Assembly (NCBI GenBank): GCA_951804945.1
Contig: OX638149.1
Location: 70,308,001 to 70,372,000, forward strand
Direction: 5' to 3'
Origin: Podarcis cretensis
Taxonomy: Eukaryota
DNA length: 64,000 bases
The notes below the pieces were generated by a model. The model was not told the DNA's origin and did no database searches. It saw only the letters and a list, made by a program, of their open reading frames with translations. The position numbers and the translations under genes were made by a program. Below are positions 1-64,000 of this stretch, one piece after another. Positions within the stretch are counted from its first letter, which is position 1. Every line of letters begins with the position of its first letter.

Positions 1-156
1 ATCAAACAAAACTCACTATTGAAGAACTGGAAACTGAAATATCAAAGCCGCTTTCTTTTCTCAAGGGCAAAGCCATGGTAAATCTTAAGAGAACGTTCCA
101 CTGATTTCACCCATTTGTCCATTTTTATTTTTATTTTTGTTCATATGCTCTTAAAG

Positions 157-595
157 CAGGGGTCGGCAACCTTTCTGGGCCAGTGGGCACATTTAGAATT
201 TTGAGAAAGGGTTGTAGGTGACAGGCACAAAATGGCACCTGTGAGAGTGTGGCATAACACAAAATGGCTGCCATACCTGAAGGAGAACAAATAGAGGCCC
301 ACAAAATAGTGTGAGGAAGCCTCCATCAATAGAAAAACAGCACCACACACTTCTTTTTTTACAAAAAAAATGAGCAGCACCACTTGCTCACAGAGAAGCT
401 CTTTGTGTTTCTCCTCTGCTCAGAAATGAAGGGATGGTGGCTGTCCATTCCTGGCCACCAATGTCATGTGGACAAGTTCACAAATGCATACATGAACTGA
501 GCAGGAAGAACAAACAGTCTCTCATGCATTGTGGATTTTTGAGGGGATCTTAACTGAGACCTTATGTGGGTGCCATGGGAGGTGCTGGCACGTCC
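157..595. mobile_element. Degenerate hAT-type non-autonomous element
   Basis: Starts with CAGGGGTCGGCAACCT, a hAT/Charlie-like terminus. The right end is uncertain. Confidence 0.4.
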
Positions 596-1324
596 CCAGG
601 AGGCTTCTTTAGCCTCTTCCTTTCCATCCATTACTATCAATAAAGCTGTTTTGTTCAGATGTGTTCTATATGTTCCCTGAACCCCAAAATTTATGCTGCT
701 TGTTTTCTTGTTGTTTTTAAACTGATTTTATTATTTTTTTATTATGTCTGTGAGCCACCTAGAAGGGATGTCCCAAATAGGGCCAGATTACAGCAAACTA
801 ATATTTATATAAATAAATATCTATTTCAACCCTCCCAGATCAGATTATTTCTCTCCCTTTTGTACGGAAGGACAGCAGTATGGTTCATTTTCAAGACTGG
901 TCCGTCCAAAAAGATGCAACGTCCAGCTTGTATTTCACATGAGAAAATTTGATAACATTCACAGTCAAAACCTTTATGGATTTACAGTTTCATGTAGTTA
1001 TGGATCATATCATCACAACTTCTAATCATTGTTCTACTGTATCAGCACATGCTGGATACTCCAAACTTGAAACACTTTGCTGGTGTAGCTTCAAATCCAC
1101 AGCGATCCCACCTCCAGCTTGGAGCTGGAGACACAAGAAGAATTCTAATTACTCTGCACTTACACTTGCCAATGGTAGAGCCGAAACAAATCCCAGGTTT
1201 CAGATGAACTCAGGGGAGTGTTGGGGTTTGTTTCCTCTCTGCTGGGTTCAGAGGGACCCTCACTCTTCAGAGAGTAAGATTATCAAACCCTCAGTATAGG
1301 GATTATACTGGAGAGAGTTTAAAA

Positions 1325-1561
1325 GTGGCATACCGGCATGTGCAAATGACCGCTCCCCGCCTAAAACGGGGGGTGCCCTTTGCGTGGACGCGCGCAGCCC
1401 CTAGATCTGGAGCGGCTCCAACAGCAAAATGTTTTCAGGGGGAGAAGTTTTTTCGAGGCTCCCGCGGATCAGGCGCAGGCACATCTCAAGACAAAAGAGA
1501 GGCCGGAGCCTCTACAGGATACTCTGGCACACAGCAAAGCAAAAACAATGCCCGCAAATAG
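1325..1561 (+). pseudogene. Probable C-terminal remnant of Ngaro gag
   Basis: The ORF overlaps the pol start as gag does in YR elements. AYRHV and PTAKCF resemble pieces of the gag Cys/His finger, but their spacing is abnormal. Confidence 0.4.
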
Positions 1562-3176
1562 TGTTCTCCTTTCCTTAGCCCCCTCACCCATATCTCTATC
1601 AGCAATGCTGCCTTTTTTTACACCAGTACCCCAATAATTAGGTAGCAAAATACATTGAGGAGGGCTTTAGGGAAGGTTTCCGCATCCCAGTGGTAGGCAC
1701 CCCTTCATGCACCAATCCACCCAACCAAAAGTCTGTCCGAGATATGCCACACATGGCCGAGAAGATCACCAAAGAACACTTGCTGGGGCGAGTGGCAGGT
1801 CCCTTCACAGAAGCCCCATTTCCCACCCTCATAGTGTCTCCACTAGGTATCGTACCTAAGAAGGCCCCAGGCGAGTTTCGATTAATACATAACCTTTCTT
1901 ACCCAAAGGGTGGGTCAGTAAATGATGCCATTCCCCAAGAACAATGCTCAGTCAAATATGCATCTCTTGATCAGGCAATCAGGCTGGTTAGGGAGTGCGG
2001 CCCGGGCGCACTCATGGCAAAATGTGACATCGAATTGGCCTTCCGTTTGTTACCAGTCCACCCCAGGGACTTCTGGTTGCTAGGTTTCAAATTCCAGGAC
2101 CAATGGTACTTTGACAAAGCTATGCCCATGGGCTGTTCCATCGCATACGCTGCATTTGAAACCTTCAGCACATTCGTGGAATGGGCCATGAAACGCAGGT
2201 CGGGGTCCCACCGCATTTCCCATTACCTAGATGATTACTTTTTGGTCCAGCCAGCGGGCTCAGACGCGTGCGCTAGGGCGCTGGCATGCTTCATTCAGCT
2301 GGCGGCTGAACTGGGCATCCCGCTGGCAGCGGACAAGACCAAAGGTCCAACCACTGTCATCTCATATCTGGGTATTGAACTGGATTCTGTCAGCCAAACC
2401 TCTCGCCTGCCCCTGGCCAAACTCGCCACATTGAGGGAATTGATAACTACCATGATGGCCCAGAAAAAGACCACGTTGCGTCAGGTTCAGACACTCTTAG
2501 GACACCTCAATTTTGCATGCAGAGTTATCTCGCCCGGTCGCGCCTTTTGCGCACGCCTAGCCCGTCTCACAGCTGGCGGTGTTGCCCCCCATCACCACAT
2601 CAGGGTCACCCACACCATAAGAGAGGACCTCAAAATATGGCTGACCTTCCTGGAAAGTTACAATGGGGTGTCCTTTTGGCAAGATTGGCTGCTGCCTAAG
2701 GAACAGCTACAGGTGCACTCTGATGCCTCTAGTCGCTTTGGCTTCGGTGTCTACTTCAGGGGTCACTGGTGCGTGCAGCCTTGGCCGACATCTTGGCACG
2801 CGGAGGGCAGGAGGGCATTACACACGATTTAACTTTTCTTGAGTTCTTCCCAATCCTAGTGGCTCTCCGGGTTTGGGGGCACCTCCTCAAGGACACCAGG
2901 GTGTGCTTCTGGTTGGACAACCAGGCGGTGGTAAGAATCATTGCGAAGCAATCTGCAAAATCCAACAGGGTAATTCGCGTGCTCCGTCTCTTCGTGCTGG
3001 AATGTCTGAAAGGTAACATCTCCTTTTCCGCATGGTTCATCCCGGACCTCAATAACGACATTGCAGATGCCCTGTCTCACTTTCAGATGGAGCATTTTCG
3101 CAACCTAGCACCCGAGGCCGATCAACTCCCAGAAGCCTTTCTGGAGGACCTCTGGGAACTTGGACAAGAGGGGTGA
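1548..3176 (+). pseudogene. Ngaro reverse transcriptase-RNase H, disrupted
   Basis: ATG at 1548 (MPANSVLLSLAPSP), a frameshift in the T-run near 1613-1619 and TAG at 1639-1641. Then EGFREGFRIP, SPLGIVPKKAPGEFRLIHNLS, AKCDIELAFRLLP, MPMG, HYLDD and RNase H HSDAS. After an 8-bp duplication frameshift (2802-2817) it continues LTFLEFFPI, WLDNQAVV, NDIADALS. Confidence 0.92.
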
Positions 3177-4080
3177 CAGCAGGAGTACTGAGCGCCCTTG
3201 CACCATCAACATTGCAATCCTACACCAGAGCATGGTCCCAATTCGAGGGGTTCAGAGATAAGTTTGGTTTACGACGCAGACGTGTAGCTAAGGAGTATGA
3301 TGTTCTAAAATATTTGGTTCACCTAAAGCAGAGGCATGGCCCTTAAGACCATCAGCCTGCACAAGGCCGCTATCTCATACTTCAGCAACTGTTTTTGGCT
3401 CCCAGACCCCTGTAACACTTTCCACATAAGGAAGCTTATTGCAGGGTGGCGTCGCTCCCACCTGCCCATTCCAGATAAGAGGAGGCCAGTAACCATTGAG
3501 ATCCTCCGGCTGATATGGGATGCGCTCCCCAGTATTTGCTGGTCCAACTATGAGGTTAGGCTCTTCAGGGTGGCCTTCTCCCTGGCCTTCTTTGGTGCGC
3601 TCCGTATTGGAGAGTGCGTTGGGGGCACACTGTCACCTCATCGCAGGGGCTTGTCTGTGGCTGATATCAACCTTGACAGGCGCATGCTACAAGTCAAAAT
3701 CCAAGCCTCCAAAACCGATCAACTAGGTAGGGGTTCCAAGCTAAGTCTAGCCTCCTCCCCACACACTGGACCATGCCCTGTCACGGACACACGCAAATTC
3801 CTGAAGGTATGTCCTCCGGGGCCGGGCCCTCTCCTCATTCATGCATCAGGCCACCCCATGACCCGTTGCCAATTTTTCTCAATATTGCGTAAGGCCATCC
3901 ATGCTTGTGGAGGCGACCCGGCACAATTTTTCCGGGCATTCCTTTCATATCGGTGCAGCAACCATGGCAGCTGCAAGCGGCCTCCCGGCAGAACACATAA
4001 AAACAATGGGGCGGTGGCGTTCAGCTGCCTTCAAAGGCTACATTAGATACAACCAGCAGACACTGACAGATACCATATAA
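3161..4080 (+). pseudogene. Tyrosine recombinase (YR), two frameshifts
   Basis: N-terminus ALAPSTLQSYTRAW, then a frameshift near 3331-3335. Motifs AFFGALRIGE (Arg), SKTDQ (Lys) and CPV follow. After an extra T at 3927-3931 the frame reads SGHSFHIGAAT...MGRWRSAAFKGYIR, ending at TAA 4078-4080. The HxxR arginine is altered to His. Confidence 0.92.
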
Positions 4081-4093
4081 TCATTTCTTTCAG

Positions 4094-4404
4094 GCTCAAC
4101 CCCCAAACATGTGTGGATCTTCGGCCGCAGCATAGTGCATTGGGCGGCCATCCATGCCACCACTGGTCCAGGTGGAGAACATCTGGGTCTGCAGCCAAAG
4201 ATCTCCATTTCCTGGTTCGGACAACATGGAATGCGGTGGGATGCCCTGTTCCCTCGGTTGCGTCACGAACTTGCGTTCCACTACCCGCCAAATGCGGTTG
4301 TGCTCCACCTCGGTGAAAATGACTTGGTCGTGCGTAAAAGCATAATTCTGATCAAAACAGCGATCGCAGACCTGGAAAGCGTACACGCCACTCACCCCAG
4401 TATC
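4094..4404 (+). pseudogene. SGNH/GDSL hydrolase, N-terminal part (split by Copia)
   Basis: VWIFGRSIVHW (block I Ser; typically GHS in these elements), GMRW, LHLGENDL (block III GxND). The frame ends exactly at the TSD. Confidence 0.85.
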
Positions 4405-4729
4405 TGTTGGTTTCTGCTCTCTTCACTGTGCAGCGAAAGGCTTGTCACAAGACAATGTTTACATTCCACAGACAGCATTACTGTTGTGTTTCCCACGGGA
4501 AAAGGAGACTGGATGTGACGTACACTGGTTTCCTGTTTTTCACTGTTCTTTGCAGTTCAGTGTGATTCTCTCTGTGCTTCAGAGGAGAGAGGATGCAGTT
4601 CTCTGCTCCGGCAGAGACAAGATGGTTTTCTGTAATCTACCAGCTTTGAAATGTAAATAAAGCAATTTAGAGTATGTACACATATTCCTCATCATTCCGC
4701 TGTGCACGGGACACTGCTATAAATCAACA
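4405..4729 (+). repeat. Copia 5' LTR (325 bp)
   Basis: TGTTG...CAACA termini and AATAAA at 4656-4661. Matches the 3' LTR except 4440 G vs 9154 A. Confidence 0.97.
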
Positions 4730-4733
4730 TTTT

Positions 4734-4747
4734 GGTTATGGGCCCAG
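4734..4747 (+). promoter_or_regulatory. Primer-binding site for a tRNAiMet half-molecule
   Basis: GGTTATGGGCCCAG is the reverse complement of CTGGGCCCATAACC in the anticodon arm of initiator tRNA-Met. It lies 4 nt after the LTR. Confidence 0.9.
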
Positions 4748-5153
4748 AAGTCGAATCGGGCTCCTGGCAAAGGAGCAAAGACGCAGTCATCTGATGCCGG
4801 CAAAAGGATCGGAATGCAGAAGGACGGATCGGACGGTATCTGCGCGTCAAGATGATTGATGAGGTATGTGCTACTGCTCCGGGCAGCCTGCCAGCAACTA
4901 ATTAATGGCTTTATGGCTGGACTTTGAACTTTTATGTCCGTTTGCCGGGAACAGGCAGCGGCTATGCCTATGCTGGGGAAATCGAAAGTAACTTTTAGAA
5001 TGTGGGCTTTTGGGCTAAAGCAGCTGCAGAGAATAGTGACGCAGCACTATTAAAGGGCAGCAGAGAGAAAGCACTTTTGAACTTGCCTTTGGAATGAGGC
5101 TTGAAGCAGCAGAGACGCAGCTTGTATAAAGCAGCTTGTTTAAAGCAGCAGAG

Positions 5154-8100
5154 ATGACCCAGAAGGCTAATGCCAGAGTCATGATGGCCCTTCAGGATGC
5201 TTGTGGGATTCCCAAGCTCAATAAGAAAAATTATACGGACTGGGTTATCTATGCAGAGGCTATTCTGCGGAAAGAGGGTCTGTTTGAAGTTATTACAGAC
5301 ACCCCCCCAGCTCCAGTTACAGATGCATGGAAGGCTAAAGATTCCAAAGCAAGGGGAACTCTTACATAGATAGTATCCCCAGAAGAGCTCTGTCTATTGC
5401 GTGATAAGACCTCAGCCAGAGAAATTTGGGACGCTTTGAGAGAGGCACACATGAGGACAGAAGCTGAATCTTCTATGTTTTATTTTAACAAGCTGCATAA
5501 GATGGCTAGCTGCAGAAGGCTGGCTGATGCAAGTGGGGAATCTGAAGCCAATCAGCCACATGCTCAGCTCAGAGTAGCCTGTGATACTGCCATGATTCAA
5601 AATGAAGCAGATTGCCAGGGTGATAGCTGCATGGGAAAGGGGGAGTCTTCACAGACGTCATCCCAGAGTGCAGTGGAACCACCAGATGGCGCCAAAGCTT
5701 TGAAGGCAGTGAAATGCTACTCGTGTGGACGTCTAGGCCATATGAAGAGGGAATGCAAATATCCCAGGGCCAAGACAGAGCAGCGCAGCGAAAGCTCATC
5801 GCGTGGAAAAGGCCAGAGCAAAGGCAAAGGTCCGGTGTCCAGGACAACGCAGCACAAGGCAATGGTCTCACGCTTCACTCCAAAAGTTGCAGAGGTCCAG
5901 AAGACGTCTAGATCTTTCTTCGTTGTTGATTCAGCGGCAACCCATCACATGTGCAACGATAAGCGACTGTTCGTGTCTTTTACATCGCAGGAAGGTGCGA
6001 TTCACCAGGCGGATGACCACACAATTCCCAGTAAAGGCTACGGAACTGTTGTTCTTCACAGTTTGGACTTATCGATACAGAATGTACTTTATGTTCCAGA
6101 TGCCAAACATAATTTGCTCAGCGTTGGACAGCTGAATGAGCGGAATATTGACGTTTCCTTTAAGAACAAAAGGTGCATCATCACAAAGAAAAATGATTAT
6201 GTATTGTATGCTGAATATGCTGATCGTTTATATGTTTTGTATTATGATGATGTTGTGCAGGATGACACTTGTTGCATTGCAGGTTCTAACAAAAGTTTGC
6301 ATGCAGAATGTATTCATGATTTTCATCGAAAATTTGGTCATTTGAATTTTGAGACAGTATCTAAAATGCCTGCCTTGGTTGAAGGTATGACTATTAAACC
6401 CTGCAGGTACCACATGAAGTGCAAGGCATGCGCAGCAAACAAGGTGAAAATGGCTGCGAAAGGTAAGGTGTCTAGTAGGCAAGCTACAGAACCATACCAA
6501 ATTATTCATGCTGATTTGGTTGGACCACTAGCGCCCTCTTTGGGAGGAAATAGGTACTTCATGGTTCTCATTGATGCATTTTCCAGGTATATTCATGTGT
6601 ACAATCTCAAGCAGAAATCAGAGGCTTTTCCTAGGTTCAAGGAATTCTGTGCTTGGTTGGAAAATGTGCATGGTAAGAAGGTAAAGACTCTTTTCAGTGA
6701 TCGCGGAGGAGAATTCACTTCTCAGCAGTTTGAAGCTTTTCTGACTGAGAAAGGAATTCAACACGATTTGTCTAGTCCTCGCTCGCCATGGCAGAATGGA
6801 CTTGCAGAACGAGCAAATCAAACATTGCTTCAAGGGTTAAAAACCTTGCTGCATGATGCAAATCTTCCAGAGAGTTATTGGGCCGAAGCTCTCTCATGTT
6901 TCACTTACAGTTATAATCGCAGGTTATCTTCAGCGATTGGTTGTACCCCCTATGAGAAGATGTTTGGCAAGAAGCCATACATCAAACACATGAGAATTTT
7001 TGGTTCTGACATGTGGGTTCACTCACCACAAAACTCCAAGTTAGACAAGCGTGGTTTGCATGGTATCTTTCTAGGTTATGAGAAAGGTTCTTACAGAATA
7101 AGGATGACTGACTCTAAGACAATTAAGCTCACAAGAAGTGTTGAGTACAATGCCAAGTGGGGGGAGAATGTGGGAATTTTCCAATGTTATCCTGATGACA
7201 GTGATGAGACTGAGGATAGTCAAAAGCAACCGCAGCAACCCACACCCACTGATGAAAGTTCTGATTCTGATTCTGAGTCTGAAACTGAATCGGGTGATTC
7301 AGAGGATTTCAAGAGTGCGAAAGCCTCTATGCGACCCTCTGAAAGCTCTGATCAGGAATTGGAGGAACCATTGTTCACAATAGGTCGCTTTTCTCCCAAG
7401 AAGGAAGAGGAGAGTGTTGAAGACTTAAGGCTAATTCGCAGGTCACAGAGAGCAACAAAAGGCAGACCTCCAAAGAGATTTGCTGATGAATTTGCTAAGA
7501 TAGCAGTAACAGCTGTTAAAAGCTCCAAGAAGGTATTTGAACCTTCAAGTTTCCAAGAAATCCAGGATTTGGATTCAAAGGAAGCTGAGCCATGGTTAAA
7601 TGCCATGAAGGCTGAGCTTGATTCCTTGGAAAGGAACAAAACATGGGAACTTGTTCCAGTAGTTCCAGGAATGAAACTGTTTGGAAGCAAATGGGTCTTC
7701 AAAGCGAAGACTGATCAAAATCGCAAGATAGTCAGACACAAAGCCAGATTGGTAGCCAGAGGTTTTGCACAGGTACCAGGTGAAGACTATCACGAGACCT
7801 ACTCACCCACAGTGAGGTATGAGAGCATCAGGCTTATGCTCAAGCTAGCTGCAGAGGAGAATCTACATATTAGTCACCATGATGTGAATACAGCTTTTCT
7901 GTACGGATCTCTAAATGAATCACTTTATATGCTTCCACCTGATGGCGTACAGGTAAAACAGGGATTTGTTTGTGCTCTGAAGAAGTCCCTTTATGGTCTC
8001 AAACAAAGTGCACGGTGTTGGCACACAAAACTCACTGAAGTATTGTTTTCTCTAGGTTTTAAGCAAGGGAAAGCTGATCCTTGTGTATTTGTCAAAGAGG

Positions 8101-9071
8101 AGGGGCAAAAGAAACTGTATTGTTTGTTTTATGTTGATGATTTATTATTCTTTTGGGATGATGTCACAATGTACAATAACGCCCTAGCTCAACTGAAAGA
8201 ACACTTTGACATGAAAGATCTTGGTGAGGTAAACAACTACCTATCTCTGGAAATAGAGAGAGATCAAGATGGTAACATTCTAGTACACCAGTCACGGAAA
8301 ATTGCTGATGTGTTGAGCAAACTAAACCTGATGGATGCTAACCCTGTAGACACACCGATGATAACAGGTTATCAGGTAGATGACACTGAAGAAGCATTTT
8401 CTGACACTACACTGTACAGAAGTGTGCTAGGCAAGCTAAACTTCATTGCCAGATGTTCAAGACCAGACATTGCTGTTAGCTGTAATTTGCTAAGCAGACA
8501 AGTCAACAATCCTACTGTTAAGGATTGGAAAGCTCTGAAACGCATAGCGCGGTATTTGAAAGGCACTATGCATTACAGACTGAGATTTAACAATCAGAAG
8601 TCTGGTGGTCTTGAGATATTTGCAGATGCAAGTTTTGGAAGTGACACTACAGACAGGAAAAGCACGTCTGGAGTTTGCTACATGTACAATCAGGGTCTAT
8701 TTGATTGGTCATGCAAGAAGCAAACAACAGTTAGCTTAAGTACTTGTGAAGCTGAACTGAATGCACTGTCTTATTCACTTAAGGATTGTGAATGGTTGTT
8801 ACAATTGTGCAAAGACATGAAAATTCCTGTCAAATGTCCAATCCAGGTTTACCAGGACAACAAAGCATGTTTGGCTTTGCTGAATTATGAAGGTTGTAAG
8901 CAAAGCACGAAGCACTTGCAATTGAAGTTGCAACATGCTAGGGAACGTATTCAAAAGGGACTTGTAACGGTGTCCTATATGCCAGGTAATGAAATTCCTG
9001 CTGATGTATTGTCCAAGATTGTATCAAGGGATCAACACTGTACCTATGTGCAGAAGTTGGGTTTGTACTGA
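5154..9071 (+). pseudogene. Copia gag-pol polyprotein, single frame with one premature TAG (5367-5369)
   Basis: gag (KLNKKNYTDW, AREIWDAL), CCHC knuckle CYSCGRLGHMKREC, protease VVDSAATHHM, HHCC (HRKFGH...CKAC). Integrase HADLVGP/SDRGGEF/QNGLAER, RT KARLVARG/SLYGLKQ/FYVDD, RNase H ADAS/TCEAE/QDN/ADVLSK. ORFs 5136-5369 and 5397-9071 share one frame. Confidence 0.95.
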
Positions 9072-9104
9072 TATTGTACGAACACGCTGCCCAGTGGTGT
9101 TCAC

Positions 9105-9118
9105 AGAAAGGGGGAGGA
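9105..9118 (+). promoter_or_regulatory. Polypurine tract
   Basis: AGAAAGGGGGAGGA immediately before the 3' LTR. Confidence 0.9.
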
Positions 9119-9443
9119 TGTTGGTTTCTGCTCTCTTCACTGTGCAGCGAAAGACTTGTCACAAGACAATGTTTACATTCCACAGACAGCATTACTGTTG
9201 TGTTTCCCACGGGAAAAGGAGACTGGATGTGACGTACACTGGTTTCCTGTTTTTCACTGTTCTTTGCAGTTCAGTGTGATTCTCTCTGTGCTTCAGAGGA
9301 GAGAGGATGCAGTTCTCTGCTCCGGCAGAGACAAGATGGTTTTCTGTAATCTACCAGCTTTGAAATGTAAATAAAGCAATTTAGAGTATGTACACATATT
9401 CCTCATCATTCCGCTGTGCACGGGACACTGCTATAAATCAACA
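9119..9443 (+). repeat. Copia 3' LTR (325 bp)
   Basis: Near-identical to 4405-4729 and followed by the TSD GTATC. Confidence 0.97.
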
Positions 9444-9448
9444 GTATC

Positions 9449-9733
9449 ATGATTTTCTGGTCCGAACTTTTGCCACGCTTGCACTGGTGTGGCAACATCA
9501 AACCCACTAGACTTAATTACACTGTGGAAAAAATCAATAGGGCAGTGCGCTCTGCAACCACTCGCATGGGAGGTCGGGTCGTGAAATACCCCAACATTAA
9601 AGTTTACATGCAGGAGCTATTTCGGCCCGATGGCGTGCACCTATCGGACCTTGGTAACGAGCGTTGGCTGAGCGACATCAGGCATGGCCTGATTGACTGG
9701 TTGGAGGATGGCAAAGGGGCTTTTCAGATGTAG
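9449..9733 (+). pseudogene. SGNH/GDSL hydrolase, C-terminal part
   Basis: IFWSELLPR...FRPDGVHLSDLGN (block V DxxH). It rejoins 4404 in frame once the Copia and one GTATC are removed. Confidence 0.88.
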
Positions 9734-10469
9734 GTAGTCTTGGCGGCGAGACCACAATCTTTGCGGTCTCGGGTGGCGGTATCAGGCCTTGGGCGGAATC
9801 CTTTAGTCCATCTTCCTCTTTGCGGTGGCGATACCAGGGTTCCCCGTTAATGGGGTTTCTGAAGGGAGGCTCTGACCATACGCCAAAAGGTCGTCATTGC
9901 TCTCCCCTGCGGCGGCGGCGTAACAAGGGCGGCTATCTCTGCTTGAACATATGTTCTCCAGAGCTGGCCCATCCCCCCCACACACACTGGATAACCCTGA
10001 TGCTTCCTAGGTCCCCGACTGGGGAGGGAGAACACCCAATGCCTGAGCCAAGGTCTACCCACATTTGAAATTTAATAAAGTTGTGGCCAATTTAATCCCA
10101 TAGCACGTTGTCTTGAGTTGTTATTCCACATGACGGGGGGGGGACCGCGCGGGATCTGGGGACTCCGCCTGTCCACGCAATAAGAGATACAAAAGAACCA
10201 GGGCTGTGAATCTGGTCAGATACCCAGATCAAAGAAATTTCTATGCTGCAAACTTGGTTCTTCAGCTTGAGAAAAGAAGTATAAAAACAAAAAAGATTAC
10301 CATTTCATGTTTTGCATAACATTATTCTACAAGGGCTACAATTCCCCTTTTCCCTGTTTACCATGTGGCTTGGGAGGGATTTGCATGAACATTGATGCTA
10401 GGTGATTGCACCTAGAGGGGAGAAGATGCCCCACAGCAGCACACCCAAACCAGCAGAGGCTTTAGAGTA

Positions 10470-10549
10470 GGAATAGATGGACCTGTCAGTTCTGGGTCTC
10501 TCATTTTCCAATCCTGAATTTGGTTTTCCACATTACCTCAGCAATCTGC

Positions 10550-10583
<34 letters not shown>

Positions 10584-10912
10584 TAAAAACACACTACATG
10601 AAAAATTCACTGTATTTCACTGTGAATTGTTCCTAGAATAATTGCCCAATTTTGACTAATGTACATGCTTTTGCAAGCAATTTCTCATTTTATGTTTGTA
10701 TGTTATTTTATGCTCTCTTCCCCCTAATATATGCATATTATATATATTTATAATTCTACAGTGTTTGGTTGCAGAAATGTGTTACAAAATTCAGACACCT
10801 GCGAATTTCAAAGGCTAGCTTGTGTGCTTCACTTCTCGTATTGTTACAGAGAAAGTGCGGCTAAGGCAGGCTCACCTGTAAATGTGAACTGAATCTAATT
10901 TCTACCCCAACC
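10470..10912 (+). repeat. Old AT-rich interspersed repeat (family also at ~34185-34715 and, inverted, ~17690-18710)
   Basis: Shared motifs such as AAATGTGAACTGAA, GAAATTCAC and GAATTTCAAAGG across the three loci. Contains (TTA)n at 10550-10583. Confidence 0.45.
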
Positions 10913-13900
10913 ACACTTTAGAGTAAAAAGGAAACCACACCTCTAAACTGGAGATCTGGAAAGAAGAATGTTTCCATTTTATCCATGATTCCTGTTCGAT
11001 TGCCCATATCTTCCTCATAAATTAGAATCTACAAACTATACTTGCTGAACTCAGGAAAAGAAAGCAAACTGATCACAATAAAAGTGTCTTCTCCACTAAA
11101 ATAATAACAGCCTGAAGAGCGCATATTTCTTCTGGCAGAGATGAAGCCTTTGCTTTTGTATGTGCAGTTACTATTTTGAACCCATTACCTCTGTTTACTG
11201 CATAGATCCAATCTATTACCTTGCTCAGCTTCAGTTTTGTTTCCCCCCTAGGCGGCTCCACAGTTATAATGGTTTTCTTTTTTTAATTTATTGGCTCTGC
11301 CATCAAGGACTTTTCAAATTGCTGTTGCCGTTATTTGCCACCATAATACCCCCTCCTTACTTAATTACATTGTTTTATTTCGAGATCAGAAACTTTATTG
11401 TCTCTTTAGAGGGTTGTGTTGTGACACACTTTACTGACTTCCAAGTTTTGTTGTCTCTTTTCTGCCATTTTAGTTTAGGTTGTCTCTTTTTCAGAGTGAA
11501 AGAAACAGATCACCTAGAACCAGAAGGAAAGTGAAACATATAAATAAAAAGTAAAATATGCTAGGTTCAATCCATCTCACCCTGTGGAGATTAACAGGGG
11601 TACCTAACCTACATCAGTTTAGGGATCTGGATGGTAAAGGCACTTTGTTTACCACATGTTATAATTAATATACTTGGATGGCTTGACTAACACATTCTTG
11701 TTTATTATTAATAATATTTTTCTCATTATTTAAATGTCTATAGCCCATCCTTCATCAATACTGGTATCAGGGTGGGAGTCAACATGAAAAAAATTACTCA
11801 GTAAGTTTATACATGAACATCAGTAAAACAATAAGGAGACCCATCAAAAAGGGGCAGATAAAAAGAGCAAATAAGGCTTTAACAGTAAGAACCCTTAGAT
11901 TGCTTGAGGAAACAAATAGTTGTAACTGGAAAGACAGCAGCATTGGGGCCTTGACAACTTTGTCAAGAGAGAGTATTCCACAAACAGGGTGCCACCATGA
12001 AAAAGGCTGCGTCACACATCTCCCTGAAATTAGTCATTCCTATCAGTGGAACACAGAGAAGAATGACAGAGCAGGGTATTGTTTATTGTCACTATTCCAT
12101 GGAGTTTCCACATCGTCAATAGGCACTTTAGGAACAGGTAGCAGAGGAAGGTTTATGTGAAATGAGGGGAAAGCACATACTGAATTACTAGTATGGGTGT
12201 GTGAGGGCCAGTTGCACTTCATAATCACCATGTGGCAATTGCAAGGGATAGATGTCTCCATTCACTGAACCAGTTATGATTATTTTGCCACAATCCTAAA
12301 CTCATGTTTTACAGTAGTGGCCATTTTGCAGTTCCATCACAAAGGCTTTCAAGAGCTACTACACACTGCCCATGAACTAAGCAGGGAGCATTTCATCATG
12401 TGCCGATTATAAATTCAGCTCACCAAGTCTCAAATCACATTTCAGCCCACTCCCAGGATGGATCCCAAACCCTGGGGAACAGTCATTGCTCCCTATTCCT
12501 TGGGAAACCTAGGGTAGATTTACACTCGTGGTTTACAACATAAATAATGGTTTTCGTAACATATAGAGGAACACATTATGTTCTGCCTCTAGTGTTCATA
12601 ATGTGTTATTAGAATGTGACACTAGAGGGTGCTGCAGAGCAACCAGCAGCGCTTTGACAGAAGAAAACCCACAGCAAGGTAAGAAAAACGTTTTAATTTG
12701 CAAGTATGACCTTTTTAATAACGTTTAATAACGTTAAACAGGTCAGTGTAGATCCAGCCCTAGTCAAAGAAAGGAACTGTAAGGATGTTATTGCCACAAG
12801 GGCATGACCCAAAAGTACTTGCTGCAGCGCCCTTGCTGAGACTAAGCAGGTTTGGGTCTGGGATTTGGTCTGAACCAGAAACCTCAACAAGCAACTGCCC
12901 AGGAACCCCTACAGTGCTGTCTGTTCAATGGGAAAAAGACGGGTTCCAAATGAATAAATGCAAAATGTAGAGACTATTCTGAATAAATAAACCAGCGAAA
13001 TATCTTAGTAACTGATACGTTCGGTCTGTAGTAGTACAGTAGTACGTTCCATCTTTCTAGTAAACCTTTAAAGCTGAATCATACACAGAAGTTAGAACGA
13101 TTATGTGGCTGTGCCAGACCTGCTTGAATTCCAAGCACTGTTGTTTACCCGATACATTTGTGATATATTTAAGTCAGGCTCATGCTGCCAGCCCCTCTTT
13201 GGCACGAAAACATCTCTACCATTCGTCAGAGCTGCACACAGACTCATTTCTCATCTGGAATTGCAAGGAAAGATGCCACCTTGTAGGTTATTCATTAAGA
13301 ACTAGATTGGGGCCACAAACTCATTTCAGGTATGCCAGTTAAAGGCCATTACACTGATAGTGACTCCGAGGCACATTCACATTCCAGCCTTGCTTGCAAC
13401 TGACCTTGACGCAAACCTTCTGCAGGTAGATAAGCTGCCTCTTGAGTGATTCAATCCCATTTCACAGGCATTCTTGGCCTATACTATATCTAGTTAGACC
13501 TATGGCAATAAGTCCTTCCACATATTTATTATATATCTGCTGTACAGGATGTTATAATTTTGTGGATACAGTTGGGAACATCTGAAAAGTTCACAGAATA
13601 TTTATTTGAGCGCTCTGTATTCAAAATACATTTTATGTATACCTTGGGTACAGATGCAAATTAGAAGATTGTCATTGCTGAGCAAGAATCAACCAAACTC
13701 CCAAACACTTAAAACAAAAACAAAAAAAAGGATGTTCTGGAAACAAATAGGAAACTTCACACTATATTTGGAAACTATTATGCTTGTTTATGCAGGCTTT
13801 TATAATCCACATTGCCATGAGCTCAGTTTGAAAGCAGCACTCTATGTTAGTTAGCACACTTAATGAAAAATTCTGCTGCTCATAAATGCAACTGTTTCAG

Positions 13901-13979
13901 TGATTCTTTGGTGGTGGGGGATGCTGTGAAACAGGACCACTAGAGCGTTGTACTAAATTCCCTTTATCCCTAAAACAAA

Positions 13980-14141
13980 GGAACATGAGAAGATGCCAAC
14001 TGAGGAAGACCATTGGTTCATCTAGTTCAGTACTGTTAGGGCCTCTCCAGGAATTCAGACAAGGTTCTCACCCAACCCAACCTGGAGTTCCCTTCTACAT
14101 CACCTGGAAGCAGATACTCCACCACTGAGCAATGGCCCTTC
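13980..14141 (-). mobile_element. Degenerate Squam3-like tRNA/CR1-tail SINE
   Basis: The reverse complement of a tRNA-like head (CCACTGAGCAATGGCCC) and tail resembles the + strand copy at 51114. Confidence 0.55.
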
Positions 14142-14707
14142 TCCAAAACCAGAGTTTCCCAATACTAGAGAAGAGCTAGAATTCACTACCATACTTTCTG
14201 TGGGTCTTCTAGTCCATATGACAAAAGTACTCAGTCAGACATATCTGGTGGTTCTATAATGCTATTTTAAAAATTCCTGCCATTCAAGGCTCATCACAAT
14301 ACAACCGTGAATATCACATTGGTGCATTATACAGTGTTCACAGCTTAACTTTTAAAACTTTGTGTGGGTGTTCAAAACATTTTCTCTGCATTCCTTTGTT
14401 TAAAAAACCCTAAATAAATCATTAAATAACAGCAATGGTTCACATACAGGAGACCAAACCATAATAAAATGCCAACGTGAAAAATACAAGTAGCAAAAAA
14501 AGCAAAAATCATTCACGACAGAAGCAATATCTGGATCAGTCAGACATCAAGGACACTTGAGAATTGATAGTGTACTGTGTATGGTCAAGGTAAATTATAT
14601 TTCTCTTTTGAAACTATTTAATAATATTTTGATATGTCACCATGAGTTCTGTAAAAGCAGCCTAGAAAATCATACTTATGAAAGAATATTTCAATCTCCA
14701 ACATCCA

Positions 14708-14738
<31 letters not shown>

Positions 14739-15524
14739 CATTGCATTGACTTAAAAACAAAACCACAATCAGCATGATTTGTTAAACATATTAACTGTGC
14801 AGTCTTGTGCATGTCTACCCAGAAGTAAGCATCACTGTGTTCAGTAGGATTTACTCCTAGGTAAGTTTGAGGCTGCAATGCTATGCTCATTTTCCAGGGA
14901 GGGGAGTCCCATTAAGTTCTGTGAGGCTTACTTCCAAGCAGGTTTGCACAGGATGGCACTGTTTATTTAATTTGTCTTATTTAACAAATTTTATATACCA
15001 CTTTCTCAACAGAAGACCTCTAAGCAGTTTGCAAAGCATTTCCAGCAGTGCTGAAGAAAGCTTCCAAGCTAGTGGTACTAACAAATAAATTTCCAAAATT
15101 GCAAGCTCTCAAAAAACTACACCGAGTATCCCTTAGTTTACCCTACCTTTCACTTAAGCCAAGAGAACTCTCAAGTTCCTCTTCCCCTTAGGAAGTGCTG
15201 TAATTTGGAATTTATATGATGTGATTTAATTTGATGAGATTGGCCAGTTGATAAAAATTATTTTTTTTAAAAAAAAAGGAAGTGCTGTCACCAATTAAGG
15301 GAGACACATCAATGCTTTTGTGATATTGGTAGTCATTATACAAATCCCTTACCTTTTTGTTTAATTGGTATGTCTAGCAGCCAACATACCTCACACTGTG
15401 GAAAGGGAGAAAGACTGATATGCTTAACAAGCCTAGAAACAAATTATAAAAGAATACATGATGGCATTCAGAGGTAGCCTAAAACTAGAATTGGTACTCT
15501 GCAATACAGGTGAGTAACACCACA

Positions 15525-16220
15525 GGCTACAGTAACACCATATATTTAAAGCACTATAAGATCACTTTAAATAGCTATGGCTTCCCCCAAAGCATCATGG
15601 GAAGTGTAGTTTGTTAAGGGATCTGAGAGTTATTAAAGGTAAAGGTAAAGGTACCCCTGCCCATACGGGCCAGTCTTGACAGACTCTGGGGTTGTGCGCC
15701 CATCTCACTTAAGAGGCCAGGGGGCAGCGCTGTCCGGAGACACTTCCGGGTCACGTGGCCAGCGTGACATCGCTGCTCTGGCGAGCCAGAGCCGCACACG
15801 GAAACGCCGTTTACCTTCCCGCTGGTAAGCGGTCCCTATTTATCTACTTGCACCCAGAGGTGCTTTCGAACTGCTAGGTTGGCAGGCGCTGGGACCGAGC
15901 AGCGGGAGCGCACCCCGCCGCAGGGATTCGAACCGCCGACCTTTCGATCGGCAAGCCCTAGGCGCTGAGGCTTTAACCCACAGCGCCACCTGCGTCCCCT
16001 GAGAGTTATTAGTTGACTCTTATTCCCCTTACAGAGCAACAGTTCCCAGAGTTCGCTGTGAAGGTGAATTGATTGTTAAACCACTCTTGGAGGGGGAAAG
16101 GGGGTCTCCTCAAAACTCCAAACACCCCTAACAAACTACAACTCCCAGAATTCTTTGGGTGAAGCCATGACTGTTTAAAGTAGTATCATAGTGCTTGAAA
16201 TGCACAGTGTTAATGTGTCC
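15525..16220. mobile_element. Long-TIR palindromic MITE (possibly Harbinger-like), interrupted by a Sauria SINE
   Basis: Roughly 95-bp imperfect inverted arms, 15525-15620 vs 16126-16220 (e.g. ATGGCTTCCCCCAAAG / CTTTGGGTGAAGCCAT and GTAGTTTGTTA / TAACAAACTAC). Confidence 0.7.
15636..15998 (-). mobile_element. Sauria SINE (young)
   Basis: Minus-strand head GGGACGCAGGTGGCGCTGTGG, B-box GGTTCGAATCC and (ACCTTT)n tail. 13-bp TSD CTGAGAGTTATTA (15623-15635 / 15999-16011). Confidence 0.92.
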
Positions 16221-19200
16221 ATAAAAATCCACCCCACAAATTGTCTGAAGAAGTAACTCTGCTACTACTAAATGGGGGTGCTATTGAATAGGGCAAAAAC
16301 ATAATATTGGAGATGAAAAACAGCTCCTGTACTTTAAATATTCTCAATACCACGGGTAGAGCTCTATGCATTTACCATTGTACATATGTAGACCGTTAAA
16401 TATATGCACATAGAGTCAGCGGCAGCAGGAGAGAGAGAGGTTTATAAACAATCCAATTAATAATGTTTGGTAAAGGGTTTTTTTTACCCCAAGTTAATTA
16501 ATTTGCAATTCAGAGAAGTAGAAGCTGGACAATGTCTCTAGGTCTGATGTTCTGCTGTTGATAGCCTCCTGCGAGTGTGATGGCTGCGCTGATCATTAAA
16601 CTCCAGAATTTGCTTTTGTTTCCTGTTTTGTGCTTGACTTCCTACGTGGCCAAGGTCTCGCTCTTCAGCTTCCTCATCAATTAAATAAAAGAGGGAACAA
16701 GCATAACCCTGTCACACAAAGCTAGAGGATAAGATGGATAAAAGATCATAAGCAATTCAGTTACCAAGACGACAGAAACCTTAAAAGCTGCAACCGGATT
16801 ATATTTTCCCCCAGTGTTATTCTGTGCTTTATCTTATAAGTGCTTCTTCTCAGGCTACTCCAGAAACTAATAGCTTTTCCCAAGAAAATCTTTCCTGATA
16901 CCGTTCTGCATTTTGTCTCTGAGCATCACCTGACCCCACTATTCTTCACATTTGGCTCTACTTAAAAAAACAAAACAAAAAACCCATGCTACACACACTG
17001 TGAGACAAATCAACTCCTATCACTCTCCTCTTATATCAAATCCCAATTGGAATTTAGGTTCCAACATCGGGTAATAGCAGTATGGACTTTCAAGATACCT
17101 TGGCCCAGTCACTTTGAGCTGATTAGATTCTTACAAGCACAAACTCAGAACAGCAGGTTACCTTCCTAATATCGCTAACTCTATGTGACAAGGCCATTTC
17201 CCAAGCACTTCTAACCTGCACAATTCGTATCATGACCCATACCTGCTGTAAATCCCTATGGAAATATGCCCGTGTTGGGCAGGAAGCACTATTGTGTCAT
17301 CACAGTCAGGCACCATACTACAGTTGCTACCCACAGTGCAACAAGATCACTTATCCAGGCCTGTGTTTTTCCTCAGAGCTCACTAAGTCTTTATCTTGCT
17401 TAAGGCATTAAAGAAAAGGTCATTTCCAGACAAATGGTCCATATTCTGATACCTTGTTGCAATGCAAATTAGTGCTGTGCTGGAAATTTATCCCACTTTT
17501 TCCTGACCATTTGCCATCAGTTAATGAGAAAAGAAATTGCATTCAAAATTGGGAAAGTGGAAAGAAAATGATGGTGAAATTCTCCTGGGGGGCAGGGGAG
17601 AGACTGGTTTATTGGTGCTCATTTGATTGCACTGTTTTGCATAAAATCAATTTTAAAAATTTAAAAAATTAAATGTTGACATTCTCATGGATGCAGGTAG
17701 AGAATGGGGAGAGATTTGATTCAGTTCACAAATTTAGGTGAAACTTCCAAAACAATACATGATCCAAAACACAGCCATCCTTTGAAATTTGCACATCTCT
17801 GAATTTTGCAGTGCTGTTCTCCACCAAACGCAGGTATAACCCATTGCTATATATCACTTTCAAAAGGCTGCAGATCCTCAGTGGGAGAGTTGAAACAGGC
17901 AGTGACCACCAATATGGGCAGCTAGCTCATTACTGGGAACAGTTTGGATCACAAACACACAGTAATAAGGTTTTCTTAAAGTTTTATAATGAGTTATGAA
18001 TTTCCCCGGCACTATGCATTCTGTGTTTGTTGATGCTTTTATGTTATAAAGGGCTGGAAGTTTTAGTTCCTGAGTGCCAATCCATCTGAGGGAAGGGCTG
18101 CTGAGATGAGGTGAAGAGGTCATTTCCCCTCCAGTCACAGCATTTTAAAAAAATCAAGCTTCATTAGGGGTTTTGTGGTGACACAGCCCTAAAGACAGAA
18201 CTTGGGAGGACAGTGCTCTGTTTTATTAATGTTATGACACTTGCATAAATTACATCATTTATGTAAAATCATTTTTCTAGAAAAAGAGGTGCCGGACCTC
18301 ACCACGAAGACCTTCCTCGTTCTCTTAGAATGGCAATGGTGCCCACCTGAGAGGGGCAGGAACTGAGTTCTGGTAAGTTTCAGCTGAAAAAAAGACCTGT
18401 GTGAAATCCTTATATACGTACTGCTGCTTGACGTTTTCTGTAATTTACCCATGTGCTGTGAGAGGTCCTTCAGAGAACCTTAATAAAGATTTCTGATAAA
18501 CTAAGGAACATTCAGAACCATCCAAAATAAATTTTAACAAGTTCACACATATTGCAGAGTTACAAAACCATGCATATATTAGTGAAAATAACATATTATA
18601 TTGGGGGAAATTGCTTTGCTAAGATGTGTATATAAGGGGCAACTGCATACAAAAATGTGTATATAGAGAGAAATTCACAATAAATACTGATGAATTTTCA
18701 TGAGGACCAGATATAGATATAGATCCAGGTTTCCTTTGTTTGTTTATTTTATATTTCTATACCACCTTTTATCCAAAGATCACAAGGGAGGTTCACAATA
18801 TAAAAACCACAAAAATCTATAGCATAATAACGAGCAAAAACAATACCCACAAACACCGTGTTGTGCTACCCTTCTCTGTGTTGGCCAAGAGGCTATTTGC
18901 AGGTGTTCTTTCTTTCCTTTTACAAATCATCAAATCTGCACTGTACGGCCTTTCCAGATACTCACACTTCAATCAAAGCTCAGAGGAAGACATGTTGAGC
19001 TAACACACCCCACAAGGCTTTTTCAGATCAGGAACTAGAGGCAGCCAAGGGGGCTTCACAGGACTGGAGAATGTTTACAAGAAATAAAAACACACCACCT
19101 TTGGCCACCTCACAACAACAGTTTAAGCTCAAAACTCCATACCCATCAACATTTAAAAATAAATAAATCTCGAAATTCTCAAGTGCCCTGAGAATGCAGC

Positions 19201-22200
19201 AGAAAACTGATCCTCTTTCACAGAAGAATAAAAAAAAATTAAGACCAATTTCAGAACAACTGAGCAAACAGGGTGTTAGGGGCTTAGGTTCTGATTTTTT
19301 GTTTGTTGTATTTTTTAATATACTGGCCAGATAACTAAGTTGTCTGGGTGCTGTACAAGCACCAGTCAAAATACAATCTGAAATGTAAAACAATAAAATC
19401 ACCAATACAAATCAGCAGAGAAGAAATAATCTGAAAAGCAACATAATTGCAGCAGCATAAAATGCATTTTAAACCAGCATAAAGCCAGCAAGAAGAAATC
19501 AACTTGGTGGACAAATTCAAAAACACCCAACAAATATGTTATAATTAATTATCATTCATTATAACTATAAAGGCCTGGGAGGTGTGTTTTTTTAAATAAT
19601 TGTCTTCACTTAGCATCAAAAGTACCACAACATGGGTGCTGGGCAAGCCCCTCTGGAGAGAGCACCACCAAGAAGGCCCCCTCACCAGTAATCGTTATGC
19701 ATGAGAACCTGGAGATGGTCCTCCAATGAAGATCTGAAGGTCAGCTTCCAATTCACTTCCGCTGTTTCTGTGGCCCATTATATCCATTTGGTATACCCTC
19801 TCTGGTCCATTCACAATCTGCTAGGGACAAGGACTGTCTCACACTACACATAATACAAAGCTCAGTGGAGCGGAAAACTTAATGGGACAGAAAGTACAAG
19901 TCCAATGAGAAGAATGAAACAAGTGCACAATCGAAAGAAAGAGAAATAGGATGAGGAAGAGAATATTTGCATCTAGTATCCTTCATGCGTGTCACATCAT
20001 TAAAATTCTTCTTGGAACAATAATGGGTGGAGAATAAGTTGACCTTGTCTATATATATTAGATGAGGAGTGGGGAACTTAGAGCCCTCCAGATGTTACTG
20101 GACTTCAGCTGGAATCTGAAGGGCCACAAGTTCAGCACTCAGGTATTAGACAGCTATATAGACAATGTGCAGTATTCACAATAAAAATGGAGGGGTGATG
20201 CCTTAAAGCAGAGTACTCACTTTTTTCTGTGATCTTTTTCTGCTGTGTGTGAGATGTGGTTTTGTTTGTGCATGTGTGGGTATGGTTGTGTATTTACTCC
20301 AGGAAAAAATATAAGTTGGAGCTGTTGTTTTTTTAAAAAAATGGAAGTGTCAGCCGTTTTCTTTTGCCACACTGCTTGAGCAAGAATCCAATAGCAACCA
20401 AGTCAGTATGCAACTGCCTCTGCAGTCTTCAAGCAGGGTTCAAAATTAGGCACAACAAGCTCCCTCATCCCTAGTCAGAATGCTAATCAATAGTTTTATT
20501 CAGTGCCGGCAGGAAGAGGCAGGAGGAGAGACATTAGAAAACGCATCCAACTGCATCAACTCTTACAAAGGTTAACATGAAACTCAAATCCTTTTTAGCT
20601 GGGATGCAAATGAGGCCATTACAAGTGCAAAAACAATGGCACTTCACTGTTGAATGTAAAGAGCTTGCCAGCCTTATGCTTTCCCTGTATGACAACAGCG
20701 CCCTATTTAATAGCCAACCTATTGATCTGAGAATTTCAAAACTTAATTAACACTGAGACTTCCTCTCAGATTGTCGGGGCAGGGTGAGGAGAGAAAGAAA
20801 CTCCAACATTCTGATAGGCATCTGCATTTGAACTTCTTCAAAATGTTTTCTACTATTCCAAGAAATTCCAAGCAGAATTTCTTCCTAGGATATTATTCTT
20901 GGGGTGTTTTTTTTTGGGGGGGGGAGTATTCACATTTTATATTCTCCAAAGCTACAAAACTACTGTGTACAGCCCAGGGAGCTCTTTCACCCTCTTCAAA
21001 GCAGACAAAAAGAATCAGGAGCCAGCACAGCCGTCAAAAGTCCATGTTGGAATGTGAGTGAGATAATTTCTACTCTCAGACCCGAAATCACAGGACAAAC
21101 AGAAAAAAAAGCGGGGCAAAGAGAAGTGTGGGTGACCCCTTTTTGAGGTGCCTATATGCTTTACATATTCTAGCACTGTTGTTCTTTTGTAGACAATATG
21201 CAAGCTTTTGGGTATAAAGCTTACAAGTTTTATTAGCTACGTGATGAGTATTTAAACATAAAATGCACATACATAGTCACTAAGGCAAACTACAAAGCAT
21301 TCATGAATAACCCTTCCCAGACTGTTTCATTCTTACAATATGTTCTATCTGCTGTCAAGGATGAGACATGACAGCGAATGATTACCCTTGGAGCTGGAAC
21401 CTCTCTGTTTCCATCATAAAGTTGGATCTCTCTTTGTGTTGGGATCTTAGTCTACCTATAACAGTGCTCTAGTCTCTTGTATTTATACTGTTGTGCCTGC
21501 GAATACAAAAGACAGCCATGTCTCCATGGTCAGCCAGGGGAAGAACCAATGGCATCATCCCATACCACTGCCAGGTGCATCAAAGGGTTGGCAAGCCGCC
21601 CTCCTCACTATCAATGTGAGACTATGAGCTACTGCCATTTTTATGGTTTTGGAACTTCAAAGCCATGAGAGACGTGGCAATTAGCCAAGATACCAGACAT
21701 ATTCATCTAATACATCCTTATATAAAGTTAACCCTTTAAGGTCCAACAAATTGTAATAGTTGACTATTAAGCAGATTCAGGCCCCTACGCAGGCCTTAAA
21801 TTATTGGATGCCACCTACCTCCTCATGATCAAAAACATTTCCATGGATTTTCAAGACAGGTAAAGTTCCAAGTAACACAGCAGATTCAAAGAACACACAC
21901 AAAAGCACATAGAAAGGAATCATTGAGGGGGGCGTTCCTAGCTCTTCCACCACCACCACCGCACTCACAACACGCACACACACATCCATTCAATGTAAGG
22001 AAGGGTGTAATCTGAAGACCTCCCCCATACTTGGTGTATGGCTAAACCACAGATACAGTTATAGAAATATAGCATTCACTAAAATTCCGAATTTGTGGCT
22101 TCCCCAAAATATTGAGATGAGGCGGAATCTTGAGGACATGCAAATACAATGCCTGGCCAACCAGCAGCCAGAAAAGAGAAGTCACCATAGCTTCTAACTC

Positions 22201-24284
22201 AAAAAAATATCTGGAATGTCATATAGATGCCATGTATTTGCAGCTTTCTATTTGGCTCTCATTTCAGACACCAGTTACCTTGGAGTGCACAACGTATTGT
22301 TATTTCAATGCCTTACCCATGCTTCAGCAATTTAAAATACAATATGTAAAACTAATTATGATTATTACTATTATTAAATTATCCACCCTTTGCCCTAAGG
22401 TCCCAGTGTGAGTAACTGCAGCATTAAAACATAATATTAAAAATAGCTTAAAACAACTTACAATCATAGAAGATGGGTTCTTATAACCCACAACGGAGTT
22501 GCAGAACCACACAAACTTTACTCCAAAAAGCTTCCAGTGGCCTAACAAAGATGATGTCATGCAAAGAGATTTCTGCAAACCAGAACCTTCCAGTTCCTAT
22601 TATCCCAGTTCATGCCCAATGGAAAATAGGTTTATTTACATTAGGAGTGGGGGATGCGGTTCCTGACCATTTTAGAAGAAATTATCTTCTTCCCTATGTC
22701 AGATAAATGACACTGAATGCCCCTCATTATTCTTTTCTTTGCCACACTCACTCAGTGTGACTTTTATCTTCTGCATAAGTAGCTAGCTGTGTATTTCATA
22801 GCTTCCACCACTTACCCATACTTCAAAAGAGACTTTTCAGGACACAGCAATAATAAGACTGGTGTTAATGATTCTGAACTGGAATCATTGCAAATGTATG
22901 TCTTTCCCTGCTACAAGGACATCATTACAGTACAGACTACACAAAGGCCTTTATGAAGTTTTTGAAACCATGTTGTCATTTGGTTTTAACAATGGCCAAT
23001 CTATGCCAAGCAGTGGCCCTGGTGGGAGTTTTCCGTGCAAGCTGTTTGTTTCGGCAGATGAACAGTTTACTGTTTAGCTCCGTCATGTCACCTGCTGAAG
23101 TACTGGAACCGGCACCCTTCTCAATAGAACAGCTTGTATAGGGAACATTTCCAAAGCCATCATCAAACAAAAGGGGAAACTAGCTATGAACTACACGGAA
23201 GATAAAAGTCACACAGTATGCGTGAGTGAAGAAAATAAGAATGGTAAGCAATAGCTGGCACAGTGACATTTGTCTGAGATAGGATAGACAGTAAATCCCA
23301 TTAAGGAAGCGAACAGAGGAAAATAATGTAACAAAGCATCAAACTGTGAGTCCTTTTTGGCTTATCCTGAAGAGCATCAAACAAAGCTCTGTGCACAGTT
23401 TGCAAGAACTGTTTTTTTTTCTTTTAAATCTCAGCACCTTTCCTGAGGAAATGTATTTTCAATTAATAACTCTCCACCTCATTGCCGTGACTTGTGTGAG
23501 GTGCTTTTCTGCAGAAAGTGGTTAGATCGCTGGTGTACACTCAAAAACTATTAGCAAAGCTGCCCCAAAGTGCAGGGCACAGCTTGATCAGCTAATTGGA
23601 CTTTGAGAACACTTAGGAATTAATGGACAACCAGGGAGATCACAGGGATTGTTGGCATCAAGTGTGGTTTTCTAGGACAAAGTCTGACCAAGTGGAATCA
23701 GGGCCTGTGTACAAACACTTCAGCTACCTCCAGCAACAGAGAACCTTGTGAATTTTGCTTGGAATTTATTATCAGCTTATGATACCCTACCAGTTGGTTG
23801 GTGAGGACAAGAAAGAAAGACTTGTCAGTCACCAGCAACTCCTGCAGCCAAGCTGGTGCCAAATGTATTGCTCTGCTTTCCTTTGGACCCCATCAGCAAG
23901 GCCAAGAAAAGGGCTTTGCCATCTAGGCAGCCCAGAACCTCCATACACCCTGAAGCGTAGGTGAGTTCCCATGAGGCAAGACACAGTGATAACAGCATGA
24001 AACTTTACTGAACTACAGAACTGGACAACAAGGGCAAAGCAACTGCTTATATACATTTTTTAAGGCCTGTGCCACTCCACTCCCAACATGATTAGCTGTC
24101 TAAACTTCCAAGCTTCGAATCATGACTTGGAGCTTAAGGGCCAATGGCAGAGGCCCAAATCCTGAAATATTGTGATTGGATATCATTTATCGAATCAGAA
24201 CACAGGGGCTCAGAATCCTTAGTCCAGATTCAAGCTCAGGCAAACATAGACCACTGAATACATAACACACACTGCCCAGGGATT

Positions 24285-24461
24285 CACTGGTGGAGGAAGA
24301 GGAGTGCGGGGGGAGCAAACCGCCCCCGGCAGCGTGATCCCGGTGGGGGGCCATCACGGCTGCCCCCCCACCCGCACTGGGCGCCATGCCCCTGCAGGCG
24401 GCGTGCCACGCCCCCGCCTGCTCTCTGCCCCCCGGTGCCGGAACATGAAGCTCTGCCACTG
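24285..24461. mobile_element. GC-rich hAT-like MITE
   Basis: Imperfect TIRs CACTGGTGGAG / CTCTGCCACTG and similar flanks CCAGGGATT / CCAGGCTT. Confidence 0.5.
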
Positions 24462-27400
24462 CCAGGCTTGTGCCCAGGAGAGGTCACTTCAGTGCTGCAA
24501 ACAGCAAAAACAACATGGGAGGCAGCAGTTATGAGTTACCAGTCTCTGCAGCCACAGTAGGCGCTGTGATTCCCCAGCATCCCCAGAGATGCACTCCATC
24601 TCTCAAGACAAGCAGATGTCAACAACATGGCATCCAAAAGAAGTTCATGTCTCCCCCTTCACCCACTTTTAAACAAGCTCTGAGCTCCTGGGATTATTTT
24701 ATTCTGGTGGGCAAGGCTTTTCATGTGGCCACTGATTTTTATTTTTAGTCGGTGGAGATGATGCTGTTTGTTATGCTCCTTTATGCTTATGTTTTAACAG
24801 CTGTTTGCTTAGTTTTATTGTTAGAATTGTTTTCAATATTTGTTGCAAATTATATGCACTTCCAGTGCTGTTTCAAACCTTTCATTTAAAACTTTTCCTC
24901 TGGCTTCAGGGGTGTATGAAAGTGTGATGGGGGGAATCTCATTTTTTTCAGGAAGGGTGGAGAATTAAACAAATTTTCAGGACTGGAGGAACTTAGCAGT
25001 AAAGGTGGGCCCACCATGTTTGATTTCACATTTCTTAATATAAATTTTTCTGGCCTACTGAAACAGATGGAAACAGCAGCTGTCAGTGGTCAGCCAGTCT
25101 GCCATGTCCTCCCATAATGCTACCTTTGAACAACACTACAACATGATGCAGTTGCATGACAGATGCATTATGGGAGAAAAAAGATGGAGGCCCCCACTGG
25201 CCTGCCATTGCAGTCAGAATTATTTCAGTTTTTAAGTGTAAAAGCAGATGCTGCATTCCAGGCTTTACTGATAACATCCTCGCCCCCAAAAAATGTATGC
25301 AGTTTCACATGCCCCTCCATGTCACCAAAGAATGTCACCCCACTTTGGTGGCATGGTGCTGTAAAAGTCAAAGAACATTTTTCACCCAACACTAATATTT
25401 TTATTTATAAGCTACCTGAAGCAGTGTGATCGAGCAAGGGATGGCTGATTAGTTCCCCAATAGTTACTGACAAGGCCAAGAACCAGCACCAAGACTCTAT
25501 AAGCTAAGTGTGGAATTCACCTAATGCACTCCATCAACAGAGGCCATGCACAAGGACTTCCACTGCACAATGAGTCTTTCTTCCATTCTCTCCTCCCACA
25601 GCAGCGTACTTCTTGTTCTACTTACAGGTCAAGAATAATTTGTTTTAAAAGTCTTCTGACTGTTGGTTCACTGAGCCTGCTGCTATTTTGTAGTCCGATC
25701 TTTTTTATTTTTAAAAAAGTTTCATTGACTTAATGCATTTGGATTTAGTTTTACTGTACATCACTTTGCATTGTTCTTTTCTCTTCAGTGCAACATACAA
25801 GTTTAATATATAAACCATACATAGCACTTTGCTAGCAGAAGCAGAAATCACAGCACCACCCAAACAGCTATCTGAAAAGCTGCCACATAATCTCTTAACT
25901 AAATGAGAATTAGCAATTTTTTTTCTTTAACTTTAACCTGTGCATGTGAGAAAGAACATCAGCAGCCCCCAAGGTACAGCCATAATTTTTATTATTATGA
26001 AAGGATTGAATCTCTAAAACCCACGGTTTGAAAAGAATGCATCTAATCCTAAATCATATCCCTTCCATCTTAAGATAAAATGCCTTTCATACTAGGCGAC
26101 TCTTGTATGAAACACATTTTTAAAAAATGTAAGCCTCAAGTACACAATCATTTTTCTTTTAATATCGGATATTAAACACAAATCTTGCAGCTAAGCTGTC
26201 AGAATTTCTGGACACACAGTCAAGGAAACTGGAGCCTAGTCACTGCTTGGGTCATCTATTTCATCTCTACAAGTATAAAACAAGGCACTGCCGCTTGCCA
26301 TGAGATGCATTAATGTCACATCCAAAGTGTTCCAATGTCAAACTATTTTAATATCTCAAGGGTGAGATCTAGCGAAGTCAGGGTTGGGGAACTAGATCCA
26401 GGGGGTGAGCCAGATTCTTCTCTCCACTCCTTCACCCACTGTGTGCCAAATTTGACAGGTAGATGAGAACACCCACTTGTCATAGTCACCTGACATCAAA
26501 ATGACACCAAGCAACCTGTTTTTGCCAGTGCAATTGAATACCAAACTGTGTGGGGAAAAGAACAGCACTGTATAAGCACCAGTGATTGTTTGCTACGTGA
26601 GAGTAAACTCAATCAGAGGAATTTAACATCATGCCCTTCTGATTGTTCCACCAGCGCAAGCTGATTACCCCCCCTCCTCCCCCAATGTTCTGGAGGTTTT
26701 CCTGACCCTTCAGAGCAGACAAGGGGGAGGCACAGCAGTGTGTGAGGGGGACAGCCCCATGGCACTAGTGGGAGCTGCCACACAGGCTCCCACCAGCATG
26801 CTGGGTTAGCTGAACCAAGGCCATGGAAACTGAAGCTACTTAAATCAATTTACTTCAGTGGGCCCATTCCGAGTAAGCTTAAAATTGTCTACCACCCCAG
26901 TTTCTTGGGGAAACAATAATGGTGTTTTATTTGTAATCTAAGTAACCAAGAACAAAGGATTTGATTTCCTCATCACACCCACAAACCCAATGCAGCGCTT
27001 TCTCCTTTGTCCCATTTTCTTGTATATAATAGTATTGTGAAGTCTTGCCACCCTTTCTGATGTCTGACATGAGTAACAGATTATGCATCTCAATAAGGTC
27101 ACGCTACTGATAGAGTAAGACAAGTTACTTTTTTCCCCTCTTTCTTTTCTCTTTCCCCCCTTTTGCTCCTTCTAATTAAAATTCCAGGGTCTGAATAACT
27201 TATCACGCCTAGAGACAGAGATAAATGGATGAATAGATGGAAAGATCCATATACCACAGGCTTGGAATAACACTCCACGCTAGCAGACAAGAGAAGGTGG
27301 AATTAATAACTGTTCTGTGAATGATAACAATTCTAAAATGCCAGTAGTGCTATGCCGCTGTACGCAAGCACTCTCTTTTGTTTGTGCATCTGTGATTCAG

Positions 27401-27907
27401 GAGAGAAAAGTTCGTTTTAAATTCTACTCAAGGAGACATTTTTAAAGTTTGTTCAAAAGAGCTTATGGAATGCTAAACAGTTCATCTTTGTATAGTCAGT
27501 CAAAGTCACTGCAGCATTAGGATGGGGACGCAGATGCACTCTCCAAGCTAATGTGTCTTTTGCACCACTACAAAAAAACAAGGGTTACCTTCCCTTTAAA
27601 ATGAAGGCTGGTGGTTCACTAGGGCAAAAGGGGCACTGCCCCACCAAGCTCAGTCTGCCCTGAGCCAGCCCCACTCCACTTGCCTCCTTACTTGCAACCA
27701 GTCCAGGGTGTAGCATTAGCTGTTATCTTCCTTCTTAGTCTCAGGGTTGCCTTTGTAGAATTCACTAGAGAAGAGCATGGAGACAGAGCCCATTAGTTCC
27801 GCCTGCCATTGGCTACGTACAGCCAGTAGGTGCACTGTTGGCTCCCTTGCTTCCACCCTACAACAAGCCTCCATTGCCTTCTTCTGTTAACTCTGGGCAA
27901 CAGGTAA

Positions 27908-28276
27908 AGTAAAGGTAAAGGTACCCCTGCCCGTACGGGCCAGTCTTGACAGACTCTGGGGTTGTGCGCCCATCTCACTTAAGAGGCCAGGGGCCAGCGC
28001 TGTCCGGAGACACTTCCGGGTCACGTGGCCAGCGTGACATCGCTGCTCTGGCCAGAGCCAGAGCCAGAGCCGCACACGGAAACGCCGTTTACCTTCCCGC
28101 TGGTAAGCGGTCCCTATTTATCTACTTGCACCCGGAGGTGCTTTCGAACTGCTAGGTTGGCAGGCGCTGGGACCGAGCAGCGGGAGCGCACCCCGCGGCA
28201 GGGATTCGAACCGCCGACCTTTCGATCGGCAAGCCCTAGGCGCTGAGGCTTTAACCCACAGCGCCACCTGCGTCCC
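27908..28276 (-). mobile_element. Sauria SINE (young)
   Basis: Nearly identical to 15636-15998, with an internal GCCAGA expansion. 14-bp TSD TGGGCAACAGGTAA (27894-27907 / 28277-28290). Confidence 0.92.
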
Positions 28277-28322
28277 TGGGCAACAGGTAAGAACCTTTTA
28301 TTTGCATAAGGCTACATTTCAG

Positions 28323-28324
<2 letters not shown>

Positions 28325-28357
<33 letters not shown>
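28325..28357. repeat. (CA)n microsatellite
   Basis: Direct reading. Confidence 0.95.
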
Positions 28358-28359
<2 letters not shown>

Positions 28360-29446
28360 GTCAGAATTTCCACCACCACCCCTCAATCTAGGCAACTCAA
28401 AGGCATTGTGCTAGTTTTCTACTCTTACAGCTGTAACAAACTGTGTATTTAAATATGTGGGTTTGTTTCAAATTTTGCTGCAAGCCACTTTGTGGAGGCT
28501 TTCCTCAAAATGCAGGGCAGAAATCCCTTAAATAAATAAATAACCACAGATCATGGACACGTTTCAGCAAGGCAAAAGCACTCAGTGAAGTACATGCCAA
28601 GGCAGCATCTGAGGACCAGAGAATGAGGCCTGGAGAGCTTCATTCTGGCCCCCAACCTGAGGTTCTTCACCACTGTGGAACAAGTTCAGGCGCACTTAAG
28701 CCCGCTGAAATCAATAGGCTTAAGCATACCTCTGTTCACTTGTGTACTTTAATGCTCCCTGACGGCAACCTGAGAAGTACAGAAAGAGCAGAAATACAAG
28801 CTTCCAGCAGAAAGAACATGGTGTGCTTGTTGTTTCTTATGGAACGCATCTCAGCAAATATTTTTTCACTGCAACCAGCCTTCTAACTAAACTGCCTACA
28901 TGCTTCTGTATTTGACTAAGCACTTCCTTATTCCACAAAATAAACACTCATTTAATGGATGTGTGTACTGGAGCATTCCAAGACTTAATGTGGCTTGTGA
29001 GTTCAAGCATGCCTTTGTAGCCTTTTTGCCTGGTGCAAAACTTGTACTTCCAACAACAGGAAAGATCATTGGGGAAAATCACTAGAATTCATTTCCTTCT
29101 TTCTTGTGTCATGCCTTCAAGTTTCATTTTTACCAACTTGCCTGGGCAAGATTCTGATGTAAGAAAACAACATAGTGTTATGAGTTTTGGGGGGATTGGC
29201 TGAATGCCAGGGCCCCCCTTCTAACTCTTGGAATAGCCAGGCTAGCTTCCTCGTGATGTAAGCTCTGTGCGAGATGGCGTGGGTGGCACCCTTCCTTCCA
29301 CTCCCAACTGCATGCACTATCAAACAATATCAAGCAATATCAAAAAGGCAATGCATAATTTAAACAGAATGGCTCATTGAAACCTTTAACCCTTCTGAAA
29401 GGCCTGGGGAAATTAAACCTCCCCATCTTTCCTTGGAAACATTATA

Positions 29447-30031
29447 TAATAATAATAATAATAATAATAATTTTTATTTATACCCCGCCCTCCCCAGCCA
29501 AGGCCGGGCTCAGGGCGGCTAACAAGCAATAATAAAAACAAGTTGAATGATTACAACTTTAAAACAAAATTAAAATACAAGATTAAAATATTGAAACATT
29601 AAAATATTAAAATGTAGCCTCATCGCAGGAGGAGAAAGGAAAAGAAAAAAGAAATAGAGGGAGGGAATCAAATTGGCTCCAAGCCAAAGGCCAGGCAGAA
29701 CAACTCTGTCTTACAGGCCCTGCGGAAAGAAATCAGATCCTGCAGGGCCCTGGTCTCATGAGGCAGAGTGTTCCACCAGGCCGGAGCCAGAGTTGAAAAG
29801 GCCCTGGCTCTGGTTGAAGCCAATCTAACTTCCTTAGGTCCGTGGGACCACTAGGGTGTTGCTATTTATGGACCTTGAGGCTCTCCGTGGGGCATACCGG
29901 GAGAGGCGGTCCCATAGGTACGAGGGTCCTAGGCCGTGAAGGGCTTTAAAGGTCAAAAGCAGCACCTTAAATCTGACCCTGTAGTCCACCGGGAGCCAGT
30001 GCAGCTGGAAAAGCACTGGGTGAATATGCTC
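29447..30031 (-). mobile_element. L2 LINE 3' fragment
   Basis: Minus frame HIHPVLFQLHWLPVDYRVRFKVLLLTFKALHGLGPSYL and a (TTA)n tail. Confidence 0.85.
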
Positions 30032-32769
30032 AATTAAGCATATCTCTTAAATCAATTAAGAGATGCTATTTAAGAGGTCTCTAGAAAGCTATTCATGACT
30101 ATTCCCCCAGCCAAAATCAACAGGAAGCAAAGAAATATAAAACATGTAATCAAAGGAGACAAGAGGGTCTGTAAAGCCTCATCTGCACTTTACCTGTCCA
30201 CACTGGGCACTGCATTTAATTGGGAGGGAATTGCCATGAATCAGGTCTAAGAAAGCATAGAGTGGCATCCAGCTAAATAACTGTACAAGCGGCATGACAT
30301 CTGCTTGTGTAACAGGAATTTTCCTCCCTCTCCTCCACCCGCATGCACTGCTCACCATCCCCACATCTGCTTTGGGAGTTGGGAGAAGCTCTAGCACAGA
30401 ATTGCACCAGTTGAAATCACCCTCTTGCCCAAGTTTACTTATTGTTATTTGGGATTGCCAAGTCCTCACCCACAGATGGTACCTAAATCCTGACATTGTC
30501 TCAGGCACTCAATAAGATTGCAATGCTTACACCTAATGGTGTATCCTTCTATCTACCACCTTGCCTGCTCATCCGTGCCTTCCCCCAAGCCTTCTATAGC
30601 TGGCAAAGGTAGATGAAGGAGGGAGGATCATGTTATATTAAAGTTAAGAACAACCTGGATAGCTCGGTTGGTTAATATATTAACTAAAATTAAAGCTAAC
30701 TCTTAAGTCATTAATGTTCAAACCTGAAGTCGTACCTTTGCTTTAATAAATGGAATTTACTGTATAATAAAAACTGAGCCCATATTGTTGCAAAAATATA
30801 TTTGCTGTTCTTTTTTTCTTGTAAGTTTCATAGAAAACCAATGTTCAGCATGCATAACCATTCTACAAATGGCTCCATTGATTTCATTTTGATTTCCATG
30901 AATCCCTGCAGAAATGCTCTCTGAATAATTTGAACTCTGTTTCATGTCAGACTTTTAAATTATGCTAGCAACATCCGACAGACTGCACAACATGAACCAG
31001 CTTACATCACTCTGGTGCTTGAAGGATGATTGCACTGTGTATATCTTTGCAATCGCTCGGTACAAGACAAAATGTTCTAAACACCAAGCATATTCTTCCG
31101 CAGGATTATCTTTATCCCCAGCTCATTTTCTTCCTCCTCCTACGACCCTTGCAGCCCAAGACATCAATTCTGAAGCTCTGCATTATGCATACACATAAGT
31201 AACATTTAATGGGGAACATCTAAAATTACAGCTTTCCAAATGGCCAATGGGATGTTGCATTCCTCAGGGATGCGGTACTCATTCAGAGAAATTGAGGTCT
31301 CTTCCAATAAGACACCACCAAAGGCAGGTCAGTACTTATGCAGAGGTTCAGCCTTATCAAACTCCAGTCCATGAACTGCTGGTAGTCCACAAGCTCCATG
31401 CTGGTGGTCCACAGAAAGGTTGAGGAGCAGTGAAGAATATCTATACTCAACTCTGCATCTTGATTTCTACTCCCCCTAACGATGGGGATCAGGGCCATTT
31501 GATTATTGGACAGGCTAATAAGGCCCAGGTTAGGGCCCATAATTTTCATAATGCAGCAGATAAAGGGTCTCCTCTCAATGGCATAGCCTGGGGACTGCTT
31601 TTCATTATCAATAGTTTTAACAATGATGATGGTACCAAGTGATTTTATTTTATTTTTTAATGCAAGTTATATATGCTCAGCTCTATAGAACAAAAAAACC
31701 CAACAATTTTTAAAGTAGTCAGCTGAGATTCCCAGCCATTTCCAAGCAGTTTGCGTTTTTTAAAAAGAAAGTTTCAGAAATTCTGGAATAAGTCACTCAA
31801 GACTGAACACAGGGATGCCGAGGGCTGCAGTTAGAAATGTGGCATGCAGGGAATTGATTGGCCAGGTGCCTCTTTCTCTGCCTCTGATGTGCTAGATTTT
31901 TATGGACGGGAAATTTCTTTTCCCTGGGAAGTGCATTTGTGCACCAGACAATAGTTATTCCAAACATATAATGTGTTGAAGTGAACAAAACAAACAACCT
32001 TTTCCCAAACATTCTGTAAATTTATACCCAACAGTAGTTTGAAGGAAAACAGGAATTTTTGCCAATCTTATTTGGTGCAATCTTCACCACTGCAGTCCCC
32101 ACAACCCAGGATGCACTGAATTTTCTGCAGAAAATGATATATTGTAATGAGTCTCGTTTTGCAGGCTACATAGATTATGAAAACTGTGATCATGCAAGCT
32201 ACTCCTCTATAAGACTTTTCACCCTACATTTTACTGTGTGTAATGATGTCTCATTGTGATACTGCTTGAGGTTTTATTTATTTTTTAATGCACTCTGGAA
32301 AAAATCAGTTCGGAGAGTTTTCTGTTTCTCCGTGCACCACAGAATGCACCACTGATCAGCCCATTATGGAAGTAATGTTGCATTTTTATATCAATTAGAA
32401 GAAATAAGGAGAAATGAAAACGTGATTGATTCTTTATTATGGAGAAGAAAACAATTTGCGTTGAAAGCTGCTCAGGGTGTAAGAAGGCATTTTTCATACA
32501 CAAAGGCTACAAAGATTGATCCTTTGAAGCAGGTTAAGACATGGCTGCCTTTTGATACTTGGCATCATTCAAGATGAAGCTCTGAGGGAGAAAAGGCACA
32601 AATCTCTCCACTCAGCTGTCCATTCAGGAAATAGCAGCAAAAATGCTGTGATGCTTGTGGAATATACAGGAATTGTCCTCTACTGACTAGGATTATGCTT
32701 TGGATTGTTTTGACAACCCAATTGAGCCTCTGCTACATTCCTTGTTTTCTCCCTTATCCACCTAAAATA

Positions 32770-33011
32770 CAGAAGTACCTCGTGTTACGTACCATCTCCC
32801 TTATGAATGCTGTGGGTTACGCACTCCACTAACCCAGAAGTAGATGCCTCTTGTTGCGACCTTTGCCGTGGGATGCGAGCGGAAGTCGTACTCTGGCGGT
32901 GCGGCAGCAGTGGGAGGCGCCATTAGAGAAAGTGCACCTCATGTTACAAGCAGTTTCCTGTTACGAACGGACCTCCGGAATGGATTAAGTACGTTACACG
33001 AGGTACCACTG
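32770..33011. mobile_element. pogo/Tigger-like Tc1-mariner MITE
   Basis: TIRs CAGAAGTACCTCGTGTTACGTA / TACGTTACACGAGGTACCACTG with a left TA. Related to 53156-53397. Confidence 0.75.
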
Positions 33012-33119
33012 TGTATATCTTAAGTTTTGTATGACAACAATTACATTATTAAAATTATTATTAAACATTAAGTTACAAGGTTGTATGAAAAGAGTTAACA
33101 GGTTACACACTGGGAAAGG

Positions 33120-33501
33120 TAAAAAGTAAGAAGGTAAAGGACCCCTGGACGTTCAGTCAAAGGTAACTCTGGGGTTGCGGCGCTCATCTCACTTTCAGGC
33201 TGAGGGAGCTGGCGTTTGTCCACAGACAGCTTTCTGGGTCATGTGGCCAGCATGACTAAACCACTTCTGGCACAACAGAACACCGTGATGGAAACCAGAG
33301 TGCACAGAAATGGCGTTTACCTTCCCGTCACAGCTGTACCTATTTATCTACTTGCACTGGTGTGCTTTCGAACTGCTAGGTTGGCAAGGGCTGAGACAGA
33401 GCAACAGGAGCTCACTCCGTTGTGGGGATTTGAACTGCTGACCTTCTGATCAGCAAACCCAAGAGGCTCAGTGGTTTAGACCACAGCGCCACCTGAATCC
33501 C
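33120..33501 (-). mobile_element. Sauria SINE (older subfamily)
   Basis: Diverged but colinear with the other copies. TSD ACACTGGGAAAGG (33107-33119 / 33504-33516). Confidence 0.88.
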
Positions 33502-34058
33502 TTACACTGGGAAAGGAAACAGTTACAGAAGGATGGTCTCATCAGATGAAAATTGTAACTATTAATGTGAAAACTGTGAAGGCCTCCCTCAACACTGATA
33601 TTGCCTCCAAGGGATACAGACTTTTTATTGCATGATTCATATTATAACTATCATTATAAGATTTTCTAAAGATATATTAAGCAAAAGAAATAAAGAATGA
33701 AAAACTCAAAGTAGCCACTAGTTCTGATAGCTGAAGGAAGCCTCCATGTTCAGAGACAGTGCATATCGAAGAACTCAGTGCTGGGAACCAACAAAGAGGA
33801 CCGTTACAACCTGCTTAGGATATCTAGCTAATGGTTGCTGGAGGTAGCTGGTATAGGTGGACCTAGCACAATCCTTAAATCCTCAAATTAAATGAAGAAT
33901 CTGTAGTTCACAATAAAATGCAAAGCTGAAGCTTCCCTAAATCACAGAATATTTATTTCCACAAATATAAATGTTATGTTTCTTCTGGGTACAGGAAAAA
34001 AAGACACCGACCAGCACAGAGAAGTTGGAGCAGCACACCTACCAGCAATGGATTTAGA

Positions 34059-34110
34059 AGGAAGGAAGGAAGGAAGGAAGGAAGGAAGGAAGGAAGGAAG
34101 GAAGGAAGGA
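34059..34110. repeat. (GGAA)n microsatellite
   Basis: Direct reading. Confidence 0.95.
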
Positions 34111-34478
34111 GATACCCTTCTTTGGTAAAGGTTTAGGATTTGGTGCTAGAAAGAGAATGAAGAAAGTGTTTGTGAGTAAAGATTGATGCATCTGTCCATT
34201 TCAGTTTCCTCTCAGATTCTCATTGTCCCAGTCTTAGGTTCAAGTTTGCCACATTTCCATATTAGTTTGTGATTTTAAATAATAATAACAATATTAATAC
34301 GCACAGAAATTCACCATTTTAGTAAGCATTATCCTAACACTCACATGTTATGCAGTCTTGCCCAATATATGCATTCCCTAATATAATGCATTTTTATATG
34401 TTATTTTCACTAATAAAAGTGTTTCTAAGCACACTTTCTCCTAATATACACATTATTTTTGGTTGGATAACTGCATCT

Positions 34479-34642
34479 CATAAGAACTGAAGAAGAGCCT
34501 GCTGGATCAGACCAAAGACCCATCTAGTCCAGCATCCTGTTCTCTCACTGGCCAACCAAATGCCTGTGGGAAGCTCAAAAGCAGAACCTGTGTGCAAATT
34601 ACACTCTGCCCAGCTCCAATTCTTAGCAGCTAGTATTCAGAG
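34479..34642 (-). mobile_element. CR1-type 3' end fragment
   Basis: CATAAGAAC...GCCTGCTGGATCAGACCAAAG...CCATCTAGTCCAGCATCCTG matches the reptile CR1 3' terminus as I recall it. Confidence 0.6.
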
Positions 34643-35975
34643 AAGTGCAAACGCCTGCGTTTTTATTCCTCTTTTGTTTCATGAAATGAAAATTCAGTAA
34701 ATGTGAACTGAACCTTCCCTACTTGTGATGGCAAATGAACTTAAAGTTTGGATATCTGGTCTTAGTTATCCCCTTTGCTACCAATTTTCATCAATACCAA
34801 CTCACATCATACATGTGCACAAGAAGTATTTATTATCTGGAAAAGTCAAGCATTCTGTTTTTATGGAAGACTTCAATTTCTTATCTTCTGCAATGTACAA
34901 AAGATTCTGTCTTGGGGGGTGCGGTTAGTCTCCAGGAAAATAAAATGTTAGCTTATAAATAGCCTATATTAGTTTGCTGCTATGTAATTCAAATATCATA
35001 ATGTAATCTAAGCGCTTTGCACCAAAAATGGGCACAGGGGAATGTTCTACAATAACTGGTCTGTGCCAACTAAGACCTTCAGAAACACTCAGCATTCAAA
35101 AGTGTCTTTTCCATAACTAAACAAATTTAGAATTATCTCCAAGTGTAATCAAAATAGATGTGAGGCTGTATGAAAATTTCAAACTAGATCCAGCCTTTAA
35201 AGAATGAAGCCAGTTCAAAAACAGATTGAGATTAAGTGAAAAGTATGCCACAGTCTTTGACTTGATCAGTAAACGCTGTCAGTAATGATTTCAGGGTGAA
35301 AGCATTGCCGGGATTGACAGCAGATATCAGGATTGAGGATGGGGGGGAGAGGGGAGAGAGACATTACACTTCTTGAATGACAACACTGAAGTACAGTACA
35401 GAAATCCACTGCAAAAGACAAAGCGGGAAAAGTGTGCGAAAGATGACAAAGCGCTATGGGTGGAAACCAATTCCTAAGTGCTTTTTCAGCTTAGAGCTGC
35501 ACAGTGCCCAACCAACCATGGCAGACTCCTCTGTGTAGATTCATCACCTGCTGCCAGAGCATGGGGTTCACACATTCTGCAGCACATACGTGGAGAGGCC
35601 ACAGAATTGCCATCGTGGGGCTGCATGCAGACTATGCGACAACAGAAAAATGCAATCAGACAAAAGAGCTGCATCTGATTTAGGCCTCCACACAGATGAC
35701 CTCAGCTATGTTTAAAAGCTATGCCCTAACTTTGTGCATAACAAGGCAGCACAGGAATGCACTGTTACACTCACATCCACATCTGCACATACGAGAAAAG
35801 TGCTTTACAACCTCCAGATGTTTCATGACATTCCACCAGTTGAAAAGCACTGCTCTACAGTGTCGGCTTGAATTTCTGCCCATGATCATTCCTAAGATTT
35901 CAATATGTGCCCTTGGGCCTTCAAAACATATATATACAGCAATGTTCATCTGAATATGGCATACTTGAAGTTTTA

Positions 35976-36183
35976 GGGCACTATCAAACTAAGTTGCTCC
36001 ATCAACACAAGGGTTTCCATTTGTGCAAAGAAACTCCCACCCCCTTCTCATCCCATGTGTACCCTGTTCCCTCTCCAAATCTGCTCTGGTGTGTTGCATG
36101 GAAACCCAGAACAGATTTAGGAGGCACACATGGGGAAATTCCATAGCACAAGTGTAAATCCTTGCATTAGCTGGATACTGCCC
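35976..36183. mobile_element. PIF/Harbinger-like MITE
   Basis: TIRs GGGCACTATCAAACTAA / TTAGCTGGATACTGCCC, flanked by TTA on both sides. The same right terminus recurs near 40900. Confidence 0.55.
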
Positions 36184-36488
36184 TTAATATGCACTTTTAA
36201 TTATATATTCTATCTTGCGACTTTAGACCATTGGTCTTAGGAAAAAGTAGCTTGCTCACTGTTTCCTGTCATTAGGTCAGATGACCCTGTGATTGACATG
36301 GAATAGCAGCGACCCAGCAGAGAGATTCTGTCTGCTTTCCACTCTGCTGAACTGTTATGCGACCCAGTAGGTAGTTGATTAAAACTATACCCTGGGAGTA
36401 GGGAAAAATAGAATTCATTTTACTCACAACATATTGAGAAAATGTGAAGCCCTTGGGTATCTTGGCCACACGATGAAATGTAAACAAG

Positions 36489-36495
<7 letters not shown>

Positions 36496-36525
<30 letters not shown>
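36496..36525. repeat. (GT)n microsatellite
   Basis: Direct reading. Confidence 0.95.
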
Positions 36526-36527
<2 letters not shown>

Positions 36528-38869
36528 AAAATACGCTCAACTTGCAAACATTTTTCTTATGTATTCTAAACCTGAGTGTTATAGAATGTGAAATGTTCAG
36601 CTAGCAGCTGAGATAAGGTTTTGGGGTGAATTTTTATCTGAATTCATGTGTAGGGAAAGGGAAGACAGCAGACTCTAGAAAGAACCAACGCACAGTGCAT
36701 ATCTTGTATTTCGCTTACTGAGGTTGAACCTATACTCTGCCCTCCAAATTTCTGAGCCTAAAAAAGCTCTGCATTGATGCTTTTTCTTCATAACCATGAG
36801 GACTAGAATCATGTCTTTTAAAACTGACATTAACATTCTCAGAATCCTGCAACAGGCTATTCCAGGACTACCGTATCTGGAGAATCCCCAAGAATCCTCA
36901 AACCAGAAGAGGACAGGCTTCAGGTAAGCATCACGAGGGGGGAAATCTCAGTTGCAGTATGCACACTTACTAGGCAATCTAATTAATAGGCAATGCTTGA
37001 TTTTGTGAGAAACCTTTGATTGCTCAGATCTTTTTTCTTTTTTTTTTTTTTGGACAAGGGCAACCACCCTGTGATGATATAGCAGGTTCACCATAGCATA
37101 GCCAACCTTATCATTCTGCACAGAACTCTGCTTGGAATACAAACACGTTTCATCCATCTTTAGGACTACAATGGCTGCCATTAAGAGCAGGAATGGGAAG
37201 CCGTATTAAAAAAAAGAGAGAATCATGCTGATTTGCCCATAAAATGCTCAGCAGGTTCACCAGTACAGACTGATGTAGCAGGAACCATGAAGTCCCAGTG
37301 GAACTGATTAAATTGGATGTTTGCAGTGTGCCTCGGTGCTCAATAGCTTGCCATGGCAGTTTTATTTCACCTCTCCAGGATGTTGTACAAATATAGGAAG
37401 CCATTTTCAGACTCCTGCATGACCAAAGAATATATATATTATTCTCATAACAGACTCCCCACCACCTGGTAGCAGGTGCGTTAAAGCATAGTTTATCAGG
37501 TATATCAGCTGCCTGACAGATTAATAGGCTTTTAGCATCAGAGGAGGCAGGTCCCGCCAGTGTCAATGAACTCAGGTTTCCATTAGCAACTATAGTAGAG
37601 AGTGCTGCGTCAAATGATAGCTCTGAGGCTGCCAAATGCTTTGCCTTCCTCTCCACCACCATCACCCCGATCCAGTGCTTCAGCAATGAGAAGGACAGAT
37701 GGTCTCTGGATCCTTTTACACAAAATGATGCAAAAACCACACACAAAAAAACCCAGCCCTCAAACAAAACCTAGGAAACTGCTGGATGCTAATATGAACA
37801 CAGTTTAGATGCCCAAACTGCGACAGCATTCATACGGAGACAAAAGATTCCTCCAGAGAAGGTTCCACTGCAGCTGCCTTTATGGTTGTGGAAACACCCT
37901 CCCCTGAGAGACCCTGAGGTTAGGGAAATGACAAAAGTAAAGATAAGGATAAGGTAATATTTACCTGTCCCAAGGAAGGGTGGACAAAGAGAAAAAGTCC
38001 CTCGAGTATCGTCATGAACTGCTGAATCCAGGATTTCTCTCACAGCAAATGAGAAGCAGGTGGCTGGACCACTCAAATGCATGGACACTGATAAGAGGGT
38101 ACTCTCTCATCAAGAGATCATTAGGCTCAGGTGCAGATGGGGTGGCTGTGAAGCCAAGCCTGCTCACCACCCTGGGTTTTAAAAACCTTCACAATCAAGT
38201 TTCAAAAATAGAATATGCTTAATTTGGGTTAACATTAGCTGGTGCTTCTCATGAGGGTCCTGATTGATCTGGGAGGAAAACCGCAAGCTATCTTCACTTT
38301 CTGGAAACAGTTGAAGAGATTTTTATTCTGACAAGCTTTCCCAGCTGGATAATTTGGTCTTTACCATGAGTATCTGCTTGCATTAGACAATGGTAGAGGT
38401 TTGGGGGACTTATTAGGCTTGCACTTACATGGCCAATTATGCAAATAGATCATTTCAGGGAAATTTGCCAGTGCAGCAGCTACTGCCTGTGGAAAGGTTA
38501 TTTGGCAGGAGCCACCAGGGTTTCTCCTGATGGGAGCACACTTAGTTTGAACTACCAAAGTTTCCTCGGGTTCCCTACAATAGTACTACAGCCATTGCTC
38601 AGAGCAAAGCCAAAATAAGCACACTCCCAAAAGAGATACGAGAACCTTCTTAATCATGCAGAAGCTACACCAAGGCTCAACCTATCCATATATAAACCCA
38701 AATGCCACAAAACTCCGTAAGTCTCCAACAATCTCTTCTTCAACAGAAAGCTACCCTTGGCAATACTGCTTACCTTAATCAGTAGTGTGGCGTTGTAGAA
38801 TGGTCTGCTATGGCAGGTGCAACTTTGGATCATTCAGCTTTTAGGAGATATATTACCCCTCTCCTCTGG

Positions 38870-39495
38870 CTGGAAAGTTGAATCTGGCTCACCTGCTGGA
38901 TTGATCAATGGTAGGCAGGCCCAAGGGTGGGCTCATTCCAGGGAGCAGAGCTGGTCCACTTCCCAGGGATAAAAGCAGGGCTGCCTCTCACCCTTTTTTT
39001 AGCTCTCCCACCCTCCCTCCCTATAGTTTTCCCACCAGGTCTATTGGCCGACCTTGGGAGTTTTGCCTAACTCATAGCAATCGCCACAACTTTGGTAGGT
39101 AAGGCATTGGGTGGAACCTTATTCATGGTCGGAAGGAAGGCTGTAAGGCTCTGCCTCCACCTCCAAGGAAATAGGGGATCCTAGAGGAGGTGCTTCTGTC
39201 CAGACACCCAGGGAGTGGACTAGGGCCATAGTACTCCTCATGATAGTGATCCTGGAGAGGTCACATCTATTTGATGTATATCACAGGACCTCCTTGACAC
39301 TGGCTTGACCCCTTGGTGGATCATCCAGCAGAGAAGCTGGTTGATATTGATTATAACCCAATGCCCATGCAAAACTCCTTACATCTGTAACCCATAAAGC
39401 TGTGGCCTAATCTGAACCATGCAATGTTGTCACAAGCAGTCTTTTGGGCAGTGGTACCTTGAGAGGCGGTGGGCTCATGGCACCTGGGCACACAA
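38870..39495 (+). mobile_element. Probable solo terminal-repeat (A-B) remnant of a related Ngaro family
   Basis: Shares motifs and spacing with 9778-10180 (see findings). Carries a TATA-like GGATAAAAG and CCCACCCTCCCTCCCT upstream. The 5' boundary is approximate. Confidence 0.55.
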
Positions 39496-39545
39496 ATGCT
39501 CACCATGCAATTGGGGAATATGAAACAATACCTCTACAACTACTA

Positions 39546-39904
39546 CAGTGGTGCCCCGCAAGATGAACGCCTCGCAGGACGGAAAACCCGCTAGACGAAA
39601 GGGTTTTCCATTTTGGAGGTGCTTCGCAAAACAAATTTCCCTATGGGCTTGCTTCGCAAGACGAAAATGTCTTGCGAGTTCCTGCGGGGTTTTTTTCCTC
39701 CCCCCCCCCCCCTTTTCCTAAGCCGTTAAGCCGCTTATCAGCTGATCTGCTGATAAGACGCTTAACAGCTGATCGCTAAAAGCCGCTAAAACGCTAATAG
39801 CGCTAATTCGCTAAGCTGTCAATGGGCTTGCTTCGCAAGACGAAAAAACCGCTATACAAAGAGCCTCACGGAACGGATTAATTTCGTATTGCGAGGCACC
39901 ACTG
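39546..39904. mobile_element. pogo/Tigger-like MITE
   Basis: TIRs CAGTGGTGCCCCGCAAGATGAA / TTCGTATTGCGAGGCACCACTG, TA TSD on both sides, and internal GCTTCGCAAGACGAAAA repeats. Confidence 0.85.
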
Positions 39905-41417
39905 TAATTTGGGTACACACACACACACACACACACACCCCGCTTCCCCAAAAGGACTAATAGCAGCTTCAACAACAAATTTTCATTGGGGAAACAGTGA
40001 GTTAAGACTAAGCACCCCTTCCTCCAATACTGTAGACCCACTCCAACATTGTTGGCTTTAATCTTAGAAAGACAGAAATCTTGAAATCTGATCATGGACC
40101 TCCTGTGTGACATACAGTATGGTGCTAGCAAATGCACTTTGGCACAAGCTGTCATCATGGACAGGCGATTGTTTCTTCTGATGTGTGCTTGATGACACAT
40201 CCATGTGATGAAGGAAGATCTTGCCTATGAACGCTTATGCCACAATAAATGTGTTAGCCTTAATAATGATTTATTATTTATACCCCACCCATATTGCGGC
40301 ACTTTTGTTTGTTATTTTTAGCCATAGCCTAGAAGATGTCCAGTTAACCCAAGCAGAGAGACAAAAGGGCTGCCTTTAAAAGCTGGGCTAACTAAGCCAG
40401 AGAAAACAGCTGCTCCCGCTAATCAGTGCAAACAGCTATCAAGACTTGCTGCTTTCTGAAGAGCGGCCAATAATTGGTCATTTTAGCAAAAGCCAGGACA
40501 CAAGTCCAATCACGCATCACCTTCTATCACTGGCACGCTAACTCAGCCTCAGTGCCAGAGAAGGAGGTAGAAGGGTCTCCTTCAAGGGATATTAACATTA
40601 ACAGTACACACAACAAGCTCATGTGTATGAGTGTAAAGGCCATTGAGCAAAGGCACTGCATTGTACAAAAATATCATGCTCAAAGTGTAAGGTCTAAAAA
40701 CAGAAAATGACTTAGAGGACTCGAGTTCTAGTGTATCTCATATGGCAAAGCAGATCTCTCATTTGTAAATGTATTAAAATAAAGTAAAAAGAATTATTTC
40801 CTTCTAATAGGCCTCTGTATACAATAGAGATTTAATCTACAGTTAAGGAGGGCAGAGGAGGACACATGCTCAATAGTACAAATGTGCTTCACTTTGACTG
40901 GATACTGCCCTTAAACGTCAACAGCATAATGTATATAATAAAGCTACCCATTCTTTCTGTTCTGCTTTGCTAACATCAATTTGAAAAGGAGCAGGAATAT
41001 TTACAGTAAACAGTCCTAAAATGTTAACAATTTGCGGTGCCTTAAAGGCTAATTGTTCATTGTGGCATAAGCTTTTATAGACCAGAGCCACCTCTGTCAG
41101 ATACACGACTTGTTATCTTGAGTTTGTATATCTATACATCCACGTGTGTAGAGAAAGAAAAAAGCTGGACCCATTAGCCACACACAATATCCAAGAGGAA
41201 CCGTCCATGATAATCCCATGTGAATTCTAAAAGACCAATGGCCAGTATAGCTTCTTCTGATGTCACCTTTAACAGTGTGGAAGCATGGCTCCGCCCAGTG
41301 CTATTTGAGAAGATGGGAAGTCTGAAGCCACATGATAAGGCAGAAGACCACACTATTGTACCCTTTTGCACTAGCTCTGCCCCTTGGTGTGGGAAGAAAC
41401 CAGAGATGTGGCTTAGA

Positions 41418-41671
41418 CAAGGGTCAGCAAACTTTTTCAGCAGGGGGCCGGTCCACTGTCCCTCAGACCTTGTGGGGGGCTGGACTATATTTTTTGGGGG
41501 GTGGGGGATGAACGAATTCCTATGCCCCACAAATAACCCAGAGATGCATTTTAAATAAAAGGAAAAGTTGTACTCATGTAAAAACACATTGATTCCCGGA
41601 CCGTCCGCGGGATGGATTAGGAAGGCAATTGGGCCAGATTTGGCCCCTGGGCCTTAGTTTGCCTACCCATG
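41418..41671. mobile_element. hAT MITE
   Basis: TIRs CAAGGGTCAGCAAACT / AGTTTGCCTACCCATG, flanked by GCTTAGA on both sides. Confidence 0.8.
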
Positions 41672-41679
41672 GCTTAGAT

Positions 41680-41828
41680 CAGGGGTGCCCAAACTTTTTT
41701 CAAAGAGGGCCAGATTTGATGAAGTAAACATGAGGTTTTTTAGGAATTTACCCCAGGACATATACTGCCACGGGGGCCAGATTAAATCGACTGGATTAGG
41801 CCCCCGAAATGGATTTTGGACATGCCTG
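41680..41828. mobile_element. hAT MITE (second family)
   Basis: TIRs CAGGGGTGCCCAAA / TTTGGACATGCCTG with 8-bp TSD GCTTAGAT (41672-41679 / 41829-41836). Confidence 0.8.
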
Positions 41829-42700
41829 GCTTAGATCATCTGATGTTGCTGAACAAGCTCAGGAAGAGACTGAGATGCCTCTAAAGGTATTGTTAAGAGG
41901 TGATTCAGATCAGATCAGGGCATTTCTTTTAATCATTTCACAATCACTACTTCCAATAGGGTGTGTCCCCAACTTTCCAGTTAGCATATTAGGAAGATCT
42001 TTGAATCTGAAATTAAAGCTATGCTTTCATTTTCAGGTTGATTAAATAGGAATTGTCTTACGAGTATGAAAATGCATTAGAATATTGCTCTTCCATCTAG
42101 AAATACTCTTTGTAGAAGAGTAGAAAAAGTAAACACTCATTATGCAGGGATGTGCGAAAAGAACAAGGAGGAGGATTGGCTTATCCTAAGGGTTAATTAG
42201 TACACATCAATTAATATTATGAATCTACCTTTAGAACTGTTATGCTACCTGAAAATCTAATTATCTTGGAGGTAATACTACACTTTATTTGAATATGTAA
42301 CAGATGGTATAAGCATATAAATAGGCAAAGTACTTTTATGGCCTTTTAATGTTTGTCCAGCCATGAATGCTGTTAGCTAATGTGGAACTGCAGAGGACTG
42401 CATGTTCTGATGCCTGTCAATCTTCTTTTCTCATTTTACTATAATGAAAGTGACTCATGCGCTCATATTCATAGCAGCATGCCATATTGCTCCTCCAATC
42501 CTAAAACAACCCTAAAGTAACATACACACACATTACCAAATTGTTTAGCAGATTTAGTATTTCAATGCTTCACTAAAGGCTATAAATGTTGAGAGCTGAA
42601 ATGGTAAGACACAGGAGTCACCATTTTTGGTACTGTAGACACATATTTATTTCATGTCCATTCTAGACAAACGAGTCTGCAGGTTTTAGAATCACTATAC

Positions 42701-42884
42701 CAGGAGTAGTCAACCTTTTTATACCTACTGCCTACTAATGAATCTTTCTTGATGGTAAAATTTCCTTGCCACCCACCAGTGCTCGATGGAAGGAGGATTC
42801 AGCTTGTGCCGTAGAACCCCCACCGCCCACCTAGAATCCTGAAACACCCACTAGTGGGACGTAAGGACCAGGTTGACAACCCTG
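42701..42884. mobile_element. hAT MITE
   Basis: TIRs CAGGAGTAGTCAACC / GGTTGACAACCCTG with perfect 8-bp TSD CACTATAC. Confidence 0.85.
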
Positions 42885-42900
42885 CACTATACAAACCTTG

Positions 42901-43148
42901 AAACAAAATAAAAAAAAAAATAAAAAAAAATGTAATCCTTCCAGTAGCACCTTAGAGACCAACTCAGTTAGTTATTGGTATAAGCTTTCGTGTGCATGCA
43001 CACTTCTTCAGATATGCACATGAAAGCTCATACCAATAACTAACTTAGTTGGTCTCGAAGGTGCTACTGGAAGGAATTTTTTAATATATATTTTTATTTA
43101 TTTTATTTTGTTTGGACTACGACAGACCAACACGGCTACCTACCTGTA
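42901..43148. mobile_element. Penelope-like element remnant (inverted pLTR pair)
   Basis: Long inverted repeat CCAGTAGCACCTTAGAGACCAACT / AGTTGGTCTCGAAGGTGCTACTGG, typical of squamate Penelope ends. 15-bp TSD ACTATACAAACCTTG (42886-42900 / 43149-43163). Confidence 0.8.
42977..43014 (-). ncRNA. Minimal type I hammerhead ribozyme core (Penelope-associated)
   Basis: Minus strand reads TAT-CTGAAGA-A-GTGTGCATGCACAC-GAAA-GCTTA-TACC: CUGANGA and GAAA boxes, a palindromic stem II, and a short palindromic stem III. Confidence 0.7.
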
Positions 43149-45030
43149 ACTATACAAACCTTGTTGCTCCAAAATGATAGTGGGATGATTGTGCATACCA
43201 CAGGTAGCAATGCCTCTTTCATGCCACCTTCAATTCTCTGAGATAACACAGCATAAGGAACAGTGGGCAAAAAAACCTGCTTACCCCATTTAGGGTGGGC
43301 AACAGTTGCAGCCTGGCACAGTTCCTCAGGAATTGAGGTGGCCCCCTCCCAACTGGCTGTTTGGCTTTGGCCCCAACTGGCTGCAGGGGGTGACTGGATC
43401 ACCTGCCAGATTCTAATTCAAACTGTCCCCCACCAAATTCCCCCCCCCCACTGGGCTGTAGTCTATTCTGGGCGGGGGAGGGGTAGTGTGAGATGGTTTA
43501 CCTTCATGGTGGGCCTCTCTCTACTGCTTATCTCCTTTCACCTTCTGTTGCAGCTACCAGGTTGAGATTCCTCATAGGGTTTGTGCTTCTTGGCCTCGGG
43601 TGTTGGTTGTTCCAATAGTCCCCTTTGTGCTTATTCTTTTGTAACTATTGCCCCTAATCAAGCACTTTGTGCCCACTTGCTACTTGTGAATATACAGTTT
43701 CACAGGTCTATGAGCCAAAATGAATAGGCTTTTACTATGCAATTTGAAGTTTGAGACACCTGTTGGAACTTGTGGTTGCTATGACGAGCTATTCATACAG
43801 GCATCAGCATCCTCCAGCTTGCCTGTTTGGGTTCCTCTGCGAGGGTGACACTGGCCATAGTAGTATGTTTGGGTGTCCCACAGTGTACAAGCGCAAGGGC
43901 CAATCACTGATCCTAGGATGGCAGATAGGATACCGAACAGAGGTTCAATCCTAACCCCACTTAACTGGGAGTATACCCCACTGAATTCAATAGGACTTGC
44001 TTCTGAGTAGACATGGTTAGGATTGCACTGTAAGCTGGCCACTCCTCTGCCACATGGTCATTCCTCTTCCCCATGCTTTTGTCTTTGCCCCAGCATAGTA
44101 TAGCTTTTGGTTCAGTGTGGGAGCACAAGGGTAAAATTCAGTGTGATTCTGCTCACACAGTTCTTATCAAAGACTGCATTATTTGAAAAACAACAGCCCT
44201 AATATTGAGATGAGAGAAATACTTCAGAAACGATTTCTAAAAGCTTCATGACAAATTCCCTGTTAGAAAGAAATGCTTTAATAACTATCCAGCTATTCTA
44301 TTTCTAATTTCCATATTTTTACCTGTAAAGGAAGCATTCCCCGCTTCTACCGGCCTAGAAGACATTTCAGAAAAACTCATTTCCTCCCTGCAAATGCATA
44401 ATTTGTCCTTCTTTCCTAGAAAGCAGGCCATTCTGTATAGCACACACCTCTCCTTCTTTTGACAAATTACTACCGTTATTTAGAAAGATCAAATATTGTT
44501 TTGCCAAGGAAGAAACTTTTAAGACCTGCCAAAAAATTGGTTCTGTGGAATATGTCATTTCCTACTCAGGCTCCTGTCACTGAAAGAACTAACTTTCTGA
44601 TATCTCATATACCCAACCGTTTTTATGATAGCAGTTGCAACTAATGGTATGCCTGCAGTTTTGTTCTCTCGACAGAAGTGTTGATGCTATCAAGCATCTC
44701 AGCAGTTATTAGCAACATTTGTAACTACTGTGATACATGGGTAATGGGCAGGGCGGCGAAATCGTAAGAGGCTGTAATAAGTATTTTACTTAGGTGTGAT
44801 GTAAGCAGCAAACTAGTCAGTGAGTTCCAAAATGAGCACTAAAAAGATTAGTGCTCCTTTTGGATCTAAAGTAAGACAGGGAAATTGAAGAAAAGCTAAT
44901 GTTTCATGTGTTGTTCTTTGCATCCTTGTTCATGGCAGAAGGTGTTGGGGAAATTATTTTACTAATATATGGCAGTAGCTTCAATCAACTGCCAAAATGC
45001 AGCTAGCAGATCTCTACCTTTGCTTACAGT

Positions 45031-45670
45031 CTAACTACTGTTGATTATGCTCTGGTAACCTCAAGGTTAGATTACTGTAATGTGTAGGCTGCCTCTGAAT
45101 ATGGTTTGGAAACTTCAGCTAGTGCAGAATTTAGCGGCCAGGTTGCTTACCGGAACCAGACAGTTTGAACATATTACACCGATCCTAGTCCGACTACACT
45201 GGCTGCCAATTAGTTTCTGGACCCAATTAAAAGTGCTGGTTTTGACCTATAAAGCTACAAATGGCTCAGAACCACAATACCTCAAGGACCACCTCTTTCC
45301 ACATGAAACTACCCAAATCCTGAGATAATCTTCTGAGGCCCTCCTTTGTGTGCCTCTTCCTCGAGAAGTCCAGAGGGTGGCAACACGAGAACAGGCCTTT
45401 TCTGTAATGGCTCCCCGTCTGTGGAATGCTCTCCCCAGGGAAGTTTGCCTGGCGCCTTCATTATACACCTTAAGGTGCCAGGCAAAAACATTCCTTTTTA
45501 ACCAGGCCTTTGGTTGATTTGATTGACATCCTATGCCCTTTTAAAATGGGGGAGGCTATTGGGTTGTTGTTTTTATTTTGATTATGTATTTTGTGGTTTT
45601 ATATTCTGATTTTATTCTGTGAACCACCCTGAGACCTGTGGGTTTAGGGTGGTATATAAATTCAATAAAT
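45031..45670 (+). mobile_element. Older L2 LINE 3' fragment
   Basis: ALVTSRLDYCN, KLQLVQNLAARLLTG...HITPILVRLHWLP, with stops and frameshifts and an L2-type tail. Confidence 0.85.
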
Positions 45671-46722
45671 ATTAAAATAATACAGTCTTTACATATCCAT
45701 TCAGGTTTTCGTTAATTATTGAATTTCAAGTTCCAACAGAGCCTAAATTGAACTAGTCTTTAAATTATCATTTCCCCTTGAGTAGGGTGGCTTAAGCCTA
45801 ATTAAAATTCATATCCTTCCCCATTTGGGAGAAATGTCCTGAATTTGAAAGAATATCAGTTTTTAAATATGAGGGTGCCCCCCCCCAAAAAAATGGAAAA
45901 ATAATTGACAGGGTGCCACAGTTGTGCCACTACCTGCATATGCAACCTTGGCTAACAGTCCTAAGCTCAATACTGTATGAACAACAAAATCAAAGTGACT
46001 CGATTTCTGTTTCTTACAGCAATAGTATTCTTTGGGATTTGCCTCAATGCATTCAAGAGACTTTACAAAATCACAGCAACAATAAGGTTTTCAAGTCTGC
46101 ATAAAATAGGTCTCCGCGGAAAACCAGCTGCTGTGATTCTGCTCAGGCAAATGCAGTGCAAGTTTACAAGCTCCACTTTTTCATAGCATTTCTTAAAAGT
46201 GACAGTGTCTATCAGGCTTACATGTTTTGCTTTTCCACTGGGAATGAATAAAATCCTTTCACCTGCCATGTGACATGCTGCCATACTGCAGGGGCGGGCT
46301 GACTTTCGACAGGTCCACCCCTGAGTATTCTTTAGCTGTTAATCCACATTTCCCCCCTTCAAATGAGACTGGCGTGCTCCACATGCATATCTGAATGTTT
46401 GTTTCAGGAACAACCTCAGTCCTTATCATTCATACCAGTAGGTATCCCCTTCTGCGCTTCCCCCTGCCTTCCAATTTGTTGATTCTATCAGGTCTTTTAT
46501 AGTGTGATACAAGGCACTTAAAAGTGAGTCACCTGACATCATTATGATGGCATGTGATTGACAGATGGGCAGCCTTACCCACTCGTCAAATTTAGCCTGC
46601 AGGGGACAGGGTGAGTAAGGATATGGCCCAGTGACTGCATGCCGTTTCCCAGCCCTGCTGCAGATCATGCTTAAGGCTGTTTACACGATCTTATTTCCTC
46701 ATACCTATGAGTGGTGTTTCTC

Positions 46723-47355
46723 TGTTCCGAGGTCTGCCAGAGCCAAGCTGAGCAAACAACCATTTGGATGATGAGCCGCCAGCTCTCTCAAGAACTACAA
46801 GTCCTGGCGTTCTTGACCTGTTGCTCATATGCCCTGTGCAGAGATAGGAGGAACCAAGAGGGAGTGGTATTTTAGTGGCAGCAGGAGGAACAACAATCAA
46901 TGAAATTAGGGGCATTAAGAACCCAGGGACAGTTCTACTGATAGGATTTTGTCCATCTGTCCAGGTCAGTAAGGCTGGAGCCTGGATGGCTGTTGTTACT
47001 TCAGCAACAAAGCAGCCCATGCTGGGAGCTGATATAGAAGCTCAAGGCGCCATCACCTGGCTCTTGGGTTAGACCCTGATCCGAGCAGGCATTTCCTTGA
47101 TTTCCCCCCTCCCAAGTAGCCTCACATACAATTAGCTTTGGCAATGACTCTAAAATGCTTACTTGGCTTCTTGTCTCCCCTGCTGCTGTGGCCCAGGGAG
47201 CTGATACAGGGACCAGAAGAGCAGCAGGGATATTCAGATCTGCTGGCTCCCCAAGGCTGTTGTCAATGTGCAGGGCTGCTGCAGCTGCCTCCTCTACTTG
47301 CTGCTCATCTGAAAGAACCTTGGGTCCAAGGTCTGGGCAAGGCTGGACCCTGACA
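46723..47355 (-). mobile_element. Possible decayed solo LTR
   Basis: Minus strand begins TGTCAGGG and may end GGAACA. GC-richer than the flanks, with a TATA-like segment. No TSD found. Confidence 0.3.
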
Positions 47356-47460
47356 GCTTTATAGAGCCCCAAATATATAGGAGCATATTAGTTAGAAGTC
47401 TGGTCTTCAGAATGCATGGAATAACTGATGCTAGATCCCAGTCTTTAAGAGATTGCTTGA

Positions 47461-47462
<2 letters not shown>

Positions 47463-47500
<38 letters not shown>
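47463..47500. repeat. (GT)n microsatellite
   Basis: Direct reading. Confidence 0.95.
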
Positions 47501-47504
<4 letters not shown>

Positions 47505-49015
47505 CACAGATTAGGCCATCGGAAACATAAGTAGAAGTACCTAAAGATCCTAGATGCACTGATAAACTGTTTTGCCAAATGCAAGAGTTCTTTTGGATCC
47601 ATTGGCAATAACAACACATGAGGAAGGAAGTTCACTGCTTAAGTATAATAACACAGCATGAGCGAAATAAAACTACTTTCTCACTCTGTTATCAGAAGCC
47701 CAATAACAGAGACCCTCCAGCTGGCCAGCATCCTTCTGATCAGGACCTACCGTAAGTCAAAGTTCCAGGGGCCAGGCCCCATCTAAGACATTTATATATT
47801 CTAGATACTTAGTGACCACCTGCTGGCTGGCCTAATATCTAAATTCCTCCCACCTGTTAAACTAGGAGGCCAGCATAGTTAATCAACTCTGCAGCTGCAT
47901 TTCTTAGCATACAGCTGGCCCACATCCTGCTGCTACTTACCCTGGAGCACAAAGAGTATATCATTAAAGCCAACCAAAATCCCTTGCGGGTCCCAGAGGT
48001 TCCAGTAAGCAGGGAAGAAGAATCATACAAACCAGTCAACCTACCTCCTCAAAAGACAAAAGTCTTCCACAGTAGCTTTCCCCTACATTAACCTTCCAGT
48101 TTTTCCAAATAAACAAGGCCTTTAATGGGTGATGTTAGAAGAAGGGGGCCCTGCTACCAGTCTATGCTGGGCCCAGAGTAACAATCCTTGGGCACTGGGC
48201 TGATTTCTATACGGAGAGGGATTATTAATAAAATGTATTTGACTTGTATTTGGTGCGGGGGGGGGGGGAGAGAGACTTGTTCTGGTTCTACTTTGATTCA
48301 GATACCAGAGGATTAATAATTTGTAGTAGTAAAAAGAGGTTGATTGCACTCCTAAAACTTCTGATATTCCTATATCAAATCAAAGTGAATGGGAAAAAGG
48401 ACTAGGATATTGCTAAATCAGAGAATATGGATGCTCATTTGTGTGCACTTCATCCTTCCTCTGGAATAGGGTGGGTTTTAAGAGATATGAGGTGGCATGC
48501 ATAGCAAGATAGCATTTATATTCAGAGCCTGTGAGTTTAGACTTTGTCACTGTGAGCCTGTGCACCAAAAGAATAGGGAGGGAAATAATGCTTTGGGCTC
48601 CTTGCCCTAAAAGCAGTCTCCATTTATCCCCATAACAGGCACGATAGATAGGAGATAAGATTTTTTTTAAAAAAAGAATCACAATTCTCTACAGCAGCCT
48701 TTAGACACATTTGCAGGCAAATCAAAAAGAACATGAGAACATGAAGAAGATTAAGACACCAAAAGGTCAAGGTTTATACAACCCAGACCTTTCTTTCTGA
48801 GGACATTTTAATAGATTGTGTGGGATGGCTGGGAATCTTTATGAGTCACTATTGAATGTGTTGCACCCGATCTGTATTGTGGCCTATCATGGAAAACACT
48901 TTGTAGTCCCCGGGCAAGTGGGGTGGACATTGGTGTGGAAGTGTGGCTTCCATTTTGTTTGCTAGGTAAAACATTTTAGAAGCTGTGACGCAATCACTTT
49001 AGCATCTGGCAGCAG

Positions 49016-49388
49016 TAGAGGCATAGCTCGGGAGGGCGGTGGGTGCCACACCGCAGGGGACGGCACTTACCGTGCCTGAGCCATGCGTCTCTCCTGGGAG
49101 TGATGTGGTGGCTTGGGCGCCTGCAGGCTCTGCATTGCCCAAAAGGGCAGTGTGGGGCTTGCGTCTGCCTGCCCCTTCTACAGCTGAGAGGGAGGCAGCA
49201 GACAGACTAGCTGCAGGCTCCATGCTGCTCAAAAAAGCAATGCGGACCTACAAGGTGCTGGAGCGGAATGGGGCTCGGGCACTGGGATTCTAGCACGCCC
49301 TGACCCACAAGTGCATTGCCCCACCCCTGGGGGGCGCACACACACGCACACACACACACGGGCACTTAAGCGGCCAGCTACGCTGCTG
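49016..49388. mobile_element. GC-rich hAT-like MITE
   Basis: 8-bp TSD GGCAGCAG (49008-49015 / 49389-49396) and imperfect TIRs TAGAGGCATAGCT / AGCTACGCTGCTG. Confidence 0.7.
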
Positions 49389-51113
49389 GGCAGCAGCAGG
49401 AGAGCTCAGGTGATGCATCACTTTAACTCAGGGGAGGGTAACTTTTTCCGGTCCTTTGTGGGAAACCCTCCAGGGGCTGCATGTTAAGGTAGCAGTAGAT
49501 AAGGGAGTTGAGACCGGAGGTAAAGTTAGGCAGTGCAAAGGATTGCAGCTTGTATTTTTGTACAGTAGACTACAATCCAACCAGGCAAAAGTCTGGTTTC
49601 TACACATACAAACACACCCTTCTATCCACCATTCTTGGGAGTTGGAAGCTGGGCTGGCAATTGCTGCCATATTTCTCTATCTCTCTGCCAGGAAGAACCC
49701 TTTTCTCAGCTTGTGTATTGAAGGGAAGACATGCTTAACAAGATGGATGACCGCAGTGATTTGCTGATCTTAAAGTGACAGGCTGGAGTAGATCGGACGT
49801 GTGCCACACCCTCCAGATATTGATGGACTATAACTCCCACTATCCAAGGCCCATGCAGGCAGAGGCTATGGAAGCTGGAGTTCAAGCAGGACTGGAGGGC
49901 ACCATTTGCGTATTGCAACTATCCACATTTACCTGGGATTAAATTGGACACAATGTGACTTACTCTGGAATAAATTGGACTGTGAGTATAGTTAGGAAGG
50001 TGACAGTTCACGCCAACAGTTACCCATCCTATGACCTGAGGCTTAGTGCTTAATGAAAGACTAAAGGGGTGGAAGGGGCTCAAGCGTAGCTGTATATACT
50101 ATTTGAGTTTCATCCTCCACCTAGTAGGCACAGGAGGTATTGGAAATTTGAGCACCAGATACTGTAAGTGAACTTCCTCATTTACCTTAAAGGAATGTTA
50201 ATTTCAGAGCTCTCCTGGGGCCATTAAAATGCTGGTATTGTTGAAGTGTTGAGCCAAAAAGGGGGGGAGGGGGGAAAACCTAATGTGTGTCATTGAAAAC
50301 GCAATTATAAAGGACAGCTGCATGCACCTGGGTTTTTGACCCTGAAGAGCTTTGCAAAATGAAATGCCACAAAACCAGAAGCATCCCATGACAGCTTAAT
50401 GGAATGGAGGCAAACAAAGCCCACATATGATGGATTTTGAATTGCTGCTACAAATGGAGCATTACGGGACATCGCTCCAATTAATGAGCAGTTTGGTTCA
50501 TTGGCACCAACTAAAACGACTTTCAAGAGGATATTTACTTAGGGTCAAAACTCATCCCGCTAACATGCTGCTTGAGTAAATGGTCTGTGTGATGGGAAGG
50601 ATGAGTGATGGGAAGGAAATGCTATCATTTTGGGCACTCCGTGCAAGCTCCTGTGGAAATAGGGCAGCCATGGACCATCCCAAAAAAAGGGCCTGATGAC
50701 TCTTCAGTGGGTTCTGTAGGACAACTGAATAATGGCTGAAAATAGAACTCATTCAGGCATCATCTAATAATGCAGCACTTGCTCTGAGCTGTGACATGCT
50801 AACCAAACATTAGAAGGTGGCTTACAGTCCATCCAAAAGGCATCTGTAGGACAAAACAGAACTTCTGCTCTCCTCTTTAAGCCACTGTTGAATAAGCAGC
50901 ATGCATCAGGCCTGGCATGCCATCTTAATATCTGAAATACACTGTATATTTTGTTTGATATTGTGAGTTGGTAGTCTGGTTGTATTGTTATCCCACCCAC
51001 ATACCCACACACACCCTTTTTATTTCCCTAAGCCATTGTATAGAGGCAGGACAGAAAATGCACTAACTATGGCCCTGTTCAAGCATTCAGATGGTGTTCA
51101 GTAAACACAGATA

Positions 51114-51202
51114 GGGAAGAGCCATAGCTCAATGGAAGAGCATCTGCAGTGCAGGCAGAAGATCCCGGGTTCAATGCCTGACCGCCCTGAAATCCTAGAA
51201 AG

Positions 51203-51238
<36 letters not shown>

Positions 51239-51309
51239 AGTGCAGACAATGCTGAGCTAGATGAACCAATGGTCTGACACAGTATAAAGCAGCTTCCTAT
51301 GTTCCTATG
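51114..51309 (+). mobile_element. Squam3-like SINE with internal (GCT)n expansion
   Basis: tRNA-like head GCCATAGCTCAATGG...GGTTCAATGCC and CR1-like tail TTCCTATGTTCCTATG. (GCT)n at about 51208-51237. Confidence 0.75.
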
Positions 51310-51386
51310 CCAGGTTCATGAGAACATCTGCAGGGAGACCCCATGCCTATAGAAAAGGTAGGATTCCCAATTATGCATGCGGACAA

Positions 51387-51388
<2 letters not shown>

Positions 51389-51425
<37 letters not shown>
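51389..51425. repeat. (GT)n microsatellite
   Basis: Direct reading. Confidence 0.95.
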
Positions 51426-51426
<1 letters not shown>

Positions 51427-51584
51427 GAACAAGCTGATAAACTGCTTCACAGCCCGAATCCGTCAAAGCGGCACACAATGGGCTTAAAATGAAATAAAAT
51501 AAAAAAATACAAGAAAGCCATTTCTATAAACTCTGAAACAATAAAGCCACTCCTACAAAGTCTAAAATCAATAATACCTTTTCT

Positions 51585-51917
51585 AGGTAAAGGTAAAGGT
51601 ACCCCTGCCCGTACGGGCCAGTCTTGACAGACTCTGGGGTTGTGCGCCCATCTCACTTAAGAGGCCAGGGGCCAGCGCTGTCCGGAGACACTTCCGGGTC
51701 ACGTGGCCAGCGTGACATCGCTGCTCTGGCGAGCCAGAGCCGCACACGGAAACGCCGTTTACCTTCTCGCTGGTAAGCGGTCCCTATTTATCTACTTGCA
51801 CCCGGAGGTGCTTTCGAACTGCTAGGTTGGCAGGCGCTGGGACCGAGCAGCGGGAGCGCACCCCGCCGCAGGGATTCGAACCGCCAACCTTTCGATCGGC
51901 AAGCCCTAGGCGCTGAG
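51585..51917 (-). mobile_element. Sauria SINE (young, 5'-truncated by ~30 nt)
   Basis: Near-identical to the 15636 copy but lacks the A-box end. No TSD seen. Confidence 0.9.
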
Positions 51918-51989
51918 ATGTACAATTAATATATGGCTGGGTTGCCTTCCTAAACAAAACATCTTCAGTGGGAGGGGGCTAAAGGTCCT

Positions 51990-52230
51990 GCCTTTCTAAT
52001 TGCAGCTGGTAAATGAGTCCAGAGCGCTGGAGCTGCCAAGTGCCCAGTTTCTAGTACAAGCTAAAGAACACCTCTGGGGCATGTGGCACTCACAACAGGG
52101 CCTCATCCGAGGAGTGCAGCTGCTGGGCAGAGATATAGGAATGGCACAGTCTCTTAGGTAACCTGGTCCCAAGTTCTTTAAGGCTTTAAATGAGAAAAGC
52201 AAAACCTTGATCTGTGCCCAATGGCATACA
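51990..52230 (-). mobile_element. Very old L2 fragment
   Basis: Minus frame FKALKNLGPGYLRD. Confidence 0.55.
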
Positions 52231-53155
52231 AATGTACATGCAGAAGCTCCCTGGAAATCTAATGGGTGCTACTCACCTATCACTAAGCATCTTCATGGAA
52301 CACATTTTGTATGTCTGAACAGTAGAGTACACAGCTGTGCAGCATAATAGGCTCATAGCTTTTCACACAAAAGGCACGCAACAGGAGATTGACAAAGGGT
52401 ATTCTAAGCTGTGACCCTCCAGATGTTGCTGGACTACACAACCCATCATCCCTTGCCACTGGTCTCCATTACTGAGGCAAGACAATGGTCCAGCGCATCC
52501 ACTGCCACATCTGCAGATGTAAAGGAGTAGAGTTGTGTGTCATCAGCATATTGCTAAGAATGGCCTCCAAAACTCCAGATGACATACAGGTGGTGACACT
52601 CCTATTGGATATCGGCCCTGTAGGAGCATCCTACAAATAGCATTCTTAGGGAGGAGGGAAGAATAGAAGGTGGATCAGTGTGTAGCACTGTTTGCCTCAG
52701 GCAGCAAAGTGTCTTGAGCTGGCTCTGAATTGCCCCTTGCAAAAGATCCCTATGGGACCATTAAAGCAGCTCTAGATCTACTGTGCAAGCACAACACTAT
52801 TCTCAGGTTTTACTGTAAGGAAGGAGCATTTTATGGGTTCGTGGGAGCCAGCAAGACCGTGAAAGTTTCATTTTATGGCATTATTACACCAGCTCAGTTT
52901 GAAGTGCCTCCCAGTGTCTGCTCCCCCAATAACAGGAGTTACAAGCTTAGAGCATGATGCACTTCATAGAAGAAGTACCTACTATTTTGTGGGGGTTTGG
53001 TGCTGATGTAGCATGTTCTGTGCAACAATTGATGTCTCCTCCCTTCCCACCACTTTCTGTGCTGGTATTTTTAATATGATTGGGCTAACAACAAAATTCA
53101 GTTGACATTTTGCTTACTGGTGTTTGGTACACACCCGACTGCTGGCATTTCAATA

Positions 53156-53397
53156 CAGTGGTACCTCGAGTTACAGACGCTTCAGGTTACAGACGCTTCA
53201 GGTTACAGACTCCGCTAACCCAGAAATAGTACCTCAGGTTAAGAACTTTGCTTCAGGATGAGAACAGAAATTGTGCTCCAGCGGCGCGGCGGCAGCGGGA
53301 GGCCCCAATAGTTAAAGTGGCACCTCAGGTTAAGAACAGTTTCAGGTTAAGAACAGACCTCCAGAATGAATTCAGTTCTTAACTCAAGGTACCACTG
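53156..53397. mobile_element. pogo/Tigger-like MITE
   Basis: TIRs CAGTGGTACCTCGAGTTA / TAACTCAAGGTACCACTG, TA TSD on both sides, and internal tandem GTTACAGACGCTTCAG. Confidence 0.88.
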
Positions 53398-56300
53398 TAT
53401 GCCAATCACCTGCAAAAGCAGTCAGAAAGCTGACACCTGGAAACACATTTAGCCAGAGTGGCACAAACTCCTATTTATGCTGAAGAAAGCAGTTCCAACT
53501 GCAAGACTTCTTACTGTGCTATTGTAATACTGTGAGAACTCAAAAGAACTATAGCTTTTTAAATAAGAGATTTAAAAACAGATGTTTTCTTTACATTGTA
53601 AGAGACAAATGAGAAACTTTCTAATAATAAACAACCAAAAGGCATAAACTGCACATACATGGCGATGTTTTGTTGCTGTTGTTAGATACTTAGAATAATG
53701 CAGGTCTGAGCAAAGGGTGACATCCAGTGGACTGTCTCTTATCTTTCCTCTCTTTGATGTTTTAAGCCTTCAGTCAGAGGCTTAATCATCCAACCCCAAC
53801 CCCTATAAATTGTGTATACACAGAAGCATCAAAATTTAAAAGGTCGATACTCTCCTCACCTCCCCAATTCAGGTAACAGAATTCCTAACTAGAGTTTATT
53901 TTCAAACAATTGGAGCTGGCTTTCACAGGGTGCTATTTGGACAGGTGTTTATTATGGAATCAGTGTTCTTCATACATAGGGGTTTTCTGCATTATCCACA
54001 TGACACTGTTGGCATTAAAATGCCAACCTTCCCCCCCCCCCTTTTGAAGCAGATTTAATCTTTACATGCAAAATCCAGCGTGTTGGTTTTTTTAACCCAC
54101 AACCAGTGCTTTTTTTCTAGATAAAAACGGTGTTGGTACTCACCAAGAAGTAGTTACAATAAGAGCTTGTTTTGGCACTGGCCATGGCACCAACCTCTCC
54201 AGCTGCCTTGATTGGTGGTCCCTTCCAATTTCGCTTTTACTCAAAGCCAAAAAACAGCCTCCCTCCTGCCCTTCCTTGTATTACTTGGGGCTCTTGCTGC
54301 ATGGGGTCTGGAATTGGGAGCGGATTCCCAGTTCTTTCCTGGTATAATTTGGCACTTTTTGAATTTGGTGCCTTTTTCTGTCACCAGTCTGATTTTCTAC
54401 ATCTTCCTGGTTTGGAGTGTAATGCTGAAGTGTCTAACAGAATGAACAGGGCATAGTTTTCCCACTCAGCATCCAACCATCAGTCAGTGTCATTGATTAT
54501 AAATGGGAAACAGCATATACAGTGCTATTCCTTGGGCAGCCCTGGGAACCATTTACTGAAGAGGACCTCAGCATGAATCCACAAATGGTGACCAACTCTT
54601 CCTTCTGGACATTGAGAACAAAGATTTGCCAAGTTTTCAGCAAACTGCAGGGAATTTGGAAGGAAGTGATTGTGAACTTGATGCTCAGCCTTTTCAGAAG
54701 GCAGAGGCAGCCAGGAAAATTCTCACAGTTCCCCAAATACAGTGAACAGACTACTTTCCTTCCCCTGAGTTCTAATCAAATGCCAGACAACTGAACGATT
54801 GGGAGATTCAGTAGTGGCCAAAAATAATGGCTATTTGTGTAATAATCTGAGCCAAAATTTGTGGACAATACTTCCTCAGGAAAGGAAGATGGTCAGCTGT
54901 CCACCTGTTGATTTACAGAACTGATGATAATGAGAACCATTAATAAAGTCTGGAGATGTACAGTAAGTAGCTTCCCCATTTATCCCAGCCAAGATACCTG
55001 TTGCTCACAAGAGGAGAAATTTCCTTGGAGAGTTTTGAGATTAGGGGATAAGTGAAGGATTAAAAAGAAAGTTGGCAAGATTCCCAGAGAATCTTATTGG
55101 CAAACATCATGTAGTAAAAGGTACAAGAGGATGAATTTAACACAAACATTAAAAAGCATGAAAATTGAAATTGAAATTGAAAATTATTGTTTTGGAGGAA
55201 AAAAATGCAGTTTTGAAATGCACTTGTTTTGTTTGGTGGAAAGAGCAATGGGATAGCAGAAATAATAGATCATATTGGAAAATATTTCAGAGATGGATGC
55301 ATGGGGGGGAATATGTACAGGAATTAATAATGCTAATGGATTCTTCTAATGTTGTAAAAAAAATATCAAAATGCTGAAATGCATTTTTATCACTCAATTT
55401 TGTTACAATACACTGGGACACAAAACTGAAGAGTAACAAGCCCCAAACATAACTGTTTGGATCCTAAATTGATTCTTCATTCCTGTGTGGAGAGAGGCCA
55501 TTCCTGGATTATCTCGGTTTTGTGCAAGATTATCTCATACCACCCAACATTTTTCCAACACAAAACCAGGACACGCATCTTCTGGAACACGATCCTGGGT
55601 GAGTCCTGTGGCCCATGCCGCGCTCTTGCCCCCTCCTAATGCGCTTTTTTGGGGCGAGAGCACAACATCAGAGTGTCACACCCAAAAAGGCCACCAAGAT
55701 CTTGTGTAAAAACAAACAGGATGTCCTGTTTTTTTCTGGGACACTTGGAAGGTATTTTATCTCATTCTTACCATTTCAATACCACATTTCTTTTAAAAAG
55801 TAATTTAAAATGTTTTTATCACCTTTCTAATCAAGGTGATTAACAATAAATTAAGGCATAAAAACTTTTAGAACAACAAAATCAAACAAATCTAATCAGC
55901 AACAGGGAACTGTATGTTCTTCGGATATTTTGAAATGAGTTAGAGAATGTACTGTAAGATCAGACTCAGCCATGGATGACCACAGCAAGCAATATAATCT
56001 AAATGTTAATACAGTAGTGATGATAAAGCCAAGCCTTTTAATACTCCATTATTTCAGAGGAGAGAATATGTTTAAGTCTGTCCCATTGAACTCATGGAAT
56101 CTAAGAAACAAAACCTTGGCTGCATTGTGCCCATATTGAAGCTCACCGGCATAGGAAGAGTGTGGCCTGTGAAAAACAGCTGCTTTGAACATCCCTCTAT
56201 TTTCTAGTATTCTATGCTAGAAATTTGTATTCTACAAAAATCTGCATTCTTGTTTATACAGCAGTAAGACTACCAAATCCATGGTTCAGTGCAACTGCAA

Positions 56301-57346
56301 GCAAAATGTGCACATCTGAATCACGTCATTGACATTATTGATGGAATGACAATGAAAATGGAACTGACAAAAATTTAATAGGCTGACAGATTTTCCATGG
56401 AAATCCTCTTGGCAAACATGATTCCTAGAAAAGAGAGATATATTTTTAAAGGTTTAAAAATAAAATAAGAGAAGAAAGCTGTCAGAGAAGTAAAGAAGCA
56501 AGATGCCTGACTCACTTAGAAAAAGAAGGGAATTGTGCAGGTCTCAAACAGTCTCTCAGGAAATGCAAAACAGATTCATTCTTTTCCACCATGCATTCAG
56601 TAGTATAATTAAACACAGGGTGAAAAACAAGGTAAAATCATCATTGGTACTAAGGAAAACTCATTAGCAACCAAAAAGGGGCAGCAGTCAGACAACAGCA
56701 TTATTACTAAACGGGGACAAAACATCCATTCAATTCTCTGAAAAGTATAGCCCTACTACTAGAACACTTCCCTTCAAATAATAACAATGAGTGGATGCTG
56801 CTAAAAGGCAAATTTCACCAGAAAGGCCTAGTGAAAAAATAACAATGCCAGTCAAGTAAGCATTCCCCCCTGGAGCATTTTGAAGAACAGAGAGTGAGTC
56901 ACATTTTTAATCCTACTCTGAAGAAAACAAAGAAACCTAACAGGCATTTTGCAATTCGCGGGTGAAGTAGGGAAAATCATGTCTTGTTCTCTATGACTGC
57001 AACATTTTTTTTATAAAAAAAAAAGTCTTTGTACCGAAAGGCTGGCAAATGAAGGTCAGATTCTTATATAACATTCTCCCGCCATTAAAAAAAGTATGTT
57101 GCGGGGGGGGGGGCAGATGAAAATACTGGGTGTGAGATGGGGTGTGGGGCTAGTAATGATTTTACCACAATAAATCCAAATTAATTTTGGATTTGGGCAT
57201 AATTCTTTTTTTCAAAGGACTTTGCTATGGAGGAAAAACATTAGATCAACCCTAAATTATTTTATTTAGAGTTAGGATGCTGTGCAACAGATTTCTTCTT
57301 AAAACCACTTGTAGGTTGTTAGGCTGAGAGAGTAAGCATGATGGTG

Positions 57347-59254
57347 CATCTGCAGAAAACAGCAGCAGGAGACTCTTTCAGGTGGTTCACAATTTAGCGG
57401 AACCACCTGTAACATCGGGGCCCAGTACGGGCCATATGTTCTCCTGCAATGATTTTGCAAATTTTTTTGCAGATAAAATCGCTCAGATTCGGGAAGAAGT
57501 AGACTCCACTGTGGGAGCAGGGCCGGGGCGGGAGAGTGCTAGAGTCCTGTCTGGTCAAGTTGTGTGGGATCAATTCCAATCTGTTACCTCCGAGGATGTG
57601 GACAGGCTGCTTGGACGAATGAAGCCAACCACCTGTCTCCTGGATCCTTGCCCATCCTGGCTTATAAAAGCTAGCCGGGAAGGACTGGGCGATGGGCTTC
57701 GTGGGGTGGTGAATGCTTCCCTCCGTGAGGGAGCCTTCCCAGACCCGCTGAAAGAGGCGGTTATTAAACCGCTTCTTAAAAAACCATCTTTAGATGTGGC
57801 CACGATGGCCAATTATCGCCCAGTCGCAAACCTTCCATTCTTGGGCAAGGTGATTGAGCGAGTGGTTGCTGAACAACTTCAGGCACGCCTGGAAGAAGCG
57901 GACCATTTGGATCCCTTCCAGGCGGGATTCAGGCCTCATCATGGGACTGAAACTGCCTTGGTCGCACTGGTTGATGATCTCCGGCAGGCTAAGGACAAAG
58001 GTGAGAGCCGTTTCCTAGTTCTGCTGGATCTCTCAGCGGCGTTTGATACCATCGACCATAACATCCTTCTGGACCGTCTTGAGGGGCTGGGAGCTGGGGG
58101 CACTGTCATACAGTGGTTCCGCTCCTTTCTCCTGGGCCGTGTTCAGAAAGTGGTGGGGGGGGGTGAGTGTTCAGACCCCTGGGCTCTCACTTGTGGGGTG
58201 CCTCAGGGTTCTGTCCTCTCCCCTATGCTTTTCAACATCTATATGCAGCCGCTGGGAGTGATCATCAGGGGGTTTGGGCTGGGTGTTCATCAGTATGCGG
58301 ATGATACCCAGCTCTACCTCTCTTTTAAATCAGAACCAGTGAAGGCGGTGAAGGTCCTGTGTGAGTGCCTGGAGGCGGTTGGAGGTTGGATGGCGGCTAA
58401 CAGATTGAGGTTGAATCCTGACAAGACAGAAGTACTGTTTTGGGGGGACAGGAGGCGGGCAGGTGTGGAGGATTCCCTGGTCCTGAATGGGGTAACTGTG
58501 CCCCTGAAGGACCAGGTGCGCAGCCTGGGAGTCATTTTGGACTCACAGCTGTCCATGGAGGCACAGGTCAAATCTGTATCCAGGGCAGCTGTTTACCAGC
58601 TCCATCTGGTACGTAGGCTGAGACCCTATCTGCCTGCAGACTGTCTCGCCAGAGTGGTACATGCTCTGGTTATCTCCCGCTTGGACTACTGCAATGCGCT
58701 CTACGTGGGGCTACCTTTGAAGGTGACCCGGAAACTACAACTAATCCAGAATGCGGCAGCTAGACTGGTGACTGGGAGCGGCCGCCGAGACCATATAACA
58801 CCGGTCTTGAAAGACCTACATTGGCTCCCAGTACGTTTCCGAGCACAATTCAAAGTGTTGGTGCTGACCTTTAAAGCCCTAAATGGCCTCGGTCCAGTAT
58901 ACCTGAAGGAGTGTCTCCTCCCCCATCGTCCTGCCCGGACACTGAGGTCCAGCTCCGAGGGCCTTCTGGCGGTTCCCTCACTGCGAGAGGTCAAGTTACA
59001 GGGAACCAGGCAGAGGGCCTTCTCGGTAGTGGCGCCCACCCTGTGGAATGCCCTCCCATCAGATGTCAAAGCAATAAACAACTACCTGACATTCAGAAGA
59101 CATCTGAAGGCAGCCCTGTTCAGGGAAGTTTTTAATATGTGACATTTTAGTGTATTTTTCATCCTTGTTGGAAGCCGCCCAGAGTGGCTGGGGAAACCCA
59201 GCCAGATGGGCGGGGTACAAATAATAAATTATTATTATTATTATTATTATTAAT
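57347..59254 (+). mobile_element. Young 5'-truncated L2 LINE
   Basis: Open RT frame, (TTA)n tail, and 19-bp TSD GAGAGTAAGCATGATGGTG (57328-57346 / 59255-59273). Confidence 0.93.
57382..59142 (+). CDS. L2 ORF2 reverse transcriptase, open but lacking the N-terminal endonuclease
   Basis: NYRPVANL, QAGFR, LLDLSAAFDTIDH, GVPQGSVLSP, QYADD, and the L2-typical DHITPVLKDLHWLP. Confidence 0.88.
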   Translation: MVHNLAEPPVTSGPSTGHMFSCNDFANFFADKIAQIREEVDSTVGAGPGRESARVLSGQVVWDQFQSVTSEDVDRLLGRMKPTTCLLDPCPSWLIKASREGLGDGLRGVVNASLREGAFPDPLKEAVIKPLLKKPSLDVATMANYRPVANLPFLGKVIERVVAEQLQARLEEADHLDPFQAGFRPHHGTETALVALVDDLRQAKDKGESRFLVLLDLSAAFDTIDHNILLDRLEGLGAGGTVIQWFRSFLLGRVQKVVGGGECSDPWALTCGVPQGSVLSPMLFNIYMQPLGVIIRGFGLGVHQYADDTQLYLSFKSEPVKAVKVLCECLEAVGGWMAANRLRLNPDKTEVLFWGDRRRAGVEDSLVLNGVTVPLKDQVRSLGVILDSQLSMEAQVKSVSRAAVYQLHLVRRLRPYLPADCLARVVHALVISRLDYCNALYVGLPLKVTRKLQLIQNAAARLVTGSGRRDHITPVLKDLHWLPVRFRAQFKVLVLTFKALNGLGPVYLKECLLPHRPARTLRSSSEGLLAVPSLREVKLQGTRQRAFSVVAPTLWNALPSDVKAINNYLTFRRHLKAALFREVFNM

Positions 59255-59984
59255 GAGAGTAAGCATGATGGTGAATATAATGAGCAGCAAAACAGAAAGG
59301 CAATAGCATAATGAATCATGCTAATTTCATGTACTCCTTCAGAAACTTGGGTGGAATTGAGCCTGAGCTCAGAGAAGGGCTTTTGATTCAGGAACACCAC
59401 CACAAACAGAAGAGGGTGAGAGACCATTTTTGCCAATTCACTCCTCTGCCTATGGCCCCACGTACCACCTTCCACCCTGTTCTGGAGCCCCCCTCCACCC
59501 CCACCCCCGTGGCAACCCTCATGAGCCAACTTTGGGGGGAACAATGCTGGGGGCTGAAGAGGAATAGGGAAATGGGAGGAAATGGCCATGCCTCTTCTTC
59601 TGCTAGACAAGGCATCCCCTAGATTAAAAGCCCCAACTGCATTCCAAGCTAAGCTAATTTGTTTGAAGGAGCATCAAGAATCATGTGATGGCCTCAGAGA
59701 ACCCAAAAACATCCCTTTGAGAGTGAGAGTGTCTTCTCTAGACCCAAGTACCAAAAACCCCTCACGTACCCGAAGCCAAGTGGCCAGGAGGAGGTACAAT
59801 TCAGCTAGACCTCTCCATGTACATCTTTGGCTGTGAGACACCAGGAGCAGCTCAGAGCCAGGTTGGGGCTACCCAGACATTGGAATGAGGCTGGCAGAGT
59901 TTGGATCTCCACCATCCCATATCAAGTGTTATTATCCCTGCGTTTAGGGTGGCAGTTGGACAGTGAGTGACGGTCACCAGCTCA

Positions 59985-60246
59985 GTTGGCTTTAAAAGAG
60001 TAAACAAATTCATGGAGGATAAGACTACCTTTGACTACAAGCCATGATGCCTATGTTGAACTGCCATGGTTGGAGGTAGTACACCTCTATATGCTAGTTG
60101 CCAAGACTCACATGTTGGAAGAGTGCTGTTGCTCGCATGTTCTGATTGTGGGTTTCCCATAGGAATTTGGTTGGCCCCTGTGGAAACTGGCTATTGGGCT
60201 AGATGGGACTTTGGTGCAACACGGGAGTGCTGTTCTTATGTTCTTA
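59985..60246 (+). mobile_element. CR1-type 3' end fragment
   Basis: GGCTTTAAAAGAG...ACAAATTCATGGAGGATAAG...GGGCTAGATGGG...TTCTTATGTTCTTA. Confidence 0.65.
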
Positions 60247-61373
60247 ACAAGAAATTATTACGCTGCTCGTCTTTTAAATTGTTGAAGTTGCAACCCACAT
60301 GAAACCCAAGTTCATCTGTCTTTTTACTGATTCCATGTGCAATTAGGTTTTCCAAATACACCTGGTTATTTGTTTTTCTATGTGAAGAAGTCTATGATAG
60401 TCTGAATCAATTATTTCCTCCCCTTTGACCCTCCCTCGAACAATCTGGAGGTAGTGACTTCATAATTTATGACACCGTGCAAGTGGCTATGATGTCAAAA
60501 ATACCTCACTGCTGAGTGGATCTGAAAGAAAGGATAGACTGAGGAGAAAAGATAAATCCCGGCTGTGTGGTTGGCAAGAACAATCAGAGTGAAACATAAC
60601 TGGGCGGTAAGCTAACCTAACACCCTTAAATCTGAATGGAAGTTTCTCCCTGTTTTCTGTTTCTCCATCACGATGCTTAATAATTATGTGCTACATGATC
60701 AAACTAATAGCTTTCTAGTCATCTAATTATTTTGATAATGACAGCTACATAATATAGGGTTGGATCCAGGGCAGCTTCCTCCATTAGAAAGAGAGAGAGC
60801 TCTGGGAGCTAACAGAGATATATTCTCCGCTATTTGATTTTCTATTTCTAACACTCATCCGGTAGGTATATCAAGATGCACTTGAGCTAATTAGGAAAAA
60901 TGCAAATTGGGGAAAAAAGTCATATGCAGTTTCCAGACATATGCAGGAAGAATCTGAATTAGAAATATCACAAAACAACTGACAGATCTTTGGACTTTTT
61001 GTGCAGTTAGCAGATTGAAATGAAGTTTCAAATTACCATGTAAAACTGTATCAGGGCCAGCATGATCAAGTCTTTATTATTTATTATTTTTTGGCAGTTC
61101 TCTCCCTCCCCCCCCCTCGCCCTACTTGCCCTACCAAGGACAATGAAAAGTACAGTCTTCTTTTTAATGCTGCCAACTGTGTTCTTTCCCCATCTTTGTC
61201 ATTCCATCTTTAAAACGTACTTGGTAATTACGGTATTTACAGAGCCCCATGGAGATACGCAGCTGTGCAACTCCCATACAGATACGAGATTTCCTGTATT
61301 ATCCTATACTGCATTGAGGCATAGCCCTTTGCACAGTGTGCAATAACTTCTTGTTGCACCAAAGTCCAGAATA

Positions 61374-63578
61374 AAAAGGTAAAGGACACCTGACAGTTAA
61401 GTCCAATTGTGAACGACTCTGGAGTTGCGGCGCTCATCTTGCCGAGGGAGCAGACAGTTTTTCCAGGTCATGTGGCCAGCATGACTAAGCCGCTTCTGGC
61501 AAACCAGAGCAGCGCACGGAAACACCATTTACCTTCCCGTACCTATTTATCTGTGGTTTTCCATGGATCTGAGGGCAATGAAACAATTGTTGAGACGGCT
61601 AGAGCGCCGGTGGTGGATAACTCATTCCGAATCTGACCGGACACAGGTTAGAGCTCAATGTTGAGCCTACCAAGTGGCGATAGCGGCGGCGAAGAAGACT
61701 TTCTTCACCGCGTCTATTGCATCTGCAGAAAACAGCAGCAGGAGACTTTTTCAGGTGGTTCGCAATCTAGCGGAACCACCTGCTACATTGGGGCCCAATA
61801 CGGGCCACATGATCTCCTGCAATGATTTTGCAAAGTTTTTTGCAGATAAAGTCACTCAGATTCGGGAAGAAGTAGACTCCACCGTGGGAGCAGGGCCAGG
61901 GCGGGAGAGTGCCAGAGTCCTGTCTAGTCAAATTGCGTGGGATCAGTTCCAGTCTGTTACCTCCGAGGATGTGGACAGGCTGTTTGGACGAATGAAACCA
62001 ACCACCTGTCTCCTTGATCCTTGCCCATCCTGGCTAGCCGGGAAGGGCTGGGCTTCGTGGAGTGGTGAATGCTTCCCTCCGTGAGGGAGCCTTCCCAGAC
62101 CCACTGAAAGAGGCGGTTATTAAACCGCTTTTTAAAAAACCATCTTTAGATGCGGCCACGATGGCCAACTATCGCCCAGTCTCAAATCTTCCATTCTTGG
62201 GCAAGGTGATTGAGCGAGTGGTTGCTGAACAACTCCAGGCATGCCTGGAAGAAGCGGACCATTTGGATCCCTTCCAGGCGGGATTCAGGCCTCATCATGG
62301 GACTGAAACTGCCTTGGTCGCACTGGTTGATGATCTCCGGCAGGCTAGGGACAAAGGTGAGAGCTGTTTCCTAGTTCTGCTGGATCTCTCAGCGGCGTTT
62401 GATACCATCGACCATAACATCCTTCTGGACCGTCTTGAGGGGCTGGGAGCTGGGGGCACTGTCATACAGTGGTTCCGCTCCTTTCTCCTGGGCCGTGTTC
62501 AGAAAGTGGTGGTGGGGGATGAGTGTTCAGACCCCTGGGCTCTCACTTGTGGGGTGCCTCAGGGTTCTGTCCTCTCCCCTATGCTTTTCAACATCTATAT
62601 GCAGCTGCTGGGAGAGATCATCAGGGGGTTTGGGCTGGGTGTTCATCAGTATGCGGATGATACCCAGCTCTACCTCTCTTTTAAATCAGAACCAGTGAAG
62701 GCGGTGAAGGTCCTGTGTGAGTGCCTGGAGGCGGTTGGAGGTTGGATGGCGGCTAACAGATTGAGGTTGAATCCTGACAAGACAGAAGTACTGTTTTGGG
62801 GGGACAGGAGGCGGGCAGGTGTGGAGGATTCCCTGGTCCTGAATGGGGTAACTGTGCCCCTGAAGGACCAGGTGCGCAGCCTGGGAGTCATTTTGGACTC
62901 GCAGCTGTCCATGGAGGCACAGGTTAAATCTGTGTCCAGGGCAGCTGTTTACCAGCTCCATCTGGTACGCAGGCTGAGACCCTATCTGCCTGCGGACTGT
63001 CTTGCCAGAGTGGTGCATGCTCTGGTTATCTCCCGCTTGGACTACTGCACTCTACGTGGGGCTACCTTTGAAGGTGACCCGGAAACTACAACTAATCCAG
63101 AACGCGGGAGCTAGACTGGTGGCTGGGAGCGGCCGCCGAGACCACATAACACCGGTCTTAAAAGACCTACATTGGCTCCCAGTACGTTTCCGAGCACAAT
63201 TCAAAGTGTTGGTGCTGACCTTTAAAGCCCTAAATGGCCTCGGCCCAGTATACCTAAAGGAGCGTCTCCACCCCCATCGTTCTGCCCAGACACTGGGATC
63301 CAGCGCCGAGTGCCTTCTGGCAGTTCCCTCACTGCGAGAAGCCAAGTTACAGGGAACCAGGCAGAGGGCCTTCTCGGTAGTGGCGCCCTCCCTGTGGAAC
63401 GCCCTCCCACCAGATGTCAAAGAGAACAACAACTATCAGACTTTTAGAAGACATCTGAAGGTAGCCCTATTTAGGGAAGCTTTTAATGTTTGATGTATTA
63501 GAGGATTTAAATATTTTTTTGGAAGCAGCTCAGAGTGGCTGGGAAAGCCCAGCCAGATGGGCGGGGTACAAATAATAA

Positions 63579-63631
<53 letters not shown>

Positions 63632-63790
63632 CATTATCTACTTGCACTCTGACGTGCTTTTGAACTGCTAGGTTGGCAGGAGCTGGGACCAAGCAATGGG
63701 AGCACACCCCGTCGCGGGGATTCAAACCGCTGTCCTTCCGATCGGCAAGCCCTAGGCTCAGTGGTTTAGACCACAGCGTCACCCACATCC
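61374..63790 (-). mobile_element. Sauria SINE (older) split by an L2 insertion; pieces 61374-61552 and 63634-63790
   Basis: The halves join at CCTATTTATCT|ACTTGCAC. Outer 12-bp TSD AAGTCCAGAATA (61362-61373 / 63791-63802). Confidence 0.88.
61553..63633 (+). mobile_element. Young 5'-truncated L2 LINE with small deletions (frameshifts near 62035-62050 and 63048)
   Basis: Highly similar to 57347-59254 with the same RT motifs. Long (TTA)n tail and TSD TTATCT (61547-61552 / 63634-63639). Confidence 0.93.
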
Positions 63791-64000
63791 AAGTCCAGAA
63801 TACAGGAGGGTTAATTTACAAAATCCAATTACCAATACAGCACTTGCTTGATCAACTTTTGGAATGCAAAATGGAACCTCAACTAGGAGATAAGAAACTG
63901 CTTTTAGTATCTTTCATGTGCCTTTTCCTAAAAAGGCATATATAAAGCCACTGCCTTGCCTTTGTTTTTTCTCTCCTTTTGATGGGTTGATTGAAATACC

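Follow-up and report, generated by a model that had tools for sequence, protein, structure and literature searches.

A gag splice donor predicted to supply the N-terminus of an SGNH esterase in Ngaro-like retrotransposons of Podarcis cretensis

In intact Ngaro elements of the Podarcis cretensis genome, a conserved splice donor inside gag is very probably joined to a conserved acceptor in front of an SGNH esterase frame, and likely also to a second acceptor in front of the tyrosine recombinase. The analysis started from one damaged copy in a window of 64,000 nucleotides, the window being the whole stretch of DNA that was analysed; positions refer to it unless another locus is named. In retroelements, unspliced RNA makes Gag and Pol and is the genome, and the unspliced RNA of these elements would play the same parts. 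Splicing of the gag donor to 4093|4094 would produce a subgenomic mRNA for the esterase, which lacks an ATG of its own. The translated product would consist of an Arg/Ser-rich Gag front (Gag-N, about 210-230 aa) followed by the SGNH domain, about 410 aa altogether. The same donor spliced to 3086|3087 would be translated into a Gag-N-recombinase.

To our knowledge, the hydrolase of Ngaro elements has been known for two decades and its function has never been assigned. In many families, both the esterase and the recombinase lack a start codon that could be used. If both are made by splicing onto Gag-N, this gives the first definition of the actual proteins and makes them testable. The annotation of the Ngaro esterase and recombinase ORFs would then change, dozens of "uncharacterized" lizard gene models would be transposon isoforms, and many inserted copies would bear strong acceptors able to capture host transcripts.

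Architecture of the element

The element at 1345-10181 is classified as a Ngaro-like retrotransposon by its repeat layout, ORF order and Pfam matches. The window contains a piece of repeat A1, the C-terminal end of gag, the reverse transcriptase/RNase H, the tyrosine recombinase, the SGNH frame and one B repeat (Table 1). The sibling L038 shows the split direct repeats A1...B1-A2-B2 and the ORF order gag, RT/RNase H, tyrosine recombinase, with all of these ORFs open. Database matches to the recombinase carry the name integrase/recombinase xerD. As in Ngaro-like elements, no methyltransferase follows RNase H, since pol stops about 30 aa past the RNase H motif, while the SGNH ORF comes after the recombinase.

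The window copy is dead, with three frameshifts, a Copia insertion and an internal deletion that joins A1 to the end of gag. Comparison with full-length L038 by blastn places this deletion between window 1426 and 1427, the latter corresponding to L038 4532. It takes out the gag start together with the gag splice donor, the motif of which is missing from the window. Because the donor was lost and the Copia inserted, this copy is unable to make the fusion. The Copia that interrupts the esterase is young, with LTRs of 325 nt each that differ from one another at 1 base. It has the TG...CA LTRs and the protease-integrase-RT order of Ty1/Copia elements, and is flanked by a 5-nt target duplication (4400-4404 / 9444-9448).

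Table 1. Positions of the features in the window, with the repeats of the sibling L038 for comparison
Feature	Position	Strand	Details
Repeat A1 = A2 in L038	1071-1334 = 8236-8499 (L038)		
Repeat B1 = B2 in L038	7830-8240 = 8683-9093 (L038)		
5' split direct repeat A1, remnant	1345..1426	+	blastn: = L038 1072-1152
gag C-terminal remnant	1427..1561	+	tblastn with L038 gag residues 469-519
Reverse transcriptase / RNase H	1621..3176	+	One frameshift near 2808; Pfam RVT_1 E 2e-10; tblastn
Second phase-1 acceptor (putative), in RNase H end	3057..3087	+	CAG 3084-3086, exon from 3087; opens ATG-less recombinase
Tyrosine recombinase ORF	3087..4080	+	Frameshifts near 3330 and 3927; stop TAA 4078-4080; tblastn; intact in L038
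Cryptic donor in recombinase gene (3294|3295)	3290..3300	+	Homologous place joined to esterase acceptor in RNA
Esterase 3' splice site	4061..4093	+	Branch motif CACTGAC 4061-4067; pyrimidine tract 4081-4090; CAG 4091-4093; phase 1
SGNH esterase exon (predicted), 5' part	4094..4404	+	Ser codon 4129-4131; block II Gly 4228-4230; GEND 4312-4323
Young Copia interrupting esterase	4405..9443	+	LTRs 4405-4729 and 9119-9443
SGNH esterase exon (predicted), 3' part	9449..9733	+	DGVH 9629-9640; stop 9731-9733
3' repeat B, single copy	9774..10181	+	Homologous to L038 7830-8239; A2 and second B missing in window

The predicted SGNH esterase

Removal of the Copia restores the frame that the original prediction had described, as both flanking pieces lie in one frame and their lengths sum to 192 aa. 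Three SGNH blocks had been named in it, and all are present (GRS at 4123, with GEND and DGVH further on), with the qualification that GRS is private to the window copy; block I reads GHS in 28 of the 29 siblings and SHS in the other one. The first in-frame ATG was correctly placed at 4231, and none lies upstream of the Ser codon in the window or in any of the 29 siblings.

An alignment of 54 esterase sequences was used to examine the SGNH residues, among which G6, G69 and N71 are invariant, while S8, G41, D160 and H163 are found in at least 90% of the sequences. The same alignment was used to build a model of L010, a natural uninterrupted copy, and this copy models as an SGNH alpha/beta fold (AlphaFold pLDDT 96). 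All matches listed by Foldseek for the L010 model were SGNH/GDSL-type proteins or designed scaffolds, with TM up to 0.75. The best match in both sequence and fold was PDB 4c1b, the ZfL2-1 ORF1p esterase of zebrafish (E 2e-6, ∼27-29% identity). The Pfam family Lipase_GDSL_2 matched the esterase with 31.3 bits and E 3.5e-7, the cut-off being 32.9 bits, and a Pfam search with the two esterase halves taken separately found no domain. The ORF encodes a predicted SGNH esterase.

Conservation of the esterase acceptor and its use in RNA

A canonical 3' splice site had been proposed just upstream of the esterase frame, and its branch motif, pyrimidine tract, AG (4092-4093) and phase 1 are all present. 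Among 29 siblings, the AG is kept in 28, the branch motif in 28 and the TAA in all. Since the siblings are 93-96% identical, this conservation is weakly informative, and loci from diverged families were therefore sampled. The diverged set consisted of 60 of 153 esterase-matched loci, spread over score classes, together with L038, and 59 unspliced loci were obtained after two junction-bearing loci had been left out. Grouped by exon identity, they fall into 35 clusters at 90% and 8 at 75%, and hence do not count as 59 independent cases.

The acceptor and the branch point held up in the diverged families. A YAG ends 29 nt before the GHS glycine, in phase 1, in 57 of the 59 loci, the two exceptions being a 1-nt deletion and an AG-to-GG change. 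At any other offset from -70 to -3, an AG is never found in more than 8 of the 59 loci. A branch-like motif is present in 56/59 loci, compared with fractions of 0.02-0.61 in 14 control windows, and the pyrimidine fraction of the tract is 0.83, whereas the neighbouring coding DNA has 0.48-0.50. Branch motif, tract and AG keep a fixed distance across families with only 40-50% protein identity.

Four RNA runs were mapped on the sibling L039, of which two stranded runs from a related species (X22 and X23) were read to ∼12%. In both of these, spliced joints end at L039:7194, which is window 4094, the position at which such junctions had been predicted to end. The joint 6366(+26 letters)->7194 of L039 was supported by 4 and 8 reads and uses a GT donor at 6393|6394, corresponding to the cryptic recombinase donor of the window. 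Another joint ending at this esterase acceptor, 6354->7192 (donor at 6356), was found in 3 and 2 reads; it is weaker evidence because its donor is no GT in L039 or in the window. Most reads over the acceptor are unspliced. Reads cover only the repeats and the 3' part, suggesting a truncated copy that is transcribed from a host promoter; the joints apparently come from such a copy in another species. The reads show that the acceptor works, without showing its normal partner. No joint between the gag donor and either acceptor was seen in the four runs, in which raw reads barely covered gag. Neither of the two Logan contig sets, X1 or X5, contained a joint at the esterase acceptor, and among the runs listed as containing the element, none is on record as RNA. 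Taking conservation and RNA use together, it is highly probable that 4093|4094 is a functional spliceosomal acceptor.

The gag donor and the Gag-N-esterase fusion

The original prediction allowed for a gag exon lost from this copy. The donor of such an exon was traced to a site within gag that follows residue 213 of the L038 protein. In gag of every readable group, a basic stretch is followed by the motif G[T/R/M]SSS...YW, the donor glycine of which is encoded by GGT in 34/34 loci, which make up 22 clusters at 90% and 6 at 80%, compared with 31% of the other gag Gly codons. The donor sequence is mostly CAG|GTAC or CCG|GTAC; the family of the window copy has CAG|GTAGGT. Its phase 1 matches that of the esterase acceptor. 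In L038, Arg makes up 23% and Ser 24% of the Gag-N upstream of it.

Predicted gene models in the databases contain the same junction: 15 of 36 database matches are lacertid models that join Gag-N to the esterase at this donor/acceptor pair. In other models the join starts inside the recombinase, or the intron is retained and translated. Models from gecko, anole and frog have low-complexity N-termini on the same esterase domain.

Copies lacking the intron were also found in genomic DNA. Using query P0028, 1 of 101 matches was found to span the gag-esterase junction in one frame, with no gene prediction involved. The genomic copy L141/L153 is full length (A1...B1-A2-B2) and lacks exactly the donor-to-acceptor stretch when compared with its sibling L100 (97.8% and 99.2% identity). 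L082 and L091 lack a GT..AG stretch from a recombinase donor to the esterase acceptor, and L103 lacks one from the gag donor to a cryptic acceptor. The two sites of each missing stretch have 3 nt in common in L141 and 5 nt in L082 and L091, and these shared nucleotides make a deletion at the DNA level possible in any single case. The simplest reading of the intron-less copies is that they are reverse-transcribed spliced RNAs. A deletion scan returned 20 junction rows, of which 6 were GT-AG compatible and 3 of these 6 were discounted for overlaps of 16-19 nt. For the window's own family, the junction pattern gave 0 matches, the nearest deletion end lying 7 nt upstream of the acceptor (L064). 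The junction patterns of other families gave 0 matches, and another set gave 1 match and 1 control match, in unrelated DNA. No junction-spanning match was found among 98 matches of query P0004 or among 86 of P0202.

Splicing from the gag donor is thus very likely to yield a Gag-N-esterase fusion. The earlier proposal of a spliced subgenomic mRNA with a gag exon is supported by the conserved acceptor and donor, the use of the acceptor in RNA and the intron-less copies. Its description as env-like is only loosely apt, as the product would be a Gag-N fusion and not a separately initiated protein.

A second acceptor for the recombinase

A second acceptor, for the recombinase, is an addition to the earlier esterase finding. 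Where the recombinase frame starts is not fixed, and the first Met is met only 30-274 residues into it. A pyrimidine-rich CAG is located at the RNase H motif ADALSRFQ|M and is in phase 1 in the recombinase frame of loci without frameshifts. This CAG is present in 41/41 loci, all with an in-frame stop 6-10 codons upstream; by Gln usage (116/167 Gln codons) CAG would be expected in 69%, and because it overlaps conserved RNase H codons, this acceptor is weaker when taken alone. Loose ends in the RNA were observed at the homologous place.

In Zootoca, isoform X1 of LOC118082278 consists of Gag-N and the recombinase and isoform X2 of Gag-N and the esterase, with 207 residues in common. Gag-N is joined at the recombinase acceptor in 5 of the 17 models listed, among 47 matches. 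L163, 1 of 98 matches of query P0189, carries Gag-N directly on the recombinase without RT; its best unspliced relative is only 75-79% identical, and it has no close sibling. On these comparisons, the gag donor that serves the esterase likely also splices to 3086|3087, giving a Gag-N-recombinase. A third acceptor, for pol, was considered and is not proposed here, with an AG at the candidate site in only 17/40 loci and the frame of the L103 acceptor not conserved.

Alternative explanations

The esterase might instead be made by readthrough of the recombinase stop, as was also suggested in the original prediction from the observation that the two share a frame with one TAA between them. This frame relation is found in the window and in 29/29 siblings, and frame 0 is the commonest class elsewhere, but it is not conserved across families: offsets 0/1/2 occur in 23/12/13 of 48 scorable loci, leaving 25 out of frame, and the frame differs even inside 90% clusters. 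The distance from the recombinase stop to the GHS glycine downstream of it, moreover, ranges from 45 to 127 nt, and we know of no recognised readthrough context consisting of TAA followed by TC. Since the frame varies across families, readthrough is rejected, and a recombinase-esterase fusion made in this way is extremely improbable.

Another reading accepts the acceptor as real and joins it to a non-coding leader or a recombinase-internal donor, so that a free esterase starts from a Met in or near the exon. The RNA joints do come from recombinase-internal donors, L082 and L091 show such splices copied into DNA, and in 22/59 loci of other families the exon carries an in-frame Met ahead of the Ser. 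This Met is, however, missing from the other 37 and from all 29 window siblings, the recombinase-internal donors are not conserved, and L141 uses the gag donor; the acceptor also keeps phase 1, which a leader splice does not need. A free esterase is therefore considered unlikely. More doubtful still is a reading that takes the splice signals for cryptic by-products and explains the intron-less copies by DNA deletions, the esterase being rarely expressed or made otherwise. Deletions at short shared sequences are common inside these elements, the junctions share 3-5 nt and the gene models may be ab initio, yet a branch motif, tract and AG that are non-coding stay at a fixed distance in families 40-50% identical, the deletion in L141 matches both predicted sites to the base, and the acceptor is used in RNA. 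Gag-to-esterase splicing accordingly stays the preferred reading.

Possible function and comparison with known systems

The product of this splicing suggests a function by analogy. The basic Gag-N may hold the enzyme on the RNA-protein particle, and the SGNH domain would bind and hydrolyse lipids at membranes; we regard this as the likeliest role, though with the balance somewhat against it. It is proposed because ZfL2-1 ORF1p likewise has an arginine-rich part before an active, phospholipid-binding esterase. As described in parts of PMC3905857, the arginine-rich part of ZfL2-1 ORF1p is N-terminal to the SGNH domain, the protein hydrolyses esters and binds acidic phospholipids, and a lipid action at membranes has been proposed for it. 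The predicted Gag-N-esterase resembles it in the basic N-terminal part, the SGNH domain and the closest solved structure, 4c1b. ZfL2-1 differs in that it is a non-LTR element whose protein has a coiled coil and is encoded by a single uninterrupted ORF; in the Ngaro elements, splicing would bring the parts together.

More broadly, vertebrate Ngaro elements may be complex retroelements with retrovirus-like splicing, in which one gag donor leads to Gag, Gag-N-recombinase and Gag-N-esterase sharing an Arg/Ser-rich module. This module would bring the recombinase and a lipid-active esterase into one package with the RNA, rebuild through splicing the basic-tail-plus-esterase design of LINE ORF1p, and point to a membrane step in tyrosine-recombinase retrotransposition. 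We put this picture forward tentatively, at slightly below an even chance.

The Xenopus elements DIRS-53_XT and DIRS-54_XT are described in sections of PMC9210276 as Ngaro-like, and their SGNH hydrolase ORF is said there to lack a proven function. They are like the present elements in the A1...B1-A2-B2 repeats and in the order of gag, RT/RH, recombinase and SGNH ORF. They are presented in that paper as four overlapping ORFs, with splicing nowhere mentioned (PMC9210276). In the present elements, by contrast, the esterase and the recombinase look like alternative 3' exons on Gag-N. Native Ngaro splicing is not reported in the available portions of PMC7192593, PMC6681497, PMC9341512, PMC4157794 and PMC8547959. 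The literature search found no report of Ngaro Gag-N splicing; founding papers, Repbase comments and supplements lay outside this search.

Retroviruses make env from a spliced subgenomic mRNA, and spliced subgenomic mRNAs have reportedly been seen for Ty1/Copia elements as well. The likeness to both lies in several proteins made from one transcript by partial splicing, with the unspliced RNA as the genome. Unlike retroviral env, the esterase carries no indication of an envelope function. The proposed Ngaro arrangement further differs from retroviruses and Ty1/Copia elements in that one gag donor would feed at least two acceptors, and the products would keep a long Gag N-terminus.

Possible joins of the element to host sequence, and esterase stretches in other proteins

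Stranded RNA reads of a related species, placed on a sibling copy of the Ngaro element (L039), were found to carry foreign sequence running up to the recombinase acceptor in 17 and 14 reads (L039:6183, window about 3084). This is as expected if a host exon is spliced into a truncated copy. Among the database proteins matched with the esterase, a Zootoca vomeronasal receptor model (P0002) ends C-terminally in a piece of this esterase, 78% identical; it is a case of a host gene model having captured the esterase exon. Six library proteins of 1300-3100 aa (P0038, P0039, P0041-P0043 and P0045) each contain 4-6 matched esterase stretches.

Repeats, leader and shortened copies

At loci L022-L030, the esterase exon carries tandem 112-nt duplications homologous to window 4223-4333 and several copies long. 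The duplications characterise one subfamily; they disrupt the reading frame, yet they have spread to many loci. A 121-nt back-jump resembling this duplication occurs in RNA from the related species.

In the full-length sibling L038, the GC-rich 2-kb leader 5' of gag holds donor-like and acceptor-like sites at about 1369, 2797, 2951 and 3098, together with 170-nt tandem repeats. The pre-gag leader region is retained unspliced in another locus, L153.

The Copia insertion is very young, its LTRs differing at 1/325 bases, despite which its gag contains an in-frame stop. Two long + strand frames resemble fragments of a LINE reverse transcriptase.

Other features of the window
Feature	Position	Strand	Resemblance
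Region within the Copia (4405-9443)	5154-9071
In-frame stop, Copia gag	5367-5369
Long frame	57328-59139	+	LINE reverse-transcriptase fragment
Long frame	62038-63111	+	LINE reverse-transcriptase fragment

In many short copies (L037, L042, L050, L064, L066, L067), the A1 end (L038 1321-1327) is fused to varied internal positions. Such copies resemble 5'-truncated products that were finished off by adding an A repeat, and are possibly a footprint left by the replication mechanism.
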